Source: a phage
Sequence record: OZ413489.1
Direction: 5' to 3' (one strand)
Length of the DNA stretch: 64,000 nt
The translations under genes and the position numbers were made by a program. Of this stretch, positions 1 to 64,000 are shown in pieces (position 1 is the stretch's first letter; each line of letters opens with the position of its first letter). A model generated the notes under the pieces. It was not told the origin of the DNA. It ran no database searches and worked only from the letters and a program-made list of their open reading frames with translations.

Positions 1-1
1 A

Positions 2-400
2 ATGATTTCAGGTTTAACATGGCTGAGTAGGTATAGAGGGATCATAAAAGGTTTAGTTTTTGCAGCGGCTATAGGTACAGCTTATCTTGGGGCCGTGTAT
101 TGGTTTAACTCTAAGCTTAATGAAGCCTACCAAGAAGGTGTGTTAGCAACAGAGTTGAAGTGGGAACGGATCCTTGATCAGCAACAAAAGCAGGCCGACA
201 AAATTAAAATGGGCCACGCAGAGGAGGTTAAAAACCTTGAAAAATCCCTTTCTGATCTACAGGATAAATTAAATATAGCTGAGAGGGCAGGTAGAGAAAA
301 GCAGATTATCTACCTCCAATCGCCTGAAGGTAAGAAGTCAACACTTCCTGATCAGCTTATAGATATTTATAATGAGAGTATCAATCAGGAGGATCGATGA
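2..400 (+). CDS. i-spanin (Rz-like inner-membrane spanin)
   Basis: 132-aa ORF; N-terminal TM segment GIIKGLVFAAAIGTAYLGAVYWF then charged coiled-coil-like region; stop overlaps next start (ATGA). ATG at 2 may be the true start but upstream is outside the window. Confidence 0.45.
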   Translation: MISGLTWLSRYRGIIKGLVFAAAIGTAYLGAVYWFNSKLNEAYQEGVLATELKWERILDQQQKQADKIKMGHAEEVKNLEKSLSDLQDKLNIAERAGREKQIIYLQSPEGKKSTLPDQLIDIYNESINQEDR

Positions 401-684
401 GAGTTGCCACACTGTTTATTGCGTGCTTGTTATTATGTGGGTGTGCAACCAGCGTTGAGAGAGAATACAAGATTGACCCTCCGGATGTAGGAAGGTTGAT
501 TGTTAAACCCCCAGAAGGTGCCATGAAACCACCTGCTAAAGCTATGCCTTTGAAGAAAGGTGCGCCAGATGCAGTGAATTCTGGCATTATGAGGGATAAT
601 AATCTGTCTTGTAGCAATGATAGAGCTAAATTGATCATTTTGCAAGACTATATTAGAACACTTTTTCCAAAGGAGAGAGGTTAA
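397..684 (+). CDS. o-spanin (Rz1-like outer-membrane lipoprotein)
   Basis: 95 aa; signal peptide with lipobox-like LLLCGC; Pro-rich mature part; AGGAGG 5 nt upstream; stop overlaps terminase start (TAATG). Confidence 0.5.
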   Translation: MRVATLFIACLLLCGCATSVEREYKIDPPDVGRLIVKPPEGAMKPPAKAMPLKKGAPDAVNSGIMRDNNLSCSNDRAKLIILQDYIRTLFPKERG

Positions 685-1109
685 TGTCTAAGATTTACGG
701 ACCGTGTTCTGAAAAGCAGAAGATGATCCTAGAAAACGATGCAGATATTTTGGTAATCGGCGGTGCCGCAGGGTCTGGCAAGTCGTTCCTCTTGCAATTG
801 ATGCCACTTAAAATTATTGATGACCCCCACAGCTCTGTGGTTATGTTCCGAAGAACAACCCCACAGTTGGAAGGTGAGGGTGGATTATGGCCTAAAGCAG
901 TAGCTATTTATAGTGATCTGCCTGAAAACATTAAGCCAAAGTTTAGAGAGAAGGATCATAAGTTCATTTTTCCACGGTTTGATCCGAACACTGGCAAGTG
1001 GGATAGAAGCAAAAAGGGAGCTGTTGTAAAATACTGCCACATGGAGTATGTACAAGATAAGCTTAACCATCAGGGGCTTGAGTACACCATGGTTTGCTTC
1101 GATGAGGGT
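684..1109 (+). CDS. terL: terminase large subunit, exon 1 (ATPase N-terminal part)
   Basis: Walker A GGAAGSGKS and Walker B-like MVCFDE; frame closes with UAA at 1110-1112, which is the first codon of a group I intron. Confidence 0.8.
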
Positions 1110-1428
1110 TAATTTGTAGCTCTCGTAAAACCTCCCTAATTGCGGGGAAATCTTTATTATTGACACCACCAACCTGTCATGGTAACATGACAGAGGCTTC
1201 GAAGAGAGATCGAAGGTATGGTAACAGTGTGTTAATTTAGATAATCCGCAGCGAAGCATCCGAGAGGATGAACGTTCAACGACTAGTCGAAAGACGTAGA
1301 ATCAAGCGATTCGAAACGGGAGGGTAAGCGGTTGTTGTCGCTTATAAGATATAGTCTGGTCTGCATGGAGACATGCAGCTGCCTGAAAATGGCGGGGCAA
1401 GACTAGCGACCTTGCCCGAACATAAACG
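1110..1428 (+). ncRNA. group I intron 1 (ORF-less, self-splicing type)
   Basis: Core elements in order: P AATTGCGGGGAAA 1138-1150, Q AATCCGCAGC 1243-1252, R GTTCAACGACTAGTC 1274-1288, S AAGATATAGTC 1347-1356; GNRA-capped P9 hairpin 1361-1378; 7-bp P1 between exon 1103-1109 (UGAGGGU) and guide GCUCUCG 1119-1125 with U1109/G1119 wobble; 3' end at G1428 chosen by frame and by tail GAACAUAAACG shared with intron 2; alternative 3' sites 1443, 1446, 1449, 1461. Confidence 0.7.
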
Positions 1429-1745
1429 ACACAATTCGAATGGGAGCAGATAGACTATCTGATGTCTCGTCTGCGATCTCAGTCAAAGTATCCATCAAGA
1501 ATGGTTATCAGCTGTAACCCAGATTCAGAACACATGCTTGCCAAACTGGTTAGATGGTGGTTGGACGATGAAGGGTATCCAGATCCGGAGAAATGCGGTA
1601 AGAAAAGATATTTTATCCGACGCGACGGTGAATTTATCTGGGGAGACTCTAAAGAAGAGTTGATAGAGAAATACACCACGGTTAACGGACTGGGTGTGGA
1701 GATCAAGCCAAGACCGTTGTCATTCTCGTTCATAGGCGCAACCAT
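1429..1745 (+). CDS. terL: terminase large subunit, exon 2
   Basis: In frame with exon 1 when joined at 1109/1429; gives ...VCFDEG/TQFEWEQIDYLMSRLRSQSKYPSRMVISCNPD..., with DE-to-P spacing matching T4-type terminases (recollection); ends in a split codon AU at 1745. Confidence 0.6.
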
Positions 1746-2013
1746 TAAATAATAGTGGCTTCGTGCAGAAATGCACGTCGAATAACTTCGTTAATTGCTG
1801 GAAAATCCGATTGCTAAACGGACAATCAGCAGCCAAGCCTGAATATTCAGGAAGGTTCAACGACTATCCCGAGAGGGAGTAGGGCGCAAGCTTATGGCGC
1901 TCGAAAAGCGAAGCACCCTGAAAGGGGTGGTGATATAGTCTACTCTGCATGGTAACATGCAGCAGCACGTAATGGTGCGGAGGGTGGTGTTGCGACCACC
2001 TTTGAATATAAGG
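1746..2013 (+). ncRNA. group I intron 2 (ORF-less, paralogous to intron 1)
   Basis: P AATTGCTGGAAA 1793-1804, Q AATCAGCAGC 1824-1833, R GTTCAACGACTA 1855-1866, S GATATAGTC 1932-1940; GAAA-capped hairpin 1762-1777; P9 hairpin 1945-1962 (GUAA loop); 4-bp P1 exon CCAU 1742-1745 with GUGG 1755-1758; 3' end G2013 after tail GAAUAUAAGG; alternative 3' site G2031. Confidence 0.65.
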
Positions 2014-2818
2014 ATTCGATAATCCTGTCTGTTTGAGAGACAACCCAGAATACCTTGCTTTCCTTGAAGGTCTGCCGGAACTGGAAAAAGCTCAGCTTCT
2101 TCATGGTAACTGGTTTGCAAAGCCTGAGGGTGCAAACTATTTTCAAAGATCTTTCCTTCGTGATGCCGATAGAGTACCCCTTGGATCAGTATCTTGCAGG
2201 GCATGGGATAAGGCAGGAACCGAGAGAACTTCCGGTAATAAATTTCCTGACTTTACCGCCAGTATTAAGGTAAGTAAAGATAGCGACGGCTTTTATTACC
2301 TGTCCGGTGATTATTGTCCTGAGAACGTGGATGACGGGAGGTATTCCACAGGTCTGGAAGGCAAGTTCTGTAAAAAGGCTGGTGAACGAGATGTGATCAT
2401 CAGGAAACAGGCGCAGTTCGATGGTGATGATTGCATAATCGTCTTCTCTGTGGACCCAGGTCAGGCAGGTAAGAGTGAGTTCTTAACCTCATCCAGATCC
2501 TTGCTCGCCGAAGGGTTCAGGGTTGAAGAAGACCCAATGCCTTCCAACAAATCTAAACTGACAAGGTTCTCACCTTTTGCCAATCTTGCACAACAAGGAA
2601 TGGTGAGGATTGTAAAATCCAGTTTCCATCCTGATACTCTGGAAGCATTTCTGACTGAACTTGAAAAATTCAACGGGGAAAGATCAACATTTAACAGAAA
2701 AGACGACTGGGCCGACTGTGTAGCTTCTGCGATTAATTTCCTAGAGAAAGAGGAGGTAGCACTTCCTTGTGTGATTCCATCAATCTCATCACCTTCTATG
2801 TTCAAGCGTTTTATCTAA
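2014..2818 (+). CDS. terL: terminase large subunit, exon 3 (C-terminal nuclease-domain region)
   Basis: Joined 1745/2014 the codon AU+A reads Ile and continues FDNPVCLRDNPEYLAFLEGL...; spliced product about 515 aa; stop 2816-2818. Confidence 0.6.
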
Positions 2819-2821
2819 GTG

Positions 2822-2850
2822 TTGCCAATCTTAATTAGATGTGGTACAAT
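2822..2850 (+). promoter_or_regulatory. sigma70-like promoter, TTGCCA-17-TGgTACAAT
   Basis: -35 2822-2827, 17-nt spacer, TG-extended -10 2845-2850; upstream of portal gene. Confidence 0.45.
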
Positions 2851-2867
2851 AAAGTAATTGGAGATAC

Positions 2868-2896
2868 TAGCCCTCTGACGAGGGCTATTTTGTTAT
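2868..2896 (+). promoter_or_regulatory. 5' leader stem-loop (terminator-like) upstream of portal gene
   Basis: TAGCCCTC-TGAC-GAGGGCTA then TTTTGTTAT, between promoter and GTG start of portal. Confidence 0.35.
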
Positions 2897-2918
2897 ACTG
2901 TTTTGAGGGGTAAAGCTT

Positions 2919-4475
2919 GTGTCCAAAAAGAACCGCAGGAAACACAACGCCACAGCCAAAACTGTGAATAAATCTGGGAACGCAGGCGCACCAACTCATA
3001 ATGTTCGTATGAGTGAGATCGGTTCTGGCGCACTTTCCCAAATTATGGCAGAATCGCAATCTATGATGGTTGAGGAATTGCGTTGGCCTCAGCTGATTGC
3101 CACAGTGGAGACTATGAAATGTGATTCCACAGTTGCTACTGCCTTAGATACAAAATATGTTTTCATCACGAAAGCATTCAATGATTTTAAGATCCTTTAT
3201 AATGTTAAAAGTGAAGACTCTAAGAAAGCTGCCGAGCTTATAGAGTATTCTTTGCGTAATTTGGCAAACCAACAAACTCTTCGAGATATTGCAAGAAGCG
3301 CAGCTACCTTTAACGAGTATGGTTTTTCACTGTTTGAGAAAGTATACCGCAGAGAGAAAGAAGGTAAATATGCCGGGATGCTTCTTATCGATAAAATTGC
3401 ATTCCGACCTCAGGCCAGCCTGTCCAGATCAGAGCCGTTTGTTTTTGATAAGAATAGCAGAACACTGACAGGTATTTATCAGTCACCTAATGCATTTCTA
3501 AACACTCAGAATGCACGCTGGGCTGGACCTCTTGCTGCAATGCCTTCAAAAAGCTTTAATGAGCCTGAAATTTTCATCCCTGCTAAAAAGCTTATGCTCA
3601 TGACCCTGTCAGGAACAGAATCTAACCCTGCAGGTGTGTCACCGATGATAGGTTGCTACAGATCTTTCCGTGAGAAAGTTCTGATTGAAAACCTTGAGGT
3701 TGTTGGCTGTTCCAAAGACCTTGGTGGTGTGCTTGAGCTGAAAATTCCTTCCAATATTTTGAACAAGGCCAGCATTGACCCGAATTCAATGGAAGGGAGA
3801 ATGGTTGCAGATCTTATGCTTGACGCAGCAAACGCCCATAGTGGTGAGCAAAGTTTCTTTATACTTCCGTCTGATAGAGATAAGTCTGGTAAAGAGCTTT
3901 ACTCCATGACCCTGAAGGGGGTTGACGGTATGGGTAAGCAGTATTCCACTAAAGATTTGATTGATGCCCGTAAGAAGGCGATTCTTGACCGTTTCGGTGC
4001 TGGCTTTATTAACCTCGGTAACGATAACGTTGGATCCTTCTCTCTGTCTGAGTCAAAACAGTCTATCCATGGTCATTTTGTTCAGCGTGATATAGATATT
4101 ATCACTGAAGCCTTCAATAAGGATCTTATTCCACAGCTTCTGGCATTGAATGGTATCATCCTTGAAGATGATGATATGCCTAAACTGAAACCTGGTCTGA
4201 TTGAAGAAGTGGATATGGAGAGCTTCTCCAAGTTTGTCCAGAGGATCGGTGCTGTAGGTTACTTGCCAAAAACTCCTGCAGTAATTAATAAGATTCTTGA
4301 AGTAGGCGGGTTTGATGAAAGATTTGACGAGGACATGGATCAGGAAGAGCTGATGAAGCTCTTGGGCCAGGACATCAGTAGAGCTGGTGATGGAATGGCT
4401 GCAGGATCCACTGGCAACGGCACTTCTAAGATATCATCAACCAGAGATAATTCCATATCCAACATGGAAAATTAA
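2919..4475 (+). CDS. portal protein
   Basis: 518 aa, GTG start with GAGGGG RBS; immediately after terminase; size and position typical of portal. Confidence 0.65.
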   Translation: MSKKNRRKHNATAKTVNKSGNAGAPTHNVRMSEIGSGALSQIMAESQSMMVEELRWPQLIATVETMKCDSTVATALDTKYVFITKAFNDFKILYNVKSEDSKKAAELIEYSLRNLANQQTLRDIARSAATFNEYGFSLFEKVYRREKEGKYAGMLLIDKIAFRPQASLSRSEPFVFDKNSRTLTGIYQSPNAFLNTQNARWAGPLAAMPSKSFNEPEIFIPAKKLMLMTLSGTESNPAGVSPMIGCYRSFREKVLIENLEVVGCSKDLGGVLELKIPSNILNKASIDPNSMEGRMVADLMLDAANAHSGEQSFFILPSDRDKSGKELYSMTLKGVDGMGKQYSTKDLIDARKKAILDRFGAGFINLGNDNVGSFSLSESKQSIHGHFVQRDIDIITEAFNKDLIPQLLALNGIILEDDDMPKLKPGLIEEVDMESFSKFVQRIGAVGYLPKTPAVINKILEVGGFDERFDEDMDQEELMKLLGQDISRAGDGMAAGSTGNGTSKISSTRDNSISNMEN

Positions 4476-4542
4476 AAATTATCAACACAGGTGGTTGCAA
4501 AACCTCCTTTGGCGTGATAAAATAATCCACATGGGGAATAAG

Positions 4543-4962
4543 ATGCCACAGGAAGAAATGATTTCCTACGAAATCATCTACGAGCCTGACACTAAAGATG
4601 CTCACGGTGAGTGGATGAGTAAAGACACCATCAAAAAGGCTAAAGATAACTGGGACGCAGCATACGCTGCAGGCCTAGTTTCTGAAAACCTTTTCCACTT
4701 GACCTCTACAGATGCTTTCACTATTGAAAAGACGTGGATTCAAGAAGAGTTTGATGTTGTAGTAATTGGCACTGAGCAGGTCATCAAGGCTGGCTCTTGG
4801 GTTGCTAAAGTTAAATACAATAATCCTGAATTATGGGAAGCTAAGAAGGCTGGCATTGTTGGTGGCCTAAGCATTCAGGCAACAGGTAATGTTGATGAAG
4901 AAACTGGTGAAATTACCAACGTAAACTTCGGGATCAGTGTTGTAGAAGAGGGCAATGAATAA
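4543..4962 (+). CDS. head morphogenesis protein (function unknown)
   Basis: Track ORF 4387-4962 overlaps portal; ATG 4543 with GGGGA RBS chosen as start (139 aa); lies between portal and scaffold. Confidence 0.4.
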   Translation: MPQEEMISYEIIYEPDTKDAHGEWMSKDTIKKAKDNWDAAYAAGLVSENLFHLTSTDAFTIEKTWIQEEFDVVVIGTEQVIKAGSWVAKVKYNNPELWEAKKAGIVGGLSIQATGNVDEETGEITNVNFGISVVEEGNE

Positions 4963-5939
4963 TGTCTGAAAAAACGATTACTATTAAAGAGAAGGGGATT
5001 GCCCTGTGCCATAAGGCGCAAGGCTATAGCGCTAACAACAGACCTGTATCTCTTTTGATGAAGAGTGATCTTAAGCCTGAGCAGTTAACAGACGATATTG
5101 TTAAGGCACTTCGCCAAGTTACTGTGGAGCTTAGCTTTGAAGAATACCTGCGTCGTTTCTTCGATATGTGGTATGATGATGCTAAAGCACTTGCACACAT
5201 GCTTGGTTTTGAGATTGAAGAGGAGGCTTGGGCTAAAGAGCATCCTGATTGGGAATGGGCGCAAGCTGACGCAGAGTCTTGTATTGCATGGCTGGAAGAG
5301 CGTTGTGATAACGTGACCATTCATAAGGCTGCAAAAGAAGGCAAGCAGCTTAGTGTGGTAGATCAGTACAGCCTGTTAAAAACACAACAGATTTTTGAAC
5401 AAGTAACCGCTGATCTCTTCGATAAAGAAGGGAACCTGATCAAGGCGGTACAGGAACCTGCTGAGGTGGATAAAACTACCGAGGTGGATGATGTTGCAAA
5501 ATCCGCAAATACCGAGGAGAATCCGGTGGACGTAACCAAAACTAAAGAGTATCTGGATCTGCTGAAGCAAGTAGAAGAGCTGAAAGCAACCCAGAGTAAA
5601 GCTGAAGAAATCATCAAGGCCCAGGTTGAAGTTGAAAAAGCTAAAATGCTGACTAAGGCTCAAGCTTTAAGCTTTGTTGGTGAAGAAGATCACGCAACCC
5701 TGGTTGACTTCATGCTGGAAAAAGCTAACGAACCTATCGTAGCTATGCTGGAGAAAGCTCAAGCAAAAATTGAAGAGCTGGAAGCAGAGGTGCATAAAAC
5801 TAAAGAAGAGTTTGCCACCACTGAACATGGTAATGATGGCGAACCTGTTGTGGATGATATTGCGAAATCCGCAGAAGAAATTCTTGCTGAAAACGTTGCA
5901 AAAGCACTTGCTCGTGCACGTGCAGAATCTAACAAATAA
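4962..5939 (+). CDS. capsid scaffolding protein
   Basis: 325 aa, acidic, Ala/Glu/Lys-rich coiled-coil character with internal repeats; just upstream of major capsid gene; TAATG coupling. Confidence 0.55.
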   Translation: MSEKTITIKEKGIALCHKAQGYSANNRPVSLLMKSDLKPEQLTDDIVKALRQVTVELSFEEYLRRFFDMWYDDAKALAHMLGFEIEEEAWAKEHPDWEWAQADAESCIAWLEERCDNVTIHKAAKEGKQLSVVDQYSLLKTQQIFEQVTADLFDKEGNLIKAVQEPAEVDKTTEVDDVAKSANTEENPVDVTKTKEYLDLLKQVEELKATQSKAEEIIKAQVEVEKAKMLTKAQALSFVGEEDHATLVDFMLEKANEPIVAMLEKAQAKIEELEAEVHKTKEEFATTEHGNDGEPVVDDIAKSAEEILAENVAKALARARAESNK

Positions 5940-5959
5940 GACATTAACGGGGGAAATAA

Positions 5960-6349
5960 ATGATTACCGCTCAATATTCTGATATCGTGCTCGGCAAAGT
6001 TGATTCTAGCGATGCTGGCTACAATTTTAAAGAGATGGAAATTACACTGACAGAGCACCACCATGCGGGTACTGTTGTAACAAAAACTGGCACTATCGCT
6101 AACGATGATGGCTCAGACGTTTATGGTGTTCTTGTAGACCGAGCTTTGGTAAAAGATGCAGGAAAAGTTCATCTTGCTGAGCCTCTGCAAACAGGTCAGA
6201 AATATAAACTAGTTGTCGCAGTTCACGGTGTTACCTTTGCAAAAGATAAGCTGCTGGGGTCTAACGGTGAAGCAGCTAAGCAGGCTGTTCTTGAAAAGCT
6301 GGAAGCTCTGGGTAACAAAGTTCACGTCCAGACTCTTGGTGAAGAGTAA
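5960..6349 (+). CDS. small head protein (possible decoration or auxiliary capsid protein)
   Basis: 129 aa; GGGGGAAATAAATG RBS; between scaffold and major capsid genes. Confidence 0.35.
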   Translation: MITAQYSDIVLGKVDSSDAGYNFKEMEITLTEHHHAGTVVTKTGTIANDDGSDVYGVLVDRALVKDAGKVHLAEPLQTGQKYKLVVAVHGVTFAKDKLLGSNGEAAKQAVLEKLEALGNKVHVQTLGEE

Positions 6350-6397
6350 GTCCTAAATTGTTCGGGAAAATATTTAAGTTTTACTTTGGAGAAATAA

Positions 6398-7405
6398 ATG
6401 ATTACTCGTAAAGATGAATTTGGCATTGTTGATTTAGGTGCTACTCTGGACCTTGTTCCACGTCAATTCCGCCTGATTACTGGTATGGATCTGTTCGAAA
6501 CCCGTCTCGGCACCTCAACAATTGCTCAGATTGAGCGTGTTGATGAAGTTGTAACCGACATTCCGGCACGCCGTCGTGGTGGTGAGCGTAACTACGTTGG
6601 TAGTGAACGTGCTCAGGTTAAAAACCTGAACATCCCGTTCTTCCCTCTGGACAAAGGCATCACTGCCGCAGATGTTCAGAACTTCCGTCGTTACTTCACT
6701 CCTGATGCTCCGAAAACTGTTCAGGACGTAGTAACCCGCGTTGTTCGCCGTATCCGTGTTTCTCATGAAGCACTGCGTGAGAAAGCGCTGTTCCAGGCTA
6801 TTCTGGGTAAATCCTATGCACCTGGTGACACCACCTGTCAGTATGATTACTACACTCTGTGGGGTGTGTCTCAGAAGTCTGTTGAGATCGACCCTGCAAA
6901 AGCAGATCAGGATCCTATGGAGGTTCTGGAAGAAGCTCGTCTGCACATCGCACTGCAAGCTGGTGATAACGCAGCTGGCTATCGCATTGTAGCTCTGTGC
7001 TCACCGGAGTTCTTCAGTGCTGTTACTCATCACCCGCTGGTAGAACTGGCATACACCTATTACGGCTCTGCTCAGGAACCTCTGCGTCGCCGTCTGGGTG
7101 CTGGCGGTCAAGACAGCGTATACCGTGTGTTTGAGCATAAAGGTATCACCTTTATCGAAGATATCTCTGGCAATATTCCTAAGAAAGAAGCTCGCATTCT
7201 GCCGATGGGTATTGATCAGATGTTCCAGCTGCACTTTGCTCCGGCAGACGATGTTAACGAAGCAAACACTCCAGCACAGGAACTGTACATGTGGTATAAA
7301 CACTCTGCATACCTGCGTGAAGAGAAGATTGAATCTGAAACTTCCATGCTGGCAGTTAACACCCGTCCAGAGCTGGTTGTTAAAGCAACTCTGAAAGGTG
7401 AATAA
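6398..7405 (+). CDS. major capsid protein
   Basis: 335 aa; GGAGA RBS; biased codon use typical of a highly expressed gene; followed by a strong intrinsic terminator; position after scaffold. Confidence 0.6.
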   Translation: MITRKDEFGIVDLGATLDLVPRQFRLITGMDLFETRLGTSTIAQIERVDEVVTDIPARRRGGERNYVGSERAQVKNLNIPFFPLDKGITAADVQNFRRYFTPDAPKTVQDVVTRVVRRIRVSHEALREKALFQAILGKSYAPGDTTCQYDYYTLWGVSQKSVEIDPAKADQDPMEVLEEARLHIALQAGDNAAGYRIVALCSPEFFSAVTHHPLVELAYTYYGSAQEPLRRRLGAGGQDSVYRVFEHKGITFIEDISGNIPKKEARILPMGIDQMFQLHFAPADDVNEANTPAQELYMWYKHSAYLREEKIESETSMLAVNTRPELVVKATLKGE

Positions 7406-7429
7406 TCACTAAGGTGATTCATCCCATAT

Positions 7430-7462
7430 GGGGAGGGGGTTCTCCCCCTCCCCTTTTTATTT
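7430..7462 (+). terminator. rho-independent terminator
   Basis: GGGGAGGGGG-TTCT-CCCCCTCCCC then TTTTTATTTATT. Confidence 0.75.
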
Positions 7463-7486
7463 ATTAGGGTTTAACAGGAGTGTCCC

Positions 7487-8332
7487 GTGAAGAGAGCCGT
7501 ATATCCAGTTGAGTATGATCCTCTATTAAGAGTTTTCAACAATCAGTTAAGTTTTTATCAATTTTTAGCACAATATAATCCAGAAATCAATGTTGGTTTA
7601 TCAGCCCTGCTGCCACCAACAGAGTTCGTTATTGGCAGTGTTCACTATCCATGCAGAACGATTGTAGACTTCTTCGAGAAGATTGCAAAACACACAGGCC
7701 TGCCAATTGATACTGGTATTTCAACTATCCGTATGGGTGTTATTCTTCTGTTCTTCACAGAGAACCTTGATGAAAGCACTTTAACACTGCAAAGCGGGGA
7801 TGTCAATATTACACTCACTCCGTCAGTGTTTAAAGAGGTAGATGCTGCTTTCAAAGTTTCCGTGGCAGAGGGCCATCTGTGGGACCCTGAAGGTATGCCT
7901 AAAAAAGTGACCATAAACGATGAGCAATGCAACATTGTTTATGAAGAAGATACCCAAACTTTCACCATCGAGTGGCCTAAGAAACGTTCTCAGGTTGTAA
8001 ATCTTGGGCTGGTTTCTACAGTAGCTCCACTGCCTGAACCAGAGCCGGAGCCACCTGTAGGTCCTACTGAACCAGGTGGTGGCGGTGAAGAATCCCCAGA
8101 TCCGGCTGCACCGGGAGGCACTGAGCAGGATCCTGAACAGGCACAAGAATCAAGATCTTCTCGCAGTGATGTTGATGCCATACTGCAGCAGGCCGCAGCT
8201 CTTAACAACGAAGATGACAAAAGTGGTTCAAAAGATGCACTCCAAACCTTCGCCAAAGAGCACGGTGTTATCTTAAGTAAGGCAAAAACTTTCCAAAATA
8301 TGATGAAAGATTTTGAGGCTGCACTGGCATAA
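7487..8332 (+). CDS. virion protein with Pro/Glu-rich linker (function unknown)
   Basis: 281 aa; GTG start with AGGAG RBS; low-complexity PLPEPEPEPPVGPTEPGGGGEESPDPAAPGG segment. Confidence 0.4.
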   Translation: MKRAVYPVEYDPLLRVFNNQLSFYQFLAQYNPEINVGLSALLPPTEFVIGSVHYPCRTIVDFFEKIAKHTGLPIDTGISTIRMGVILLFFTENLDESTLTLQSGDVNITLTPSVFKEVDAAFKVSVAEGHLWDPEGMPKKVTINDEQCNIVYEEDTQTFTIEWPKKRSQVVNLGLVSTVAPLPEPEPEPPVGPTEPGGGGEESPDPAAPGGTEQDPEQAQESRSSRSDVDAILQQAAALNNEDDKSGSKDALQTFAKEHGVILSKAKTFQNMMKDFEAALA

Positions 8333-8342
8333 TTTTGTTAAG

Positions 8343-8377
8343 GCCCCTTCCAAATCAGGAATGGGGCTTTATTTTTA
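8343..8377 (+). terminator. rho-independent terminator
   Basis: GCCCCTTCC...GGAATGGGGC stem then TTTATTTTT. Confidence 0.6.
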
Positions 8378-8391
8378 CGAGGTATTTTCAA

Positions 8392-9012
8392 ATGGCATGG
8401 TATGAAGATGAAGAGATTATCCAGTCACCGCCTAACCATGATGGTGTAGTCGATACCCCAGAAGAACCACCAAAAGAAGATCCTGTACCTCCGGAACCTG
8501 ATCCAGACCAACCTCTTATTAATATTATGAGGTTGTTGCTTGGCAATGTTGATGAGGAAACCCTCCCTGATGAGGTAATTAAAACATTCCTTGACATGGA
8601 GAAGTTGAAACTAAATTATCCGGCAGATCCTGATAAGCTACCTCTACTTAAGTACAATGTGCTTGTGCAGCTGGTGCGGTGGCTGATGATGCAGGAAGTG
8701 TCCAGCGGTAATGCAAGTATAACTTCCCGTCTGGAAAAAATAGGTGATGAGACCATAGAGATTCGTGGTGGATCTTCCTACGCCCAATGGAAGGATTTCC
8801 TTGATTGGCTGCTGGCACACCCAGACTATGTAGATTCTGAGCTAGATGCTTACAGCAGAATGATTATCATTGGTGGTGTTCGTGTAGACGAAGGAATTCG
8901 GGTTAAATTTAATGAAAACAGCAACGGACCGTTCGATGTCCAGGGGATTACACCTATCAGCGGTCTAAATAACCAACCTCCTCGCCACCCAAGACGCAAA
9001 CGCAGTTTTTAA
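8392..9012 (+). CDS. hypothetical structural protein
   Basis: Track ORF 8335-9012 trimmed to in-frame ATG 8392 (MAWYEDEE...) because the upstream part overlaps the terminator; Pro-rich acidic N-terminus. Confidence 0.4.
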   Translation: MAWYEDEEIIQSPPNHDGVVDTPEEPPKEDPVPPEPDPDQPLINIMRLLLGNVDEETLPDEVIKTFLDMEKLKLNYPADPDKLPLLKYNVLVQLVRWLMMQEVSSGNASITSRLEKIGDETIEIRGGSSYAQWKDFLDWLLAHPDYVDSELDAYSRMIIIGGVRVDEGIRVKFNENSNGPFDVQGITPISGLNNQPPRHPRRKRSF

Positions 9013-9018
9013 AAATTG

Positions 9019-9047
9019 TTGCTTTTGATGTATCTTTGTGGTAAAAT
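9019..9047 (+). promoter_or_regulatory. sigma70-like promoter, TTGCTT-17-TGgTAAAAT
   Basis: -35 9019-9024, -10 9042-9047 preceded by TGG. Confidence 0.45.
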
Positions 9048-9065
9048 ACATTAGTGAGGGATATA

Positions 9066-9530
9066 ATGCTAAAGGTTAAATGTCAAACAAGGTTCAACCT
9101 AAAGCGTTTAGATCGCTTCTACAAAGAACTTGTGAGACTTGAAAGTAAAACAATAACCTACGGCTTTTATGACGAACCTCACCCGTCAGGCTTAAATATG
9201 GCAACATTGGCAGCCATTCACAACTTCGGTTGGAACGGGCTGCCTGTTCGCAATTTCATGGAGACAGCTTTTGCATTTCACAGCACTCAACTACAGACCT
9301 TGACAGAAAAATTGTTGAGAGCTATGGCTAGAGGATCAAGTGCAGAGGCTATTCTTAAGCAGATGGGGGACACAGGGGCCAAAGCTATCCAGTTTGTTAT
9401 TGAGGCTGGTCAGTTTAGTAACCCTACTGTTAGTGAGCAGTGGGCACAAGAGAAGGGCTTCAACGAGGCTATGCGGCATTACGATGTGCTGCTGGAATCT
9501 GCAACCTTTAAAATTGGACAGCAAAAATAA
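9066..9530 (+). CDS. hypothetical head-tail joining region protein
   Basis: Track ORF 9054-9530; ATG 9066 with GAGGGA RBS preferred; 154 aa. Confidence 0.4.
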   Translation: MLKVKCQTRFNLKRLDRFYKELVRLESKTITYGFYDEPHPSGLNMATLAAIHNFGWNGLPVRNFMETAFAFHSTQLQTLTEKLLRAMARGSSAEAILKQMGDTGAKAIQFVIEAGQFSNPTVSEQWAQEKGFNEAMRHYDVLLESATFKIGQQK

Positions 9531-9539
9531 GGGGGTTGA

Positions 9540-9965
9540 GTGGCAGCAGGTTATAAGCTGATAGGAAAGAACAGGCTAATACCCCGTAAAACATTCAAAG
9601 GTCGCCACAGAGTGTATAACAAAACAGTTGGTGGTCCTTTTGCTAACGAGGGGTTAGAATTTGAGTATGAAGAGTTTGATGTCTTAGAGTGTGTTGTGCA
9701 GCCGTTGACAGGAAGGGCAGCTAAAGATTACTCCTCTCAAATAAATCCAGAAGGTGACAGACAGTACGAGGCTTTTACAGTCTACTCCTCAACCAAGTTG
9801 TATAGTCCAGATGAAGGAACATATGCAATGGCTGATCAAATTCAGCTGCCTGACATCCGTGGTGACTTGAAATGGTTTACCGTTTTAAAATGCGATGCAT
9901 ATGTTACCTCTGGTGGTGGGAGATATAGATTTTTTGTGGTAGAAGAGCCTGAAGGAGAAGACTGA
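9540..9965 (+). CDS. hypothetical head-tail joining region protein
   Basis: 141 aa; GTG start with GGGGG RBS. Confidence 0.4.
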   Translation: MAAGYKLIGKNRLIPRKTFKGRHRVYNKTVGGPFANEGLEFEYEEFDVLECVVQPLTGRAAKDYSSQINPEGDRQYEAFTVYSSTKLYSPDEGTYAMADQIQLPDIRGDLKWFTVLKCDAYVTSGGGRYRFFVVEEPEGED

Positions 9966-10516
9966 TGGAAGCTTTCGAAAAAGTTTTTTCTGATCTTGAA
10001 ACAACCATTGCTAAGCTTGTCAAGGTTGCCACAGGAAGAACTGTAGTTTTGGCAGAAAGCTCTACCATACCGAAGCCGGAAGGTGAGTTTGTGCTTTTAC
10101 AAACCTTGGCGATCAATCCAACCACTTGGGAAGATAATGAGTTTCAAGACGCGGAGGGTAATGCCTACGTCACCCACAGTTACACTGTTACTTATCTGTT
10201 AACAGCTTATCGTGGCAGGGCATATGCTGCACTTAGCAGAGTATTGCAAGCAATAAACCTTCCGATGTTTTATGACAAGTATTTCCCTCTGGGATCGTGC
10301 TTTGCCTACTCTAACAATTCAACAATCTCACCTCAAAGAGTGCCGTTGAATAAGCAGACGTATGAAAATAGAGCCACTGTGATGCTGACATTTAACGTAA
10401 GGTTTGTTGAAACAGACATTGGGGCTTTTGAGGATCTTCAGGGAATTAAGGCTGAAATAACCACACACTTTCCTTCACCCAATTCTGGTAAAGCGGTTAC
10501 AGACAGTGGTCAGTAA
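9965..10516 (+). CDS. hypothetical head-tail joining region protein
   Basis: 183 aa; ATG overlaps upstream stop (TGATG). Confidence 0.4.
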   Translation: MEAFEKVFSDLETTIAKLVKVATGRTVVLAESSTIPKPEGEFVLLQTLAINPTTWEDNEFQDAEGNAYVTHSYTVTYLLTAYRGRAYAALSRVLQAINLPMFYDKYFPLGSCFAYSNNSTISPQRVPLNKQTYENRATVMLTFNVRFVETDIGAFEDLQGIKAEITTHFPSPNSGKAVTDSGQ

Positions 10517-10588
10517 TCGTTATAATTGTGTAGTGTAATGATTACACTGCGTGTTTGATATCCGTGCACAGATATTAAGAGGAAACAA

Positions 10589-11965
10589 ATGCCATATTTA
10601 GATAAAGTGGTAGATGTTACAGTTAACCTCGGAACCCAGCCTATTGACACTGTAGGTTTCGAAACTCCCCTGTTCATCGCTATCCACAACAACTTTACTG
10701 AGCGAGCTCGCGTATACGCTGAGCTGGATCAGATGGTGGAAGATGGTTTCGCACAAGGCTCTGCAGCGTATGAGTTTGCAGCAAAAGCTTTTGGTGGTGT
10801 ATTCCCTCCACAATACGTTATGATCGGCAGACAGGCCAAAGAAAAGACCACTGTAGATTTTAAAGGTATTGCTGCCGCAGCTGATACCGATGTCGTAATG
10901 ACTATTGCAAAAGGTAGCTACAATACTTCTTTGATAGTGCCTATCTCTGGTGGAACAGGTGCAACTCAGATTGCAGAGTCAATGAAGACTAAAATTGAAG
11001 CAGATGATAGCTTGAACGATATCACTGTAGAGGCTGCTGAAGGTGTTCTCACCATCACGGGTGATTGTACTGTTGGTTATCATACTGGCAACTATACAAT
11101 CAAAAATATCGCCAATGCTGAAAAACCTTCTACAGTAGTTGATAAGATCAATGCTGAGCGTGACAATTGGTACTTCCTGTGCCATGAAGACCACACCGAC
11201 ATTGAAGCATGTGCTAAGTGGGCTCAGGCTAACTACAAGCTGCATGTCTACTCTACTGCAGAAGATGTGACTGGTAAAGATAATAACATCGCCACCAAAC
11301 TGATGGCTGCACAATATGACAGTGTTGGCATGTACGATCCTCGTGCTGATAAAGATTTTCCAGAGGGTGGTATCGTAGGCGCTATGGCATCCAACGATCC
11401 GTCTTACGGTGACAGCTTGCACTTAAAACAGATGCCGGGTGTGATTGCACCATCTCTGACTTTAACTCAGCGTATGGCGATTTGGGAAAACCACGTTAAC
11501 TTCTACAGGATGATTAACGGTGTCGGTGCTTTCTGGGAAGGCAAGTGTGCTTCAGGTCAGTATGCAGACGCTATTCGTTTTGCACACTGGATCAAGTTCA
11601 GATCTGAAGAATCCATGTTTGGGTACATGCATCGTCGCTCCAATATGGGTTTAAGCATGAAGATGTCTGATGATGATCTTCCGGTTATCAAGTCTGTCCT
11701 GATGAACAACCCAATCAACACTGGCATTAAGAATGGTGCGATCCTGACAGGTTTCGACGAAGACAATAATGTATTCTACGACCCGATCATCACAGTTCCT
11801 AAACGTGCAGAAATCCCAACCAATCAGTTGGCTGCTCGTGTTCTGGAAGGTGTGAAAGTAGAACTGGTGTATAACAACGCCCTGCACTTCGTTCGTATCC
11901 GGATCAATGTCCTTCTGGACAAAGTTGGTTCTAAATCCACCAATGCTGTTGCAATGACTGAATAA
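10589..11965 (+). CDS. tail sheath protein (by gene order and size)
   Basis: 458 aa; AAGAGGA RBS; directly precedes a 157-aa tube-sized gene, the frameshifted chaperone and the tape measure. Confidence 0.5.
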   Translation: MPYLDKVVDVTVNLGTQPIDTVGFETPLFIAIHNNFTERARVYAELDQMVEDGFAQGSAAYEFAAKAFGGVFPPQYVMIGRQAKEKTTVDFKGIAAAADTDVVMTIAKGSYNTSLIVPISGGTGATQIAESMKTKIEADDSLNDITVEAAEGVLTITGDCTVGYHTGNYTIKNIANAEKPSTVVDKINAERDNWYFLCHEDHTDIEACAKWAQANYKLHVYSTAEDVTGKDNNIATKLMAAQYDSVGMYDPRADKDFPEGGIVGAMASNDPSYGDSLHLKQMPGVIAPSLTLTQRMAIWENHVNFYRMINGVGAFWEGKCASGQYADAIRFAHWIKFRSEESMFGYMHRRSNMGLSMKMSDDDLPVIKSVLMNNPINTGIKNGAILTGFDEDNNVFYDPIITVPKRAEIPTNQLAARVLEGVKVELVYNNALHFVRIRINVLLDKVGSKSTNAVAMTE

Positions 11966-11975
11966 GGAAGCCTAG

Positions 11976-12449
11976 ATGGAAACTCAAATTTTAACTCCTT
12001 ATGCGTATGACCCTAAAAAGGTCAAACTGTATCTGATGCAGCAGCGTGTCACTGGCTTCGCTGCTGACACCAAGATTGTTGTTTCAAGAAACGAAGACAA
12101 CATTTACCCTCACGTCGGTGTGGATGGTGAAATGTCTGCGGCTCTGTCTCGTAACCAATCTGGTGTTATGACCGTGTCTTTGCAGAACACTTCTGTATGG
12201 AACGCTTACCTTTCTGACTGGCAGAAACAGGCATCGATTACTGGTCTGGTATTCTTCCCAGTTCTGCTGGAAGGTAGCCAGGGTCCTGGTATTTCCACAA
12301 TTGGTTGGATCCAGAAACAGCCTGACCTGACTTACGGAACCGAAGTAGGTCAACTGGACTGGGATATCGGTATTCTGGATGCATGGCTCAACCGTGATAA
12401 CATCACTGGTGCTCTTACTGGCCTCGCAGGTCTTGCAGGTATTATCTAA
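11976..12449 (+). CDS. tail tube protein (by gene order and size)
   Basis: 157 aa; AAGGAAG RBS; followed by terminator, promoter and chaperone. Confidence 0.5.
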   Translation: METQILTPYAYDPKKVKLYLMQQRVTGFAADTKIVVSRNEDNIYPHVGVDGEMSAALSRNQSGVMTVSLQNTSVWNAYLSDWQKQASITGLVFFPVLLEGSQGPGISTIGWIQKQPDLTYGTEVGQLDWDIGILDAWLNRDNITGALTGLAGLAGII

Positions 12450-12467
12450 GGGCACACTTTAGCATAA

Positions 12468-12496
12468 GCCTCACCTTCGGGTGGGGCTTTTTGCTT
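12468..12496 (+). terminator. rho-independent terminator
   Basis: GCCTCACC-TTCG-GGTGGGGC then TTTTTGCTTTT. Confidence 0.7.
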
Positions 12497-12539
12497 TTAT
12501 GGTTTTGACACACGTTCTTGAATTGCTTGGAAGGTTAAA

Positions 12540-12568
12540 TTGACAATGCACCATAATCATGGTAAAAT
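12540..12568 (+). promoter_or_regulatory. sigma70-like promoter, TTGACA-17-TGgTAAAAT
   Basis: -35 12540-12545, -10 12563-12568 preceded by TGG. Confidence 0.5.
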
Positions 12569-12611
12569 ACACAAATATGGTGCACAACATGACTAATAAG
12601 GATGCTATAAA

Positions 12612-13085
12612 ATGGCTATAAACTTTAGACCTACAACAGAGATTGATTTAGCAGGGCACAACTTTGTGATCACCCACTGGGGACCGATGAAAGCAATGAA
12701 AAACATGCCTAAAATCGGTAAGATTGTGGCTGTCCCGCTAGGTGCTATCGGTGGATCTATTATCTCAGGCGGTCAGAACATGGCAGAGGTCCTTCCTACA
12801 GCTCTGGCTTACCTGTTCCAAGAACTTGATGATAACTCTATCGAAGAGTTATTTAAAATTTTGTTCGAAGATATTACCGTAGATGGTGTGGATAAGCTTA
12901 ACCCGGATGTTGTGTTTGCAGGGCATCTGCTGGAGATGATTAAGCTGGCAGGTAAGGTTCTGGAGGTTAACTACGGCTGTTTTTTCACACAAGACGGTTT
13001 AGGAAGCCTTCTGGAGATGTTACAGCAGATGGGTATGATTCAGCAGGTGAACAACCTGGATCAGACTCCGGAAGAGCAGGAATAA
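12612..13085 (+). CDS. tail assembly chaperone (G-like, frame 0 product)
   Basis: 157 aa between tube and tape measure genes; contains slippery heptamer. Confidence 0.5.
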   Translation: MAINFRPTTEIDLAGHNFVITHWGPMKAMKNMPKIGKIVAVPLGAIGGSIISGGQNMAEVLPTALAYLFQELDDNSIEELFKILFEDITVDGVDKLNPDVVFAGHLLEMIKLAGKVLEVNYGCFFTQDGLGSLLEMLQQMGMIQQVNNLDQTPEEQE

Positions 13086-13345
13086 GCAAGGTTGTTGTGA
13101 GGGCCAGTGAGTGGGCAGCCAAGAACAGTTCACTCAACTGGTTCGACTTTCTTTGGTGTAGAGTGCTCAAGAATTTCAAAGGGGAAAATTTTGAATCGCT
13201 AAATCTTGCAGATATGGCGTATTTCCTGAAGCTCTGTGAGTATCTTGATATCGAAGAATTCCTAGATACCGTCCAAAACAGGGAAATGGAGCGGGAGCAG
13301 AAGGCTGCCGCAGCTGCTGCGAAAGCTAAGCGCAGGAGAGGATAA
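12971..13345 (+). CDS. -1 frame extension of tail assembly chaperone (GT-like fusion by frameshift)
   Basis: -1 frame open 12971-13345 (track ORF 13097-13345 is its downstream part); predicted fusion about 244 aa. Confidence 0.4.
   Translation, partial: LRLFFHTRRFRKPSGDVTADGYDSAGEQPGSDSGRAGISKVVVRASEWAAKNSSLNWFDFLWCRVLKNFKGENFESLNLADMAYFLKLCEYLDIEEFLDTVQNREMEREQKAAAAAAKAKRRRG
12980..12986 (+). promoter_or_regulatory. candidate -1 ribosomal frameshift slippery site T TTT TTC
   Basis: X XXY YYZ heptamer in frame 0 (codons TGT TTT TTC); -1 frame is open from 12971 to 13345. Confidence 0.45.
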
Positions 13346-13350
13346 TCTAA

Positions 13351-13388
13351 GGGCCGGATTCCTTTTCTGGGATCTGGCCCTTTTTATT
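13351..13388 (+). terminator. rho-independent terminator
   Basis: 12-bp stem GGGCCGGATTCC/GGGATCTGGCCC then TTTTTATT. Confidence 0.7.
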
Positions 13389-13399
13389 ATGAGGAAACC

Positions 13400-15736
13400 A
13401 TGGCTACAAACAAAATAGTTGCCACAACAGTCAACAAGATTGGCTTTGAGATAGAGAACTCCTCCTACAAAAAAGCTGTAGAGAAAATTCGCAGTATTGG
13501 GAGGGAGTTCAGGAAACTGGGCGAGGATTTTAACTCAGCCAACCCCATGAGTAGATGGCAGGCGGTAGCTGTTAAAACCCAGCAGACAATGCAGCGGGTT
13601 GCCAGACAGCAATCTCAGGCAAATGCTAAACTGCACAGAGAGAGCGTAGCACAGGCCAAGAAAGAGGCTGCAGTAAGGGCTGCAATAGAACGTAGGGAGA
13701 ATGCGAGACGTAAACAAGCTGTAGGTAATCTTACCGCTAAAAATCCAGAAATGGCTAGGATGCGTAAGTTCTACCAGCAGCAAGCTAAAGAGGCCAAAAA
13801 GGCTGCCAAATCTGCACCAGTGTCTTACGGTGGTTATAAGGCACCTAAGGCAAGAGTTTTGGCTAATGCCAAATCTTTCAAATATATCCCAGGTAACCCT
13901 AATATGGGTGGTGTGGCTTCCGACCCTAACCTTGTGAAAGCTCAGACAGCCGCTATGAATCGTTATCATAGACAGCTAAGAAGAGACAGTAAAGCTGGTA
14001 TGGATAATAGGCTTATGTCGGATCGTGAGGCAAGGAGAACCCACCTCTACAACTCCGCGATAAGACTTTCTGCCAAGTATGGGGCCGGATTCCGTGGAAG
14101 CTTGCCAGGATACTCAGAGTTAGAGTCCAGGTTTGCTCGCGGGGAGATGAAGAAGTCAACCTTTAACGCCCACCTGTCAGCGCTGCAGTCTGGGTTTAAA
14201 AGCGCCACCAGCCAAACGCTTACACTAGGCGATGCCATGAGAGACTTACGTAGATCTGTTATTAATGCAACAGCTGCGTATACAGCTTTTTCTGGATTTG
14301 CTGCGGTTAACAGATCCGGTCACATGATGGAGGGGGCAAGTGCTGCTCTTACTGCTGTCACTGGAGATCCAAACAAAGCCAACAGTGAGGTTGCGTTTGT
14401 CCAGCAAGAGGCTATGCGTCTTGGTTTTGATCTCAAATCTGGTCTTCAAGGTTACGCCCAGATGTCGGTAAACGCCAAAAACCAGATGACAAATCAGGAA
14501 GTGCATGAGCTGTTTTCTGCATACTCCCAGTATGCTGCTGCTTATGGTGCCGATGAGGTAAAATACCAGCGCGGTATTATGGCTATCCAACAGATGCTTG
14601 GCAAGGGACAAGTAATGTCCGAAGAACTGAAGCAACAACTTGCTGAAGCATTGCCTGGTGCATACGAACCTTTTATCAAGGCCACCAAAGAGGCTTTTGG
14701 TCTTTCTGAACTCTCCATGGATCAGTTCATGGACATGATGAAGAAAGGTGAGGTTAAAACAGCCAAGATCATGAAGTATGTGGCTAAGTACATGAACGAG
14801 GCATCTGCAGCTGGTTATGAAAGAATGCAGAAGTCTAACGTGCTGGCAGAAAACAGACTGAAAACCTTCATCGAACTGACTCGTCAGAAACTGTTCACCC
14901 GTTGGTCTGACGAACTAACAGAGTTCTATTATACACTAATCCGCACTGGTGAGACTCTGCAATTTGTGTGGGATGCCTCTGGTGATTTTGTTAGCGGGTT
15001 TGTGAGAGGCCTTAACTGGGTAGTTGGTGAACTAAACAACACTATAGTCAAGATCCGCATGTTTTTCCTTGAATGGGGGATTAAATGGGGATTCATAACA
15101 GCTAAGACGAAGGAATATTCTGAAGAGCTTCATGACACCTTTAGCTATGCTAAATGGGCAGGGTTTGCTGCTGCCATCATGCTGGTAGTCAACGCCCTAA
15201 CAAAAGGTTTTGTCATGGCATCCATGCTTGTAAAAACCTTTAAATTCCTTAACTCTCTAAGGGGTGCAGCTGGAGCAGCGGGTGCCGCTACTACAGAAGG
15301 ATCTGGTGGTGGAGCTCCGGCAGGAAAAGGTGGGGGTGGCCTCAAGACACCTGGTGGCAAAGTTGGTCTGCTCGGTAAGCTGGGCATTATCGGTACAATA
15401 CTAAGCGCCGGGGAATTATTTAATGACCGTTACAACCCACTAAGTGAAAGAAATCAGCAGCTAGGTACTATCAGCGATATGATTCGCAAAGATATCATAT
15501 CGGGAGGTAACGGGTTTGTTAATCCTTTGGACACCTTACCTGGCGGGACTCTTCCGTTGCCGGGTGGCCCTGGTTTTGCTTCTCAATTAAGAACTATGGA
15601 AATGCTACCTTTAGAGATCAGTGATGGGAAAATCACGATTTCAATAGATGAGGGTGAGTTTAACAAAATATTTGATGCAAAACTTGAGTGGGAGAACAAT
15701 AAAGATATCAACTTCATGTCTACCGACCTTTGGTAA
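13400..15736 (+). CDS. tail tape measure protein
   Basis: 778 aa; helical Ala/Gln/Lys-rich N-terminal part, Gly-rich tract GAAGAAGAATTEGSGGGAPAGKGGGG; after chaperone pair. Confidence 0.65.
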   Translation: MATNKIVATTVNKIGFEIENSSYKKAVEKIRSIGREFRKLGEDFNSANPMSRWQAVAVKTQQTMQRVARQQSQANAKLHRESVAQAKKEAAVRAAIERRENARRKQAVGNLTAKNPEMARMRKFYQQQAKEAKKAAKSAPVSYGGYKAPKARVLANAKSFKYIPGNPNMGGVASDPNLVKAQTAAMNRYHRQLRRDSKAGMDNRLMSDREARRTHLYNSAIRLSAKYGAGFRGSLPGYSELESRFARGEMKKSTFNAHLSALQSGFKSATSQTLTLGDAMRDLRRSVINATAAYTAFSGFAAVNRSGHMMEGASAALTAVTGDPNKANSEVAFVQQEAMRLGFDLKSGLQGYAQMSVNAKNQMTNQEVHELFSAYSQYAAAYGADEVKYQRGIMAIQQMLGKGQVMSEELKQQLAEALPGAYEPFIKATKEAFGLSELSMDQFMDMMKKGEVKTAKIMKYVAKYMNEASAAGYERMQKSNVLAENRLKTFIELTRQKLFTRWSDELTEFYYTLIRTGETLQFVWDASGDFVSGFVRGLNWVVGELNNTIVKIRMFFLEWGIKWGFITAKTKEYSEELHDTFSYAKWAGFAAAIMLVVNALTKGFVMASMLVKTFKFLNSLRGAAGAAGAATTEGSGGGAPAGKGGGGLKTPGGKVGLLGKLGIIGTILSAGELFNDRYNPLSERNQQLGTISDMIRKDIISGGNGFVNPLDTLPGGTLPLPGGPGFASQLRTMEMLPLEISDGKITISIDEGEFNKIFDAKLEWENNKDINFMSTDLW

Positions 15737-15748
15737 TAAACTGTGCAA

Positions 15749-15773
15749 GGGGGCTCCGGCCCCCTTTATTTTA
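15749..15773 (+). terminator. rho-independent terminator
   Basis: GGGGGC-TCCG-GCCCCC then TTTATTTTA. Confidence 0.7.
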
Positions 15774-15779
15774 TCGGTG

Positions 15780-15808
15780 TTGTAAAAACGGCTATTTTAT
15801 GATACAAT
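15780..15808 (+). promoter_or_regulatory. sigma70-like promoter, TTGTAA-17-TGaTACAAT
   Basis: -35 15780-15785, -10 15803-15808 preceded by TGA. Confidence 0.45.
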
Positions 15809-15841
15809 ATCTAGATGGTATCGGAGTGTCCTGGAGAGGTT

Positions 15842-16726
15842 ATGCCAAGCAATATAGTTGATGAAAAAGACCTGTACAAGCCTCAAGAGGTTAAATCTCC
15901 AAAGGCTGAAAAGGCAGAGCAGCAAACTGAAAGCGATGTAAAGTACACTATGTTTGTCAGCGGTCTTAACTATGGCGGTCGCAATACGGAGATGAAGGGT
16001 AAAAACTTTACTAACGATCTTGCCATTATCTTCGATCAGGTTGAGAATTACTCTTTCAAACATTCTGTTGATAAGACTGGGTTTGCGGTGGAAGATAAAT
16101 CTACCCTGTCAGACCACGCCGTAATTAAAGATGGTGTATTTTCTTTTACTGGTAGGGTAAATACATCCCCACACATAATCTATGAGCAAAACTACATTGA
16201 TAGGAATACTGACTCTAAAAACCCTGCAGCATCTATGCGACCAGGCGCTGCATTGGAGGCTTTGACTGAGATTATCAATAAGCGACAGTTGGTTTCTTTG
16301 GTTACCGAGGAGAGACTTCTTGAGAACTACATCATAACCAGTCTTTCTGCCAACAAGTCTGTTGGTGAAGGCGCTGCAATGGTGTTTGATGTAGAACTTA
16401 CAGAGTTCCGCACATTCTACTTGAATAAGGTTGTTAATGCAACTGTATACAGCAATCCTAAGAAAGTAGGCAAGACCCAACAAAAAGGCGCTGTCAACGA
16501 CTGTAAGAATGGTAGTAACGTAGGTAACAAGAGGGACACAGGAGCATTCGCAGACACTGCATCCACAAACGCTGCAGAGGAGTGGCAGCCATACAAATCT
16601 ATGATGTGGACAGATGAAAACGGTGTTACCCAATCGGCTGCGGATTGGTATTATCAGGAATATGGAAGACCTTCTACCATAGTCCCATCTGAGCAGGGAA
16701 ACTACAACAAAGTTAACGGGAAATAA
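15842..16726 (+). CDS. tail or baseplate-associated protein (unknown)
   Basis: Track ORF 15815-16726; ATG 15842 with GGAGAGG RBS preferred (294 aa); first gene after tape measure. Confidence 0.4.
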   Translation: MPSNIVDEKDLYKPQEVKSPKAEKAEQQTESDVKYTMFVSGLNYGGRNTEMKGKNFTNDLAIIFDQVENYSFKHSVDKTGFAVEDKSTLSDHAVIKDGVFSFTGRVNTSPHIIYEQNYIDRNTDSKNPAASMRPGAALEALTEIINKRQLVSLVTEERLLENYIITSLSANKSVGEGAAMVFDVELTEFRTFYLNKVVNATVYSNPKKVGKTQQKGAVNDCKNGSNVGNKRDTGAFADTASTNAAEEWQPYKSMMWTDENGVTQSAADWYYQEYGRPSTIVPSEQGNYNKVNGK

Positions 16727-16738
16727 GGGGAGCGTATA

Positions 16739-17119
16739 ATGGAGCTTAAAGATTGGTGCATAATCACCTTTGTGTGGGACATTGACGGCTTTCCTGACCA
16801 AACCATGCGTGTTGTTTTAGACAATGAAACGTATGAAATGCGTATGCAATGGAATGAGAGGGATGAGTCCTGGTGGTTATCTCTTGGTCCAGTAGGTGAT
16901 AGCCCTTTAGTAACCAGAAAAGTAACAGCTTGTCAAGATATTTTAGACGGGCTGCATTACAGAGATGATTTACCGAAAGGAAGACTGATGGTGCTGTCGT
17001 TTAAAGACGATCAATATTGGGGTAGAGTTGGAAGATATAACCTTGGGGCGAGATCTGAGCTACAACTTGTATACGGCACCCCGGTTGATCTTTACAAGGA
17101 ACAGCAAGGGTTAGAATAA
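16739..17119 (+). CDS. small tail protein (unknown)
   Basis: 126 aa; AAGGGGA RBS. Confidence 0.35.
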   Translation: MELKDWCIITFVWDIDGFPDQTMRVVLDNETYEMRMQWNERDESWWLSLGPVGDSPLVTRKVTACQDILDGLHYRDDLPKGRLMVLSFKDDQYWGRVGRYNLGARSELQLVYGTPVDLYKEQQGLE

Positions 17120-18123
17120 TGGCAGAGTACAGACGTAGAACATGGCGATTATTGTTTGGTCGTCCTGTAGAACATGGCGGCAAATCAAAAACCAATATCC
17201 CAAAATCTGTTGAAAAGAAAGGGGAGAGTGATTCCGGAGTTTATGAAGTTAGCTCGGACACTGGTGCTGCCAATATAGAGTTTGACATACAAAAGGACAA
17301 TACCAAAGAGCCAAACAAAGGTTATGTGACAGTTTACAACCTGTCTGACGATACAGTTAACTATCTGGACATGCATCAGGCTGATGCCCTTGCAGTTATG
17401 TTTGAAGCTGGCTATGATGATGAGAACCAGTTAATATTCTCCGGAACTGTGGAGTTTGTTGAAGACAGATGGGAAGGTCCGACCAGAAAAACTAAGTTCA
17501 TCTTCGGGGATGGCACTGAGAACATCATTAAGTGCCAAAGCACAAGATCTTATCAGAAAGGCACACCTCTGAACTCTGTGCTTAATGACCTGCTGAAGGA
17601 TATGAACTTGCCAAAAGGTAGGGTTGTTGGTTTTGGAAACCAGACTTTGCAATACTCTATGGCTTTCTCTGGAAACACTGCAGAGAACCTCCGCAGGTTT
17701 GCAAGGCTGACCAACTCCACATTTAGCGTTCAGGATGGGGCTTTGTATTGGACCAAGGTTGGAAAAAGGTTCAAAGACTCTGTGTTTGAAATAAGTGCAG
17801 AGTCTGGGATGCACGGATCTCCTACCCCTAAAAACCCAGAACCTGCTAAAAAACGAAAAGCTAAAGCTGCTGCCAAAGGTGGTTCGACATCTAAAAAGAA
17901 AAAGAAAAACCCGAGAGAGGATGTTGGCCTTACTGTAACCACATGCCTTAACGGAGCTATCCTCCCAGAGTCCACTATTTATCTTAAAAGCAAGCAATAT
18001 ACAGGCTTCTATAAGGTGATTACGGTGCATCATAAGGGCACCATAGAAGGTGGTGATTACACTACAGAGCTTGGCCTTGGGGAAACAGTGGGTGGAGTTG
18101 TTGACAAAACTGAGGAGGTATAA
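17119..18123 (+). CDS. baseplate hub-like protein (by position) with Lys-rich linker
   Basis: 334 aa; precedes spike-like gene; low-complexity PAKKRKAKAAAKGGSTSKKKKKNPRE segment. Confidence 0.35.
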   Translation: MAEYRRRTWRLLFGRPVEHGGKSKTNIPKSVEKKGESDSGVYEVSSDTGAANIEFDIQKDNTKEPNKGYVTVYNLSDDTVNYLDMHQADALAVMFEAGYDDENQLIFSGTVEFVEDRWEGPTRKTKFIFGDGTENIIKCQSTRSYQKGTPLNSVLNDLLKDMNLPKGRVVGFGNQTLQYSMAFSGNTAENLRRFARLTNSTFSVQDGALYWTKVGKRFKDSVFEISAESGMHGSPTPKNPEPAKKRKAKAAAKGGSTSKKKKKNPREDVGLTVTTCLNGAILPESTIYLKSKQYTGFYKVITVHHKGTIEGGDYTTELGLGETVGGVVDKTEEV

Positions 18124-18800
18124 TGGCAATAAATAGGAAAGATGCTGCTGTAAGATCCTTTATAGAAAAAATAATGAGGGACTACCACACCAGTATCAGG
18201 GCCAGAGTTGTCAGTGTAGACTACAGTATCCCTTCTGCAGCCGTGCAGCCAATTGCTGAAACCACGTTTGATGACGGGGATGTAGAGAGATACCCTCTTA
18301 TCTATGACGTTCCAATTCAGGTGATGTCTGCAAACAGCGGAAAGGCAAGGTTAACACTCCCTATTAAGGCTGGAGATGTTGTAGGATTGCAGTTTTCAGA
18401 GAGAAATGAAAACAATAACGACGATCAACAAACTCACGGTCTGTTTCCGGGGTGGGCAATAACCTCTGTTCATTCAGACTCAAACGCTTTACAGATCGAT
18501 CCTGATAACGTAGAGTTATGGAATGATAGGGTTTATTTTAAACTGACACCTTCTGGAGATTTTGAGCTTCAAACACCCGGTGGGACATTACGGTGCGACA
18601 GCAGCGGGGAGTTTTCTTTCACTAACGGGGCTGCCAATTTGCGAGCTGCTGTGGATGGGAATATCAGAATGAATGGTGCTACAATAGACCCATCTGGTAG
18701 AATTATAACTGCTGCTGGCGTGGATTTGGATTCATTCTATGCAGAATATAAAGGTCATACCCACTCTTGCCCTGATGGCGAGACAAGTGGACCACACTAA
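18123..18800 (+). CDS. baseplate spike protein (gpV-like)
   Basis: 225 aa; His- and Cys-containing C-terminal tip motif (HTHSCPDGETSGPH); position after hub-like gene. Confidence 0.4.
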   Translation: MAINRKDAAVRSFIEKIMRDYHTSIRARVVSVDYSIPSAAVQPIAETTFDDGDVERYPLIYDVPIQVMSANSGKARLTLPIKAGDVVGLQFSERNENNNDDQQTHGLFPGWAITSVHSDSNALQIDPDNVELWNDRVYFKLTPSGDFELQTPGGTLRCDSSGEFSFTNGAANLRAAVDGNIRMNGATIDPSGRIITAAGVDLDSFYAEYKGHTHSCPDGETSGPH

Positions 18801-18812
18801 TAGAGGGCTTTA

Positions 18813-19529
18813 ATGGCTACGCTTTATAGTGATATATTGATGGACCCACAGACAGGCGATTTGGCGATAGACAAAGGTCTTGAGTTGATAGATTCAAACC
18901 AGGTAAGTCTGCGCCAGCGCTTGTGGATGAGGTTTAATACGTGGAAGGGGAGCTGGTACTTTGACGAACTGTTTGGCTTCCCTTATATGGACTTTCTCAG
19001 TAAGAAGGTCATGAAGACTGTTCTTGATAACAAGATCATGGAAGTGGCAAGACAAGAGCCGGATGTGCTAAACATCATAAACTTCCAGTCTACCATGGAC
19101 CGAAGATCGAGAACATACCAAGCGTTCTTTGAGGTTGTTACCAAAGAGAACGAGATTGTAAGGCTGGCTTTCGTAGGTCTTGATCAGTTCACCTACCCAC
19201 AACCTGATTCTGGGACAACCTCTCTCTGTGATGATGAGGGTTGGATTAAGTGGGCTAATAAACTGTACTATCTGATCAACTTCAGATTGCCTAGAACAGG
19301 AGATGCCACATGGTGGAACCAGTATGCTGGCCCTGAGATGGAAAATCCGATCCCTGTAGGCTCTCTGTTGACTCAGGATAAAGATCTGCTGATGACTGAG
19401 GCAGAACAAACCATTAACCGCAATACCTGGACGCTTGCTCCAGATGAGCGCGAATACTCTGGTGTTATTGCTACCTCCAATGATGAGGCTATTGCCAACC
19501 AGTCTGGTCGTGCTATTGATGTTAACTAA
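18813..19529 (+). CDS. baseplate wedge protein (W/gp25-like, tentative)
   Basis: 238 aa; GAGGG RBS; N-terminal pattern resembling gp25-like wedge proteins (recollection). Confidence 0.35.
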   Translation: MATLYSDILMDPQTGDLAIDKGLELIDSNQVSLRQRLWMRFNTWKGSWYFDELFGFPYMDFLSKKVMKTVLDNKIMEVARQEPDVLNIINFQSTMDRRSRTYQAFFEVVTKENEIVRLAFVGLDQFTYPQPDSGTTSLCDDEGWIKWANKLYYLINFRLPRTGDATWWNQYAGPEMENPIPVGSLLTQDKDLLMTEAEQTINRNTWTLAPDEREYSGVIATSNDEAIANQSGRAIDVN

Positions 19530-19538
19530 GGAGAAATC

Positions 19539-20207
19539 ATGGCTGTAGCTTATCCTACAATACCAATTCCAGATCTTGAAGATGCAGAAACAGTCCTGAG
19601 TGATGACTTCTTGGTTGTCAACCAGACTGATGGGACAAGAAAGGCTAAGATTGATGATGTTGTCAACGATCTCAGCATTACTAAAATAGTCTATTTCACA
19701 GAGGGTGGTTATCTTAAGAGCAAGAAGGACTTTGCTTATGATCCAGAAACTAAGCGCTACTACACGTGGAACGGGGATTATCCTAAAATAATCCTCCCAG
19801 ACTCCACTGTAGAGGGTGCTGGGGGTGTGTCTGCAAATGCCTGGTCTGTTTTTGGTGAGCTTGCTGCAACTTCTTCTGGCAGAATAGTTGATTACGGATC
19901 TATCGGTGGTCAGCTTGATATGGATCTTGAAGTTGCGGATACCTTTAAGGTTCGACTAACTTCAAATACCACAATCTCTTTTGAAAATCAAACAGAAGGT
20001 CTTGAAGGGGTGGCGAGAACTATAACCGTATGCATTACTCAGACCTCTGGCGGCAACAAAGTCTATTGGCCTGGTAATGTTAAATGGTCCTACGGAAGAG
20101 ATCCTATCCTAACATTTACAGCTGGTGCAACAGACATTTTCAAGTTGGAAACCTACGACAACGGGTTAACTTGGTACGGGGCACTGATTATCGCAGGAGC
20201 TATCTAA
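19539..20207 (+). CDS. tail fibre N-terminal anchor-like protein
   Basis: 222 aa; N-terminus (DDFLVVNQTDGTRKAKIDDVV) is paralogous to the N-terminus of the 1479-aa fibre (DDYLVVQQPDLTRRVKIGDVV). Confidence 0.4.
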   Translation: MAVAYPTIPIPDLEDAETVLSDDFLVVNQTDGTRKAKIDDVVNDLSITKIVYFTEGGYLKSKKDFAYDPETKRYYTWNGDYPKIILPDSTVEGAGGVSANAWSVFGELAATSSGRIVDYGSIGGQLDMDLEVADTFKVRLTSNTTISFENQTEGLEGVARTITVCITQTSGGNKVYWPGNVKWSYGRDPILTFTAGATDIFKLETYDNGLTWYGALIIAGAI

Positions 20208-20208
20208 G

Positions 20209-22806
20209 ATGCGTATTCAACATAACATTGATAACGTATTTCAGATGATTGAGGGGCACAGGAAGTGCCTCGATAACAACACAGGTATTACCAACACCCC
20301 TACACAAAATAAGCTAGTAAACCCTGATGGTCTTATAGCTGCAGGGTGGGCAGGTAATAAGATAAATAATGATTGGGCAATGCATGAGTCCCAAGCTGTG
20401 TTGATTCTGGGATACATTGAAGCATACAGGGCATCGAAAAGCGATTTCTATCTGGGTAGGGCAAAAGATGCTTGGGAAGCTTACAATAGCCATCTTCTGG
20501 GTGCATATGCAGTAGAAAGTAAAATGCAAAGATTGTCCCACTACCCCCTATCCACAGATGGGGTTCCATCACATGGTGGGTTTAAAGATGTGGTGGTGTC
20601 TTTTACCAACGGTAGAGGAAAAATCCCAGCTGGATCTCCGACATGGGGAGAATACCTTGACAAGGCATTCCAAGCGTATAACGGTGTGTTAGGAAGAAAC
20701 ACTGTAGACTCTGATGTTTACGGTGGCACAGATGCTAACCCAGATTGGACAACATCCGGATTAAGTTGGTGGGTTGAGTGGTACATAGCATGGGATGGTA
20801 ACCGCTATTGGGCTAACGGTAGCATAGCCGACAGTGGTCATACGTCTGTAGAGTTCGGCACAATCCAATTACAAGATAAGGGTGTTACAGGCAGCCACAA
20901 GGTGACCTATTGTGTAAGATTACCTCAAGAGCAGGGCGGATCGGTGATACCTGCAGGATCCCCTGTAATTGTAAATCCTATAAACGTGGTTGCAGATAAT
21001 CAGGCCCCAGAGTTGGACGGGGAAGAAATGTGGTGTGACGCTTGTTATCAACTCTACACCTTGACAGGTGAGGAAAAGTATTACACCGCGTTTAAACAGT
21101 CTTACAACAAATTGCTTAATTTCAGTGATATAAACGCCTACGACAAACTGTTTAGGAAGACCACGTTGATTAAGGCACCGTTTACAGATGGTACTTGCCT
21201 TGTTGCAGGAACAGTTCCTGCCATGAGCAGGGACAGTGACGGGTATATCAATTTTAGAATGAACGCACGCCAGCCTTGCGAAATAATTCAAAAAGGGACT
21301 ACATACAAAATAGGCAGAGATGCTGAAATTGTTATGAATTTCGGAGGAGAAGGGGTTCTGTTCCAGCCACATTTCATCCTTAATGATGGCAACAATAACA
21401 AAAAACAGTACAGGATAGGGGTTCCTTTTGGAGGGGCAGAGGTAACAGAAATAGTTGCCAAGGTTACTGATTTCGTAGAGGTAGTTGGTAAAGACGGTAA
21501 TCCGTATCTCTTACCTAAAGAGGAAAACATTGTCGTAAGCGGTGGCGCTAGTGTTAGTATGCAGTATGATACCGACATTTACAACCACTCTGACAACTTC
21601 ACCCGTTGTAATATAGCAAGAGGTAAAGTAACTTTCAATTTTGGGAGAGAGATTTCTTTAAACTCAGTAACTTATCGATCAGATGATGAGATGGTAAGGG
21701 TCAAATTTCTTGACAAAGATAGGTGGTTATGGTATGCTGATCTATATGCCACTAATGGACAATGGATAACAGAAACTCTTACTCTAGGAGATTTCAAACT
21801 AGATCCGACACAACCTCATCACACCGAAGAAGAGATTAAACCTTTCTTTGCTAATCCTAAGGGGCTCACCTCTGTAGATTTCAGCCTAAGCGACAGGCAG
21901 ATAGGTAATGGCTTGTTTGATCTGTACTGCGTAAACACGCTGCCGCAGTTCTATATTGCAGATAGGGATGCTTATCTAATATGGTTTAGCGTATGGATGG
22001 CAAGCAAGACAGAATCAACCGCTAAGGTTGGTGATTGCTATGTCAGAAACTACAAGCAAGGTGCATACAGGCACACACCAGGTGTGTTCCCTGCCGGAAA
22101 GGTGATAGATAAGGAAAACTATCTCTTAGAGGAAAAGCCAAATTGGCCCTACCCTGGCATGCAATACCCAGCAGTATACTGCATGGGTGCAGAAAACATA
22201 GATCGCCATAGATTGTCAAATACAATAGGCTTTCTGTATGACGCTCAAGTCTGGTATAACAATACATTTAAGACAGAGGGTCCAGTTGCCTCACGTTATG
22301 TATGGCAGAGAGGTAATGAAGGGTTGACTGGTTGGTGGGAGATGGTAGATAACTCTAAGCTCCAGTCAAGATCTTTTGTTGCTGCGTGCCGCACAATATA
22401 TGAGCTCAAGAAACATAAAGAACCTGTTGATGAAAGACTGTTCCTGTTCTGCCAGAAATGGGCATGGTTCCTCAACAGATTCCAGTCATCTCATTCAGGA
22501 AATCTACCTACAGACTTTAACACCTCTGGGGGATATTCTTATCAGGACAGAGGAGACAGGATGTGGGTGGTAGGTGAATGGCTTGCAGGCTGCTGCTGGC
22601 TAGGTCTGTGCGGGTATTCAGAGACAATACCTCAAATAGACATTGTTGTAGAAGCCTGTATGAAGCTACTGCAAAAGCACCACTTCATCAATGGGGATAA
22701 TGTTTTAAACGGCTGCTGGGCAGTTTCTGATCCGGTGGGCTATCACTCTGGCGAAATCCTTCGCGGTCTGGGCCTTTATGCTCAATACCGTGGATTGTAC
22801 CTTTAA
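20209..22806 (+). CDS. large tail-associated protein, possible glycan-degrading enzyme
   Basis: 865 aa; Trp/Tyr-rich with enzyme-like composition; sits right after the fibre-anchor-like gene; function inferred only. Confidence 0.3.
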   Translation: MRIQHNIDNVFQMIEGHRKCLDNNTGITNTPTQNKLVNPDGLIAAGWAGNKINNDWAMHESQAVLILGYIEAYRASKSDFYLGRAKDAWEAYNSHLLGAYAVESKMQRLSHYPLSTDGVPSHGGFKDVVVSFTNGRGKIPAGSPTWGEYLDKAFQAYNGVLGRNTVDSDVYGGTDANPDWTTSGLSWWVEWYIAWDGNRYWANGSIADSGHTSVEFGTIQLQDKGVTGSHKVTYCVRLPQEQGGSVIPAGSPVIVNPINVVADNQAPELDGEEMWCDACYQLYTLTGEEKYYTAFKQSYNKLLNFSDINAYDKLFRKTTLIKAPFTDGTCLVAGTVPAMSRDSDGYINFRMNARQPCEIIQKGTTYKIGRDAEIVMNFGGEGVLFQPHFILNDGNNNKKQYRIGVPFGGAEVTEIVAKVTDFVEVVGKDGNPYLLPKEENIVVSGGASVSMQYDTDIYNHSDNFTRCNIARGKVTFNFGREISLNSVTYRSDDEMVRVKFLDKDRWLWYADLYATNGQWITETLTLGDFKLDPTQPHHTEEEIKPFFANPKGLTSVDFSLSDRQIGNGLFDLYCVNTLPQFYIADRDAYLIWFSVWMASKTESTAKVGDCYVRNYKQGAYRHTPGVFPAGKVIDKENYLLEEKPNWPYPGMQYPAVYCMGAENIDRHRLSNTIGFLYDAQVWYNNTFKTEGPVASRYVWQRGNEGLTGWWEMVDNSKLQSRSFVAACRTIYELKKHKEPVDERLFLFCQKWAWFLNRFQSSHSGNLPTDFNTSGGYSYQDRGDRMWVVGEWLAGCCWLGLCGYSETIPQIDIVVEACMKLLQKHHFINGDNVLNGCWAVSDPVGYHSGEILRGLGLYAQYRGLYL

Positions 22807-22810
22807 CATA

Positions 22811-22830
22811 GGGGGCTGTTTGCCCCCTTT
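22811..22830 (+). terminator. weak terminator-like hairpin
   Basis: GGGGGC-TGTT-TGCCCCC followed by only TTT. Confidence 0.3.
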
Positions 22831-22841
22831 CAGGAGAAAGA

Positions 22842-25800
22842 ATGGCTGATATTAAAGTTGTCAGAATTGAATCTCTTCCTGCCACTACCGCAGTGACAGA
22901 GGATGATTACCTGGTTGTTCAACAACCAGACCTGACCCGTCGTGTAAAAATTGGCGATGTTGTCCATGTGGATGGGACTGTTTCTCATGTAATCTCCTTT
23001 AAGGAAGGTGGTAAGTTAAACGGCCCAATGGATTTTGCCTACTTCGAAGAGGAAGACCTCTACCTGCGTTGGAAAGGCGAATTTCCACACACTGTTCCTG
23101 CACTATCTTCACCGTACGCTGATGGTGGGATTACTGACGCTGCATGGATGGTATATACAGATCCGTCCTTAAGGGAGGAGCTGGAATCTACCATTGGCGC
23201 ATCTATGATCATGACAGCCGAAGGGCAGTCTGTCCAGGATGTAATGGATGTTACTGTTCAGACAGCTAACGATGCTAAAGCACTTGCACAGCGTGTAGAT
23301 TTTGGTACGGTGCACACTGTAGGTGATGTTATTCACCTTGATAACTTTGTGGGTCCTGCAGTTATTGAAGAGGGAAGAACTACCAACTACCCTTCTGTAG
23401 CAGCTGGTGAAAAATTTCTGAACGGTGTGGTATCTCGTCGTGATACTACAACTGTTGATGGTATTTTCCGTGGCGCTACCACCGGAGCCATGTACACCAT
23501 TGCAGTAACCAACGGTGTAGCAACAACGAAAAGAATAGCACTTCGTGATGAATTTAAACGCCTAGAGGCAAACAACCCAACAAGAACAGTTATCCGTGCT
23601 GGAGATGATTTAAATACGGCAGGGTACTTGCAGCTTGATGCAACAGGCCGTTGGGGTATGTGGAACCAACAAACAGCTTCGTGGCAACCTCTTGCTATAG
23701 AGCAAGGCGGCACAGGGGCTAGAGATGCCGCTGGAGTCCGTATCAATATCGGTGCTTTCTATAAGCAACGTGCAGCCCTTGAGCCAAATTTCAATATCAA
23801 TAACTTGACTGGTAATCAGGATGGTGTATACTACCAGCCAATGACTGCTTATGCAACTGAGGCAAATGGTTACCCTGCAGGTTCTGGTGCTGGTCACTTG
23901 ATTGTTTGGCAGAACAATGCTAACGGAGGTACAGGTTGTCGTCAGGAATACTATCCATTCTCTAACGTAGATGTTTGGTATTTGAGAACCTATCAGGCCA
24001 ACACAAATCAGTGGACTGCATGGCAGCCGATGGTCAGACCTCGTAACGATGATACCTTTAGATCGCACATCGGTCTCGGGTCTAGAAATACCCCTACCTT
24101 CGGGCACCTTTACCTGTCTCAAAGCACTTCTGAGGTTAAGTTGCCATCAGGTATTCTCCATGGGGATAAATACGGCGCTGACGGTGCCCTTGAGCATGGG
24201 TATAGGATCTACTCTGAGGTAAGAAACGACAATAAGGCTTGGCTGACAATCCACCTGCACAAAGGTGCAAAAGGATCTGAAACTCATAAATATTTAGGTT
24301 TCCGCGAAGACGGCGTATTAGACTGCCCTAAATATATGCAGGTTGGGGATCTTACTGGTCAGCTGACAAACTGGGGACTTGGAGAATGGATTCGTAGTTC
24401 AGGAGCAGAAAGAGGCTTCTGGGGGTCCAAGAAAGCCGCCAAGATGGTTATCTGGGATGGTGGGATGGACGAATCCGGTAACGGCACTCTGGAATGGGGT
24501 GTTTATAACAACCGGAAGGCCAAGTGGGAACCTCTACCTCAAGCCGCAGGTGGCACTGGGGCTACAACTTTAGCAGATGCTCAGAATCTGTTCAAAGTTC
24601 CTGTAGCGGCAGGCGTAAAAGACTTCTTAATACTGCCAAGAACTGCAGGAATGGAAGATGGGAAATACTACCCAATCATCGTTAGAACAGATCCGTATTA
24701 CGCCCCTTCGACAGGTACAGATATTACCATAGTCACCAGGTCTTCATCTGGAAATGACCCTATGAACTGTGCCACCCTGCAGTGTCACTATAGAACTGGC
24801 GGCTGGACGGACAGGGGAGACTCTTTCTACGGGGTAGTAAATTTCTACCAGAATGAAAAAGCACTTCTTGGGATGATTGCTCCAACAAGGGGTAAACAAG
24901 AGTATGTTGCTTTCTATGTGGAGGCTCGTGCTTTCCCTGTCAGCATATACGCAAGTAGAAATGTTGTCGAAGTGTTTACCAGAGAGCAAGATTACCAGGT
25001 TGGGACTGTAACAGACAATCAGAATGGGGTTAAGTTCGTTGCACCTCTTCAGTCAGCAGATTTGAATCTTGCTATTCTTGGAGATAACAACACCAATACC
25101 AGACCTATTGTCGACTTCAAAGGTACTTCAGGGTTCTACACTGGGGGCGGCACACAGTGGCACTATATAGGCACTGCTGAACGCTATGCTGTGATGAGCA
25201 AAATGAATATGCCAAAAGTCGAGCTATGGGCAGACGGTCTTGACTATTTGTGCTACGGCAGTCCTAGAAAGGCGTTATTCTCTAATGCAGGATTCCAGTG
25301 TGCATCCGATGGGACAGAGGATCTGACTAACGGTACGTTTACCTCTAAATGCGGTAATGGTGCTGGTCTCAAAGGTCAGGCAGAGTTCAGATCTACTCCA
25401 GAGGCTGGTCAAGTTATTGTTCGTGATGTTGTAGGTTCTGCTCACAGATTCTACAACTTCAACAAAGATGGCACTTTCTCAGCTCCTGGTGGTTTTGTAT
25501 GCCACACAGGTGCAGACTGGAACAACCAGTTCGGGAATAACAACCCTTCTAAAATAATGGCTGGTAACGTCAACGGACCTGAAGGTTCCATGGTTGTAGC
25601 AGGGTTGTCGGTTGGTTTTTCTGGAAACTACGCTTTCCAGATGGCAGGTCGTTTAGACCAGCTGTATACTCGTTCCATAGAGCAGGGAAACCACAGAGCG
25701 TGGAACAAAGTTATTCAGCACCGTGGTCAAGGGTTGGGAACTAATGACCTTAACGACTACAAGGCAGATCGTGAAGGGATTTACCATCAAGAGGCAAATG

Positions 25801-27281
25801 CCAACGCCACAGCGGAAAGAAATTACCCACCAGGACAGCAGATGGCTGGTACGCTGATCGTTCTTAGAAACTCCGCTAACGAAGGAACAGGTTGTATCCA
25901 GATATATAAAATGTATCTTGGTGGAACATGGGAAAGGTATTACAATAACCTTGGCAGCGGAATGGCTTGGAGTCCTTGGAAGAGAACAAGCTTCCCAGAA
26001 AACACAACTGCTCCAGTTATGCCTGACTTGTGGTTGCCTTTAACCTCTAACCTAAAACCTGCATTGGGTGAAGGTGAGATGGTCTTCTCCAGACCTTCCA
26101 CAGCAACCTATTTCACTAAGCGGGGTGTTATGGCTGTTGCACAAGCAAACCAACCACGTTTTGAAAGAGATGGGTTGCTTATCGAGGGGCAAAGGACAAA
26201 CCTCATGCTCAACAGTGAGGACCCAAGCAAGTGGGGTGCACAGCAAGCGATTACTGTCGGTAGCACTGTAACAAATACTAACGGCACAAAAGGTGCAAGA
26301 TTTACAGTAAACACCGCATCCGGTGTAGAAACAACAGCGTTAAACCTTGCCACTGTTCCAGCCACTAGGGGTGCCGATGTGACAGGTGCTGAGAAATTCT
26401 GTACTGGGTCTATTATTGCAAGGGGAGGTAAAGCGAACCAGAGATTACGTGTAAGATTCGACATGTATGACGGATCCACCACAGTATTCCAAGGTGACGC
26501 TTATGTTAACCTGTCAACACTTGAAGTTAAAACAACAGGGGATGCAGCTGGGAGAATTAAAGTAAAAGCTGAGAGATGGCAAACAGCCGGACCTGCTTGG
26601 GTAAGGATTGCCGCTACGTTTGAGGCAGCGGCCTCTGACAAGAATATCGGTTGCCAGTTCCAGATTGCCCCGCCGGAGAGTTCTCAACATGCCGTAGGGG
26701 ATTGGGTTGACGTTGCAATACCTCAGTTTGAGTTGGGATCTTGTGAGTCCTCGTTTATCCCTACAGGGTCTTCACCTGTAACCAGGGCGGCAGATCTTTG
26801 TAAATTCCCAATGACGGATAACCTAGCGCCCAGACCATTCACTATCGCCGCTACGGTTGATGCCAACTGGAGAGGCTGGGGCAAAGCTCCTAACGCAGCC
26901 CCTAGGGTTATTGATACAGAGGGTCATCAATCCGGTGCTTTATTTATCATGGGGTTTGGCTCTGCAACAAATATTGCGGAGGACGGTTATCCATACTGTG
27001 ATATTGGAGGGTCAAACAGACGTGTTTACGAGATGGCTAAAGCCCGTAAATTGAAAATTGGGTTCAGGATAAAAGGGGACGGTAAAACATGCTCTTTTGC
27101 TAACGGATTGGTAAGTACGGAAACACAGTCTTCTTGGGAGTTCCTGGCAGGAGGCGCTTTCCTCCGCATTGGTGGTCAAACGGCGACAGGTGAAAGACAC
27201 CTATTTGGTCATATTAAGGACATAAGAGTTTGGAACTCTGCGTTGACAGATACTCAACTCATGATGGAGAGTGTTGAATAA
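22842..27281 (+). CDS. long tail fibre protein
   Basis: 1479 aa; fibre anchor-like N-terminus; two GGTGA motifs; duplicated about 60-aa module; C-terminal lectin/LamG-like segment (recollection). Confidence 0.5.
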   Translation: MADIKVVRIESLPATTAVTEDDYLVVQQPDLTRRVKIGDVVHVDGTVSHVISFKEGGKLNGPMDFAYFEEEDLYLRWKGEFPHTVPALSSPYADGGITDAAWMVYTDPSLREELESTIGASMIMTAEGQSVQDVMDVTVQTANDAKALAQRVDFGTVHTVGDVIHLDNFVGPAVIEEGRTTNYPSVAAGEKFLNGVVSRRDTTTVDGIFRGATTGAMYTIAVTNGVATTKRIALRDEFKRLEANNPTRTVIRAGDDLNTAGYLQLDATGRWGMWNQQTASWQPLAIEQGGTGARDAAGVRINIGAFYKQRAALEPNFNINNLTGNQDGVYYQPMTAYATEANGYPAGSGAGHLIVWQNNANGGTGCRQEYYPFSNVDVWYLRTYQANTNQWTAWQPMVRPRNDDTFRSHIGLGSRNTPTFGHLYLSQSTSEVKLPSGILHGDKYGADGALEHGYRIYSEVRNDNKAWLTIHLHKGAKGSETHKYLGFREDGVLDCPKYMQVGDLTGQLTNWGLGEWIRSSGAERGFWGSKKAAKMVIWDGGMDESGNGTLEWGVYNNRKAKWEPLPQAAGGTGATTLADAQNLFKVPVAAGVKDFLILPRTAGMEDGKYYPIIVRTDPYYAPSTGTDITIVTRSSSGNDPMNCATLQCHYRTGGWTDRGDSFYGVVNFYQNEKALLGMIAPTRGKQEYVAFYVEARAFPVSIYASRNVVEVFTREQDYQVGTVTDNQNGVKFVAPLQSADLNLAILGDNNTNTRPIVDFKGTSGFYTGGGTQWHYIGTAERYAVMSKMNMPKVELWADGLDYLCYGSPRKALFSNAGFQCASDGTEDLTNGTFTSKCGNGAGLKGQAEFRSTPEAGQVIVRDVVGSAHRFYNFNKDGTFSAPGGFVCHTGADWNNQFGNNNPSKIMAGNVNGPEGSMVVAGLSVGFSGNYAFQMAGRLDQLYTRSIEQGNHRAWNKVIQHRGQGLGTNDLNDYKADREGIYHQEANANATAERNYPPGQQMAGTLIVLRNSANEGTGCIQIYKMYLGGTWERYYNNLGSGMAWSPWKRTSFPENTTAPVMPDLWLPLTSNLKPALGEGEMVFSRPSTATYFTKRGVMAVAQANQPRFERDGLLIEGQRTNLMLNSEDPSKWGAQQAITVGSTVTNTNGTKGARFTVNTASGVETTALNLATVPATRGADVTGAEKFCTGSIIARGGKANQRLRVRFDMYDGSTTVFQGDAYVNLSTLEVKTTGDAAGRIKVKAERWQTAGPAWVRIAATFEAAASDKNIGCQFQIAPPESSQHAVGDWVDVAIPQFELGSCESSFIPTGSSPVTRAADLCKFPMTDNLAPRPFTIAATVDANWRGWGKAPNAAPRVIDTEGHQSGALFIMGFGSATNIAEDGYPYCDIGGSNRRVYEMAKARKLKIGFRIKGDGKTCSFANGLVSTETQSSWEFLAGGAFLRIGGQTATGERHLFGHIKDIRVWNSALTDTQLMMESVE

Positions 27282-27613
27282 TGAATATTTTTACCCTTGG
27301 ATTCACTGACAGGGAGGACTTTAACGGTTTCATGGATGAAATCGGCTTTTATGAGAATGAGGTGTTGCAAAACACCCTTCTTGTAGAGGTTGTCGGGTTC
27401 ATTTACACAGAGACTGGAGACACTTATGAGGCCGAAGATGAGTTTGGCAACATGGTTGTCTACCCAGTTTGCGAGAAAAGTGAATTGTTTTATGTTAACG
27501 TTCTGGCTCTAAACGGGGATGCAGAAAACATCATCTCTAAAAGCGGAAAAGTTGTAGATCCGATAAGGTTGAACATGTTCGACCCATCAGTATCCACCTT
27601 GGAAGCACTTTAA
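27281..27613 (+). CDS. small acidic protein, candidate fibre chaperone
   Basis: 110 aa; start overlaps fibre stop (TAATG). Confidence 0.3.
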   Translation: MNIFTLGFTDREDFNGFMDEIGFYENEVLQNTLLVEVVGFIYTETGDTYEAEDEFGNMVVYPVCEKSELFYVNVLALNGDAENIISKSGKVVDPIRLNMFDPSVSTLEAL

Positions 27614-27620
27614 AGTATTG

Positions 27621-27648
27621 CCCTCGCTTCGGCGGGGGTTTTTTGTTT
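27621..27648 (+). terminator. rho-independent terminator
   Basis: CCCTCGC-TTCG-GCGGGGG then TTTTTTGTTTG. Confidence 0.7.
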
Positions 27649-27651
27649 GTA

Positions 27652-27680
27652 TTGCGTATTAACTTAAAATCTGGTAAAAT
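27652..27680 (+). promoter_or_regulatory. sigma70-like promoter, TTGCGT-17-TGgTAAAAT
   Basis: -35 27652-27657, -10 27675-27680 preceded by TGG. Confidence 0.45.
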
Positions 27681-27711
27681 AACTATCATAATTGTTTAAC
27701 CTGGAGGCATA

Positions 27712-28302
27712 ATGTTTTTATGGGAAAGGCCTAGATACCTTCCAGATATTAGATTAGAGTTGCTGGCAGATATTGTCACGTTTAAAAGTCCGTTTACAGG
27801 TAAAACGCAAAAAGTAACCTATGCCACGCCTAACTGGAAAGGCACTTTGACGGTCTCCAATATCAGCGAGTCACAGTTACTAGAGCTTAAGAGCTTTGTT
27901 GATCAGGTGTATAAAGATGGGAACATCTTTCTTATTAAAACTTACGGTCACTCGGTAACAGCTAACGAGCCAATCGCCCTTGGGCCTACTGGTAACGACG
28001 ATTTTTTGAAGACTGTTGGGTGGGAGCCAAACAGAGACATAGCCAGAGCCGGGGATAAAATATCTGTCAATGATGAATTGAAAGTGGTAACAGCTCCAGT
28101 GCGTAGCGATGGTGTTGGGTCTGCTGTTATAGGCATATCTCCAAGACTTAGAAAACCTATTGCCGCAGGGGACACCATGAAGATAATAACTCAATCTCCG
28201 AAGGGTAGGTTTCATATCAGAGATATTTATAAAATTAAGCAAAAAGTCGATGCTATGCAAAAAGGTGATAATATAGTTATCAACTTCTTTGAGGATTTCT
28301 AA
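27712..28302 (+). CDS. distal tail protein (lambda M / GTA g12-like, tentative)
   Basis: 196 aa; GGAGG RBS; first of four genes ending in a J-like host specificity gene. Confidence 0.3.
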   Translation: MFLWERPRYLPDIRLELLADIVTFKSPFTGKTQKVTYATPNWKGTLTVSNISESQLLELKSFVDQVYKDGNIFLIKTYGHSVTANEPIALGPTGNDDFLKTVGWEPNRDIARAGDKISVNDELKVVTAPVRSDGVGSAVIGISPRLRKPIAAGDTMKIITQSPKGRFHIRDIYKIKQKVDAMQKGDNIVINFFEDF

Positions 28303-28303
28303 G

Positions 28304-28855
28304 ATGATCAGAGCGCCATTAGATAATTTATTTCTTGAAAAGCTGGAGCTTGATGGTGTTGAGATCTTAATTGCTGCAAAGCTGGAGCTACCGACAGGAA
28401 CTGTCAGGGTGTGCTCAGGCACTGGTGTTGTAGTAATTGAGGGGCAACATTTTATAGGGATAGGTGGATCAGCAACATTAACCGCTGTGTCTGAGAAAGA
28501 TGCCACCAACTTCGGATCTGTGGTAGCGACATTGAACGGGTTTGATCCTAAGTATGTGGGTGATCTGCTAAAGACTGAGTATTCTGGTTGTCGTGCCACG
28601 TTGTACATTACCGCTATGGAGAATGGTCTGCCTGTTACAACTAATGGCTTGTTTGACGGCCTTATAACAGATATGGCTATTCAGACAGGTGAGAATAGCG
28701 CTTTGTCCATATCCATCTCTTCCATCTTTAACAGTTGGTTAAGAGGTTTTCCTTATCGGTACACGGAGGAAAGCCACAGCTCAAGAAACGATAATGACAG
28801 ATTTTTTAAATATGTGGATCAGGTGGCGAGCCGCCCGATCATTTGGGAGGTTTAA
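28304..28855 (+). CDS. distal tail protein (lambda L / GTA g13-like, tentative)
   Basis: Track ORF 28289-28855; ATG 28304 with GAGGA RBS (183 aa); assignment by order only. Confidence 0.3.
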   Translation: MIRAPLDNLFLEKLELDGVEILIAAKLELPTGTVRVCSGTGVVVIEGQHFIGIGGSATLTAVSEKDATNFGSVVATLNGFDPKYVGDLLKTEYSGCRATLYITAMENGLPVTTNGLFDGLITDMAIQTGENSALSISISSIFNSWLRGFPYRYTEESHSSRNDNDRFFKYVDQVASRPIIWEV

Positions 28856-29280
28856 TGAGCACACACCCTCGTTTAGTGGATTGGCAAGAAAGATTGTGGA
28901 AAGTGTTTGACGAAGAGGCCACCATACCTTTTGAATGGGGATTCCACGATTGTTGCACCTTTGCAGCTAAGTGTGTTGATGCCCAATACGGAACAGATTT
29001 TCTTTCTAACTTCGAAGGAACGTATAAAACAGAGTTGGAAAGCAAAAGATGGTGCATGCTTCGTTTCAAAACCACACACCTGCCTACTATTTTTGATCTC
29101 TTTATGACTCGGCTGGATACTCCTAAACAGGTTCAGCGTGGAGATATTGTCATTTTCGAAGGTCTGAACGGGCTCACCGCTGGTGTGTTCTGGAACAACC
29201 AGATTTGGGCGAAAGGTGATAAAGGGGTCTTTATGTTCGACATGAAAGATTCTATCGTTGTTGATGTCTGGAGGTATTAA
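28855..29280 (+). CDS. NlpC/P60-like tail peptidase (tentative)
   Basis: Track ORF 28843-29280; ATG 28855 (141 aa); WGFHDCCTF and GDIVIFEG resemble phage NlpC/P60 Cys-His peptidases located before J-like genes. Confidence 0.35.
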   Translation: MSTHPRLVDWQERLWKVFDEEATIPFEWGFHDCCTFAAKCVDAQYGTDFLSNFEGTYKTELESKRWCMLRFKTTHLPTIFDLFMTRLDTPKQVQRGDIVIFEGLNGLTAGVFWNNQIWAKGDKGVFMFDMKDSIVVDVWRY

Positions 29281-32200
29281 TGCCAATTGCAATGATTGAT
29301 AACATCGTTGCTTCTGCAAGATCTTCAAGTTATGACTGGAACGCATCCAAGGCAGCTCTGGCTGACAGCCTGAACACTGTGACCACCAGAACTTTGGATA
29401 AGATTTTTGAGGGCAACAAATCTTACAGAAGTCAGCAAGATAGACAAAAGCTTCTCAGATCTTCTGCTGCACCTTGCTCTGTAGTGTATGGGAAGACACG
29501 CACATCTGGATTGCTTGCGTTTTTGGAGCAGGATAGCGACAGAACCCTCCATTGTGCTATTGTTCTTGCCAATCACCCTCTGGAAGGTATAGAAGATATA
29601 CTCATCGACGGTAATCCTATTTCCTCGTATGGGGATTTGGTATCGTGGGAGCTACATAACGACAGAAAAACATCGGATCCTTTCATGGGTACACACTGCC
29701 CATCGTGGTCACCAGACATGATAGGTAGAGGGATCAGTTGGCTACGTGCCAGCTTCAGGTTTGACCCTAACAAGTTCCCTTTTGGGTTGCCAAACGTTAC
29801 ACTCGTCAAGGTTGGTAAAAAATGCTATGATCCCCGTATCAGTAAAGAGGTGTATACCAATAACGCGGCCTTGGTGATCCTAGACTATTTAAGAACGTAC
29901 CTTAAATGTCCTGACGAAACCATCAACTGGGAGTCCTTCAAGGAGGCTGCCAACATATGCGACGAGGCGGTAAAAAACGCGGACGGAACCAGTGAGCGCC
30001 GTTACACCATTAACGGTGAGTTCGACATGGATGAGGCTCCAGCAAGTATTATGGCAGAAATGCTGAAAGCTTGTGGTGCAGATCTCAGCTATGTAGCTGG
30101 TAAGTATGGACTGCTGGTAGGTGCATACTATGGCCCGGCAACAATGACACTAAGTGAGGATTGTGTCTGCGGTGAGGTTAAGATCTATCCTGAAGCCTCA
30201 TTTGACAAAAGATCTAACACAATAACTGGCAGATTCACTAGTCCGACCAAAGGGTATTCTGAAACAGATTTTCCATCAGTGTTTGTCCCAGAGTGGATAG
30301 AGAAGGATGGAGAAAGAAAGATAATCGATATAGACTATCGCTTTGTTACCAGCCCTTATCAAGCTCAGCGTGTTTCTGCAATATTCTTAAGACGTGCCAG
30401 AGCTGGCAGGATTATTGAAGTCACCTGCAATATGCGAGGTTTTAAATTTAAGCCTGGTCGTTACGTCACAATGGATCTTCCAAGTATTGGTATAGTGGGC
30501 CAAGAAATGAGGGTTCTTGAATGGGAGTTCACCAAAAAGGGCGGTGTCAAGGTAAAACTTCGTCAAGATGCTAAAGAGTGGAATGATGCCACAGGGCAAC
30601 TTCCGGATTCCGGCGATGTAGATATTCCGATATCCCCGTCCGGTGTAGCTCAGCCGCAAAACTTCAGATACTCCGTTCTCCAAGCTGGGGAAGTAACTCA
30701 CGGTGTTTTGGCCTGGGACAACGTTGGGACTTACGCTCAAAATATTGTGCAGGTAAGAAAGAACGGAGAGATTGTTTGGACAGCACAGACAGTTGAGCAG
30801 TTTGTCAGAGTAGAAGGTTTGACAAAAGGGTCATACACAGCAACCGTGGTTGCAACATCTTATAAAGGTGGTGTATCTCCAGAAGCGTATTGTGAGTTTA
30901 ACATTCAGGCACCTGAAGCTCCGGTTTCTGTAGAGGTTAAGCAAGGATACTTTGCTATCACCTTGATTCCGCATAGTAGGGATTTAGCAAGTGTTAGCAC
31001 CCAGTATGACTTTTGGACATCCGGTATGACAAGGTTGCCCGACACCAGTGATGCAACCGTTACTTCAAACGCCACCCGTATGGGTGTTGGTTCAACTTGG
31101 ACATCTGAAGGTCTGCAGAACGATAAGGTTTATTATTGGTATATTCGAACCACAAACGCTTTTGGTAGTTCTCAGTTTGTAGAATGCGCTGCACGCTGCT
31201 ACACCTCTATTGAGGATTTGATGCCTCAGATAGATGCTGAATTTAAAAAGACAGAAACTTATAAAGAGTTGATGAGCACTTTAGATTCATCTATTGAAGA
31301 GGTTGAAAATAGGGTCACAGAACTTAACAGGTACATGGATGGTAGGGTAGATGAGGCATTCCAGCAACTTGGAGACAGAATAGGTGCGGTAGTTACAGAG
31401 ACAACTCAGAAGTTTGAGGATGTCAATGGCAATATCACAGCGCTGGATAGGAAACTTGTTGCTGCACAGAACAAGTTCACCAACGATCTGAACACTGAAA
31501 GTGGAAGATTGGCATCCCTGATTGAGACAACCAATAAAGCAACTACTGATCTTCTGAACAAAAAGACAGAGGCTTTAGATGAGAAATTGGTTGCCGCCAA
31601 AGGTGAGCTGGTAGAGCAGATAGAGGGAGTTGAGAGCGGGTATTTGGCCGGAGATAAAACTCTGGATGGTAAGATCAATACTCAGAGAACAGAACTTGAC
31701 GCAAGCATCTTGAGCACTAACCAGGCCACTGTGGATCTTTTGAACAGGACATCTGAAACTCTGGATCAAAAGATTAGTCAGACAAACGCGACGGTATCTA
31801 AAAACTATACCACCCTTGACGGCAAGATAACTACCGCAAAAACTGACCTCAACACCTTGATTGCCAATACCAACAAGGCCACCACTGACTTGTTGAATCA
31901 GAAAACATCTGCACTGTCAGAGCAGATAACTTCTGCACGTGGGGAGATTTCTACCAACAAGCAAGCGATTGATGCTTTGGATGGAAAACTGACCTCCACA
32001 AAAACAGCGCTGGATGCTACAATTTCCGATACCAATAAAGCCACTGTGGACCTTATCAACGGCACAGCGTCAGCTATTCGTCAAGAACTTGCTGTTGCTA
32101 AGCAGGAGATCATTGATGATGTTGGGGATGTGTCTGAGATCAGGGCTGCAGTAGCTACAACATCTAAGGCTGTAACCGACTTAGAGGGTAAAGTAAATGC

Positions 32201-33119
32201 TCAATGGGGCACAAAAATACAGGTAGACTCCGCAGGGAATAAATATGTTGCAGGTATTCAGTTGGGGATGGAAGGGTCTGGAGGCCAAGTTCAATCCTAC
32301 TTCATGGTTAGCGCAAACAATTTTGCGGTATACAACCCTGGCAATGGAACAGCAACCCTTGCTTTCGCAATCAAGAACAACCAAGCGTTCTTGAAAGACG
32401 CTTTTATAGAGAATGGCACGATCTCCTCTGCCAAGATTGCACAAGAAATTTCGTCAAACAACTACGATGGCAACGGGTACCATAAATACGGTTGGTATAT
32501 TAACAAGAACGGGCACGCCCAATTTATGGATGTGTGGGTGAAAGGCAACATCAACGCCAGTTCTGGTAACTTCACAGGGGCAGTTAACGCCACTAGTGGT
32601 ACCTTCCGTGGGGATGTTTATGCCAATAATGGTAGCTTTAGAGGCACCATAGATGCAACCGGAGGTACCTTCCGTGGTCGTGTAGAAGCTTCTGTTATCC
32701 GCGCTAACCAGTTCGAAGGTGCAATTGTTGCACACAGGACTTACGGAGATTGTGCTCCAGTATATAACTCCCAGCAAAGGGTTTGCCGTTGGAGGTGGAG
32801 ATACGTAGATAACGTTTCAGGTCAGGGTAAGAACGTAACATTCTTCTTTAAACTGAATGGTACTCTTGCCAGCTCCCAACTGAATGCATGGATAGCTGGT
32901 CATCAGATCCTTGCTGGCAAGAAGTATTTTAACGACAACAACGGCATGTGCGCGGTAGGGATAACAGGTCTTGGTGAACAAACTATAGACATTGTTATCG
33001 AGATTTACACACCGTGGTCAACGTCGAGCGTGACAGGTGTCACAATTTCCTGTCCTACTGTGATAGTAAGTCGTTCAAACTCTAGCTTCCAGGGACCTTG
33101 GAACGAGTCTCACGACTAA
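29280..33119 (+). CDS. host specificity / central tail fibre protein (lambda J-like)
   Basis: 1279 aa; N-terminal region resembling J-type tail proteins, FN3-like segment, four tandem coiled-coil repeats, C-terminal Gly-rich beta-helix-like repeats. Confidence 0.5.
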   Translation: MPIAMIDNIVASARSSSYDWNASKAALADSLNTVTTRTLDKIFEGNKSYRSQQDRQKLLRSSAAPCSVVYGKTRTSGLLAFLEQDSDRTLHCAIVLANHPLEGIEDILIDGNPISSYGDLVSWELHNDRKTSDPFMGTHCPSWSPDMIGRGISWLRASFRFDPNKFPFGLPNVTLVKVGKKCYDPRISKEVYTNNAALVILDYLRTYLKCPDETINWESFKEAANICDEAVKNADGTSERRYTINGEFDMDEAPASIMAEMLKACGADLSYVAGKYGLLVGAYYGPATMTLSEDCVCGEVKIYPEASFDKRSNTITGRFTSPTKGYSETDFPSVFVPEWIEKDGERKIIDIDYRFVTSPYQAQRVSAIFLRRARAGRIIEVTCNMRGFKFKPGRYVTMDLPSIGIVGQEMRVLEWEFTKKGGVKVKLRQDAKEWNDATGQLPDSGDVDIPISPSGVAQPQNFRYSVLQAGEVTHGVLAWDNVGTYAQNIVQVRKNGEIVWTAQTVEQFVRVEGLTKGSYTATVVATSYKGGVSPEAYCEFNIQAPEAPVSVEVKQGYFAITLIPHSRDLASVSTQYDFWTSGMTRLPDTSDATVTSNATRMGVGSTWTSEGLQNDKVYYWYIRTTNAFGSSQFVECAARCYTSIEDLMPQIDAEFKKTETYKELMSTLDSSIEEVENRVTELNRYMDGRVDEAFQQLGDRIGAVVTETTQKFEDVNGNITALDRKLVAAQNKFTNDLNTESGRLASLIETTNKATTDLLNKKTEALDEKLVAAKGELVEQIEGVESGYLAGDKTLDGKINTQRTELDASILSTNQATVDLLNRTSETLDQKISQTNATVSKNYTTLDGKITTAKTDLNTLIANTNKATTDLLNQKTSALSEQITSARGEISTNKQAIDALDGKLTSTKTALDATISDTNKATVDLINGTASAIRQELAVAKQEIIDDVGDVSEIRAAVATTSKAVTDLEGKVNAQWGTKIQVDSAGNKYVAGIQLGMEGSGGQVQSYFMVSANNFAVYNPGNGTATLAFAIKNNQAFLKDAFIENGTISSAKIAQEISSNNYDGNGYHKYGWYINKNGHAQFMDVWVKGNINASSGNFTGAVNATSGTFRGDVYANNGSFRGTIDATGGTFRGRVEASVIRANQFEGAIVAHRTYGDCAPVYNSQQRVCRWRWRYVDNVSGQGKNVTFFFKLNGTLASSQLNAWIAGHQILAGKKYFNDNNGMCAVGITGLGEQTIDIVIEIYTPWSTSSVTGVTISCPTVIVSRSNSSFQGPWNESHD
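31520..32100 (+). repeat. tandem 150-190-nt repeat units inside J-like gene
   Basis: Four diverged copies starting near 31530, 31716, 31869 and 32021 (ACCAATAAAGC... / TNKATxDLLN at protein level). Confidence 0.5.
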
Positions 33120-33127
33120 CCTTTAAA

Positions 33128-33153
33128 GCCCCGCTTCGGCGGGGTTTATTTTT
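33128..33153 (+). terminator. rho-independent terminator
   Basis: GCCCCGC-TTCG-GCGGGG then TTTATTTTT. Confidence 0.7.
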
Positions 33154-33162
33154 ATGCTCAGA

Positions 33163-33191
33163 TTGACTATTGTTACAAAATTTGGTAAAAT
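33163..33191 (+). promoter_or_regulatory. sigma70-like promoter, TTGACT-17-TGgTAAAAT
   Basis: -35 33163-33168, -10 33186-33191 preceded by TGG. Confidence 0.5.
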
Positions 33192-33224
33192 ACCTTGTAG
33201 AGATTTTCATACCGGAGGAGTGAC

Positions 33225-34715
33225 GTGGCTAAGTATGGATTGACAGAGGCTGGTTTCGTTATACCAACCCTAAATGACCTAATCGTTGAAACTAAGCAAA
33301 GCCTGATCCGTGCTTTTGGCGAAAACTTCAACGTACAGAGTAACTCCGTTGCAGATAAGCTGACCACTATCTTCAACGAGCGAGAGTATCAACTTATTCT
33401 TATGGCAGCATCTGTATACGCATCACAGACGCTGTATGGGGCAGAAGGTATTTACCTAGATGAGCTTCTTGGAAGACAGGGTATTTACCGAAGAGGCCGT
33501 TCTAAATCATCAGGTACCTGCCAGTTGACAATCAACACAACTGTGCCGTACAATATGATTTATGATTCCAAAACTTATACACTGGATAGTGGCAACTTTG
33601 TTCTTAGCAATGATGTGCAGGTGGCAGGGAATCTTATTGCCCACAGAATAAATGCTCCAGACCTAAGGATTGGTAAATACAACTTTCAAATCACCAACCA
33701 GACAGATGGAAGTATCAAAACAAAAAGTCTGGTTTTAACAGATAAGTCTCTGGACTCTTCTGATCTGCCAAGCTTTTACGGAGAGATTAAGCAGTTCATT
33801 GTCGATAATACAACCCTGTTGAACGACGATTTGATTCAGATCGATATGTTGACAGGAACGTTGTGGATAGGGTACAATTCGAATCTTGATCAAGTTGGAC
33901 TTAATAGTAGGGTAGATTTCAGAGTATCCCCGATTGTAGGGGAAAGAACTATCACACTGGATGTTATCGCTAACGAGGCTGGTGAGCTGTCAAGAGAAGC
34001 AGAAACCGTGACAACAATGTCACCTACTCCTAGTGGATTTATCAAGCTTACCAACCGAGAAAGATTCAATGAGGGCAGGGATGTTGAGAAAGACTCAGAG
34101 TATCGCTTAAGAGCTTCCAGCACAAAACAGTTAACATCTAAGGCTACCCGTCCTGCAATCCTTAGCGCTGTAAGCGAGGTGAAAGGTGTTGAGAAAGTGA
34201 GAGTGTTCTCCAACAACACCGATAAAACTGATGCTAAAGGTATACCTCCTTACAAGTTCCAAGTGGTTGTGTTTGGTGGTGCAACGGAAGACATTTGCCA
34301 AGCACTTTACCAAACTATAGCCTGTACGAACAGGACTTATGGTAATATTTTCTACGATGTCACTACATCTGATGGTCAAACTGAAAGAATTTATTACTCC
34401 AAGGCAAATACCTACCGCCTAGATGTAAGAATTACCTACTCCGGTGCCGCACTTTCCACAACCGAAAAAGATGCCATTGTAGAGGCTCTTTTGCAGGTTG
34501 TTAACGGACTGGATGTTGCAGATACGTTGTATAATATCCAATTGGTCGGCGCTGCATCTGCTGCTGTATCAATAGGCAGATTTAATAGACTGGTAATTCA
34601 AGTTAAACCAGTAGGAGCTTCTGATGAAGCTTACACTACAAACGATATTGTTGCGAACATGACCGAGGTGTTTGACCTCGACGAAAGTAATATAACTTTC
34701 CAACAAACTATTTAA
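33225..34715 (+). CDS. baseplate J-like protein
   Basis: 496 aa; GTG start with GGAGGAG RBS; N-terminus (YGLTEAGF...ADKLTTIF...ASQTLYGAEGIYLDELLGRQGIYRRGRSKSSG) matches the Baseplate_J family pattern as recalled. Confidence 0.55.
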   Translation: MAKYGLTEAGFVIPTLNDLIVETKQSLIRAFGENFNVQSNSVADKLTTIFNEREYQLILMAASVYASQTLYGAEGIYLDELLGRQGIYRRGRSKSSGTCQLTINTTVPYNMIYDSKTYTLDSGNFVLSNDVQVAGNLIAHRINAPDLRIGKYNFQITNQTDGSIKTKSLVLTDKSLDSSDLPSFYGEIKQFIVDNTTLLNDDLIQIDMLTGTLWIGYNSNLDQVGLNSRVDFRVSPIVGERTITLDVIANEAGELSREAETVTTMSPTPSGFIKLTNRERFNEGRDVEKDSEYRLRASSTKQLTSKATRPAILSAVSEVKGVEKVRVFSNNTDKTDAKGIPPYKFQVVVFGGATEDICQALYQTIACTNRTYGNIFYDVTTSDGQTERIYYSKANTYRLDVRITYSGAALSTTEKDAIVEALLQVVNGLDVADTLYNIQLVGAASAAVSIGRFNRLVIQVKPVGASDEAYTTNDIVANMTEVFDLDESNITFQQTI

Positions 34716-34726
34716 GGCGGCGAGAT

Positions 34727-35413
34727 ATGGCAGAGATTAAGTCGGATGTTAACCACATCCACACTCTGCCAGATTTTGTTCAGGGAGGTCTTGACTACCT
34801 GCCTGGAGATTTTCTGGCTGAGAAGGTTAATTTGGTCACATTCTTAACCGTGTACCTTAAAAGGTTGGAGGATGTTGATAAGATGCTGGTAGGTTTGGCT
34901 GAAGGAAGATTGCTTAACAATGCCAGCGGAAGATACCTTGACGAAGTTGGTAATCAACTTGGTATTCTTAGGAATGGACTTTCAGATGCTGATTTTCGTG
35001 CCACACTAATTATTCAGCAGGCCGCAGCATCAAGGGGCGGGACTCGCGAAGATGTCATCTCCACCTTGCGACAATTGTTCGGAAGAAACAATTTCGATAC
35101 GTGGAAAGGAGACAACTTCAGGTTTGACATAAATATTAGAAAAACTTGCTTTGACATATTGCAGTCTATCGATCAGATCTTAGATATGCTACCATTGCCT
35201 TGTCATTTGCGTCTTACAGAATCGCAAGGGCAAGCTTTTGGTTTTGAAGGGGACCATACAGCTCTTGGCTTCGGATCAGTGTGGGAAGAAAACCAATTCG
35301 GAGTTGGTGGGCTGGCTACTTTGCTGTATGTTCCTGACGTAAGACCTGATTGGGACACCACAACCATTTATTGTGAAAGTATTACAGTAAACGCAACTAG
35401 ACAGGAGGGTTAA
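34727..35413 (+). CDS. baseplate protein (gpI-like, tentative)
   Basis: 228 aa; follows J-like gene as in P2/Mu-type baseplate modules. Confidence 0.4.
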   Translation: MAEIKSDVNHIHTLPDFVQGGLDYLPGDFLAEKVNLVTFLTVYLKRLEDVDKMLVGLAEGRLLNNASGRYLDEVGNQLGILRNGLSDADFRATLIIQQAAASRGGTREDVISTLRQLFGRNNFDTWKGDNFRFDINIRKTCFDILQSIDQILDMLPLPCHLRLTESQGQAFGFEGDHTALGFGSVWEENQFGVGGLATLLYVPDVRPDWDTTTIYCESITVNATRQEG

Positions 35414-37485
35414 TGGCAACAGCTATTTTTAAACCTTACCGTGATTACTCTACAATGGCTGCACGGTTTCATTACCGCACAGTTCAGGATACTGCAGTTC
35501 CTGGTAGGGATTATAATCATGTTGAGGGTGATGTAACTATCCCAATTGGGGCAACCAGTATTGAGATCCCAGTGGAAATTGTTGACAAATTACCCAACAG
35601 GTTGCCAAGAAGCTTCTTTATGGAGTTTTCATCAAAATCTCAAGGGGTGATGATTGGAACACAAAGGGCGAAATGTACAATAGTTTCAGATGAGAATCTT
35701 GACAGGATATCTTGGGATACTGTCGAGGAGAGAATGTTTCACCCAAGATATTGGGTTACATCTACCCAGCAGACTGAAAGCACCTGTATTGTTGCAGATA
35801 ATAACTGTTGTATTAACCGTTTAGTGTCAAGAACATATGGAGGTATGGCTGGGTGCATTTGGGAAACAGTTGACAAGTATGACCATTTCGGTATTGGGTT
35901 TGATGATCATTATGAGATGAGAAATACCAAGCTTTGGTTCAGAATGTCAATAACCAACGCCAGCAACTTCTCCACTCCTGAAAAGATGATTATGACTGTA
36001 GACCTTGTTGATGGCACAATCATCTATGTTCCTTTAGCTCAATATGCTGTCAGCATCTCAGAGGATAAGAATGTTGCAGAAATTCATATTGATTTCGAGG
36101 ACTGCGTCGGGATGGACCAGAACAACAATATGATGGGTGTTGATCCTCGACAGGTGAGAAGGATTTTAATACCGCTTATGCCTAAAGATTGGGTAAGCAA
36201 TAGCACAAACCCAAGAACGGAAAATGTAGAGTGTGAGTTGCGCCTAGATCTGCTTCAGCCAGACACAGGCTGGAAAATGATGCAACTTAACAATATTCAG
36301 GTGAAAGAACACGACGTTGGGATCTGCACAGCATATGACGATATGTGGAACGTGTCTCCTTTAAGGGTGTTGAACAATATCAAGCGTCTGGGCTATACCG
36401 GAACCATAAACCATTATGTTGGTATGAGTCATTATTATGACTACACATGGTCAGGAACTCAATGGTCTATAAACAGAACAGGAGCGCTAAACGCTGCAGC
36501 TTATAAATGGCATGATGATTTTATGTACAATGCCAAACGACATAACTTCGACGTTATGCAATCTGTAAGTTTTGAGCTTTTCAGCGATGCCTGCCCGTTG
36601 GAATGGACCCAAAGAGACTGGAACGATAACTACGCTAAAACAGGGTATACACCTTGTAGCTACCTCCTGTCTCCAACCATTGAAGAGGGTATGAATTTCC
36701 TTACTGCAGTATTTAAGAATTTTGCATCAGCCGCTATGAGAAACAACCTGCCAGTGATTATGCAGGTTGGTGAACCGTGGTGGTGGTACAATACCGATAC
36801 TCGTAGACCTTGTATTTATGATTACCCTACAAAGCAGGCGTTTTATGATGAGACAGGTGAGTATGCATTAGATATTGGGACTATTGACGATCCTAAAACT
36901 GGCGGTGTTTACGACAAGTATGTAGCATTTTGTCGTGGTAAGCTTGGCGCTCGTATTGCGGCTATTTCAAAGGCAATAAAGGCACACGCTGCATCAGCTC
37001 AGATGACAGCTCTACTGTTTTTCCCAACCATTATGGAAACCGAGCTTACGCAAAAGCTTAACCTTGCTGACCAATATAAAAAGGAAGCAGGTGCTCTTGA
37101 TTTCTTCTGCACCGAGTGCTACGATTGGGTGATGCAGGGAGGTATTGAAAAGGCAAAAGAGTCTGTAAACATACCTATCGTTAAGTTAGGTTGGCAACCG
37201 TCTGAAATACAATACCTTGCAGGGTTCGTTCCTAGTAAAGAGCTTGCTCCGGTATATGGTTACGACCCAACCAGGAATTACCAAGAATTTTTATGGAGAT
37301 GTATTTGCGGAAACATGGCAACTATAGAGTATAGATATCCTGAGGTAAAACAGTATGTGTGGGCATACCCGCAAGTAATGTCTGACAGCATCACTGTTAC
37401 CGCTAGAGATTCTACCGTGCTTCATATGGGGCAGGTTGCTCTGAAAGGGTATGTAGAAGATGTTGTCCCGCCAGACTTCTCATAA
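35413..37485 (+). CDS. tail-associated protein with Calx-beta-like N-terminus and enzyme-like body
   Basis: 690 aa; GRDYNHVEGDVTIPIGATSIEIPVEIVD resembles a Calx-beta fold; remainder Trp/Tyr-rich. Confidence 0.35.
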   Translation: MATAIFKPYRDYSTMAARFHYRTVQDTAVPGRDYNHVEGDVTIPIGATSIEIPVEIVDKLPNRLPRSFFMEFSSKSQGVMIGTQRAKCTIVSDENLDRISWDTVEERMFHPRYWVTSTQQTESTCIVADNNCCINRLVSRTYGGMAGCIWETVDKYDHFGIGFDDHYEMRNTKLWFRMSITNASNFSTPEKMIMTVDLVDGTIIYVPLAQYAVSISEDKNVAEIHIDFEDCVGMDQNNNMMGVDPRQVRRILIPLMPKDWVSNSTNPRTENVECELRLDLLQPDTGWKMMQLNNIQVKEHDVGICTAYDDMWNVSPLRVLNNIKRLGYTGTINHYVGMSHYYDYTWSGTQWSINRTGALNAAAYKWHDDFMYNAKRHNFDVMQSVSFELFSDACPLEWTQRDWNDNYAKTGYTPCSYLLSPTIEEGMNFLTAVFKNFASAAMRNNLPVIMQVGEPWWWYNTDTRRPCIYDYPTKQAFYDETGEYALDIGTIDDPKTGGVYDKYVAFCRGKLGARIAAISKAIKAHAASAQMTALLFFPTIMETELTQKLNLADQYKKEAGALDFFCTECYDWVMQGGIEKAKESVNIPIVKLGWQPSEIQYLAGFVPSKELAPVYGYDPTRNYQEFLWRCICGNMATIEYRYPEVKQYVWAYPQVMSDSITVTARDSTVLHMGQVALKGYVEDVVPPDFS

Positions 37486-37497
37486 TCAGGAGATAAA

Positions 37498-38538
37498 ATG
37501 TCAAAACCTAGTTTTCCATTAGAGATTTGGGCAGAGGAGGATCAGGTTCTGCCTAACACCCACAGACAGAACAGGCTACGCCCGATTGATGATTTGTGGA
37601 GAAAAGGTTGGGATCTTGGTCAAAAGCCCTCATGTGAAGAACTTAACTATATTTTCAATATGCTCGGGACTTGGGCAAAATACATCGCTGACGAGCAGAT
37701 CCCCGCTCAAGAAGGCCGTTATCTGGTACGTGATAATAACTTGAGTGATCTTTTGAACATTCCTGTTGCCCGTAGAAACCTTGGGATTATTACTAAGGAA
37801 GAGGCAGACGCCAGGTATGTAAAAGTTACAGGTGATACAATGACAGGCCCATTGGGTTTGCAACGTATCAACTTTAAAGCTGCCGAGTCAGATAAGGCTT
37901 GGATAGAGACAACTATTGGCCCAGATAAGACAACTCTCGACTTTGGGTTAAGTGATAATACCGGGTCGTTTGATGATGGTGGTACATCTACAGTGGATGC
38001 GTTCCGTTGGAGATTCCAGCCAACTCAGCCGGATATTAATCCAGAGTTCACTTTGATGTACCTTAACGCGATCACGGCTAACCGTGCGCTGTTGAAAGTG
38101 GTAGGCAATGTTGAAGTTGTCGATAACATGAGGTGCAATAACCTTACTATCAGCAATACAGCGACATTCACCAACTGTAATGTGGCTAGTCAGTTGACGG
38201 CTGGGTCAGTGTATGTTAATGGTGGTGCAAGTTGTGACAGTATGGTTGTAAGAAGCCAGCACTGTGTTGTCGGTAACAGAAATGTGGTTCGCTCTGTGAA
38301 CGGAGTGACGGCTAACGGTAACGGTGATGTAACGATCACTATCCCGCAGACAGGTGTGCAAGACATCAGAATCGGTGCAAGACTTGTTGACGGCGTTTCC
38401 GAATCTCCAATTCGCAACGGCTACGTTGTCACAGGCTGGCATTTCGGTGACAAAAAAGAGATGCGTGGTTCAACCTACTGGGCAGGACCTTTACAAAAAC
38501 TTGTAAACGGTCAATGGATCACTGTTAATTATGCATAG
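37498..38538 (+). CDS. tail fibre protein (P2 H-like C-terminus), copy 1
   Basis: 346 aa; AGGAGA RBS; C-terminus ...LQKLVNGQWITVNYA resembles the P2 H fibre C-terminus (recollection); followed by Tfa gene. Confidence 0.55.
   Translation: MSKPSFPLEIWAEEDQVLPNTHRQNRLRPIDDLWRKGWDLGQKPSCEELNYIFNMLGTWAKYIADEQIPAQEGRYLVRDNNLSDLLNIPVARRNLGIITKEEADARYVKVTGDTMTGPLGLQRINFKAAESDKAWIETTIGPDKTTLDFGLSDNTGSFDDGGTSTVDAFRWRFQPTQPDINPEFTLMYLNAITANRALLKVVGNVEVVDNMRCNNLTISNTATFTNCNVASQLTAGSVYVNGGASCDSMVVRSQHCVVGNRNVVRSVNGVTANGNGDVTITIPQTGVQDIRIGARLVDGVSESPIRNGYVVTGWHFGDKKEMRGSTYWAGPLQKLVNGQWITVNYA
38494..38523 (+). repeat. 30-nt conserved segment at fibre 3' end (copy 1)
   Basis: CAAAAACTTGTAAACGGTCAATGGATCACT; 29/30 identical to 40552-40581. 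Confidence 0.6.
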
Positions 38539-38552
38539 ATCGGAGGACTAGC

Positions 38553-39137
38553 ATGAAAATACTTCAAGAGTTTAAACTTTACCAACCGGGATCTGGCGAA
38601 TACCACTCCAACAAGGAAACCAAGGAGCTGACCCCTCAAGAGGTTGAGGATTACACCGCATACACTGGGTATTTTTTACGTAATGATGATGGCGATTGGT
38701 ATGTGCAGTCACGAACATTACGACAAGAAAATCCGGGTTGTATCTTCCTACTTGTTGACGAGAAGGGAATTCTTAAGACATCTACAGAAGAACCTGATGC
38801 CTTATGGCCTGCTCCAGGTCTTCGTGTGGTTATCGCCAAAAAAGAAGAGGTACCAGAAAACATTATGCTTCACCACGACGCTTTGCGTTTAGTTGGTGAT
38901 GAATTTGTCACAGATAATGAATTCTTTGTTCAACAGGCAGAGGGTGTCATAGAGACAGAACTTGCTTGGGCTACTGCTAGAATTGGTGCCTATCAAGACA
39001 TGATTGACCTTGAATATGATCTTACTGATGACCAGAAACGTAACATCAGAGATTTGAAAATGTACAGGGTAAAACTTCTTGAAATAGATACATCTAAAGC
39101 CCCTGACATTTTCTTCCCGGAGCGACCTACCCTCTAA
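38553..39137 (+). CDS. tail fibre assembly protein (Tfa-like)
   Basis: 194 aa; C-terminal ELAWATARIGAYQDMIDLEYDLTDDQKRNIRDLKMYRVKLLEIDTSKAPDIFFPERP matches the Tfa C-terminal domain pattern. Confidence 0.55.
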   Translation: MKILQEFKLYQPGSGEYHSNKETKELTPQEVEDYTAYTGYFLRNDDGDWYVQSRTLRQENPGCIFLLVDEKGILKTSTEEPDALWPAPGLRVVIAKKEEVPENIMLHHDALRLVGDEFVTDNEFFVQQAEGVIETELAWATARIGAYQDMIDLEYDLTDDQKRNIRDLKMYRVKLLEIDTSKAPDIFFPERPTL

Positions 39138-39148
39138 GAGGAGGTGTT

Positions 39149-39463
39149 GTGGAGTTGGATTTGGCGGCATTGTACGGTATCTGCATGGGTACCGTTGTCC
39201 CGATCTGTGTATGGGCTTTCAACCAGTGGCACACCAAATGGAAAGGCATTTCCAAGAGGTTGGATGAACTGGAGAAAGACCTCATCTTAGTGAAAAACAG
39301 TATGGTTACAAAAGATAAACTTGATTCCGTTATCGAGACCCGGTTAAGCAAGCTAGAGGCCGATATTAACGACCTTAAGCAGGATGTCAGGACAGATGTC
39401 TCCGGCATCCGAGCTGATGTACAAAAGATTTTGCACATGCTCGTAGAGCATAGTAAAAGGTAA
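39149..39463 (+). CDS. small membrane-anchored coiled-coil protein
   Basis: 104 aa; GTG start with AGAGGAGG RBS; hydrophobic N-terminus AALYGICMGTVVPICVWAF then coiled coil. Confidence 0.3.
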   Translation: MELDLAALYGICMGTVVPICVWAFNQWHTKWKGISKRLDELEKDLILVKNSMVTKDKLDSVIETRLSKLEADINDLKQDVRTDVSGIRADVQKILHMLVEHSKR

Positions 39464-39472
39464 ACAAAGGTC

Positions 39473-39505
39473 AGAACGGAAAGGACTCCGTTCTTGCATT
39501 TTGTT
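39473..39505 (+). terminator. rho-independent terminator
   Basis: AGAACGGA-AAGGAC-TCCGTTCT then TGCATTTTGTT. Confidence 0.55.
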
Positions 39506-39522
39506 CTCTAAAGTGTTAAAAT
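39494..39522 (+). promoter_or_regulatory. sigma70-like promoter, TTGCAT-17-TGtTAAAAT
   Basis: -35 39494-39499 (overlaps terminator 3' end), -10 39517-39522 preceded by TGT. Confidence 0.4.
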
Positions 39523-39552
39523 AGTCCTAAGGAATTTTCTCAGGAGAACGTG

Positions 39553-40596
39553 ATGACTAAACCAGTTATCCCTCTTGATATTTGGGCCAATCAGGATGTT
39601 GTGCTTGAAAATACGGGAGAGTTGAATAAATCTCAACCAAAAAAAGAAGAGAGATTGAAAGGTTGGGATATGACACAAAGAGTGGCATGTGAAGTTGTTA
39701 ACTTTGAACTCCACATGCTTTCTGCGTGGTTAAAGCATTTAACAGAAGATGTTGTCCCAGGATGGGATAATAGATTCTTAAGGGTCACTAATAATCTAGC
39801 AGACGTTCCAGACAAAGCTGCTGCACGTCAAGTTCTCAATGTATACTCGCCTGAAGAAATGGACGATCTGTATGTTGACAAGTCTGGAGACATAATGACT
39901 CAGACTCAAACTTTAGGCCTTCAAAGAATCGAGTTTGCATCTGCGTCAACAGACAATGCGGCAATATATACCACCATAACTCCAGACAAGACGACGATGG
40001 ATTTCTGGATTATGGACAACATCGGTGGTGCTGACGGCACAGACCTTGATGATCCTTCTCACCAAATAGACGGGTTCCGTTGGAGATTTCAACCTTCTGG
40101 TGGGCAGCCTGTGTTTTCGGCTATGAAGCTCAATGCTATAACTGCCAACCGTGCAAGACTGGCCATCCAAGGAAATCTTGAATGCAACGATGCAAAAAGT
40201 TCCTCTGCAAATGCCAATGCGGTCACGATACCAAGAGCCACTGTTAACGGACAACAATCCTGCGGAATCGCTCAAATAGGTGGAAGAGTTGATTGTAACG
40301 ATGAAACAGTCAGGGGTCAATATGCAACAGTTGGTGGAAGAAACGTGGTCCGCAGGGTAAATGGTAACGGCGCAGACAGTAGTGGTAACCTTACTATCCC
40401 TATGCCCAGCAGAGGGGTTGATGATGTAAGGATAGCAAACCGTTTCAAAACCACCTACAGAGAGTCAAGAGTCTACCCTGGACATGTGATGTGCTCTGGT
40501 AACTACGCTTATAAACACCCTTATCAAGGTGATTACTGGACAGGTGCTATCCAAAAACTTGTAAATGGTCAATGGATCACTATATCTTATGCTTAA
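39553..40596 (+). CDS. tail fibre protein (P2 H-like C-terminus), copy 2
   Basis: Track ORF 39550; ATG 39553 with AGGAGA RBS; 347 aa; diverged paralogue of 37498-38538 with shared FRWRFQP and ...QKLVNGQWITISYA. Confidence 0.55.
   Translation: MTKPVIPLDIWANQDVVLENTGELNKSQPKKEERLKGWDMTQRVACEVVNFELHMLSAWLKHLTEDVVPGWDNRFLRVTNNLADVPDKAAARQVLNVYSPEEMDDLYVDKSGDIMTQTQTLGLQRIEFASASTDNAAIYTTITPDKTTMDFWIMDNIGGADGTDLDDPSHQIDGFRWRFQPSGGQPVFSAMKLNAITANRARLAIQGNLECNDAKSSSANANAVTIPRATVNGQQSCGIAQIGGRVDCNDETVRGQYATVGGRNVVRRVNGNGADSSGNLTIPMPSRGVDDVRIANRFKTTYRESRVYPGHVMCSGNYAYKHPYQGDYWTGAIQKLVNGQWITISYA
40552..40581 (+). repeat. 30-nt conserved segment at fibre 3' end (copy 2)
   Basis: CAAAAACTTGTAAATGGTCAATGGATCACT. 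Confidence 0.6.
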
Positions 40597-40607
40597 AAAG
40601 AGGGTAA

Positions 40608-40874
40608 ATGAAACTAACTCAGTTTTTATGGGGACTGGTTGCGGCATCTGATGACCCTACGAAAGTGTCCCAAACTAAGCTATGGTCGAACATAGGCATG
40701 GCGGTGATGACTGGGGTGTTTATTCATATGGGGTATAATGATACGCTTCCTGAATGGTATGCGTGGATATACGCGCCTTCAGTAGCTTGCCCCCAGCTTA
40801 TTAGCAAATTCATCTCGCTCCGGTGGGGTTGCCAGCACCCTGACCACGTTAAAAACGAAGAGCAAAAAGCTTAA
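40608..40874 (+). CDS. small membrane protein
   Basis: 88 aa; AGAGGG RBS; hydrophobic segments IGMAVMTGVFIHMGY and WYAWIYAPSVA. Confidence 0.3.
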   Translation: MKLTQFLWGLVAASDDPTKVSQTKLWSNIGMAVMTGVFIHMGYNDTLPEWYAWIYAPSVACPQLISKFISLRWGCQHPDHVKNEEQKA

Positions 40875-40883
40875 GGAGAAATC

Positions 40884-42629
40884 ATGGCGCAAGACATGAC
40901 AAGCTTTGAGCAGGCGGTAGATCAAGTAATTGTTGATTCTGAACGTTTGCACCTGATTGTCAACGGTAACGCTGTGGATGAAGTTGTCGTAGAGGATGGG
41001 ACCACCATCCCTACGGTACGAAAAGCCATGCTTGACACCCTTTATTTTAAAACGCCACCGATCCCTTGGGCGTATGGTGCATCCACAACAGTTTTTAACC
41101 AGCTGTACGAGTTTAAAGGGGACACAGGCCCTCAGTGGTGGTACGCTCCCGCAGCATCAAAATCTAACCCGGTTAGAATGCCAGCAGATCCTTCACAATC
41201 TCCAAACTGGAGATTATATACCGATTCTGCAGTAATGGCAAAATACTACGCAAAACTTAACAGTCCGAGGTTCGAAGGTGACCCGCGAGTACCTACGCCT
41301 CCAATGGACGACAAATCCGAGTCTATAGCAAACACAGAGTTTGTTGTTGACTATGTGGATAGCATATTTGAAGCCATGGAGGGAATGAAAGTTACTGTAG
41401 GGTCTTTGGTGGTAAAAGGTCTTACAGAACTTGCTAACACTATAGTTGGTGGCACACTCACCTTACATGGGCCTGTTAATGGAGCAGATTCTACTGCACG
41501 CTTCAGGAACCTAATCCTCACGGCAAATACTTCTACACTTACTTTTGCGTGGAGTGATCCTAAGCATGCAGACTGGAGAAGCACAGAGCTGCAACCTCAT
41601 GAAGTGTCCACCCACAGGGTTATAGCTGACACTATAACTTCTGGGAAACCAGTGGCTAATAATAACGATGTGCATTTTGATGGTCTAGGTAATAACTTTT
41701 TTGACTACGTGTACATTCGTGGTAATGCCATGAAGGCAGCAACCGAACCGACATTGCAGGTAGATGGAACCACCAGGGTTAAGAACCTTGAGGTGACAGG
41801 CACTGTTACAGGGATAACCTACTCTGTCGATGGCACCATGATTTACCCTAGCTATATTGAAAGCACGGGGGACGCATTAATAAATGGTGATTTAGAAGTT
41901 GGCGGATCTGTAGTTATTCGAGGTACAGCCTCTATCCAAAACATAGCTCTGAATACCCTAAGAGTCAATGAGCGTGCAACTTTTGAAGGGGAAGGGCTTA
42001 CAGCCAACAAAGGTGTAATTACCGAGCTGACAACCACTACTTTAACTGCAACAACTGCAAACTCTGAAAACTGCAACGTTACCAGAAACTTGCAGGTAAA
42101 TGGAGATGTTAGTTTAAACGCAGCAGGGACGGGCACCACCTACCTTCACAACCTTGAAATATCCGGCACAGTGACTGGGTGGCTGCCAGACTTCTCTAAT
42201 GTCAACTTTGTTTGTAATGGCATTAACTCCAGTGGCAAGATAACCACCTCTCAAGAAATTGAGGCGGGTAAAACCATTACTGCCCCTACTTTCCACGCAG
42301 GAAAGGTAGATTTTGATTTAGAGGAGGTTGACGCGTCCAGTGGGACATGGACACCTAACGGGCAGGCCAGTATGTATGTTGTCCACGCGAAAGGGGATTT
42401 TACAATAGGACAATGGCCTGGTACATCAGCGGAAGATAAACCTTATCCATTCACTGCGGTTATCTATGTCATTCAGGATGCTGTAGGTCACAACGTGACT
42501 TTGCACGATAAGTATGCTATCCTGTCGGCAACGCCTGTTATTAATAACAAGGCTAATAGTGTTACCTTGCTGCAATTAACATATTGTGGTGTTGGTGATA
42601 TCGTAGACGTAGTAATTGCACAACGTTAA
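40884..42629 (+). CDS. tail fibre or spike protein
   Basis: 581 aa; AAGGAG RBS; Thr/Gly/Val-rich beta-helix-like repeats. Confidence 0.4.
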   Translation: MAQDMTSFEQAVDQVIVDSERLHLIVNGNAVDEVVVEDGTTIPTVRKAMLDTLYFKTPPIPWAYGASTTVFNQLYEFKGDTGPQWWYAPAASKSNPVRMPADPSQSPNWRLYTDSAVMAKYYAKLNSPRFEGDPRVPTPPMDDKSESIANTEFVVDYVDSIFEAMEGMKVTVGSLVVKGLTELANTIVGGTLTLHGPVNGADSTARFRNLILTANTSTLTFAWSDPKHADWRSTELQPHEVSTHRVIADTITSGKPVANNNDVHFDGLGNNFFDYVYIRGNAMKAATEPTLQVDGTTRVKNLEVTGTVTGITYSVDGTMIYPSYIESTGDALINGDLEVGGSVVIRGTASIQNIALNTLRVNERATFEGEGLTANKGVITELTTTTLTATTANSENCNVTRNLQVNGDVSLNAAGTGTTYLHNLEISGTVTGWLPDFSNVNFVCNGINSSGKITTSQEIEAGKTITAPTFHAGKVDFDLEEVDASSGTWTPNGQASMYVVHAKGDFTIGQWPGTSAEDKPYPFTAVIYVIQDAVGHNVTLHDKYAILSATPVINNKANSVTLLQLTYCGVGDIVDVVIAQR

Positions 42630-42638
42630 TATATATCT

Positions 42639-42669
42639 AACCGCTCCTGACGGGGCGGTTTTCTTATCT
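42639..42669 (+). terminator. rho-independent terminator immediately upstream of giant gene
   Basis: AACCGCTCC-TGAC-GGGGCGGTT then TTCTTATCT; only about 10 nt before RBS of 42680. Confidence 0.55.
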
Positions 42670-42679
42670 GGAGAACACA

Positions 42680-45600
42680 ATGCTTCCAATCCCTTTGCTA
42701 AAACTTGGTCGTCATTTCCTCGATAAGAGGGGTGGAATTAAGGAACTTGCTGTTCTGTCATACCCAATAGACAACAGTGATGGTACAAGCAACACAGTAT
42801 CCTATGTAAATAGCTTAGCTATACTTTTTGATGATGGTCAGCTTAATATTACTGGCTATAATAGGTTCGGAGAGTGTCGGACTGGAGATCTTGATACAAT
42901 AAACTATCCTAATGAGGCAGCTTGGAACGTAGACCATGTTTGGAGAGCTGACCGTGCATTTGTAATCCGCACATTCGATAATAAATTTTTCTATATTGGT
43001 TGCACAGCTGGTCTTATCGGATCGGAGGCAGCAGGTGGAAACGATGTTTGTGTCAGAGAGTGGACACCTTTGCCGGAACAGATCGTAACAGGGTTGCATT
43101 TGGACACCCATCCTGAGAGACTTGTTGAAGTAATGGGTGGCGTAAACAATACAGTGTGGGTAATTGCTGCACCAGAGGCTGATGGTATGCTTCACCTGTA
43201 CGGCTCTGGCAATAATACTTACGGCTCTCTTCATGTTGACAAAAGTCAACACGCTACTCCAGTTAAGATCGGTGAAACATCTGAAAGTCCAGAGACAGGT
43301 CCTTGGAAAAATCCAAGAATTAATTGTGAAGTTCATGACAACTCGGTTATTTTTGGTGGTCCTAACGGATTCTGGATTGCAGGTTACGATTTCTTAAGAA
43401 ATAACAGCAAAAACACACTAGTTTATCCAGCCGAGCATGTGACTCTTGACCAGTTTAAAGGCATCCCGGTGGGCGAGACATGGAAAGGGTTCATGTGTGG
43501 ACCTAATGGTGCAATTATAGCCACAGAAAGGATGCACAAACCTGATGACCAACAGCTTGTTAACGTATTCTACGGGCAAGACGTCTGGGGAGATGACACA
43601 TGGCGTTCCTTAAATATCACCTACACCCATGAGGTGATAATGGCTCGTGGATACGGCACAAGTGGCATTTTCTTCAATAATGGCACTAAACAGTATCGTG
43701 GATTCTCTCGCAACTTGTGTAATGATATTGGTGCACAATCTGCAAACAATAGCCCTAGGGCTAATTTTATCCACTATCAGGCTCTTGCTACAGCTAAATA
43801 TGTTGAGCAACGCCTGCCAGTTAGCTGGACAGAGAGTGTTTATTTCCAAGGCATCCACAGGGAAGGTTTCTTAGGAACCTTTACTGTTGTTAATGGCAAA
43901 CTTTGGTGGTCAGGCATCCCAAGGGGGAGTTTTGCAGGATCTAACAACCTCTTTGGCGGCAGACTTAACAGCCAAGGGTTCACAGAGATTCCGGAGAATT
44001 GGTATAAAAATGTCCCGGTAGATAGCTGGGGTATCGAAGACATCTTTGATGTCAATGGTGTGAGCAATGTTAGCAACATTTACATCGGAGATACTGTCAA
44101 GATGAAATTGAAACCTCAGCCGGAGGGTGCTACGTTCATTATTGACAAGATTGAGTTGGTAAATGCTGCAGGCACTGTTGTTACAGATGCAAACTATCAG
44201 TTCTCCACTAACTGGAACCATGGTGGTGCTAACGAAGTTGTGGTCACCCAGTATAACCGTAACATCAACAGACGTGGTTTGTATTCTATCAAGATCACCT
44301 ACCATGACAAGCATGGCACTGGAAGAACCTGTACGACAAGGACTTTGAACTGGAACACTATAGTTCCTGCGTATCCGTCCAACGGCAAGTGGCATACCGT
44401 TGGTAGAAACAAGCAGTTCCATGTTAACGATACTGTATACTTTGGGCTGAATGGGACCCAGCCTGCAGTAGAAGGGGATACATCGTATATGGTCAGACTC
44501 CACAGAATGGATGCTGGATCAGTCACTTATGATGTGACCCAAGAGATCTACGATCAAAGACGCGCCACGTATGACAATATTGTGAAAACACAAGCCTTGT
44601 GGAAGTTCAATCCTAATGGCAAGGGTGGTAAAATGTTGCAGGTTAATGAGCAGAACGGAACGTCGTTGACTGTTCACGAACACCCAGACCCTTGGCCTGA
44701 TCCTGGAAAACCTCACCCGGGAGCTCGTACACTGAAAATTGTCAGCCATGATGCAGGGTATTTCGGAATACGCTGGGAAGCTACAGTAAGATATGTCGAC
44801 GGGACAACAAACAACATAGGGATTACACTTGGCGGCACTAGTGAAGATAACTCGCTGAAAATTGCCTACACGCCTAGAGGTATCTCTATTGATAATATGG
44901 ATGTTGTTCGCAATGGTTACGGCGATGTGAATGTCAAAGTTACTCTTGGCGAACATCTTGGTGGGGAAAGGATCATCATGTATGCCTTTGATCATGATCC
45001 ACGCACCAATGGAACTTATGCAAATCAGGCATGGAGTTACCTGATAAATGCACCTGAGCCGAATACTAAAGAGTTCTACTATGGTATGAAGCGAGATGTG
45101 TGCAAGAAAACAGGAACACATGACTGGATTGCTATCTGCGTTAAAGATGAGCGCACAGCTTGGGATGAGCCTGTTAACAGATGGTTCATAGGTATTCCTA
45201 CCAGAAGTGATAAGTATGTCGCAGAATATATTGTATGCATGGGCGGTACCAACCTAAACATGTGTTGGAACGAAGATGTAAACAAATACTCTGATTATGA
45301 CTATATGAGGGATTACTCTTGTAATTTGTGGTTTAACCAAACTACAGGTTACCCTCCGCGTCAGGCAAGGGTAAATCCTGCAATCTTTACAGATACGCAG
45401 GTTTTCTTGACAAAACAGGCCAACGAGGTTCAGACCTTCAAGAATAACTATGACCCTAACAAGTGGTTCTACAACTGTTACGGCGCATTTTTCTGGGGAC
45501 CTGGTGAGTTACCTGGTGGAGGATCTTGCTTGAATGAGGCAACTTACGCCAGTGACTACATCATGGGGCAGGTCAAGAAGTATAAGATAATCCCCGGTCC

Positions 45601-48316
45601 TGAGACTCTGGGCAATGCCGTTGACCCTTATATCATCATGACTGCACTGAGATCAAACATGGACGGGACATCCATGTCTATGCAAATTCCGGTAACAAAC
45701 GGGTACAAACGTGTTGTGATGATCATTAAGTGCGATCTGATCGGGAAGCAAGTTCTTGCAGAAAACGGGACATCCACACATCCTTTTGAGATCGCTCTGC
45801 ACTATCAGTTTGCTGACTCACCTTTTGCAGGGGATAAGAGAATATCTGATACAGACGCACAGCGTTGTAAGAAAGTATTGTTGGGTGCAGGTTGGTGGTG
45901 GTATGAGTTTGATTTAACAGACAAATTCACCGACACGTCTAAAGTTGTAACAGGACTTCGTCTAGACCTTGGCGAGAACATGCACAAAGCTGTTTGTGAT
46001 GGCACCTATGGTGACCCTACAATATACCTAAAATATGTTTCTTTTGAGCATCCGGAAGATGTTGTCTACGGTCCAAAACTGAGATTGTTTGGCAGCTGGA
46101 TTGCAAAAGATAGGGTAGGCATGGGTAAGAAGGTAAGAGGGCTCTTGGTTGATGCAGGAACAGAAGACATGCTGGTTAATGCAGTGTGGCCTGAATTACC
46201 TGGGACTCAGTGGGACAACTCAGCCAAATCTATAAACTGGTTTAACATTCATAGGGCCATGTGGACCACTAACTGCTACTTGTGGAGAGAGCTTAACGAT
46301 CAGGCCTTTGGATTCAGCGATGGTAGAAGGATGGCGATCATTTGCTGGACAACACTGCAAAGATGTTATGACCATGACTATGAGATTGGGGGCAGGGCAT
46401 GGAAAAATATCAGGGATAGAATCATAACCAATTTTGCAGACGACAACGGTGGTGGAGCACATAACTTTGGCACAAGCCGACTCATCCATTTGAACGGATC
46501 CTCAGCCTACAAGAAAGAAGGTTACTCTGGGTCTATGATCGAGTGGGGTCTGGTGAAAGATGCTCGCGTATTGATGGGCCAGCAACTTGCTGCCGCAATA
46601 GGTCCCAGCGCAGTGCAGTCGGTTAAACCAGCGTGGTTCGATATTCCATTGTGGTCACCCGGAACACCGGGAACTGCTGCAATCAACCCTACCACTGGGG
46701 ATCTAGAAATCTCCTGGGAGGACTTGAAGCAGGTCGGTGGTTGGGACAAAACAGGGTACCAGGTTCAGTGGTGGAGAGCTGATGGATCTTTAGCTGCTGA
46801 TGAGTTTGTTAAGGACAATTTCTACACTATGTCCTCTGCAAAAGCACAGCAATTATTTGGTCAGGCAACTCCGTCAACGATCACCATGTCTATGTGCTGT
46901 AAAGACAACAGGACTGGAGCTTTGGGGCCAAGGGTTGCTAAAGTTTTCTCAGGTATTAAATGGAATCTACCTGTCCAAAGTATTTCATGGAAGCAAATAG
47001 GTGATAACAAGCTGCTGGTTACCCCTGCCTGTCAGTTCAACGCAACTCTTAACGTTGATCCTGCTGTTGCGGCAAACTCAGCTAAAGCTTCTGACTTCTC
47101 TGTGTCTAACACTGCTATGGCAGATGTGAGGAAGATTGACACGCTGAACGCCAGAATTACCTGTAAAAACACTTATGGCACATTCCAGATCATCAACAAC
47201 TTCACAGATGCTGATTCTAAGGTAGTGAGGACAGCAAGCCAGACTTTGAGTTTAGGAACTCTGGCCTATGCGGCCCTGATCACTGAACAGTCGGCAACAC
47301 TCCAAGGAGGTGGTGTAGGCAAGTCCATTACAACACCTGTGTGGAAGCCAAATGAGTGGGTTGTGTTTGATTTGACTGTGGACTTCTCCAGCGATAATAA
47401 CTGGACATGGGTAAGGAATTGTTTGTCACAGTTGATGGGCGGTCCAAGCTCCGTTAGTGATAGTCACGACTCTACTGACCCGAGTGTGTTCCAGGTAGGT
47501 AAAACTCACCCAGAGACTGGAGAAACGTTGCCTGACAGGAAGTATGCTTTGGTTTGCATCTCTTACGGGAAGGCAGATGTCACCTTCTCAGGGACACACA
47601 CTTATAACGGAACCTACAACTTCTCAAGGAAGTATAGTCTCAAAGCAGGGAACATTATAGACGAGGTTGGTGTGCTGTATAATCCGGGCAACGGCATAGG
47701 GATTGTTGGTGGTAAACTGCAGATGCAGGAACCTTCTATTACCCCTTCCAACGTATCCGGGATTAGAAAGACTTGGGAAAGTAGTAATACCAACATTGCA
47801 ACAGTGGATGCCACCACAGGACTGGTAACATTTAAAGCTACTGGGAATGTCACCATAAAGTTTGTAGTTACAGATGATGCAGGGCGCAAAACGTCTTCAA
47901 CATCTTTTACTGTCAAACAGATGGCACCACAGTGGAGAATGTGGATAGGTACAGCAACAAACGGGGCATACCCTAATCCGGCAGGTACTTCTGGTATGAA
48001 GACTTTCTCTACAAGCAAACCGATGGAGTACGGCAGCGGTCCTAAGGTAGGGCAGATGGTGTACTTTGGTGCGTATATTCCTGAAATTATAGGGCTTCCG
48101 AGAAGTCAGCTTCAGTTGCTGTTTGGGGCTGGTGTTGACGATCTTGCCACTTTCGGGTATAGCGACAACATCGAGGCTGCAAGGAGTTCAGGATGGGTAG
48201 GGTTCAGAATGGAGTCTGGAAAGGAAGGCAGGATTCTAGGGACAGCCTCTATAGGTGTTATGTTCCCTGGTGACCAGCAGTATCGTCTAGAAGCCTACGC
48301 AACCTTTTCTCGTTAA
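42680..48316 (+). CDS. giant virion-associated protein with C-terminal Ig-like domain
   Basis: 1878 aa; GGAGA RBS; Big_2-like segment (TWESSNTNIATVDATTGLVTFKATGNVTIKFVVTDDAGRKTSSTSFTV); last gene of the plus-strand operon. Confidence 0.4.
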   Translation: MLPIPLLKLGRHFLDKRGGIKELAVLSYPIDNSDGTSNTVSYVNSLAILFDDGQLNITGYNRFGECRTGDLDTINYPNEAAWNVDHVWRADRAFVIRTFDNKFFYIGCTAGLIGSEAAGGNDVCVREWTPLPEQIVTGLHLDTHPERLVEVMGGVNNTVWVIAAPEADGMLHLYGSGNNTYGSLHVDKSQHATPVKIGETSESPETGPWKNPRINCEVHDNSVIFGGPNGFWIAGYDFLRNNSKNTLVYPAEHVTLDQFKGIPVGETWKGFMCGPNGAIIATERMHKPDDQQLVNVFYGQDVWGDDTWRSLNITYTHEVIMARGYGTSGIFFNNGTKQYRGFSRNLCNDIGAQSANNSPRANFIHYQALATAKYVEQRLPVSWTESVYFQGIHREGFLGTFTVVNGKLWWSGIPRGSFAGSNNLFGGRLNSQGFTEIPENWYKNVPVDSWGIEDIFDVNGVSNVSNIYIGDTVKMKLKPQPEGATFIIDKIELVNAAGTVVTDANYQFSTNWNHGGANEVVVTQYNRNINRRGLYSIKITYHDKHGTGRTCTTRTLNWNTIVPAYPSNGKWHTVGRNKQFHVNDTVYFGLNGTQPAVEGDTSYMVRLHRMDAGSVTYDVTQEIYDQRRATYDNIVKTQALWKFNPNGKGGKMLQVNEQNGTSLTVHEHPDPWPDPGKPHPGARTLKIVSHDAGYFGIRWEATVRYVDGTTNNIGITLGGTSEDNSLKIAYTPRGISIDNMDVVRNGYGDVNVKVTLGEHLGGERIIMYAFDHDPRTNGTYANQAWSYLINAPEPNTKEFYYGMKRDVCKKTGTHDWIAICVKDERTAWDEPVNRWFIGIPTRSDKYVAEYIVCMGGTNLNMCWNEDVNKYSDYDYMRDYSCNLWFNQTTGYPPRQARVNPAIFTDTQVFLTKQANEVQTFKNNYDPNKWFYNCYGAFFWGPGELPGGGSCLNEATYASDYIMGQVKKYKIIPGPETLGNAVDPYIIMTALRSNMDGTSMSMQIPVTNGYKRVVMIIKCDLIGKQVLAENGTSTHPFEIALHYQFADSPFAGDKRISDTDAQRCKKVLLGAGWWWYEFDLTDKFTDTSKVVTGLRLDLGENMHKAVCDGTYGDPTIYLKYVSFEHPEDVVYGPKLRLFGSWIAKDRVGMGKKVRGLLVDAGTEDMLVNAVWPELPGTQWDNSAKSINWFNIHRAMWTTNCYLWRELNDQAFGFSDGRRMAIICWTTLQRCYDHDYEIGGRAWKNIRDRIITNFADDNGGGAHNFGTSRLIHLNGSSAYKKEGYSGSMIEWGLVKDARVLMGQQLAAAIGPSAVQSVKPAWFDIPLWSPGTPGTAAINPTTGDLEISWEDLKQVGGWDKTGYQVQWWRADGSLAADEFVKDNFYTMSSAKAQQLFGQATPSTITMSMCCKDNRTGALGPRVAKVFSGIKWNLPVQSISWKQIGDNKLLVTPACQFNATLNVDPAVAANSAKASDFSVSNTAMADVRKIDTLNARITCKNTYGTFQIINNFTDADSKVVRTASQTLSLGTLAYAALITEQSATLQGGGVGKSITTPVWKPNEWVVFDLTVDFSSDNNWTWVRNCLSQLMGGPSSVSDSHDSTDPSVFQVGKTHPETGETLPDRKYALVCISYGKADVTFSGTHTYNGTYNFSRKYSLKAGNIIDEVGVLYNPGNGIGIVGGKLQMQEPSITPSNVSGIRKTWESSNTNIATVDATTGLVTFKATGNVTIKFVVTDDAGRKTSSTSFTVKQMAPQWRMWIGTATNGAYPNPAGTSGMKTFSTSKPMEYGSGPKVGQMVYFGAYIPEIIGLPRSQLQLLFGAGVDDLATFGYSDNIEAARSSGWVGFRMESGKEGRILGTASIGVMFPGDQQYRLEAYATFSR

Positions 48317-48325
48317 CAAGGGGGT

Positions 48326-48359
48326 AAATAAAAAGGGGCCAAACGGCCCCTTTCTTTTT
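48326..48359. terminator. bidirectional rho-independent terminator
   Basis: A-run, GGGGCC-AAAC-GGCCCC, T-run; between convergent genes. Confidence 0.75.
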
Positions 48360-48363
48360 ATAG

Positions 48364-48564
48364 TTAGTAATACTCCCAACATGCCCCATCTTCAGACGGC
48401 TTGACGCGCTTACCTTTATGGTCAACATAGGTATAGCCACAACCTTCACAAATAACAGGTGCTGCATAACCTTCCTTCCACTGCTTCTCCGTGATCAATC
48501 CTTTCAGATCTCCGCAGTCACGACCAAACAACTCTTCAGAACAGTCTTTACAAAAATCAGCCAT
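48364..48564 (-). CDS. small Cys-rich zinc-ribbon-like protein
   Basis: 66 aa; CxxC...C...CxGC pattern (CKDC, CEGCG). Confidence 0.35.
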   Translation of the reverse strand: MADFCKDCSEELFGRDCGDLKGLITEKQWKEGYAAPVICEGCGYTYVDHKGKRVKPSEDGACWEYY

Positions 48565-48633
48565 CTCTATCAGTCTCCATATTTAACCAATCTATATTAC
48601 ATATTGCCGAAGAAACAGTATTTCATTTCATTA

Positions 48634-48852
48634 TCACAGATCTCCAACAACTTCCCAAATACCCCAGTGAGCATCTATATCCTTGATAAAGTATCTTTCT
48701 CCACGGTTTGTCCACACACCTATCCCAACTTTACCATCTATCCCATTGTATACATCTGCCTCATACTCTTTGCCCGGTGTAAAGTGTACACCCATCATAA
48801 GGGCTGTTATTCCATTAGGATTTTTAAATTTAACAAATTTTACTTTGCTCAT
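48634..48852 (-). CDS. hypothetical protein
   Basis: 72 aa ORF, compact spacing with neighbours. Confidence 0.3.
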   Translation of the reverse strand: MSKVKFVKFKNPNGITALMMGVHFTPGKEYEADVYNGIDGKVGIGVWTNRGERYFIKDIDAHWGIWEVVGDL

Positions 48853-48853
48853 A

Positions 48854-49183
48854 TTACTTAATCCTTGCAGTTACAGTAGCGCTATACCCCATGTAGTTAT
48901 GAGACATAAAGAATGTAAGCCCTTTAAGTTCAGGATTCTTTCTAAGAAATCGTTTCAATTTTCGAATGCAATTAACACCATGATCATAGTTTGAGAAATT
49001 AAATTTAATACCCTGCTCCATCATAGTGCACACTTCTTCATGGGTATGCCATTGTCTATCGTGGTCACAAAACCAGTAACCAATACCTTCTTTTTCTTGG
49101 ATATGCAATCCCCAAAATACTTTATGCATTGGATATTTTGGTTTTCTACCATGATAATGTAGTTTAATATTCACATGTGCCAT
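48854..49183 (-). CDS. hypothetical His/Cys-rich protein
   Basis: 109 aa; GGAG RBS 9 nt upstream of ATG; candidate promoter upstream. Confidence 0.35.
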   Translation of the reverse strand: MAHVNIKLHYHGRKPKYPMHKVFWGLHIQEKEGIGYWFCDHDRQWHTHEEVCTMMEQGIKFNFSNYDHGVNCIRKLKRFLRKNPELKGLTFFMSHNYMGYSATVTARIK

Positions 49184-49216
49184 TTTTTGTTACTCCGTTC
49201 TGTATCTGTGATAATG

Positions 49217-49246
49217 AGAATAGCAAACTGGGGTGTGTGCTGTCAA
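49217..49246 (-). promoter_or_regulatory. sigma70-like promoter on minus strand, TTGACA-18-TATTCT
   Basis: Reverse complement of 49241-49246 is TTGACA; of 49217-49222 is TATTCT. Confidence 0.35.
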
Positions 49247-49324
49247 CAACATTTTTAAGCGTTTTGGGGAAGTTTTTTGAAAGGTGGGTGTAATCACAAG
49301 AGAGGGTGGAGTTATTGAAGGCAC

Positions 49325-49342
49325 AGGCCTCTTTTGAGGCCT
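49325..49342. other. perfect palindrome AGGCCTC-TTTT-GAGGCCT (hairpin without U tract)
   Basis: Lies between two minus-strand genes; no flanking T-run on either strand. Confidence 0.3.
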
Positions 49343-49351
49343 TAAAGTCGA

Positions 49352-49732
49352 TTATGACACTTTGACGTAGCGCTCTGACAGAGCTGGAAAGCCAAAAGCA
49401 GTACCTATACTACCGTATGCTACCCACCATTGAAGTTCATCGTGACACCATTTTCCGATCAGGAAGGTGCTGGGGTAGCGGGTCAGTATTTTGGCATAAG
49501 CTTTAGGGTCTGCATCTTCTGGGATAATGATACTTGGAACATCTTTGTTATGGCCACAGCAGCAGTTTAGAGTTTTCAATCCTGCCGCCCATAGACTCAT
49601 GATAGGCTTAGCCATGCACTTATCAAGGCACACACGTTTTTTGCCGTCACGGAGCTTTTTAGGCACATCAACGATAACATTTTGATGCTTGGCACCTTTC
49701 ACTTTCCAATTATAGGATTTACACTTGCACAT
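49352..49732 (-). CDS. hypothetical Cys-rich protein
   Basis: 126 aa; GGAGA RBS; Cys clusters CKCK, CLDKC, CCCGHNK. Confidence 0.35.
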   Translation of the reverse strand: MCKCKSYNWKVKGAKHQNVIVDVPKKLRDGKKRVCLDKCMAKPIMSLWAAGLKTLNCCCGHNKDVPSIIIPEDADPKAYAKILTRYPSTFLIGKWCHDELQWWVAYGSIGTAFGFPALSERYVKVS

Positions 49733-49762
49733 TTAATCAGTCTCCATCTAGAAAGCAATACT

Positions 49763-49933
49763 TTACTTAAAATCTTTGTCACCTATTACGATTGCACGAA
49801 TCCACTCATTGTGATGTTCAATGGCGGTAAGGTGTAACATAATGCAGTGATTGTCATTACCAAACACGGTGCGGTAAGCTTTAGCAGCACCATGATATAA
49901 CTTCCACATCAGGTAATGATATCTTCGCCTCAT
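49763..49933 (-). CDS. unannotated small ORF (56 aa), translationally coupled
   Basis: Not in the supplied track (under 60 aa); ATG overlaps stop of upstream HAD gene (ATGA); MRRRYHYLMWKLYHGAAKAYRTVFGNDNHCIMLHLTAIEHHNEWIRAIVIGDKDFK. Confidence 0.25.
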   Translation of the reverse strand: MRRRYHYLMWKLYHGAAKAYRTVFGNDNHCIMLHLTAIEHHNEWIRAIVIGDKDFK

Positions 49934-50409
49934 GGCTCTTTCTCCGGTTCAGGATCTGGGTAATCTTCAATAATAAAGGGCCATCCGTTCCGCTTAGCCT
50001 CAGACTTGTACTCAATCTCCTTCATTGCAAACTCTAACTGATTTTTAGCCGGAATACATGCCGGAGAATCATCAACCCAGATATCTGGGTAGATATCAAA
50101 CTGCGCCAGGTAGGCTGCCTTCTGAACACCGCCAGTATAAAACACACCAACATCGAGCTCCTTGCGCCAATACTCAATGTCCACATTGTCTTGAGTAATG
50201 AATCGGAAAGTCACAAGGTATACTGTCCACCCCTCCTTCTTCAGGTCCCTGATCAGGCGGGAGAAGATGAAAGGGCTCGCATTAAACGTTCCATCAAAGT
50301 CAATGGCAATGATGTGCGTGCCGTGGCGAGTCTCATATGGATTGCTTGTGGTAAGATTGCTGTAGTTAAAAGGGACCTCTTCCCCGCAGTAGCTGTAGTC
50401 CATATTCAC
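49930..50409 (-). CDS. HAD-superfamily phosphatase-like protein
   Basis: 159 aa; motif I IAIDFDGT (DxDGT) and acidic motif WVDDS. Confidence 0.45.
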   Translation of the reverse strand: MNMDYSYCGEEVPFNYSNLTTSNPYETRHGTHIIAIDFDGTFNASPFIFSRLIRDLKKEGWTVYLVTFRFITQDNVDIEYWRKELDVGVFYTGGVQKAAYLAQFDIYPDIWVDDSPACIPAKNQLEFAMKEIEYKSEAKRNGWPFIIEDYPDPEPEKEP

Positions 50410-50681
50410 ACCTTCTCGTTGATAAATTTACGGGCGGTTTGGTGAGTTGTTTCTGCTGTCTTCAGAATAATATTAATTTTATCGTCAAGATCATTCATCT
50501 CAGCAGTTAATTCAGGAATCTCTCCGGCATGCATAGTGAAATCATACATAGACATGCCAAGAATCTCATTGATTCGGCGGTTGCATTCTGCAGCACGCTG
50601 GTTCATTTTCCAAGCTAACACCAGAGCCTCTTGCGTAGCCTCCAGTGCAAAGTCTAATACGTCAGCTTCTTCTTTCGTCAT
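50406..50681 (-). CDS. hypothetical helical protein
   Basis: 91 aa; start overlaps downstream gene. Confidence 0.3.
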   Translation of the reverse strand: MTKEEADVLDFALEATQEALVLAWKMNQRAAECNRRINEILGMSMYDFTMHAGEIPELTAEMNDLDDKINIILKTAETTHQTARKFINEKV

Positions 50682-50736
50682 CTCAGTCTCTCTTGTTGTA
50701 TTGTTGGTAGGTGCATGAACACCTTATATCTCACTT

Positions 50737-51303
50737 TTATTCAAACTGCAATAGTAAGTCCACCACCGCGCTAGGTCTGTCAACAAATTCCCCAGGTCCA
50801 CATGCCCACAGAGGGTATCCGTCTACATACCGCCAAATCCAACCTGCGGTGTGGAGTTCGAGCAGGGCAGTGCCGTCCTTACTGTCAACCACTCTTTCCC
50901 ACAGTGTCGGGCAGCGAAGCTTGAGGATCGGATCCCCTCCCTTATACCCATCCATGTAGATACCCATTGCAAAGTTCAGCATCATCTTTTTGTGCACTGA
51001 TCTTTTACTGAGGGTACTCATCACTTCCTCTTTGTGAATGTTTGTAAGCTTCTCCTTGGCTACCCGCAGATCGTTGCAACCATTGTTCAGCAGATCTTCC
51101 AGACACTTGATCCGAAGGTCGTGAATGTCTTTGTCGTGTACCGTTGGCACAGGGTCGTAGCGGTATAGCACTGTTGATACAAGGTTGCTCGGGTGTGGGT
51201 CTGACAGCAACCCATAACCCCAATACTCTTCTGTATCTGAAAGGACAAGACACCCAATGTCTCTGTCAAGCTTTCCTGTGTTGTAAGCCACATTGACCGC
51301 CAT
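50737..51303 (-). CDS. hypothetical protein
   Basis: 188 aa ORF in minus-strand operon. Confidence 0.35.
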   Translation of the reverse strand: MAVNVAYNTGKLDRDIGCLVLSDTEEYWGYGLLSDPHPSNLVSTVLYRYDPVPTVHDKDIHDLRIKCLEDLLNNGCNDLRVAKEKLTNIHKEEVMSTLSKRSVHKKMMLNFAMGIYMDGYKGGDPILKLRCPTLWERVVDSKDGTALLELHTAGWIWRYVDGYPLWACGPGEFVDRPSAVVDLLLQFE

Positions 51304-51305
51304 GA

Positions 51306-51551
51306 CTATAGCTCCACTAGCAAAGTGCTTTCAAAGTGCCGTTCATGCAAACCGTTGTAAGGGACCACTTCTACAACGCCATCACGGACATATGGGGCCA
51401 TCATGGTGGTATAATCTCCAAACGGGTTGGTATTGTCACTAACCACAACCACCTTCTGCCCTTCCTTGGCAGAGTGCCAAATAGATCTGCACTTCATCAG
51501 GTGTTCGAGAGCTCCAGGTAAAATTTTGTTACGTTCTTTACGGGTCTTCAT
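51306..51551 (-). CDS. hypothetical protein
   Basis: 81 aa; overlaps neighbours by a few nt. Confidence 0.3.
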   Translation of the reverse strand: MKTRKERNKILPGALEHLMKCRSIWHSAKEGQKVVVVSDNTNPFGDYTTMMAPYVRDGVVEVVPYNGLHERHFESTLLVEL

Positions 51552-51997
51552 AACAGATATAGCTCCTTATGAAAGTGGTCTTTTAATTTCTCACTGAGAA
51601 ACTTCTTGATACCTTCCTCTAAAGTGTTTTCGATGTAGTCCAGCTTAACTGCTTCGATGGACATATCATAGATTGCCAGCTCTAAGCTGTCAAGTCCCAT
51701 CATAGCATGAACCATAAGATTTTCATCTTCAGATACATTCAGGGGACTTCCTATAACATCTGGAGGCAGAATAGTTTCCCAATTATTCTGGGTGGTAGTT
51801 CTCCCGCCATCTACTTTACGGCGCAGTTCGAATGTGTTCTTAGTGTAGAACACTTCATAAGAAACGATACGACTGTCACTCTCATAATAAACGAAGTTCA
51901 GGTAGGAGCCTAGCCGCAGTCGGCAAACTTCCACCCCAAACCATTGTTTCTTATAAGAATTCAGGCTAATGCTGTCGCATTCACGTTTGCTCAACAC
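51548..51997 (-). CDS. hypothetical protein
   Basis: 149 aa. Confidence 0.35.
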   Translation of the reverse strand: MLSKRECDSISLNSYKKQWFGVEVCRLRLGSYLNFVYYESDSRIVSYEVFYTKNTFELRRKVDGGRTTTQNNWETILPPDVIGSPLNVSEDENLMVHAMMGLDSLELAIYDMSIEAVKLDYIENTLEEGIKKFLSEKLKDHFHKELYLL

Positions 51998-52013
51998 GGC
52001 TATCTCCTTTTTG

Positions 52014-52247
52014 TTAATCTTCGTAAATCAGGATTTCTGCTTTAGGTTTTCGTGCTTTCAGATCCAGCTCTATCCAATGCACCATGGCTGTTTCAAGAAA
52101 AACAGCCTGGATGCATCCGTCCTCAGCGTGCCCTACCAACATAACAAGATCTTCACCTTCGTCATCTGCATCACGAACATACAGAATCTCTCCAGATTCA
52201 AAGTCTTTCACAACCTGATTGCTGGATAATTTACGAATTTTTGCCAT
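52014..52247 (-). CDS. small protein, paralogue family member 3
   Basis: 77 aa; KDFESGEILYV...GEDLVMLVGHAEDGCIQAVFLET aligns with 52249-52512 product. Confidence 0.4.
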   Translation of the reverse strand: MAKIRKLSSNQVVKDFESGEILYVRDADDEGEDLVMLVGHAEDGCIQAVFLETAMVHWIELDLKARKPKAEILIYED

Positions 52248-52248
52248 A

Positions 52249-52512
52249 TCAGAAACCCTCTAAAAAGCTCTTGTAGAAAACAATCTCAGTATCCACACCA
52301 GTCACAATCTTGTCGTTCCTGATTTCATCAGTAAGATAGGTGTCAAAACGCAGAACCTGTGTGGTATTGTCGCACATCCACTCAGCTGTGACCATGGCGA
52401 AAATCTTAGCATCCTCATTATCTGGTGTAAATGTTACCACCTCACCACATTTAAATTTTTCGATAGGTTGCGTGTTAGCTTTCGGTTCTGCAATAGTGAT
52501 TTTCGTGGTCAT
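52249..52512 (-). CDS. small protein, paralogue family member 2
   Basis: 87 aa; EKFKCGEVVTF...AKIFAMVTAEWMCDNTTQVLRFDT. Confidence 0.4.
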   Translation of the reverse strand: MTTKITIAEPKANTQPIEKFKCGEVVTFTPDNEDAKIFAMVTAEWMCDNTTQVLRFDTYLTDEIRNDKIVTGVDTEIVFYKSFLEGF

Positions 52513-52769
52513 TACTCTTCCTCCATAGTTTCACCAAATACTTCGATACGAGCATCGAGCTCTGTTGCTTTCAGCTCCCCAACAAAATCTTTTAGTTCTT
52601 TCTCGTCCAGATCGTAAGCCCACACACAAGAAGAACATGCAGATTTCACAATCAGCAGCGTAGATACACGGCCTGACTCTGTGATCATGCTCACAATGGT
52701 TCCCACAGGGAACGTGTTGATAGCTTTTTTAACTGGGCGTTCAGATTTGATTACTACTTCTGTTGCCAT
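52512..52769 (-). CDS. small protein, paralogue family member 1
   Basis: 85 aa; similar length and N-terminal pattern (MATEVVIKSERP / MTTKITIAEPKA). Confidence 0.4.
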   Translation of the reverse strand: MATEVVIKSERPVKKAINTFPVGTIVSMITESGRVSTLLIVKSACSSCVWAYDLDEKELKDFVGELKATELDARIEVFGETMEEE

Positions 52770-52784
52770 AAATAACGTCCTCTC

Positions 52785-54266
52785 TTACTTAGCGTACTCG
52801 ATTAATTCCACAGTTTTCCCAAAGCTCGGGATATAATTTTTATTATACCCTTCGGTGAGAACCCATAAAGTATCGTACTTTTTCCACTTGTTGTCAACAG
52901 CCTTTTGTTCAAAGTTATGCTCAAAGTATAGGTCGGTCAGGACGATGACATCTTTTGCATTTGGTATGTTGGCATCCAGATACTCGAACACGCAAGCAGC
53001 TGTTGTGCCCCATGTTGAGTGGACCTCATAGTTAATCATCTCATCGATGTTACCGCGAGTGTATACTTTAACCTCTCCAACCTCCGTTGACCAACAGAAC
53101 ATAGTAACCTTAAACTCTTTATACAAATTGCACAACCCGGTGATCTCATTGAACATTTTCTTTAAAGTTCTTTGTGAGATCGACCCAGAAACGTCTAAAG
53201 CCACTACAATATCTATAGTGTTTTCCGGATTACGACCAGGAACAATAACGTGTTGATTCTTGTTTATAGCTCCAACTTTTCGCATTGTGGTGGTCAAAGA
53301 CCCAGATCGGCGACCAGGTTTTCTGTAGGTTAACTCAGCCTTTCTTTTAGATAACATACGTTGCTTAATAATATCTATATAATTGATTACAGGCTTGCCT
53401 CTGTTTTTGACAAACTCGCGCACCGCCTCGGGGCAACGACCTCCTGAAGCTTGCATTGCTGCTTCCAACATGTCACCAGAGTCCTGCATGGCCTGATCTT
53501 TGTCAGATTGACTGATTACTGGTTGCGGCTGATCATACCCCATAGCCTTTCCAAGATCATCACTAGTGCCACCGTTCCCGCTCATGTGATCATCGGTTTG
53601 TCGTTTATCTCCTTGGGAGTTCTCACCTTTACCGTTCTTACTTTTACCGTTATTCTGATCTCTTTGCTTATCAAGAACTGCATAGACGTTCTCAGCAATC
53701 CATCCATGAAACCTCATGTCGCAGTAGCAATTAGCTAAGAAGCCAAAAGGCTTACCTTTTACGAACTCAGTGCTTTTCCCCTTCGGGAAGAAAACACAAG
53801 GAGGCTTACTAAAGTCAACCACAAGACCTGTGTTGATAACGTGATCACAAGCAATATTGAACAGTTCCGGCTCAAAGCTTTTACCACGGACCAGATGATC
53901 ACAGATAATATGCCCCACCTCATGTGACAGAAGAAAGGCCACCTCTTTCACAGATTTTGGGGAATAGAAAACCTCAGCCATCTCAAACTGCTTGTCAGTC
54001 AGAGATGCTTTAAGAATGGTTTTACGCTCATCCGCCAACCCCATAATGAACTCAGGGCTGTAGTAGATGCGTTTATGGTCGGTTGCCATGGTGGAGCACC
54101 ATGTGTGGTTTTCTACGAACTGCAACCCTGACAGTAGTGTGCCATAAAACGGCAGCTTTTCAAGGAGATACATACGTGCAGCCTGCAACATTCTCAGGGC
54201 ATCATCTTTCTGTGAGGCAATGATTTCTGAACTTCTGCTATCCATTAAAACTCCAGAAGGGGCCAT
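52785..54266 (-). CDS. VWA-domain protein with N-terminal HExxH metallopeptidase-like domain (DUF2201-like)
   Basis: 493 aa; LSHEVGHIICDH zinc-binding-like motif; Gly/Asp/Ser-rich linker; C-terminal VWA MIDAS motif IVVALDVSGS. Confidence 0.55.
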   Translation of the reverse strand: MAPSGVLMDSRSSEIIASQKDDALRMLQAARMYLLEKLPFYGTLLSGLQFVENHTWCSTMATDHKRIYYSPEFIMGLADERKTILKASLTDKQFEMAEVFYSPKSVKEVAFLLSHEVGHIICDHLVRGKSFEPELFNIACDHVINTGLVVDFSKPPCVFFPKGKSTEFVKGKPFGFLANCYCDMRFHGWIAENVYAVLDKQRDQNNGKSKNGKGENSQGDKRQTDDHMSGNGGTSDDLGKAMGYDQPQPVISQSDKDQAMQDSGDMLEAAMQASGGRCPEAVREFVKNRGKPVINYIDIIKQRMLSKRKAELTYRKPGRRSGSLTTTMRKVGAINKNQHVIVPGRNPENTIDIVVALDVSGSISQRTLKKMFNEITGLCNLYKEFKVTMFCWSTEVGEVKVYTRGNIDEMINYEVHSTWGTTAACVFEYLDANIPNAKDVIVLTDLYFEHNFEQKAVDNKWKKYDTLWVLTEGYNKNYIPSFGKTVELIEYAK

Positions 54267-54273
54267 TGGCCCC
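54259..54273. promoter_or_regulatory. palindrome GGGGCC-ATT-GGCCCC spanning start codon of 52785-54266 gene
   Basis: Perfect 6-bp inverted repeat; ATG (complement of 54264-54266) and G-rich RBS lie inside the stem. Confidence 0.35.
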
Positions 54274-54278
54274 TGTCA

Positions 54279-55319
54279 TTATTTAACGTGTTTGAAAATA
54301 CCTGCCAACTCGGTCATTGTCATGCGGGTGGTCTTCATAAGATCTGTCATAGCTTTCTCCATAATTGGAGATACTACCATAAAGTTTCCTTTAGTGAAAC
54401 CTTTATTCCAGTCGGTCACCAACAGTGGTTTAAGTCCAGCTCTGAGACGTTCACCAGTTAAAGCACAGCATTTGCGAATATACGAACTCTTAAATTGGCT
54501 GAACGACAGATCAACTTTCATACCTGCATCGTAGAACGTTTGACAATAGAAAGTGTAAGCCTTAGCAATCTCAACATCATCAGGCAGTGCAGGAACCTCT
54601 TCTGCAATCCCCTCTTCGACCTCCTGAGGCTCTTTTTCCTCTTCAGAGTTCTGTTCTTCAACTTCTTCTGTCACAGTCTCGTTCACGATGTCTGAAATGT
54701 GTTTGTTGGCTGCACGATCAGCCATGAAATTTTTAAAGTCCTGCATTGGTGACATATCTTCTTCCTCTTCGTCAAATAGTGCTAGTTTATCTTCTTCTGT
54801 CCCGTATTGCAAGATGAAATCTTCAAAAGTATAATAACCTTTCAATTTCTCCATACGCTCTTCGCTCAGGTGGAGCATCATCTGCTGGACAATTTTTCGA
54901 TCAGTTTTGTCTTTAATCAGGATTGCAGTCTTTTTATCTACCAGACAGTCTTTCAGAGCATTGCACCTCAACCCTACCACACAACAATTGTCAATTGCGT
55001 AAGGACCTTCATCATCTATACGCTCCAAAGATGGGTAGAAAGGATTCCCCAGCCCGTTTTCATCTGTGTGCATGTCAAAAGGTATAAGGGTATAGTCGCA
55101 TACTCCATCTCCTAAAAGTTTTTTACCAAATAGGAGGTATTCTTCCCATGACAGGTCGAACTCTATATCTCGTTTCCGTGCGTTATTCTGTTTGCGTCTA
55201 TATTTTTTGAGCAAGCGCTCTAACTCTTCTGGTGTATAATATTTTTCAAGATTCATGAGTCGTCTCTCGTGCTCTGTAAGTGAAGAAATCGTATCAATTG
55301 TCTCAACAGATGTCAACAT
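54279..55319 (-). CDS. acidic protein with tandem His-Me-finger (HNH-like) zinc-loop modules
   Basis: Track ORF to 55322 (TTG); ATG at 55319 preferred; SLERIDDEGPYAIDNCCVVGLRCNALK resembles the HNH zinc-binding loop, with a degenerate second copy; long Glu/Asp-rich linker. Confidence 0.35.
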   Translation of the reverse strand: MLTSVETIDTISSLTEHERRLMNLEKYYTPEELERLLKKYRRKQNNARKRDIEFDLSWEEYLLFGKKLLGDGVCDYTLIPFDMHTDENGLGNPFYPSLERIDDEGPYAIDNCCVVGLRCNALKDCLVDKKTAILIKDKTDRKIVQQMMLHLSEERMEKLKGYYTFEDFILQYGTEEDKLALFDEEEEDMSPMQDFKNFMADRAANKHISDIVNETVTEEVEEQNSEEEKEPQEVEEGIAEEVPALPDDVEIAKAYTFYCQTFYDAGMKVDLSFSQFKSSYIRKCCALTGERLRAGLKPLLVTDWNKGFTKGNFMVVSPIMEKAMTDLMKTTRMTMTELAGIFKHVK

Positions 55320-55329
55320 CAAAAACGTG

Positions 55330-55358
55330 TTGACTTTACTCTAACTCTACAATATAGT
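55330..55358 (+). promoter_or_regulatory. sigma70-like promoter, TTGACT-17-TATAGT
   Basis: -35 55330-55335, -10 55353-55358; in divergent intergenic region upstream of 55399. Confidence 0.5.
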
Positions 55359-55398
55359 GCACCCATTCGAAAGAAAACTAACATAGGAGCACTTACTT

Positions 55399-56298
55399 AT
55401 GGCAAATCTTAACAGTTTTAGTACGCGGTGGAAACAGGACATAACAACCAATCTTTCAGCTGGGGACATCCTTTCTGCAATTTACGAGGCTTTAGATGAT
55501 AAAGCTACTTCAAAAGCGGTTTGTACCAACCCGCTAATTCCTGTAGTGATGAAGGTTATTGAGCGTAGATTGGTATCTGGGTCTGATAAGTGGACATATT
55601 TAGATAATGAAGGACACACCTATTCCAATGGGTACGTCGATATAAAAGTAGAATACGCGGTATCATACCGCCGGAGCGGTTCTGTAACTTTCAACTTCTC
55701 TGGAGGTTTTCGATCTCTGGCTACCTCACCTTTTGTTTCCTCAGAGGAGAAGTATGAGCTGCCATTTCTTTGGATGATGGCTAACGCGACAGGAAAAACC
55801 CCCGTTAGCATCCGAGTAAAATACAACTACAACGGATCTAGTAAGATCTATGCCGAAAGTGTCTCAGCAAGTTTTTATTTTGTGATGGGGGATGGAATCC
55901 TCAAACATATAAAGATGTGCGATATGCATGATGTTATAAATGAAGTGACTGATAAGAATGTTCTAGTGAAAGACCTCAACAATTTTTATACACCCGGAGA
56001 CTATTACGTCAGCCGTCCACTGTGCATCTTTAATGCCGCACACCCTCTAGGTGAGTATTTGATCGCCAATAGCGATATTGCCAATAACCGCTTCGAGGTA
56101 GCAAGAGTTCAGAATGAGGTATTGACATCTTGCAAGAGCGGTGATAAGTTTACCGAAGAAGAGATGGGTGTTTTAGAAATGATGGGATATAAGTGTAGCC
56201 TTTGGGTAGATGAGGTGTTTAATGATTGCATCTATGGACAGGATATTTACCCATTAAAGAAGTATACTGATACAAGTTTAATTTATGCAAGGGTTTGA
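55399..56298 (+). CDS. hypothetical protein
   Basis: 299 aa; first gene of plus-strand early operon. Confidence 0.4.
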   Translation: MANLNSFSTRWKQDITTNLSAGDILSAIYEALDDKATSKAVCTNPLIPVVMKVIERRLVSGSDKWTYLDNEGHTYSNGYVDIKVEYAVSYRRSGSVTFNFSGGFRSLATSPFVSSEEKYELPFLWMMANATGKTPVSIRVKYNYNGSSKIYAESVSASFYFVMGDGILKHIKMCDMHDVINEVTDKNVLVKDLNNFYTPGDYYVSRPLCIFNAAHPLGEYLIANSDIANNRFEVARVQNEVLTSCKSGDKFTEEEMGVLEMMGYKCSLWVDEVFNDCIYGQDIYPLKKYTDTSLIYARV

Positions 56299-56300
56299 CT

Positions 56301-56573
56301 ATGATGAAGGCATGTGGTAATGTATATTACGTCGGTGAACATGTTCAGGCAGACAGTGTGTGGAAATCTATTAAGTCCACCACTGACGATGCCTTTCTGA
56401 GTGGACTATGTTTCCCCAATCCGGGAGACATCCTCCCTCATCCTGGAGATTTTGTTGTCAACAAGATGGACGGTTATACCGTGTGCCTGATGGTTGAAAA
56501 AATCTTTTTAGACACTAGACACAATCACCGTCTTGTGTTAAAATTTCAAGAATGTAAAATGACAATTGCCTAA
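56301..56573 (+). CDS. hypothetical protein
   Basis: Track ORF 56295 (TTG); ATG 56301 preferred; 90 aa. Confidence 0.3.
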   Translation: MMKACGNVYYVGEHVQADSVWKSIKSTTDDAFLSGLCFPNPGDILPHPGDFVVNKMDGYTVCLMVEKIFLDTRHNHRLVLKFQECKMTIA

Positions 56574-56586
56574 GGAGACCTTACCG

Positions 56587-56943
56587 ATGTCTAAAGTTAC
56601 TTATCGTGCAGCTATTTACTGCAATGAACACCCAATCAACAATGATGGTCACTGCCTTTTTAAAGAAAATCAGTTGGGATGTATTGTCCTCCCTGATGAA
56701 GGGAAAGGTTATCTGATTGCATTGACAGGGTTTGAACCTGAAGCTCTGGAAGCCAATCTGGACTACCTGGTAGAAGAGGGTGCTGCAGACCTGGTTGCCA
56801 ATGGCTTCTCCATAAGCCTTGACGAAGTGGAGCGCTTCATGGGCAATTACCGTGTAGTGCGTGAGTTTACTATCGAGGTGGAAACTCCAGAGTGGGGTAG
56901 CCATGAAACTAATGCCGAAGAAAAAGAAGAGGAGGTAGAATAA
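56587..56943 (+). CDS. hypothetical acidic protein
   Basis: Track ORF 56566 (TTG); ATG 56587 with AAGGAGA RBS preferred; 118 aa. Confidence 0.35.
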   Translation: MSKVTYRAAIYCNEHPINNDGHCLFKENQLGCIVLPDEGKGYLIALTGFEPEALEANLDYLVEEGAADLVANGFSISLDEVERFMGNYRVVREFTIEVETPEWGSHETNAEEKEEEVE

Positions 56944-57200
56944 TGAAAGTGCAGATCTTGACTAATGCCGAGAAGATGTTTATTGAAGATACACCTTTTG
57001 AAGCTGGTGAGCTCCAGTTCATTTATTTTGTTGACTTAGATAAGGTGTTCCCTGCACTGAATCTTGGTCTGGATGAAGTTCCTCATAAGGTTTTGTGCCA
57101 AGTTGTTCGTGCATTAGCGGCAGATGGGGAGTTCCACACCCTTGAAGATGTCCAGACCTACGGGTATCTTGAACTACAACGAGAAGAAGAGGTGGACTGA
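56943..57200 (+). CDS. hypothetical protein
   Basis: 85 aa; TAATG coupling. Confidence 0.3.
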   Translation: MKVQILTNAEKMFIEDTPFEAGELQFIYFVDLDKVFPALNLGLDEVPHKVLCQVVRALAADGEFHTLEDVQTYGYLELQREEEVD

Positions 57201-57202
57201 TA

Positions 57203-57583
57203 ATGGCCCGGTGGAAGACAACAGTTGACCTTCATGATCAGTGGTTAGGACGCATCACTGAAGACGGGAAGCTAGTGGAGTGGGACAATAAGCATGTTAG
57301 CGAGTTGGCAAGTATTGTGGCTGGCAAGTTACGCTCCAAGTTCCCTGAACAACTGGATCCTGATAGTTCAAAGTTCGATCCTGAGTTGGAGGATGTTGTA
57401 TACTACTTCGACACCGTTGATGACTACGACGCGTGGTTTGCAGCACGGGAGCTTTACCCACAAGGCTCTGCTATGCGTCAGATGGAAGAAGATTATCCTC
57501 CGTGTGAGCAATTCAATAGTGCAATGACTTGCCTCTATGATTGGGCAGATAAGAACCTTGTCTGGATTCGGACTGCATTTTAG
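57203..57583 (+). CDS. hypothetical protein
   Basis: 126 aa. Confidence 0.3.
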   Translation: MARWKTTVDLHDQWLGRITEDGKLVEWDNKHVSELASIVAGKLRSKFPEQLDPDSSKFDPELEDVVYYFDTVDDYDAWFAARELYPQGSAMRQMEEDYPPCEQFNSAMTCLYDWADKNLVWIRTAF

Positions 57584-57627
57584 TGGGCAGGAATGGCGGC
57601 AAGGATGCTGCTTAAGGAGTAGTAGAG

Positions 57628-57897
57628 ATGTTATACCAGCAATATGAACTTCGTGCAGAAAAAGAGTTAAATTTTGACAAAGATATTCACAGATATTATT
57701 ATGGGAAAGTTAGAGGGCAAGCAAGAAAGTGTACTCCAACACTCTTTTATGCCAGCAGACGACTAGCGCCAGAAGAGGCAACAGCAGAAAGGGTTGCGTA
57801 CAACTGGAGAGTCACGTATGATATTGACAGATCCGATGTGATATCTGTTTTGGAAAACTTTGAAAACACTTACACACAAGTAGAGGACTTTTACTAA
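57628..57897 (+). CDS. hypothetical protein
   Basis: 89 aa; AAGGAG RBS. Confidence 0.35.
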   Translation: MLYQQYELRAEKELNFDKDIHRYYYGKVRGQARKCTPTLFYASRRLAPEEATAERVAYNWRVTYDIDRSDVISVLENFENTYTQVEDFY

Positions 57898-59081
57898 TGT
57901 CAAGAAACGTATTCGAAAGTGGTCAAATCACTGTCCGTGAGTTGCCAGCTATTATTCAGTTTGCCCAACGTCATAGCCGATCTGTCCTAATTTTGGGACC
58001 AATGGGTGTGGGTAAAAGTCAGGTGATGAAGCAGATCGCTGATAATATGTTCGGTGAGCGAGATGACAACCTTGTTGACGTGCGACTGTCAGATAAAGAT
58101 CCTGCCGACTTATCTGGGCTACCTATCCCTGTAGAGGCGGATGGAACTACACGTACAGTGTTTGCAATTCCAGAATTTTGGCCTGCGGATCCTGACTGGA
58201 GCGGAATTATCTTTCTGGATGAGCTCACTCATGCAGATAACTACCTGCAAAAGGTTGCAATGCAAATTATGCTTGACCACAAGTGCGGTACCTATGCATT
58301 CCCTAAGGGTTCTGTTTTTGTGGCTGCTGGTAACCGTTCTACAGATGGTGCGGTTCTTTCGGCGCTCGAAGCCCCTCTGGCTAACCGTTTTATCATTGTA
58401 GAGGTTACAAGCAATGCAGAGGTGTTTATTGAGGACTACGCATTCCTTAATGGGGTGCACTCCTCTGTAATTGGATATCTGAAAAGAGTTCCATCAGCTA
58501 TCGATAATTATGAGGCCATGGCTGAGATTAATTGTCCATCTTTTGCCACACCGCGATCTTGGGTTGCTGCATCTGATATCTTGCACGATTTTGACAGCGG
58601 TATTATTTCTGACGCTATGGCCCGTGTTCTTCTGCAAGGTGCTATTGGTCACACTGCAGCGGTAGAGATCTGGACATACCACACCAAGAAACGCAATTTA
58701 CCTGAAATCGGTCGGATTATGGCAGGTGGTTGCAAAGAATACGTAGGTCCTAAGCAGCCAGACATTTTGTGGATTCTTGGATCTGAAGGTTGTATCGCTA
58801 TTCGTAATATGATGGAAAATGCAAGTATCTCAGACGAAGATCTTGTCAGCTGCGTGGCAAACTTCCTCGATTTCCTTTGGGAAAACTTCAAGGACGAGAA
58901 CCGAGATTTTGTATTCTCAGTCTTTATGGCGATGATGAAACCTAATGCCTTAGGAAATGCCTTGCTTATCGGCAAAGGGCGTGACAAGATTGTTGCTCAG
59001 CTGATCAAAGCATACCCAAACCTGATGAAGATTGTAAAAGAGTTTGGTGAAGAGTTTAGCGCCATTTTGGCTAAAGCTTAA
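57897..59081 (+). CDS. AAA+ ATPase (MoxR/CobS-like, AAA_5 type)
   Basis: 394 aa; Walker A GPMGVGKS, Walker B IIFLDE, sensor-like AAGN. Confidence 0.6.
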   Translation: MSRNVFESGQITVRELPAIIQFAQRHSRSVLILGPMGVGKSQVMKQIADNMFGERDDNLVDVRLSDKDPADLSGLPIPVEADGTTRTVFAIPEFWPADPDWSGIIFLDELTHADNYLQKVAMQIMLDHKCGTYAFPKGSVFVAAGNRSTDGAVLSALEAPLANRFIIVEVTSNAEVFIEDYAFLNGVHSSVIGYLKRVPSAIDNYEAMAEINCPSFATPRSWVAASDILHDFDSGIISDAMARVLLQGAIGHTAAVEIWTYHTKKRNLPEIGRIMAGGCKEYVGPKQPDILWILGSEGCIAIRNMMENASISDEDLVSCVANFLDFLWENFKDENRDFVFSVFMAMMKPNALGNALLIGKGRDKIVAQLIKAYPNLMKIVKEFGEEFSAILAKA

Positions 59082-59090
59082 GGGGGTTGT

Positions 59091-59471
59091 ATGGCTAAAG
59101 TAGGTAAGCGGGGAAACTGCCTGGTGGTATTGACCGAGGAGCCGGAGAAGGAGTACGAATGCAGCTCCACTTGCGTGATCGATATCCGAGAAAAAGATGT
59201 AGATGAAATCTGGTTTAAAATATTGGACGCTTGCGACAGCAGTGATTATTTCTTCATCTATGTCAACGATAAGGCTGGGTTCTTCCATGACGACGGAGAG
59301 TTGCCGTATGAAATCTATGAACTTGTAGAGGCTTGCCATCGTGGAGATGCGGAGTTGTTTGGCTTACGGCTGAAAAGCGGTAAATTCTTCTATCAAGATG
59401 AGTGCATGAATCTTCATAACTTTGTAGAGGGAACTTGCAACGATGGAGAGATTTTGGCACACTATGATTAA
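59091..59471 (+). CDS. hypothetical protein
   Basis: 126 aa; followed by terminator. Confidence 0.35.
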   Translation: MAKVGKRGNCLVVLTEEPEKEYECSSTCVIDIREKDVDEIWFKILDACDSSDYFFIYVNDKAGFFHDDGELPYEIYELVEACHRGDAELFGLRLKSGKFFYQDECMNLHNFVEGTCNDGEILAHYD

Positions 59472-59484
59472 TTTCTAAGACCTC

Positions 59485-59511
59485 CCCCGCTTCGGCGGGG
59501 ATTTTCTATTT
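59485..59511 (+). terminator. rho-independent terminator
   Basis: CCCCGC-TTCG-GCGGGG then ATTTTCTATTT. Confidence 0.65.
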
Positions 59512-59520
59512 GGAGTTATT

Positions 59521-60021
59521 GTGAAAATTAAGATCTTTGCTATTATTTTGAGCGCATTTTTATCGCTGCCTGTTGTTGCAGCACCAAAACAAAAAGTATA
59601 CCATACTTGCAAGCCATCAGATACTAAGGAAAACATTCTAGCATGCAATATCTACAGGGAAGCTAGAGGGGATGGCACGATGGGTATGCTGGCATCTGGG
59701 TTTGCCACCCTAAACAGGAAATCTCACCCCAAATACCCAGACACCATAAGAAAGATTGTCTACCAACCTAACCAGTTTTCGTGGACAAACCACGGCAAAA
59801 CTTTTAAGGTGACAGAAAAAGATTCATGGGATCACGCTAAAAGTCTTGCAAAGATGCTTCTAAAGGTCTATAATAACAACCATGTTGCATACATGGCTAT
59901 GGACATAACAGGTGGAGCAACACACTACCATACAACCAAAGTACGACCGAAATGGGCAAAAAAGATGCAGAGGACAGCTCAATTCGGGAGTCATATCTAC
60001 TACAAGGAGCGCAATAAATGA
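59521..60021 (+). CDS. secreted cell wall hydrolase (SleB-like)
   Basis: 166 aa; GTG start with GGAG RBS; cleavable signal peptide MKIKIFAIILSAFLSLPVVAAP; CNIYREARGDGTMGMLASGFATLNRK...YQPNQFSWTN matches the SleB/Hydrolase_2 pattern. Confidence 0.5.
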   Translation: MKIKIFAIILSAFLSLPVVAAPKQKVYHTCKPSDTKENILACNIYREARGDGTMGMLASGFATLNRKSHPKYPDTIRKIVYQPNQFSWTNHGKTFKVTEKDSWDHAKSLAKMLLKVYNNNHVAYMAMDITGGATHYHTTKVRPKWAKKMQRTAQFGSHIYYKERNK

Positions 60022-60563
60022 TTGTAAACAGTAATGAAACTAAAGCAGTACTAACCGGAAATATGGAGGTCACCAGGGGCTCAATTTCTCTGAACAAAGA
60101 GACTTTTGGGCTAATCATTAAAGGGATTTACGAAGATAAGGTGCTGGCAAGCTGCCGTGAACCAATCTTCAATGCTGTGGACTCTCATGTTGAGTCTGGA
60201 CGGGGTGATGTACCGATCATCATTCACTCCCCTACAGACCTTGAACCATACTTCTTTGTGCAGGACGTTGGATTGGGTATGTCAGAAGAGATGGTCCGCA
60301 ACACTTTCATGAACCTCGGGGAGTCAACCAAGCGCAACAGCAACGCTCTGGTAGGTAATAAAGGTGTAGGTTCAAAGGCCCCGTTCAGCATGGTTGACCC
60401 TGCAGATGTGGTTAGTGTGCCATACCAACACAATAGCGCCAAGTGCCGTGCATGCCGCTATGAGATTGTGGTAGCTCCGGAAGCACGCAAAGATGGAGAC
60501 CCTATTGAATATGTAGTTGATCGTGACGGTAACACTATCGACATTCTTTACGAGGAGGCGTAA
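60018..60563 (+). CDS. GHKL-type (Bergerat fold) ATPase domain protein
   Basis: 181 aa; N-box EPIFNAVD, G1 box DVGLGM, G2 box GNKGVGSKAPFS. Confidence 0.45.
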   Translation: MIVNSNETKAVLTGNMEVTRGSISLNKETFGLIIKGIYEDKVLASCREPIFNAVDSHVESGRGDVPIIIHSPTDLEPYFFVQDVGLGMSEEMVRNTFMNLGESTKRNSNALVGNKGVGSKAPFSMVDPADVVSVPYQHNSAKCRACRYEIVVAPEARKDGDPIEYVVDRDGNTIDILYEEA

Positions 60564-61933
60564 TGGAAAAAGGGCAGTATGATGTAGGCACAGATGCTGC
60601 CCTCGTTGCAATCATGAGCGGTGAGAATGTCTTCGTTTCAGGACCTGCAGGTTGTGGGAAGACGTATCTCATCAACATGATCCAGTCGATGTATGGAGAC
60701 TCTTGCATAACGGTTGCCCCGACAGGGGTAGCCGCTTTAAACGTTAATGGAGCAACAGCACACCGAACCTTCGATCTTGCAGCAGGTGTGAGCATGGAGT
60801 CAGACTGGACCGCAATAAGGGCAAAAACAGCAAAGCCTTTGAAAAGCAAGGCATTTACCATCCTAATTATCGATGAAATCTCTATGATCCGTGCTGATAA
60901 GTTTATAGAGATGGATAGGAAACTCCGCTTCCTTCGAAAAAATGACAAACCTTTCGGAGGCATACAGGTCATATTGTTTGGCGATTTTTACCAGGCACCT
61001 CCTGTTGTCTCTTCTATGGAGAAGGAAGCCTACTTCAACTTCTACCATACGGACCTGTGTTGCTATACCGAATCTTGGAAAGAGCTTGACCTCCACAACA
61101 TAGCCCTAATAGATCAGTTCCGACAGGAGTCTATTCGATTTGCCACAATGCTCAACTGTGTTCGTGAGGGTCGTCGCATAAAAGAGGTTGTAGCAGAACT
61201 TAATGCTCGCTGTTACAAAGGAGGTGTACCAACAGATGCTCTCACAATTTGCGCCACCAACAAACAAGCAGAGGAAGTGAACAGAAGGTTCTATGATGCC
61301 ATCAACGCCCCAGAGAAGGTATACACTGGTGAAATGAAGGGTAAGTTTCCCTCCACCCTGCCAGTTGAGCAGGAGATGAAGTTGAAAATTGGCATGAAAG
61401 TTATGATAACCGCCAACGATGTTGACCCGACGCACAAAGTACCTTATTATGTTAACGGAACACGTGCCACAATTGTTAAATTTAAGAACAAGGCGGTGGT
61501 GGTAGAGCTTGAAGATGGAACACAGGTTGACATAGAGCAGAGGTTGTGGGAGAATAACGAGTATAAGCCATCTCAGAGATACAACATTGCAGAAAGGAAG
61601 ATGGAGAAGTTTATAGAGAGGGTAGTGATTGGGTCATACAGGCAACTTCCTCTGAAATCTGGGTATGCCGTAACATCTCATAAAAGTCAAGGACTTACGC
61701 TAGATTGTTACAACCTGGACCTTGGAAAGAACGGAGCTTTCTCTCCTGGGATGACGTATGTTGCTTTGAGTCGGGTTAAGACAATACAAGGAATAAACTT
61801 GTTGCGTCCACTAAGAGAAGTTGACATTATTGTTGACCCGCGAGTCGTAGAGTTTTACAATACAACATTCCCTGACTTAGACAAAATTGTCAGGAAAGAT
61901 TTTGAAACCAGAGCCGAAGAGGGGGACGTATGA
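60563..61933 (+). CDS. SF1B DNA helicase (Dda/Pif1/RecD-like)
   Basis: 456 aa; Walker A GPAGCGKT, Walker B ILIIDEISM, GDFYQAPPV, SHKSQGLTLD. Confidence 0.6.
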   Translation: MEKGQYDVGTDAALVAIMSGENVFVSGPAGCGKTYLINMIQSMYGDSCITVAPTGVAALNVNGATAHRTFDLAAGVSMESDWTAIRAKTAKPLKSKAFTILIIDEISMIRADKFIEMDRKLRFLRKNDKPFGGIQVILFGDFYQAPPVVSSMEKEAYFNFYHTDLCCYTESWKELDLHNIALIDQFRQESIRFATMLNCVREGRRIKEVVAELNARCYKGGVPTDALTICATNKQAEEVNRRFYDAINAPEKVYTGEMKGKFPSTLPVEQEMKLKIGMKVMITANDVDPTHKVPYYVNGTRATIVKFKNKAVVVELEDGTQVDIEQRLWENNEYKPSQRYNIAERKMEKFIERVVIGSYRQLPLKSGYAVTSHKSQGLTLDCYNLDLGKNGAFSPGMTYVALSRVKTIQGINLLRPLREVDIIVDPRVVEFYNTTFPDLDKIVRKDFETRAEEGDV

Positions 61934-62271
61934 GTTTGTGGAGAAATATCGTTAACTACGTGTGCGGCAATCCAACTCCTGAAGAGAAGGATGTTGTGAT
62001 TCACGATTTTACTAAAAGATCTCGTGAAAAAGATCTACTGCTAACAAAGGTGACTGATAAAGATCCTGCAGTAGGGGACTGGGCAGGTTTTGCGTTTACA
62101 TCGGACAAATACACCTTTAACAAAGGTGACTACCTTGTTGTGGATTTTAACGAAGACATTGAGGGTGCTGAACCTTACTATCAAACCCTTATTGTTGCAG
62201 GGTGTGTTGATCTCTCTGCAGGCATGCACAGTTTGATTCTTTTTGAGCTTGACTCTGAAGACCTTGAGTAG
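61930..62271 (+). CDS. hypothetical protein
   Basis: 113 aa; start overlaps helicase stop. Confidence 0.3.
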   Translation: MSLWRNIVNYVCGNPTPEEKDVVIHDFTKRSREKDLLLTKVTDKDPAVGDWAGFAFTSDKYTFNKGDYLVVDFNEDIEGAEPYYQTLIVAGCVDLSAGMHSLILFELDSEDLE

Positions 62272-62331
62272 TAAGATGTGAGTATAAAGGGGAGGCACTC
62301 CTCCCCACAAAAACTAAGGAAGCACTAAACG

Positions 62332-62634
62332 ATGAAACGTTATAAACCATACACTTTTGAAATCGATTTCGAACTTGACGATATGTTTACTGTGGAAGCT
62401 CAGGCAGTAGTTCAGTTGCCAGATCCGGAGTGCCGGGATTCTGATGTTGACTGTTACGGATTTAGACAAATCACCGATGTGCATGTTTACCACAACGGTG
62501 AAGAGGTGGACTTCCACCAACTGCCAAACGATATGCGCCACTCAATTTACAAACGTGCAGCCCGTGAACTAGAGTCCTATCTGGATGCAGCGACGACAGC
62601 AGCTGCATTTGCTGAAGAAGTGGGAGGTTTCTGA
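62332..62634 (+). CDS. hypothetical protein
   Basis: 100 aa; AAGGAAG RBS. Confidence 0.3.
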   Translation: MKRYKPYTFEIDFELDDMFTVEAQAVVQLPDPECRDSDVDCYGFRQITDVHVYHNGEEVDFHQLPNDMRHSIYKRAARELESYLDAATTAAAFAEEVGGF

Positions 62635-63029
62635 TGATTACAGGTGTGAAGATTATCCAATACCACTTAACCAAATTGGAAGATGCTGAAAAAGAGCTTG
62701 CAGAAGTTCTGAATAGTGGATATACTTTACTATCATGCGCCTGCTCAGACACATACGCTGTGTGGACACTTATCCGGAAGGAAGAGCCTGCGTGGATCTT
62801 GGTGCCAAACCCTAAGATCATTAGTGAGGTGGATGACTACGCTCAGGACGGCCTGCCAGAAGGCTGGGAAGTATGGGAAGGTGGTGAAAACCCTGCACCA
62901 GGTAAGTGGGTAAAATACAAACTACGTAGCGGTGCACAGTACGCTGACTACTCTGATGACCTGGACTGGAGTCATTCTTCACCAGGATCATCTGCAAGTT
63001 CATATGATATCGTAGCTTTTCAGGAATAA
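62634..63029 (+). CDS. hypothetical protein
   Basis: 131 aa. Confidence 0.3.
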   Translation: MITGVKIIQYHLTKLEDAEKELAEVLNSGYTLLSCACSDTYAVWTLIRKEEPAWILVPNPKIISEVDDYAQDGLPEGWEVWEGGENPAPGKWVKYKLRSGAQYADYSDDLDWSHSSPGSSASSYDIVAFQE

Positions 63030-63041
63030 GGAGAAGAAGGT

Positions 63042-63524
63042 ATGTCAGATTTTATGTGGAAAGTAGGTTACGCAACCCCTGAAATGTGTGAGGCTTGCTT
63101 TGTTAAAATAGGCCGCGAGGATATCGACAAAGTGATCCTTAAGTTTCGTGATGTGGCTGTAATCGGCAACCGAGTGCTTAAGCACTTAAAGAATCTGAAG
63201 CTCACCAAAAAGAAGTTCTTTGGACTTTTCGAAGAGAAGGTTGATGCTTGGACCCATTGCATTCAGGAAGCTAAATCTCACTACAGTGCCATCGTTACTC
63301 CAGAACGGGTAGCAAAGATGGAAGGATTCATCAACAGCACAGAATTTGAGTGCCTAAAGGCTGCCCTTGATAGCTATCCAAAGTGCCTCAAACACCTTGA
63401 CAAGTATGCAGAAAAGGATGGTGAAATGTATCTCACCCTGGACGCATATTATGAGATGCAAGAAATTTTAAATTTAGATTTGACATTGGTATCCACCGAG
63501 TATACAATAGGTATCCGGGTTTAA
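63042..63524 (+). CDS. hypothetical protein
   Basis: 160 aa; AAGGAGAAGAAGG RBS. Confidence 0.35.
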   Translation: MSDFMWKVGYATPEMCEACFVKIGREDIDKVILKFRDVAVIGNRVLKHLKNLKLTKKKFFGLFEEKVDAWTHCIQEAKSHYSAIVTPERVAKMEGFINSTEFECLKAALDSYPKCLKHLDKYAEKDGEMYLTLDAYYEMQEILNLDLTLVSTEYTIGIRV

Positions 63525-63530
63525 CACTAG

Positions 63531-63557
63531 GCCCTGCCCGAAAGGGTGGGGCTTTTT
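63531..63557 (+). terminator. rho-independent terminator
   Basis: GCCCTGCCC-GAAA-GGGTGGGGC then TTTTTGC. Confidence 0.55.
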
Positions 63558-63575
63558 GCATTAGGAGACAGCAAA

Positions 63576-64000
63576 TTGAAATTTATCTACAAAGAACACT
63601 ACCACAAAGGTGTTGTGTGGAGTCTATTTGACGGGTCTGGTGGTGCAGTCATTGACTGGGCAAAAGCTGGGTACCTGTGCCTGTGCTTTAATGCAGAAGG
63701 TGCTGATCACGGCAGTTATGCAGAGGTTATAACCGATCATCCCAACATTCACTATGTGGATTATTGGATTGACCCATGGTTCCCTCAGGAAACTTTTTGC
63801 ATGTACCCAGCTCCAGACTTTATTCTTGCATTTCCTCCGTGCACGCATTTAGCGGTATCAGGTGCTGCACATTTTAAGAAAAAGCTGGCTAAGGACCCCA
63901 TGATCCAAATTAATGCTGTAAAGGATGCTCGGGTTGCGGAAGAGCTGGGAGAGATTTACGATTGCCCGTGGCATGTAGAGAATCCTGTGGGTGTTATGTC
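63576..64000 (+). CDS. DNA (cytosine-5) methyltransferase, N-terminal part (runs off window)
   Basis: TTG start 7 nt after AGGAGA; open to window end; motif I LFDGSGG and motif IV FPPCTHLAVSG. Confidence 0.55.
   Translation, partial: MKFIYKEHYHKGVVWSLFDGSGGAVIDWAKAGYLCLCFNAEGADHGSYAEVITDHPNIHYVDYWIDPWFPQETFCMYPAPDFILAFPPCTHLAVSGAAHFKKKLAKDPMIQINAVKDARVAEELGEIYDCPWHVENPVGVM

Follow-up and report, generated by a model that had tools for sequence, protein, structure and literature searches.

A signal-peptide-bearing SleB-type cell wall hydrolase in the early region of an rV5-like coliphage: a putative accessory periplasmic enzyme, unlikely to be the endolysin of the phage

The DNA analysed here, hereafter the window, is a stretch of 64,000 nucleotides from a phage (sequence record OZ413489.1), the source region being 98–99% identical to rV5-like coliphages (Vequintavirus). 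Near its right end lies a gene that the first-pass annotation had placed at exactly 59521–60021 of the plus strand, and both its limits and its translation signals were confirmed. The features of the gene and of its product are the following:

59512–59515, plus strand: Shine–Dalgarno element GGAG, 5 nt before the GTG start codon, read from the sequence
59521–60021, plus strand: coding sequence of a SleB-type (Hydrolase_2) cell wall hydrolase, 166 amino acids, GTG start, equivalent to rV5 gene 2
59521–59580, plus strand: signal peptide, residues 1–20 (MKIKIFAIILSAFLSLPVVA), with a predicted signal peptidase I (SPase I) cut between Ala20 and Ala21 (VVA/AP)
59581–60018, plus strand: mature catalytic domain, residues 21–166 (146 amino acids, 16.9 kDa and pI ~9.95, as computed)
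59608–59646, plus strand: segment from the codon of Cys30 (59608–59610) to that of Cys42 (59644–59646), the only cysteines of the protein
59659–59661, plus strand: codon of Glu47, the predicted catalytic residue within the motif YREARGD, by alignment with SleB (4F55/4FET)

The SleB/Hydrolase_2 pattern noticed at first reading is upheld by profile, sequence and fold comparisons alike. The protein matches Pfam PF07486 (Hydrolase_2) over profile positions 2–100 of 100, with 70.4 bits against a cut-off of 27 (E = 2e-19), its best PHROG is family 938, which bears the name “endolysin”, and a sequence search of the PDB returns the SleB catalytic domains 4F55 and 4FET only. An AlphaFold (AF2) model, built on a shallow alignment of eight homologues (the word-indexed homologue search gave 10 proteins), has a pLDDT of 87.8, low for residues 1–20, and the only significant PDB matches that Foldseek finds with it are again 4F55 and 4FET, at target-normalised TM scores of 0.74–0.77. 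Since the SleB equivalog profile of NCBIfam (TIGR02869) is matched with 48.3 bits, below its cut-off of 236.5, and only in its C-terminal half (profile positions 83–201), the hydrolase has a SleB-type catalytic domain but is not a SleB orthologue.

Glu47 of YREARGD aligns with the Glu of YGESRGE in 4F55 and 4FET, which we take to be the catalytic Glu157 of B. cereus SleB, a residue reportedly described as such by Li et al. in 2012. It is invariant across the 8 aligned homologues and the whole invariant core of the family is intact, which argues for an active enzyme; in view of the SleB-type fold and of the catalytic Glu, a lytic transglycosylase cutting glycan strands is the likely identity of this enzyme. 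Homologues were detected by tblastn in 1266 phage records and three architectures were seen among them, namely the catalytic domain only, as in Pseudomonas phage Tr60_Ab31; a domain preceded by an N-terminal membrane anchor, as in PAK_P1, encoded in a region with DNA ligase; and a domain behind a classical signal peptide, encoded in the early/replication regions of large virulent phages having another endolysin, such as Vequintavirus (the window), Seunavirus, Certrevirus, Septuagintavirus, Phapecoctavirus and T5-like phages (T5.083).

The N-terminus of the hydrolase, MKIK-IFAIILSAFLSL-PVVA/APKQ, has the n-, h- and c-regions that make up a Sec/SPase I signal. Its n-region is basic and its core strongly hydrophobic (Kyte–Doolittle hydrophobicity of 2.7 over 12 residues); a helix-breaking Pro follows, positions −3 and −1 are occupied by small residues, and the (−3,−1) rule allows a single cleavage site, after residue 20. 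Signals of similar design and differing sequence are present in the homologues of Seunavirus 4MG, Septuagintavirus A73, Justusliebigvirus alia and the T5-like phage DT571/2, all 35–50% identical to the hydrolase. The Sec-type signal peptide proposed at the outset is therefore borne out by sequence rules and by conservation in homologues, and it is from these two that cleavage and export are deduced. The two cysteines lie just past the signal and are both kept in the homologues of 4MG, A73 and alia; a Cys30–Cys42 disulfide formed in the periplasm is possible. A cleavable N-terminal signal peptide, as predicted here, is also a trait of Sec-exported endolysins of the Lys44 type.

Three other readings of the N-terminus were considered and discarded. 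A lipoprotein is excluded by the lack of a lipobox Cys at +1 and a Tat substrate by the lack of a twin arginine, while the core is more hydrophobic, and contains less Gly/Ala/Ser, than would suit a SAR endolysin, sequence rules giving 10 strongly hydrophobic residues among the 17 from I5 to A21, then Pro and V-x-A/A.

The transcriptional setting of the gene is defined by three neighbouring features:

55330–55358, plus strand: sigma-70-like promoter TTGACT-17-TATAGT, equivalent to rV5 P010, the nearest predicted upstream promoter, heading the rightward unit to which the hydrolase gene belongs
59485–59511, plus strand: intrinsic-terminator-like hairpin CCCCGC-TTCG-GCGGGG followed by ATTTTCTATTT, found by a terminator scan and equivalent to rV5 t003
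60018–60563, plus strand: the next gene, an in-frame fusion of rIIA (residues 1 to ~124) and rIIB (residues ~345–401), whose ATG overlaps the hydrolase stop codon

The terminator that had been placed upstream of the gene is indeed there, the GC-rich hairpin and its T-run being identical to terminator t003 listed with a ΔG of −16 in Table S4 of the rV5 paper. Only about 10 nt separate its end from the start codon/RBS of the hydrolase. A GC-rich hairpin also occurs at the equivalent site 5′ of the orthologues in 4MG, A73 and alia, its position being the same across four genera. GTG or TTG serves as start codon in three of five orthologues. On the other hand, the companion claim that the gene is transcribed as its own unit after this terminator did not survive, because no promoter between the terminator and the hydrolase start emerges from a sigma-70 scan, from the rV5 promoter list or from a search with the rV5 late motif, and because the TGA of the hydrolase overlaps the ATG of the following gene (ATGA, 60018–60021), an arrangement that suggests translational coupling of the two. 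P010 sits in a divergent promoter region adjoining an Srd-like anti-sigma gene. The unit proposed in the rV5 paper (10-1-238-164) takes in the stretch from gene 10 to gene 1 and continues into the replication genes, and the P010 unit also carries a MoxR ATPase, rIIA/B, helicase, primase and polymerase.

The late motif of rV5, TGGTAAAATA, has 20 matches in the window versus 5.8 expected, a number reached by no shuffle; those on the plus strand lie almost all in the structural block and none is present on this strand between 46.4 and 62.9 kb. The early-region placement originally assigned to the gene is thus supported by its location in a sigma-70-driven replication-gene unit from which the late motif is absent, the timing of expression being deduced from promoter and terminator motifs. 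The gene thus lies in the non-late region; not forming a transcription unit by itself, it has to be transcribed by read-through of t003. The conserved hairpin and the GTG/TTG starts, taken together with the toxicity reported for an orthologue (see below), suggest that expression is kept low. Throughout the Vequintavirinae, the hairpin and the SleB-like gene are followed, in this order, by an optional small two-TMD gene, an optional rIIA–rIIB pair and helicase. A scan of the window for small membrane proteins adjoining the hydrolase found only an antisense open reading frame of 73 amino acids (59897–60118, minus strand), which was judged spurious.

The gene following the hydrolase deserves a description of its own. 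In place of rIIA it encodes rIIA residues 1 to ~124 joined to the last ~57 residues of rIIB. The fusion arose by loss of 2653 bp that are present in MaxTheCat, the crossover lying in CATGGT within a 32-nt imperfect repeat. The deletion occurs in none of 122 phage records and its junction is absent from the IMG/VR and JGI metagenomes; two public sequencing runs contain the 181-aa fusion protein in identical form and with identical neighbours.

The hydrolase gene is by no means new. It is 99–100% identical to rV5 gene 2 and is found in 116 phage records, whose copies have a DNA identity of 95% or more. Table S3 of the rV5 paper (2013) lists gene 2 as “cell wall hydrolase, 166 aa, PF07486”, and Buttimer et al. 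2020 (PMC7344957) described the SleB-like family with its signal peptide, its conservation in all Vequintavirinae genera and the toxicity of a Certrevirus orthologue upon expression in E. coli (data not shown there), a description that later papers repeat. In consequence of the 2013 annotation and of this description, the observation is already in the literature: the hydrolase, its signal peptide, its conservation and its toxicity have been published and the gene is annotated in more than 100 genomes, so that as a discovery this ordinary, known gene carries little weight. As to functional, transcriptomic or essentiality data on gene 2, T5.083, CR3_087 and CB7_83, the searchable literature yielded annotation-level statements only.

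What role, then, could such an enzyme play? Two readings had been offered by the first-pass annotation, a secretory-type endolysin separated from the spanins by almost the whole genome and a periplasmic wall-remodelling enzyme. The spanin genes open the window:

2–400, plus strand: i-spanin, also annotated in MaxTheCat
397–684, plus strand: o-spanin (lipobox LLCGC), also annotated in MaxTheCat

They are indeed far from the hydrolase, at a distance of 59 kb, but “almost the whole genome” is overstated for genomes of 135–140 kb. The MaxTheCat record begins with i-spanin, o-spanin and TerL exactly as the window does. Two group I introns split TerL in the window, an arrangement already known from rV5 and LL12.

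In MaxTheCat, a 156-aa “endolysin” is encoded by bas57_0207 (corresponding to rV5 gp89), a gene on the opposite strand that adjoins DNA ligase and lies upstream of the spanins at a distance of about 10 kb. The protein lacks a signal sequence and is closely homologous to the lambda R lytic transglycosylase (PDB 1AM7, E = 3e-56). A canonical endolysin beside the spanins upstream of the window had been named in advance as the finding that would speak against an endolysin role; in substance this is what the relatives show, although in them the enzyme lies some 10 kb upstream, not beside the spanins. Its site falls outside the window, and its presence in the source phage is deduced from relatives that are 98–99% identical here. 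The gene is found in 115 records versus 116 with the SleB-like gene, ~110 of them from shared organism-name groups. Its product is the “obvious lysin” of the rV5 paper (gp89), and the CPT announcement of LL12 counts a gp89-type lysin and the spanins as the lysis genes, the holin not being identifiable. Its orthologue LysECP26 has been purified, is muralytic and lyses Gram-negative cells with a permeabilised outer membrane.

Because some 115 close relatives also carry this lambda-R homologue without signal peptide, it is unlikely that the SleB-like hydrolase is the endolysin of the phage, and the proposal of a secretory-type endolysin finds no support. Other properties of the hydrolase are consistent with this assessment. 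A canonical holin-dependent endolysin accumulates in the cytoplasm without an export signal, whereas the hydrolase is predicted to carry a Sec signal; late expression and linkage to holin and spanins, likewise expected of a canonical endolysin, are not observed for a gene that lies 59 kb from the spanins, without late motif and in a replication-gene unit, the holin candidates being elsewhere. The type of the other endolysin differs between Vequintavirinae genera, and the SleB-like gene shows no less conservation than the endolysin (116 records, all at least 95% identical). A canonical endolysin by or near the holin, combined with a distant exported SleB-like gene, is likewise found in Seunavirus, Certrevirus, Septuagintavirus, Phapecoctavirus and T5-like phages. 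As a check for a third muralytic enzyme, the “putative glycosidase” encoded upstream of the gp129-like gene in the relatives was compared with Pfam, NCBIfam and the PDB and gave no match.

The second of the two readings, the periplasmic wall-remodelling enzyme, is reasonable and, judged from the sequence, consistent with all the evidence. In the form preferred here, to which we assign a probability of about 0.5, the gene product is a low-dose, holin-independent, Sec-exported, soluble periplasmic lytic transglycosylase with an accessory role. From the features described above we infer the export, cleavage, enzymatic activity, time and level of expression and biological role of the hydrolase, as follows. 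The pre-protein would be exported by Sec and cut by signal peptidase I after Ala20, thereby releasing into the periplasm a soluble, very basic enzyme of 146 residues that would cut the glycan strands of peptidoglycan, most likely by lytic transglycosylase action. Production would probably occur from early or mid infection and at a low dose, given that the gene resides in a sigma-70 replication unit, behind a terminator, has a GTG start and is read together with rIIA. The sacculus may thus be nicked or loosened in the course of infection, or primed for a fast and complete final lysis, whereas lysis proper would be accomplished by the lambda-type endolysin, the holin and the spanins; the role is regarded as accessory because the hydrolase would reach the wall without the holin.

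A soluble periplasmic muralytic enzyme present from early infection should risk premature lysis, and for this reason some restraint must be assumed, be it low dose, narrow substrate or latency. As to the substrate, Bacillus SleB needs muramic-δ-lactam, which E. coli murein does not contain, so that its specificity is not transferable to the phage enzyme.

Latency is the essence of an alternative which is somewhat unlikely, namely that the hydrolase is a second endolysin, exported early, held inactive in the energised envelope and switched on when the holin collapses the membrane potential, so as to act alongside the lambda-type endolysin at lysis. The model for such an activation is Lys44, the Sec-exported endolysin of Oenococcus phage fOg44. 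It would fit with a signal peptide that is predicted to be cleavable rather than a SAR anchor, with the linkage to rIIA/rIIB, genes for lysis timing or membrane integrity in T4, and with the toxicity upon over-expression (Buttimer et al. 2020, PMC7344957). In Seunavirus, Septuagintavirus and Certrevirus, moreover, the gene is directly followed by one for a small two-TMD protein, proposed as a class II holin by Buttimer et al. 2020 (PMC7344957). Vequintavirus, however, has no adjacent two-TMD gene and homologues of these partners were not detected in its genome: phmmer, blastp and tblastn comparisons of the two-TMD genes of 4MG and A73 with Vequintavirus, including the 78-aa protein of the rV5 gp129 type or the “putative holin” of BASEL, gave noise only, and no PHROG family is common to the two-TMD partners and Vequintavirus proteins, as is to be expected of membrane proteins this short. 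The gene, furthermore, belongs to a non-late unit. Finally, we know of no soluble periplasmic enzyme in Gram-negative hosts for which activation of this kind has been described.

If lysis is taken care of by a normal endolysin, what could be the reason why several large lytic coliphage groups keep an exported SleB-type enzyme besides it? One answer, which is speculative and improbable enough to be offered with reserve, is that the enzyme belongs to a module for holin-independent conditioning of the envelope, hitherto unrecognised and serving a purpose other than lysis, in several unrelated lineages of large virulent enterobacterial phages. According to this proposal the rV5-like, phAPEC8-like and T5-like phages would each keep an early, Sec-exported SleB-type enzyme together with a swappable true endolysin, and the conditioning could consist, for example, in a controlled loosening of the sacculus or in a functional tie to the rII membrane-integrity proteins. 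Were this so, the natural rIIA::rIIB deletion alongside the gene would represent an informative genetic background.

A role that is not lytic at all, such as altering the wall or the periplasm so as to block superinfecting phages, aiding an envelope-spanning process or simply binding peptidoglycan, appears doubtful. The superinfection-exclusion proteins Imm and Sp of T4 provide a parallel for an exported product of the early region, and the conservation of the hydrolase beside varied true endolysins would be compatible with such a function; the intact catalytic Glu and invariant family core argue instead for an active enzyme, and nothing found here ties the hydrolase to exclusion.

Very improbable is the assumption that the hydrolase is the main, secretory endolysin and the lambda-R homologue the accessory enzyme. 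Several database records as well as PHROG 938 do name it “endolysin”, SleB-type proteins are genuine endolysins in some phages (e.g., Tr60_Ab31), and the gene is conserved in all Vequintavirinae genera where the type of the other endolysin varies. Yet the lambda-R homologue occurs in nearly as many relatives (115 versus 116 records), is muralytic in vitro and is called the lysin by both the CPT and the rV5 authors, whereas the hydrolase gene lacks a late promoter motif and lies well away from spanins and holin candidates, and an enzyme exported early cannot time lysis alone. The same names call for caution in annotation, since PHROG-based pipelines that label the hydrolase “endolysin” can mislead enzybiotic mining and lysis-cassette calls.

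Lastly, a virion-associated lysin that pierces the wall during DNA injection, as might be imagined for a muralytic domain in a myovirus whose relatives have other genes annotated as “cell wall hydrolase” or “tail lysozyme”, is hardly tenable, for virion presence and a gene in the structural module, the marks of virion-associated peptidoglycan hydrolases, are not seen here: virions are put together in the cytoplasm, from which the predicted cleavable Sec signal would remove the protein, the gene is not part of the structural block and has no late motif, the baseplate has candidates of its own, and none of six tryptic peptides of the hydrolase appears in the rV5 virion MS table.

Compared with known systems, the accessory periplasmic enzyme favoured here finds its closest counterparts in rV5 gene 2 (DQ832317/NC_011041), MaxTheCat bas57_0064 and the corresponding genes of LL12 and Mangalyan, which are the same gene (99–100% identical). 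Gene 2 of rV5 has the same length, t003 upstream and the overlap with rIIA, and the window differs in that the rIIA::rIIB fusion replaces the rIIA–rIIB pair. CB7_83 and the other orthologues of Certrevirus, Seunavirus and Septuagintavirus share the SleB-like domain, the signal peptide and a separate endolysin candidate, with toxicity upon expression reported (PMC7344957), the homologues of 4MG and A73 having 41–49% identity to the hydrolase. In these three genera a small two-TMD gene lies directly downstream, Certrevirus being without rIIA/B, whereas in Vequintavirus it is rIIA that directly follows and there is no adjacent two-TMD gene.

The “cell wall hydrolase SleB” of the T5.083 type (Demerecviridae) likewise consists of Hydrolase_2 behind a classical signal peptide, and its gene is also placed among early-region genes, far from the holin–endolysin pair. 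It belongs to an unrelated lineage, however, with ~40% identity to the hydrolase over the catalytic domain, another cysteine pattern and no upstream hairpin. Bacillus SleB, the spore cortex-lytic lytic transglycosylase (4F55, 4FET), has the catalytic fold and the Glu in common with the phage enzyme at 24% identity, whereas its N-terminal peptidoglycan-binding domain is absent from the latter. ORF65 of Tr60_Ab31 shares with the hydrolase the catalytic domain and a GEARGE-type motif; unlike it, this protein has no signal peptide and its gene immediately follows one for a multi-TMD holin-like protein, in a position downstream of Q with an Rz-like spanin nearby, so that here the SleB-type protein is evidently a true endolysin.

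Lys44 of fOg44 and the SAR endolysins P1 Lyz and R21 get to the wall through Sec without a holin, as is predicted for the hydrolase. SAR domains, on the other hand, are weakly hydrophobic, rich in Gly/Ala/Ser and uncleaved, whereas the core of the hydrolase (IFAIILSAFLSL) is strongly hydrophobic and is followed by P-V-V-A/A; furthermore, Lys44, P1 Lyz and R21 are the only endolysins of their phages and are encoded in the lysis cassette, unlike the hydrolase.

Immediately after the gene of the putatively exported Hydrolase_2 enzyme (SleB-like; rV5 gene 2), the window carries an in-frame fusion of two rII genes. The features of this stretch are:

60018-60563, rIIA(1-~124)::rIIB(~345-401) fusion gene
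about 60389-60420, fusion junction
60563-61933, + strand, PIF1/RecD-like helicase, 456 aa
59897-60118, - strand, 73-aa ORF with two hydrophobic stretches, overlapping the hydrolase gene at its 3' end and the fusion gene at its 5' end

Relative to MaxTheCat, a well-annotated Vequintavirus, a 2653-bp deletion takes out most of rIIA and rIIB; the crossover falls in CATGGT, within a 32-nt imperfect repeat from which rIIA and rIIB each acquire a peptide of similar sequence (MVD..DV.SV). The deletion was found in none of 122 matching phage records and the junction was not found in IMG/VR or JGI metagenomes. Two Logan-assembled runs (ERR15372739 and SRR35114172) do contain an identical fusion protein in the same gene neighbourhood. 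The helicase is 456 aa long in the window and in both Logan contigs, as against 463 aa in the MaxTheCat annotation; the alignment shows a 1-nt indel that shifts the end of the gene relative to the next one. The 73-aa antisense ORF, without evidence of coding, is probably a chance ORF.

On its 5' side, the SleB-like gene is preceded, across a short spacer, by a GC-rich hairpin whose position is common to four genera, the hairpin sequences themselves being unrelated:

window 59485-59500, hairpin
L005 (4MG, Seunavirus) 3964-3981, hairpin
L006 (A73, Septuagintavirus) 3954-3978, hairpin
L007 (alia, Justusliebigvirus) 3918-3938, hairpin

In alia the hairpin is followed by a promoter-like TTGCAA-17-TACAAT. 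The recurrence of the hairpin at one position, together with the start codons used across the four genera (GTG, TTG, ATG and TTG), suggests that attenuation of this gene is conserved.

On the 3' side, a small two-TMD gene directly follows the SleB-like gene in two of these genera, as is also reported for Certrevirus:

L005 4536-4709, 4MG_271, 57 aa
L006 4507-4719, A73_74, 70 aa

These two proteins share no detectable similarity, and neither resembles a known protein of Vequintavirus to a detectable degree. Two further loci are of possible relevance to lysis:

window 39149-39463, + strand, among the tail-fibre genes, 104-aa protein (single N-terminal TMD, C-terminal part a coiled coil)
L013 (MaxTheCat, outside the window) 36298-37089, - strand, bas57_0169/bas57_0168 pair

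The 104-aa protein (PHROG 5345; weak XhlA-like and fibritin-like matches) could be a holin or lysis regulator, a candidacy prompted by the lack of an assigned holin in this phage group, or else a fibre-assembly factor. In MaxTheCat, the gene of a 78-aa two-TMD counterpart of the putative rV5 holin gp129 lies directly 3' of that of a 174-aa "putative glycosidase" with no match in Pfam, NCBIfam or PDB; these two could constitute another lysis-related pair in rV5-like phages.

The rV5 late-promoter-like motif TGGTAAAATA (at most one mismatch) is found 20 times, with 5.8 expected; nearly all of these occurrences fall in the structural block (window 1-46400) and on the + strand, a distribution that supports its being a real late-promoter element. 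The large terminase gene is cut into three ORFs (684-1112, 1462-1752 and 2033-2818) by two introns:

window 1100-1378, group I intron (Rfam RF00028, 84 bits)
window 1736-1962, group I intron (RF00028, 96 bits)

Such TerL introns are already known from both rV5 and LL12. The TerL of MaxTheCat is uninterrupted; across this region the window is collinear with RudolfGeigy.

As to the rII locus, 4MG displays the order SleB-like gene, two-TMD gene, rIIA, rIIB and helicase, rII is naturally missing at the corresponding locus of Septuagintavirus and Certrevirus, and the fusion in the window is reminiscent of the rII deletion fusions of T4.
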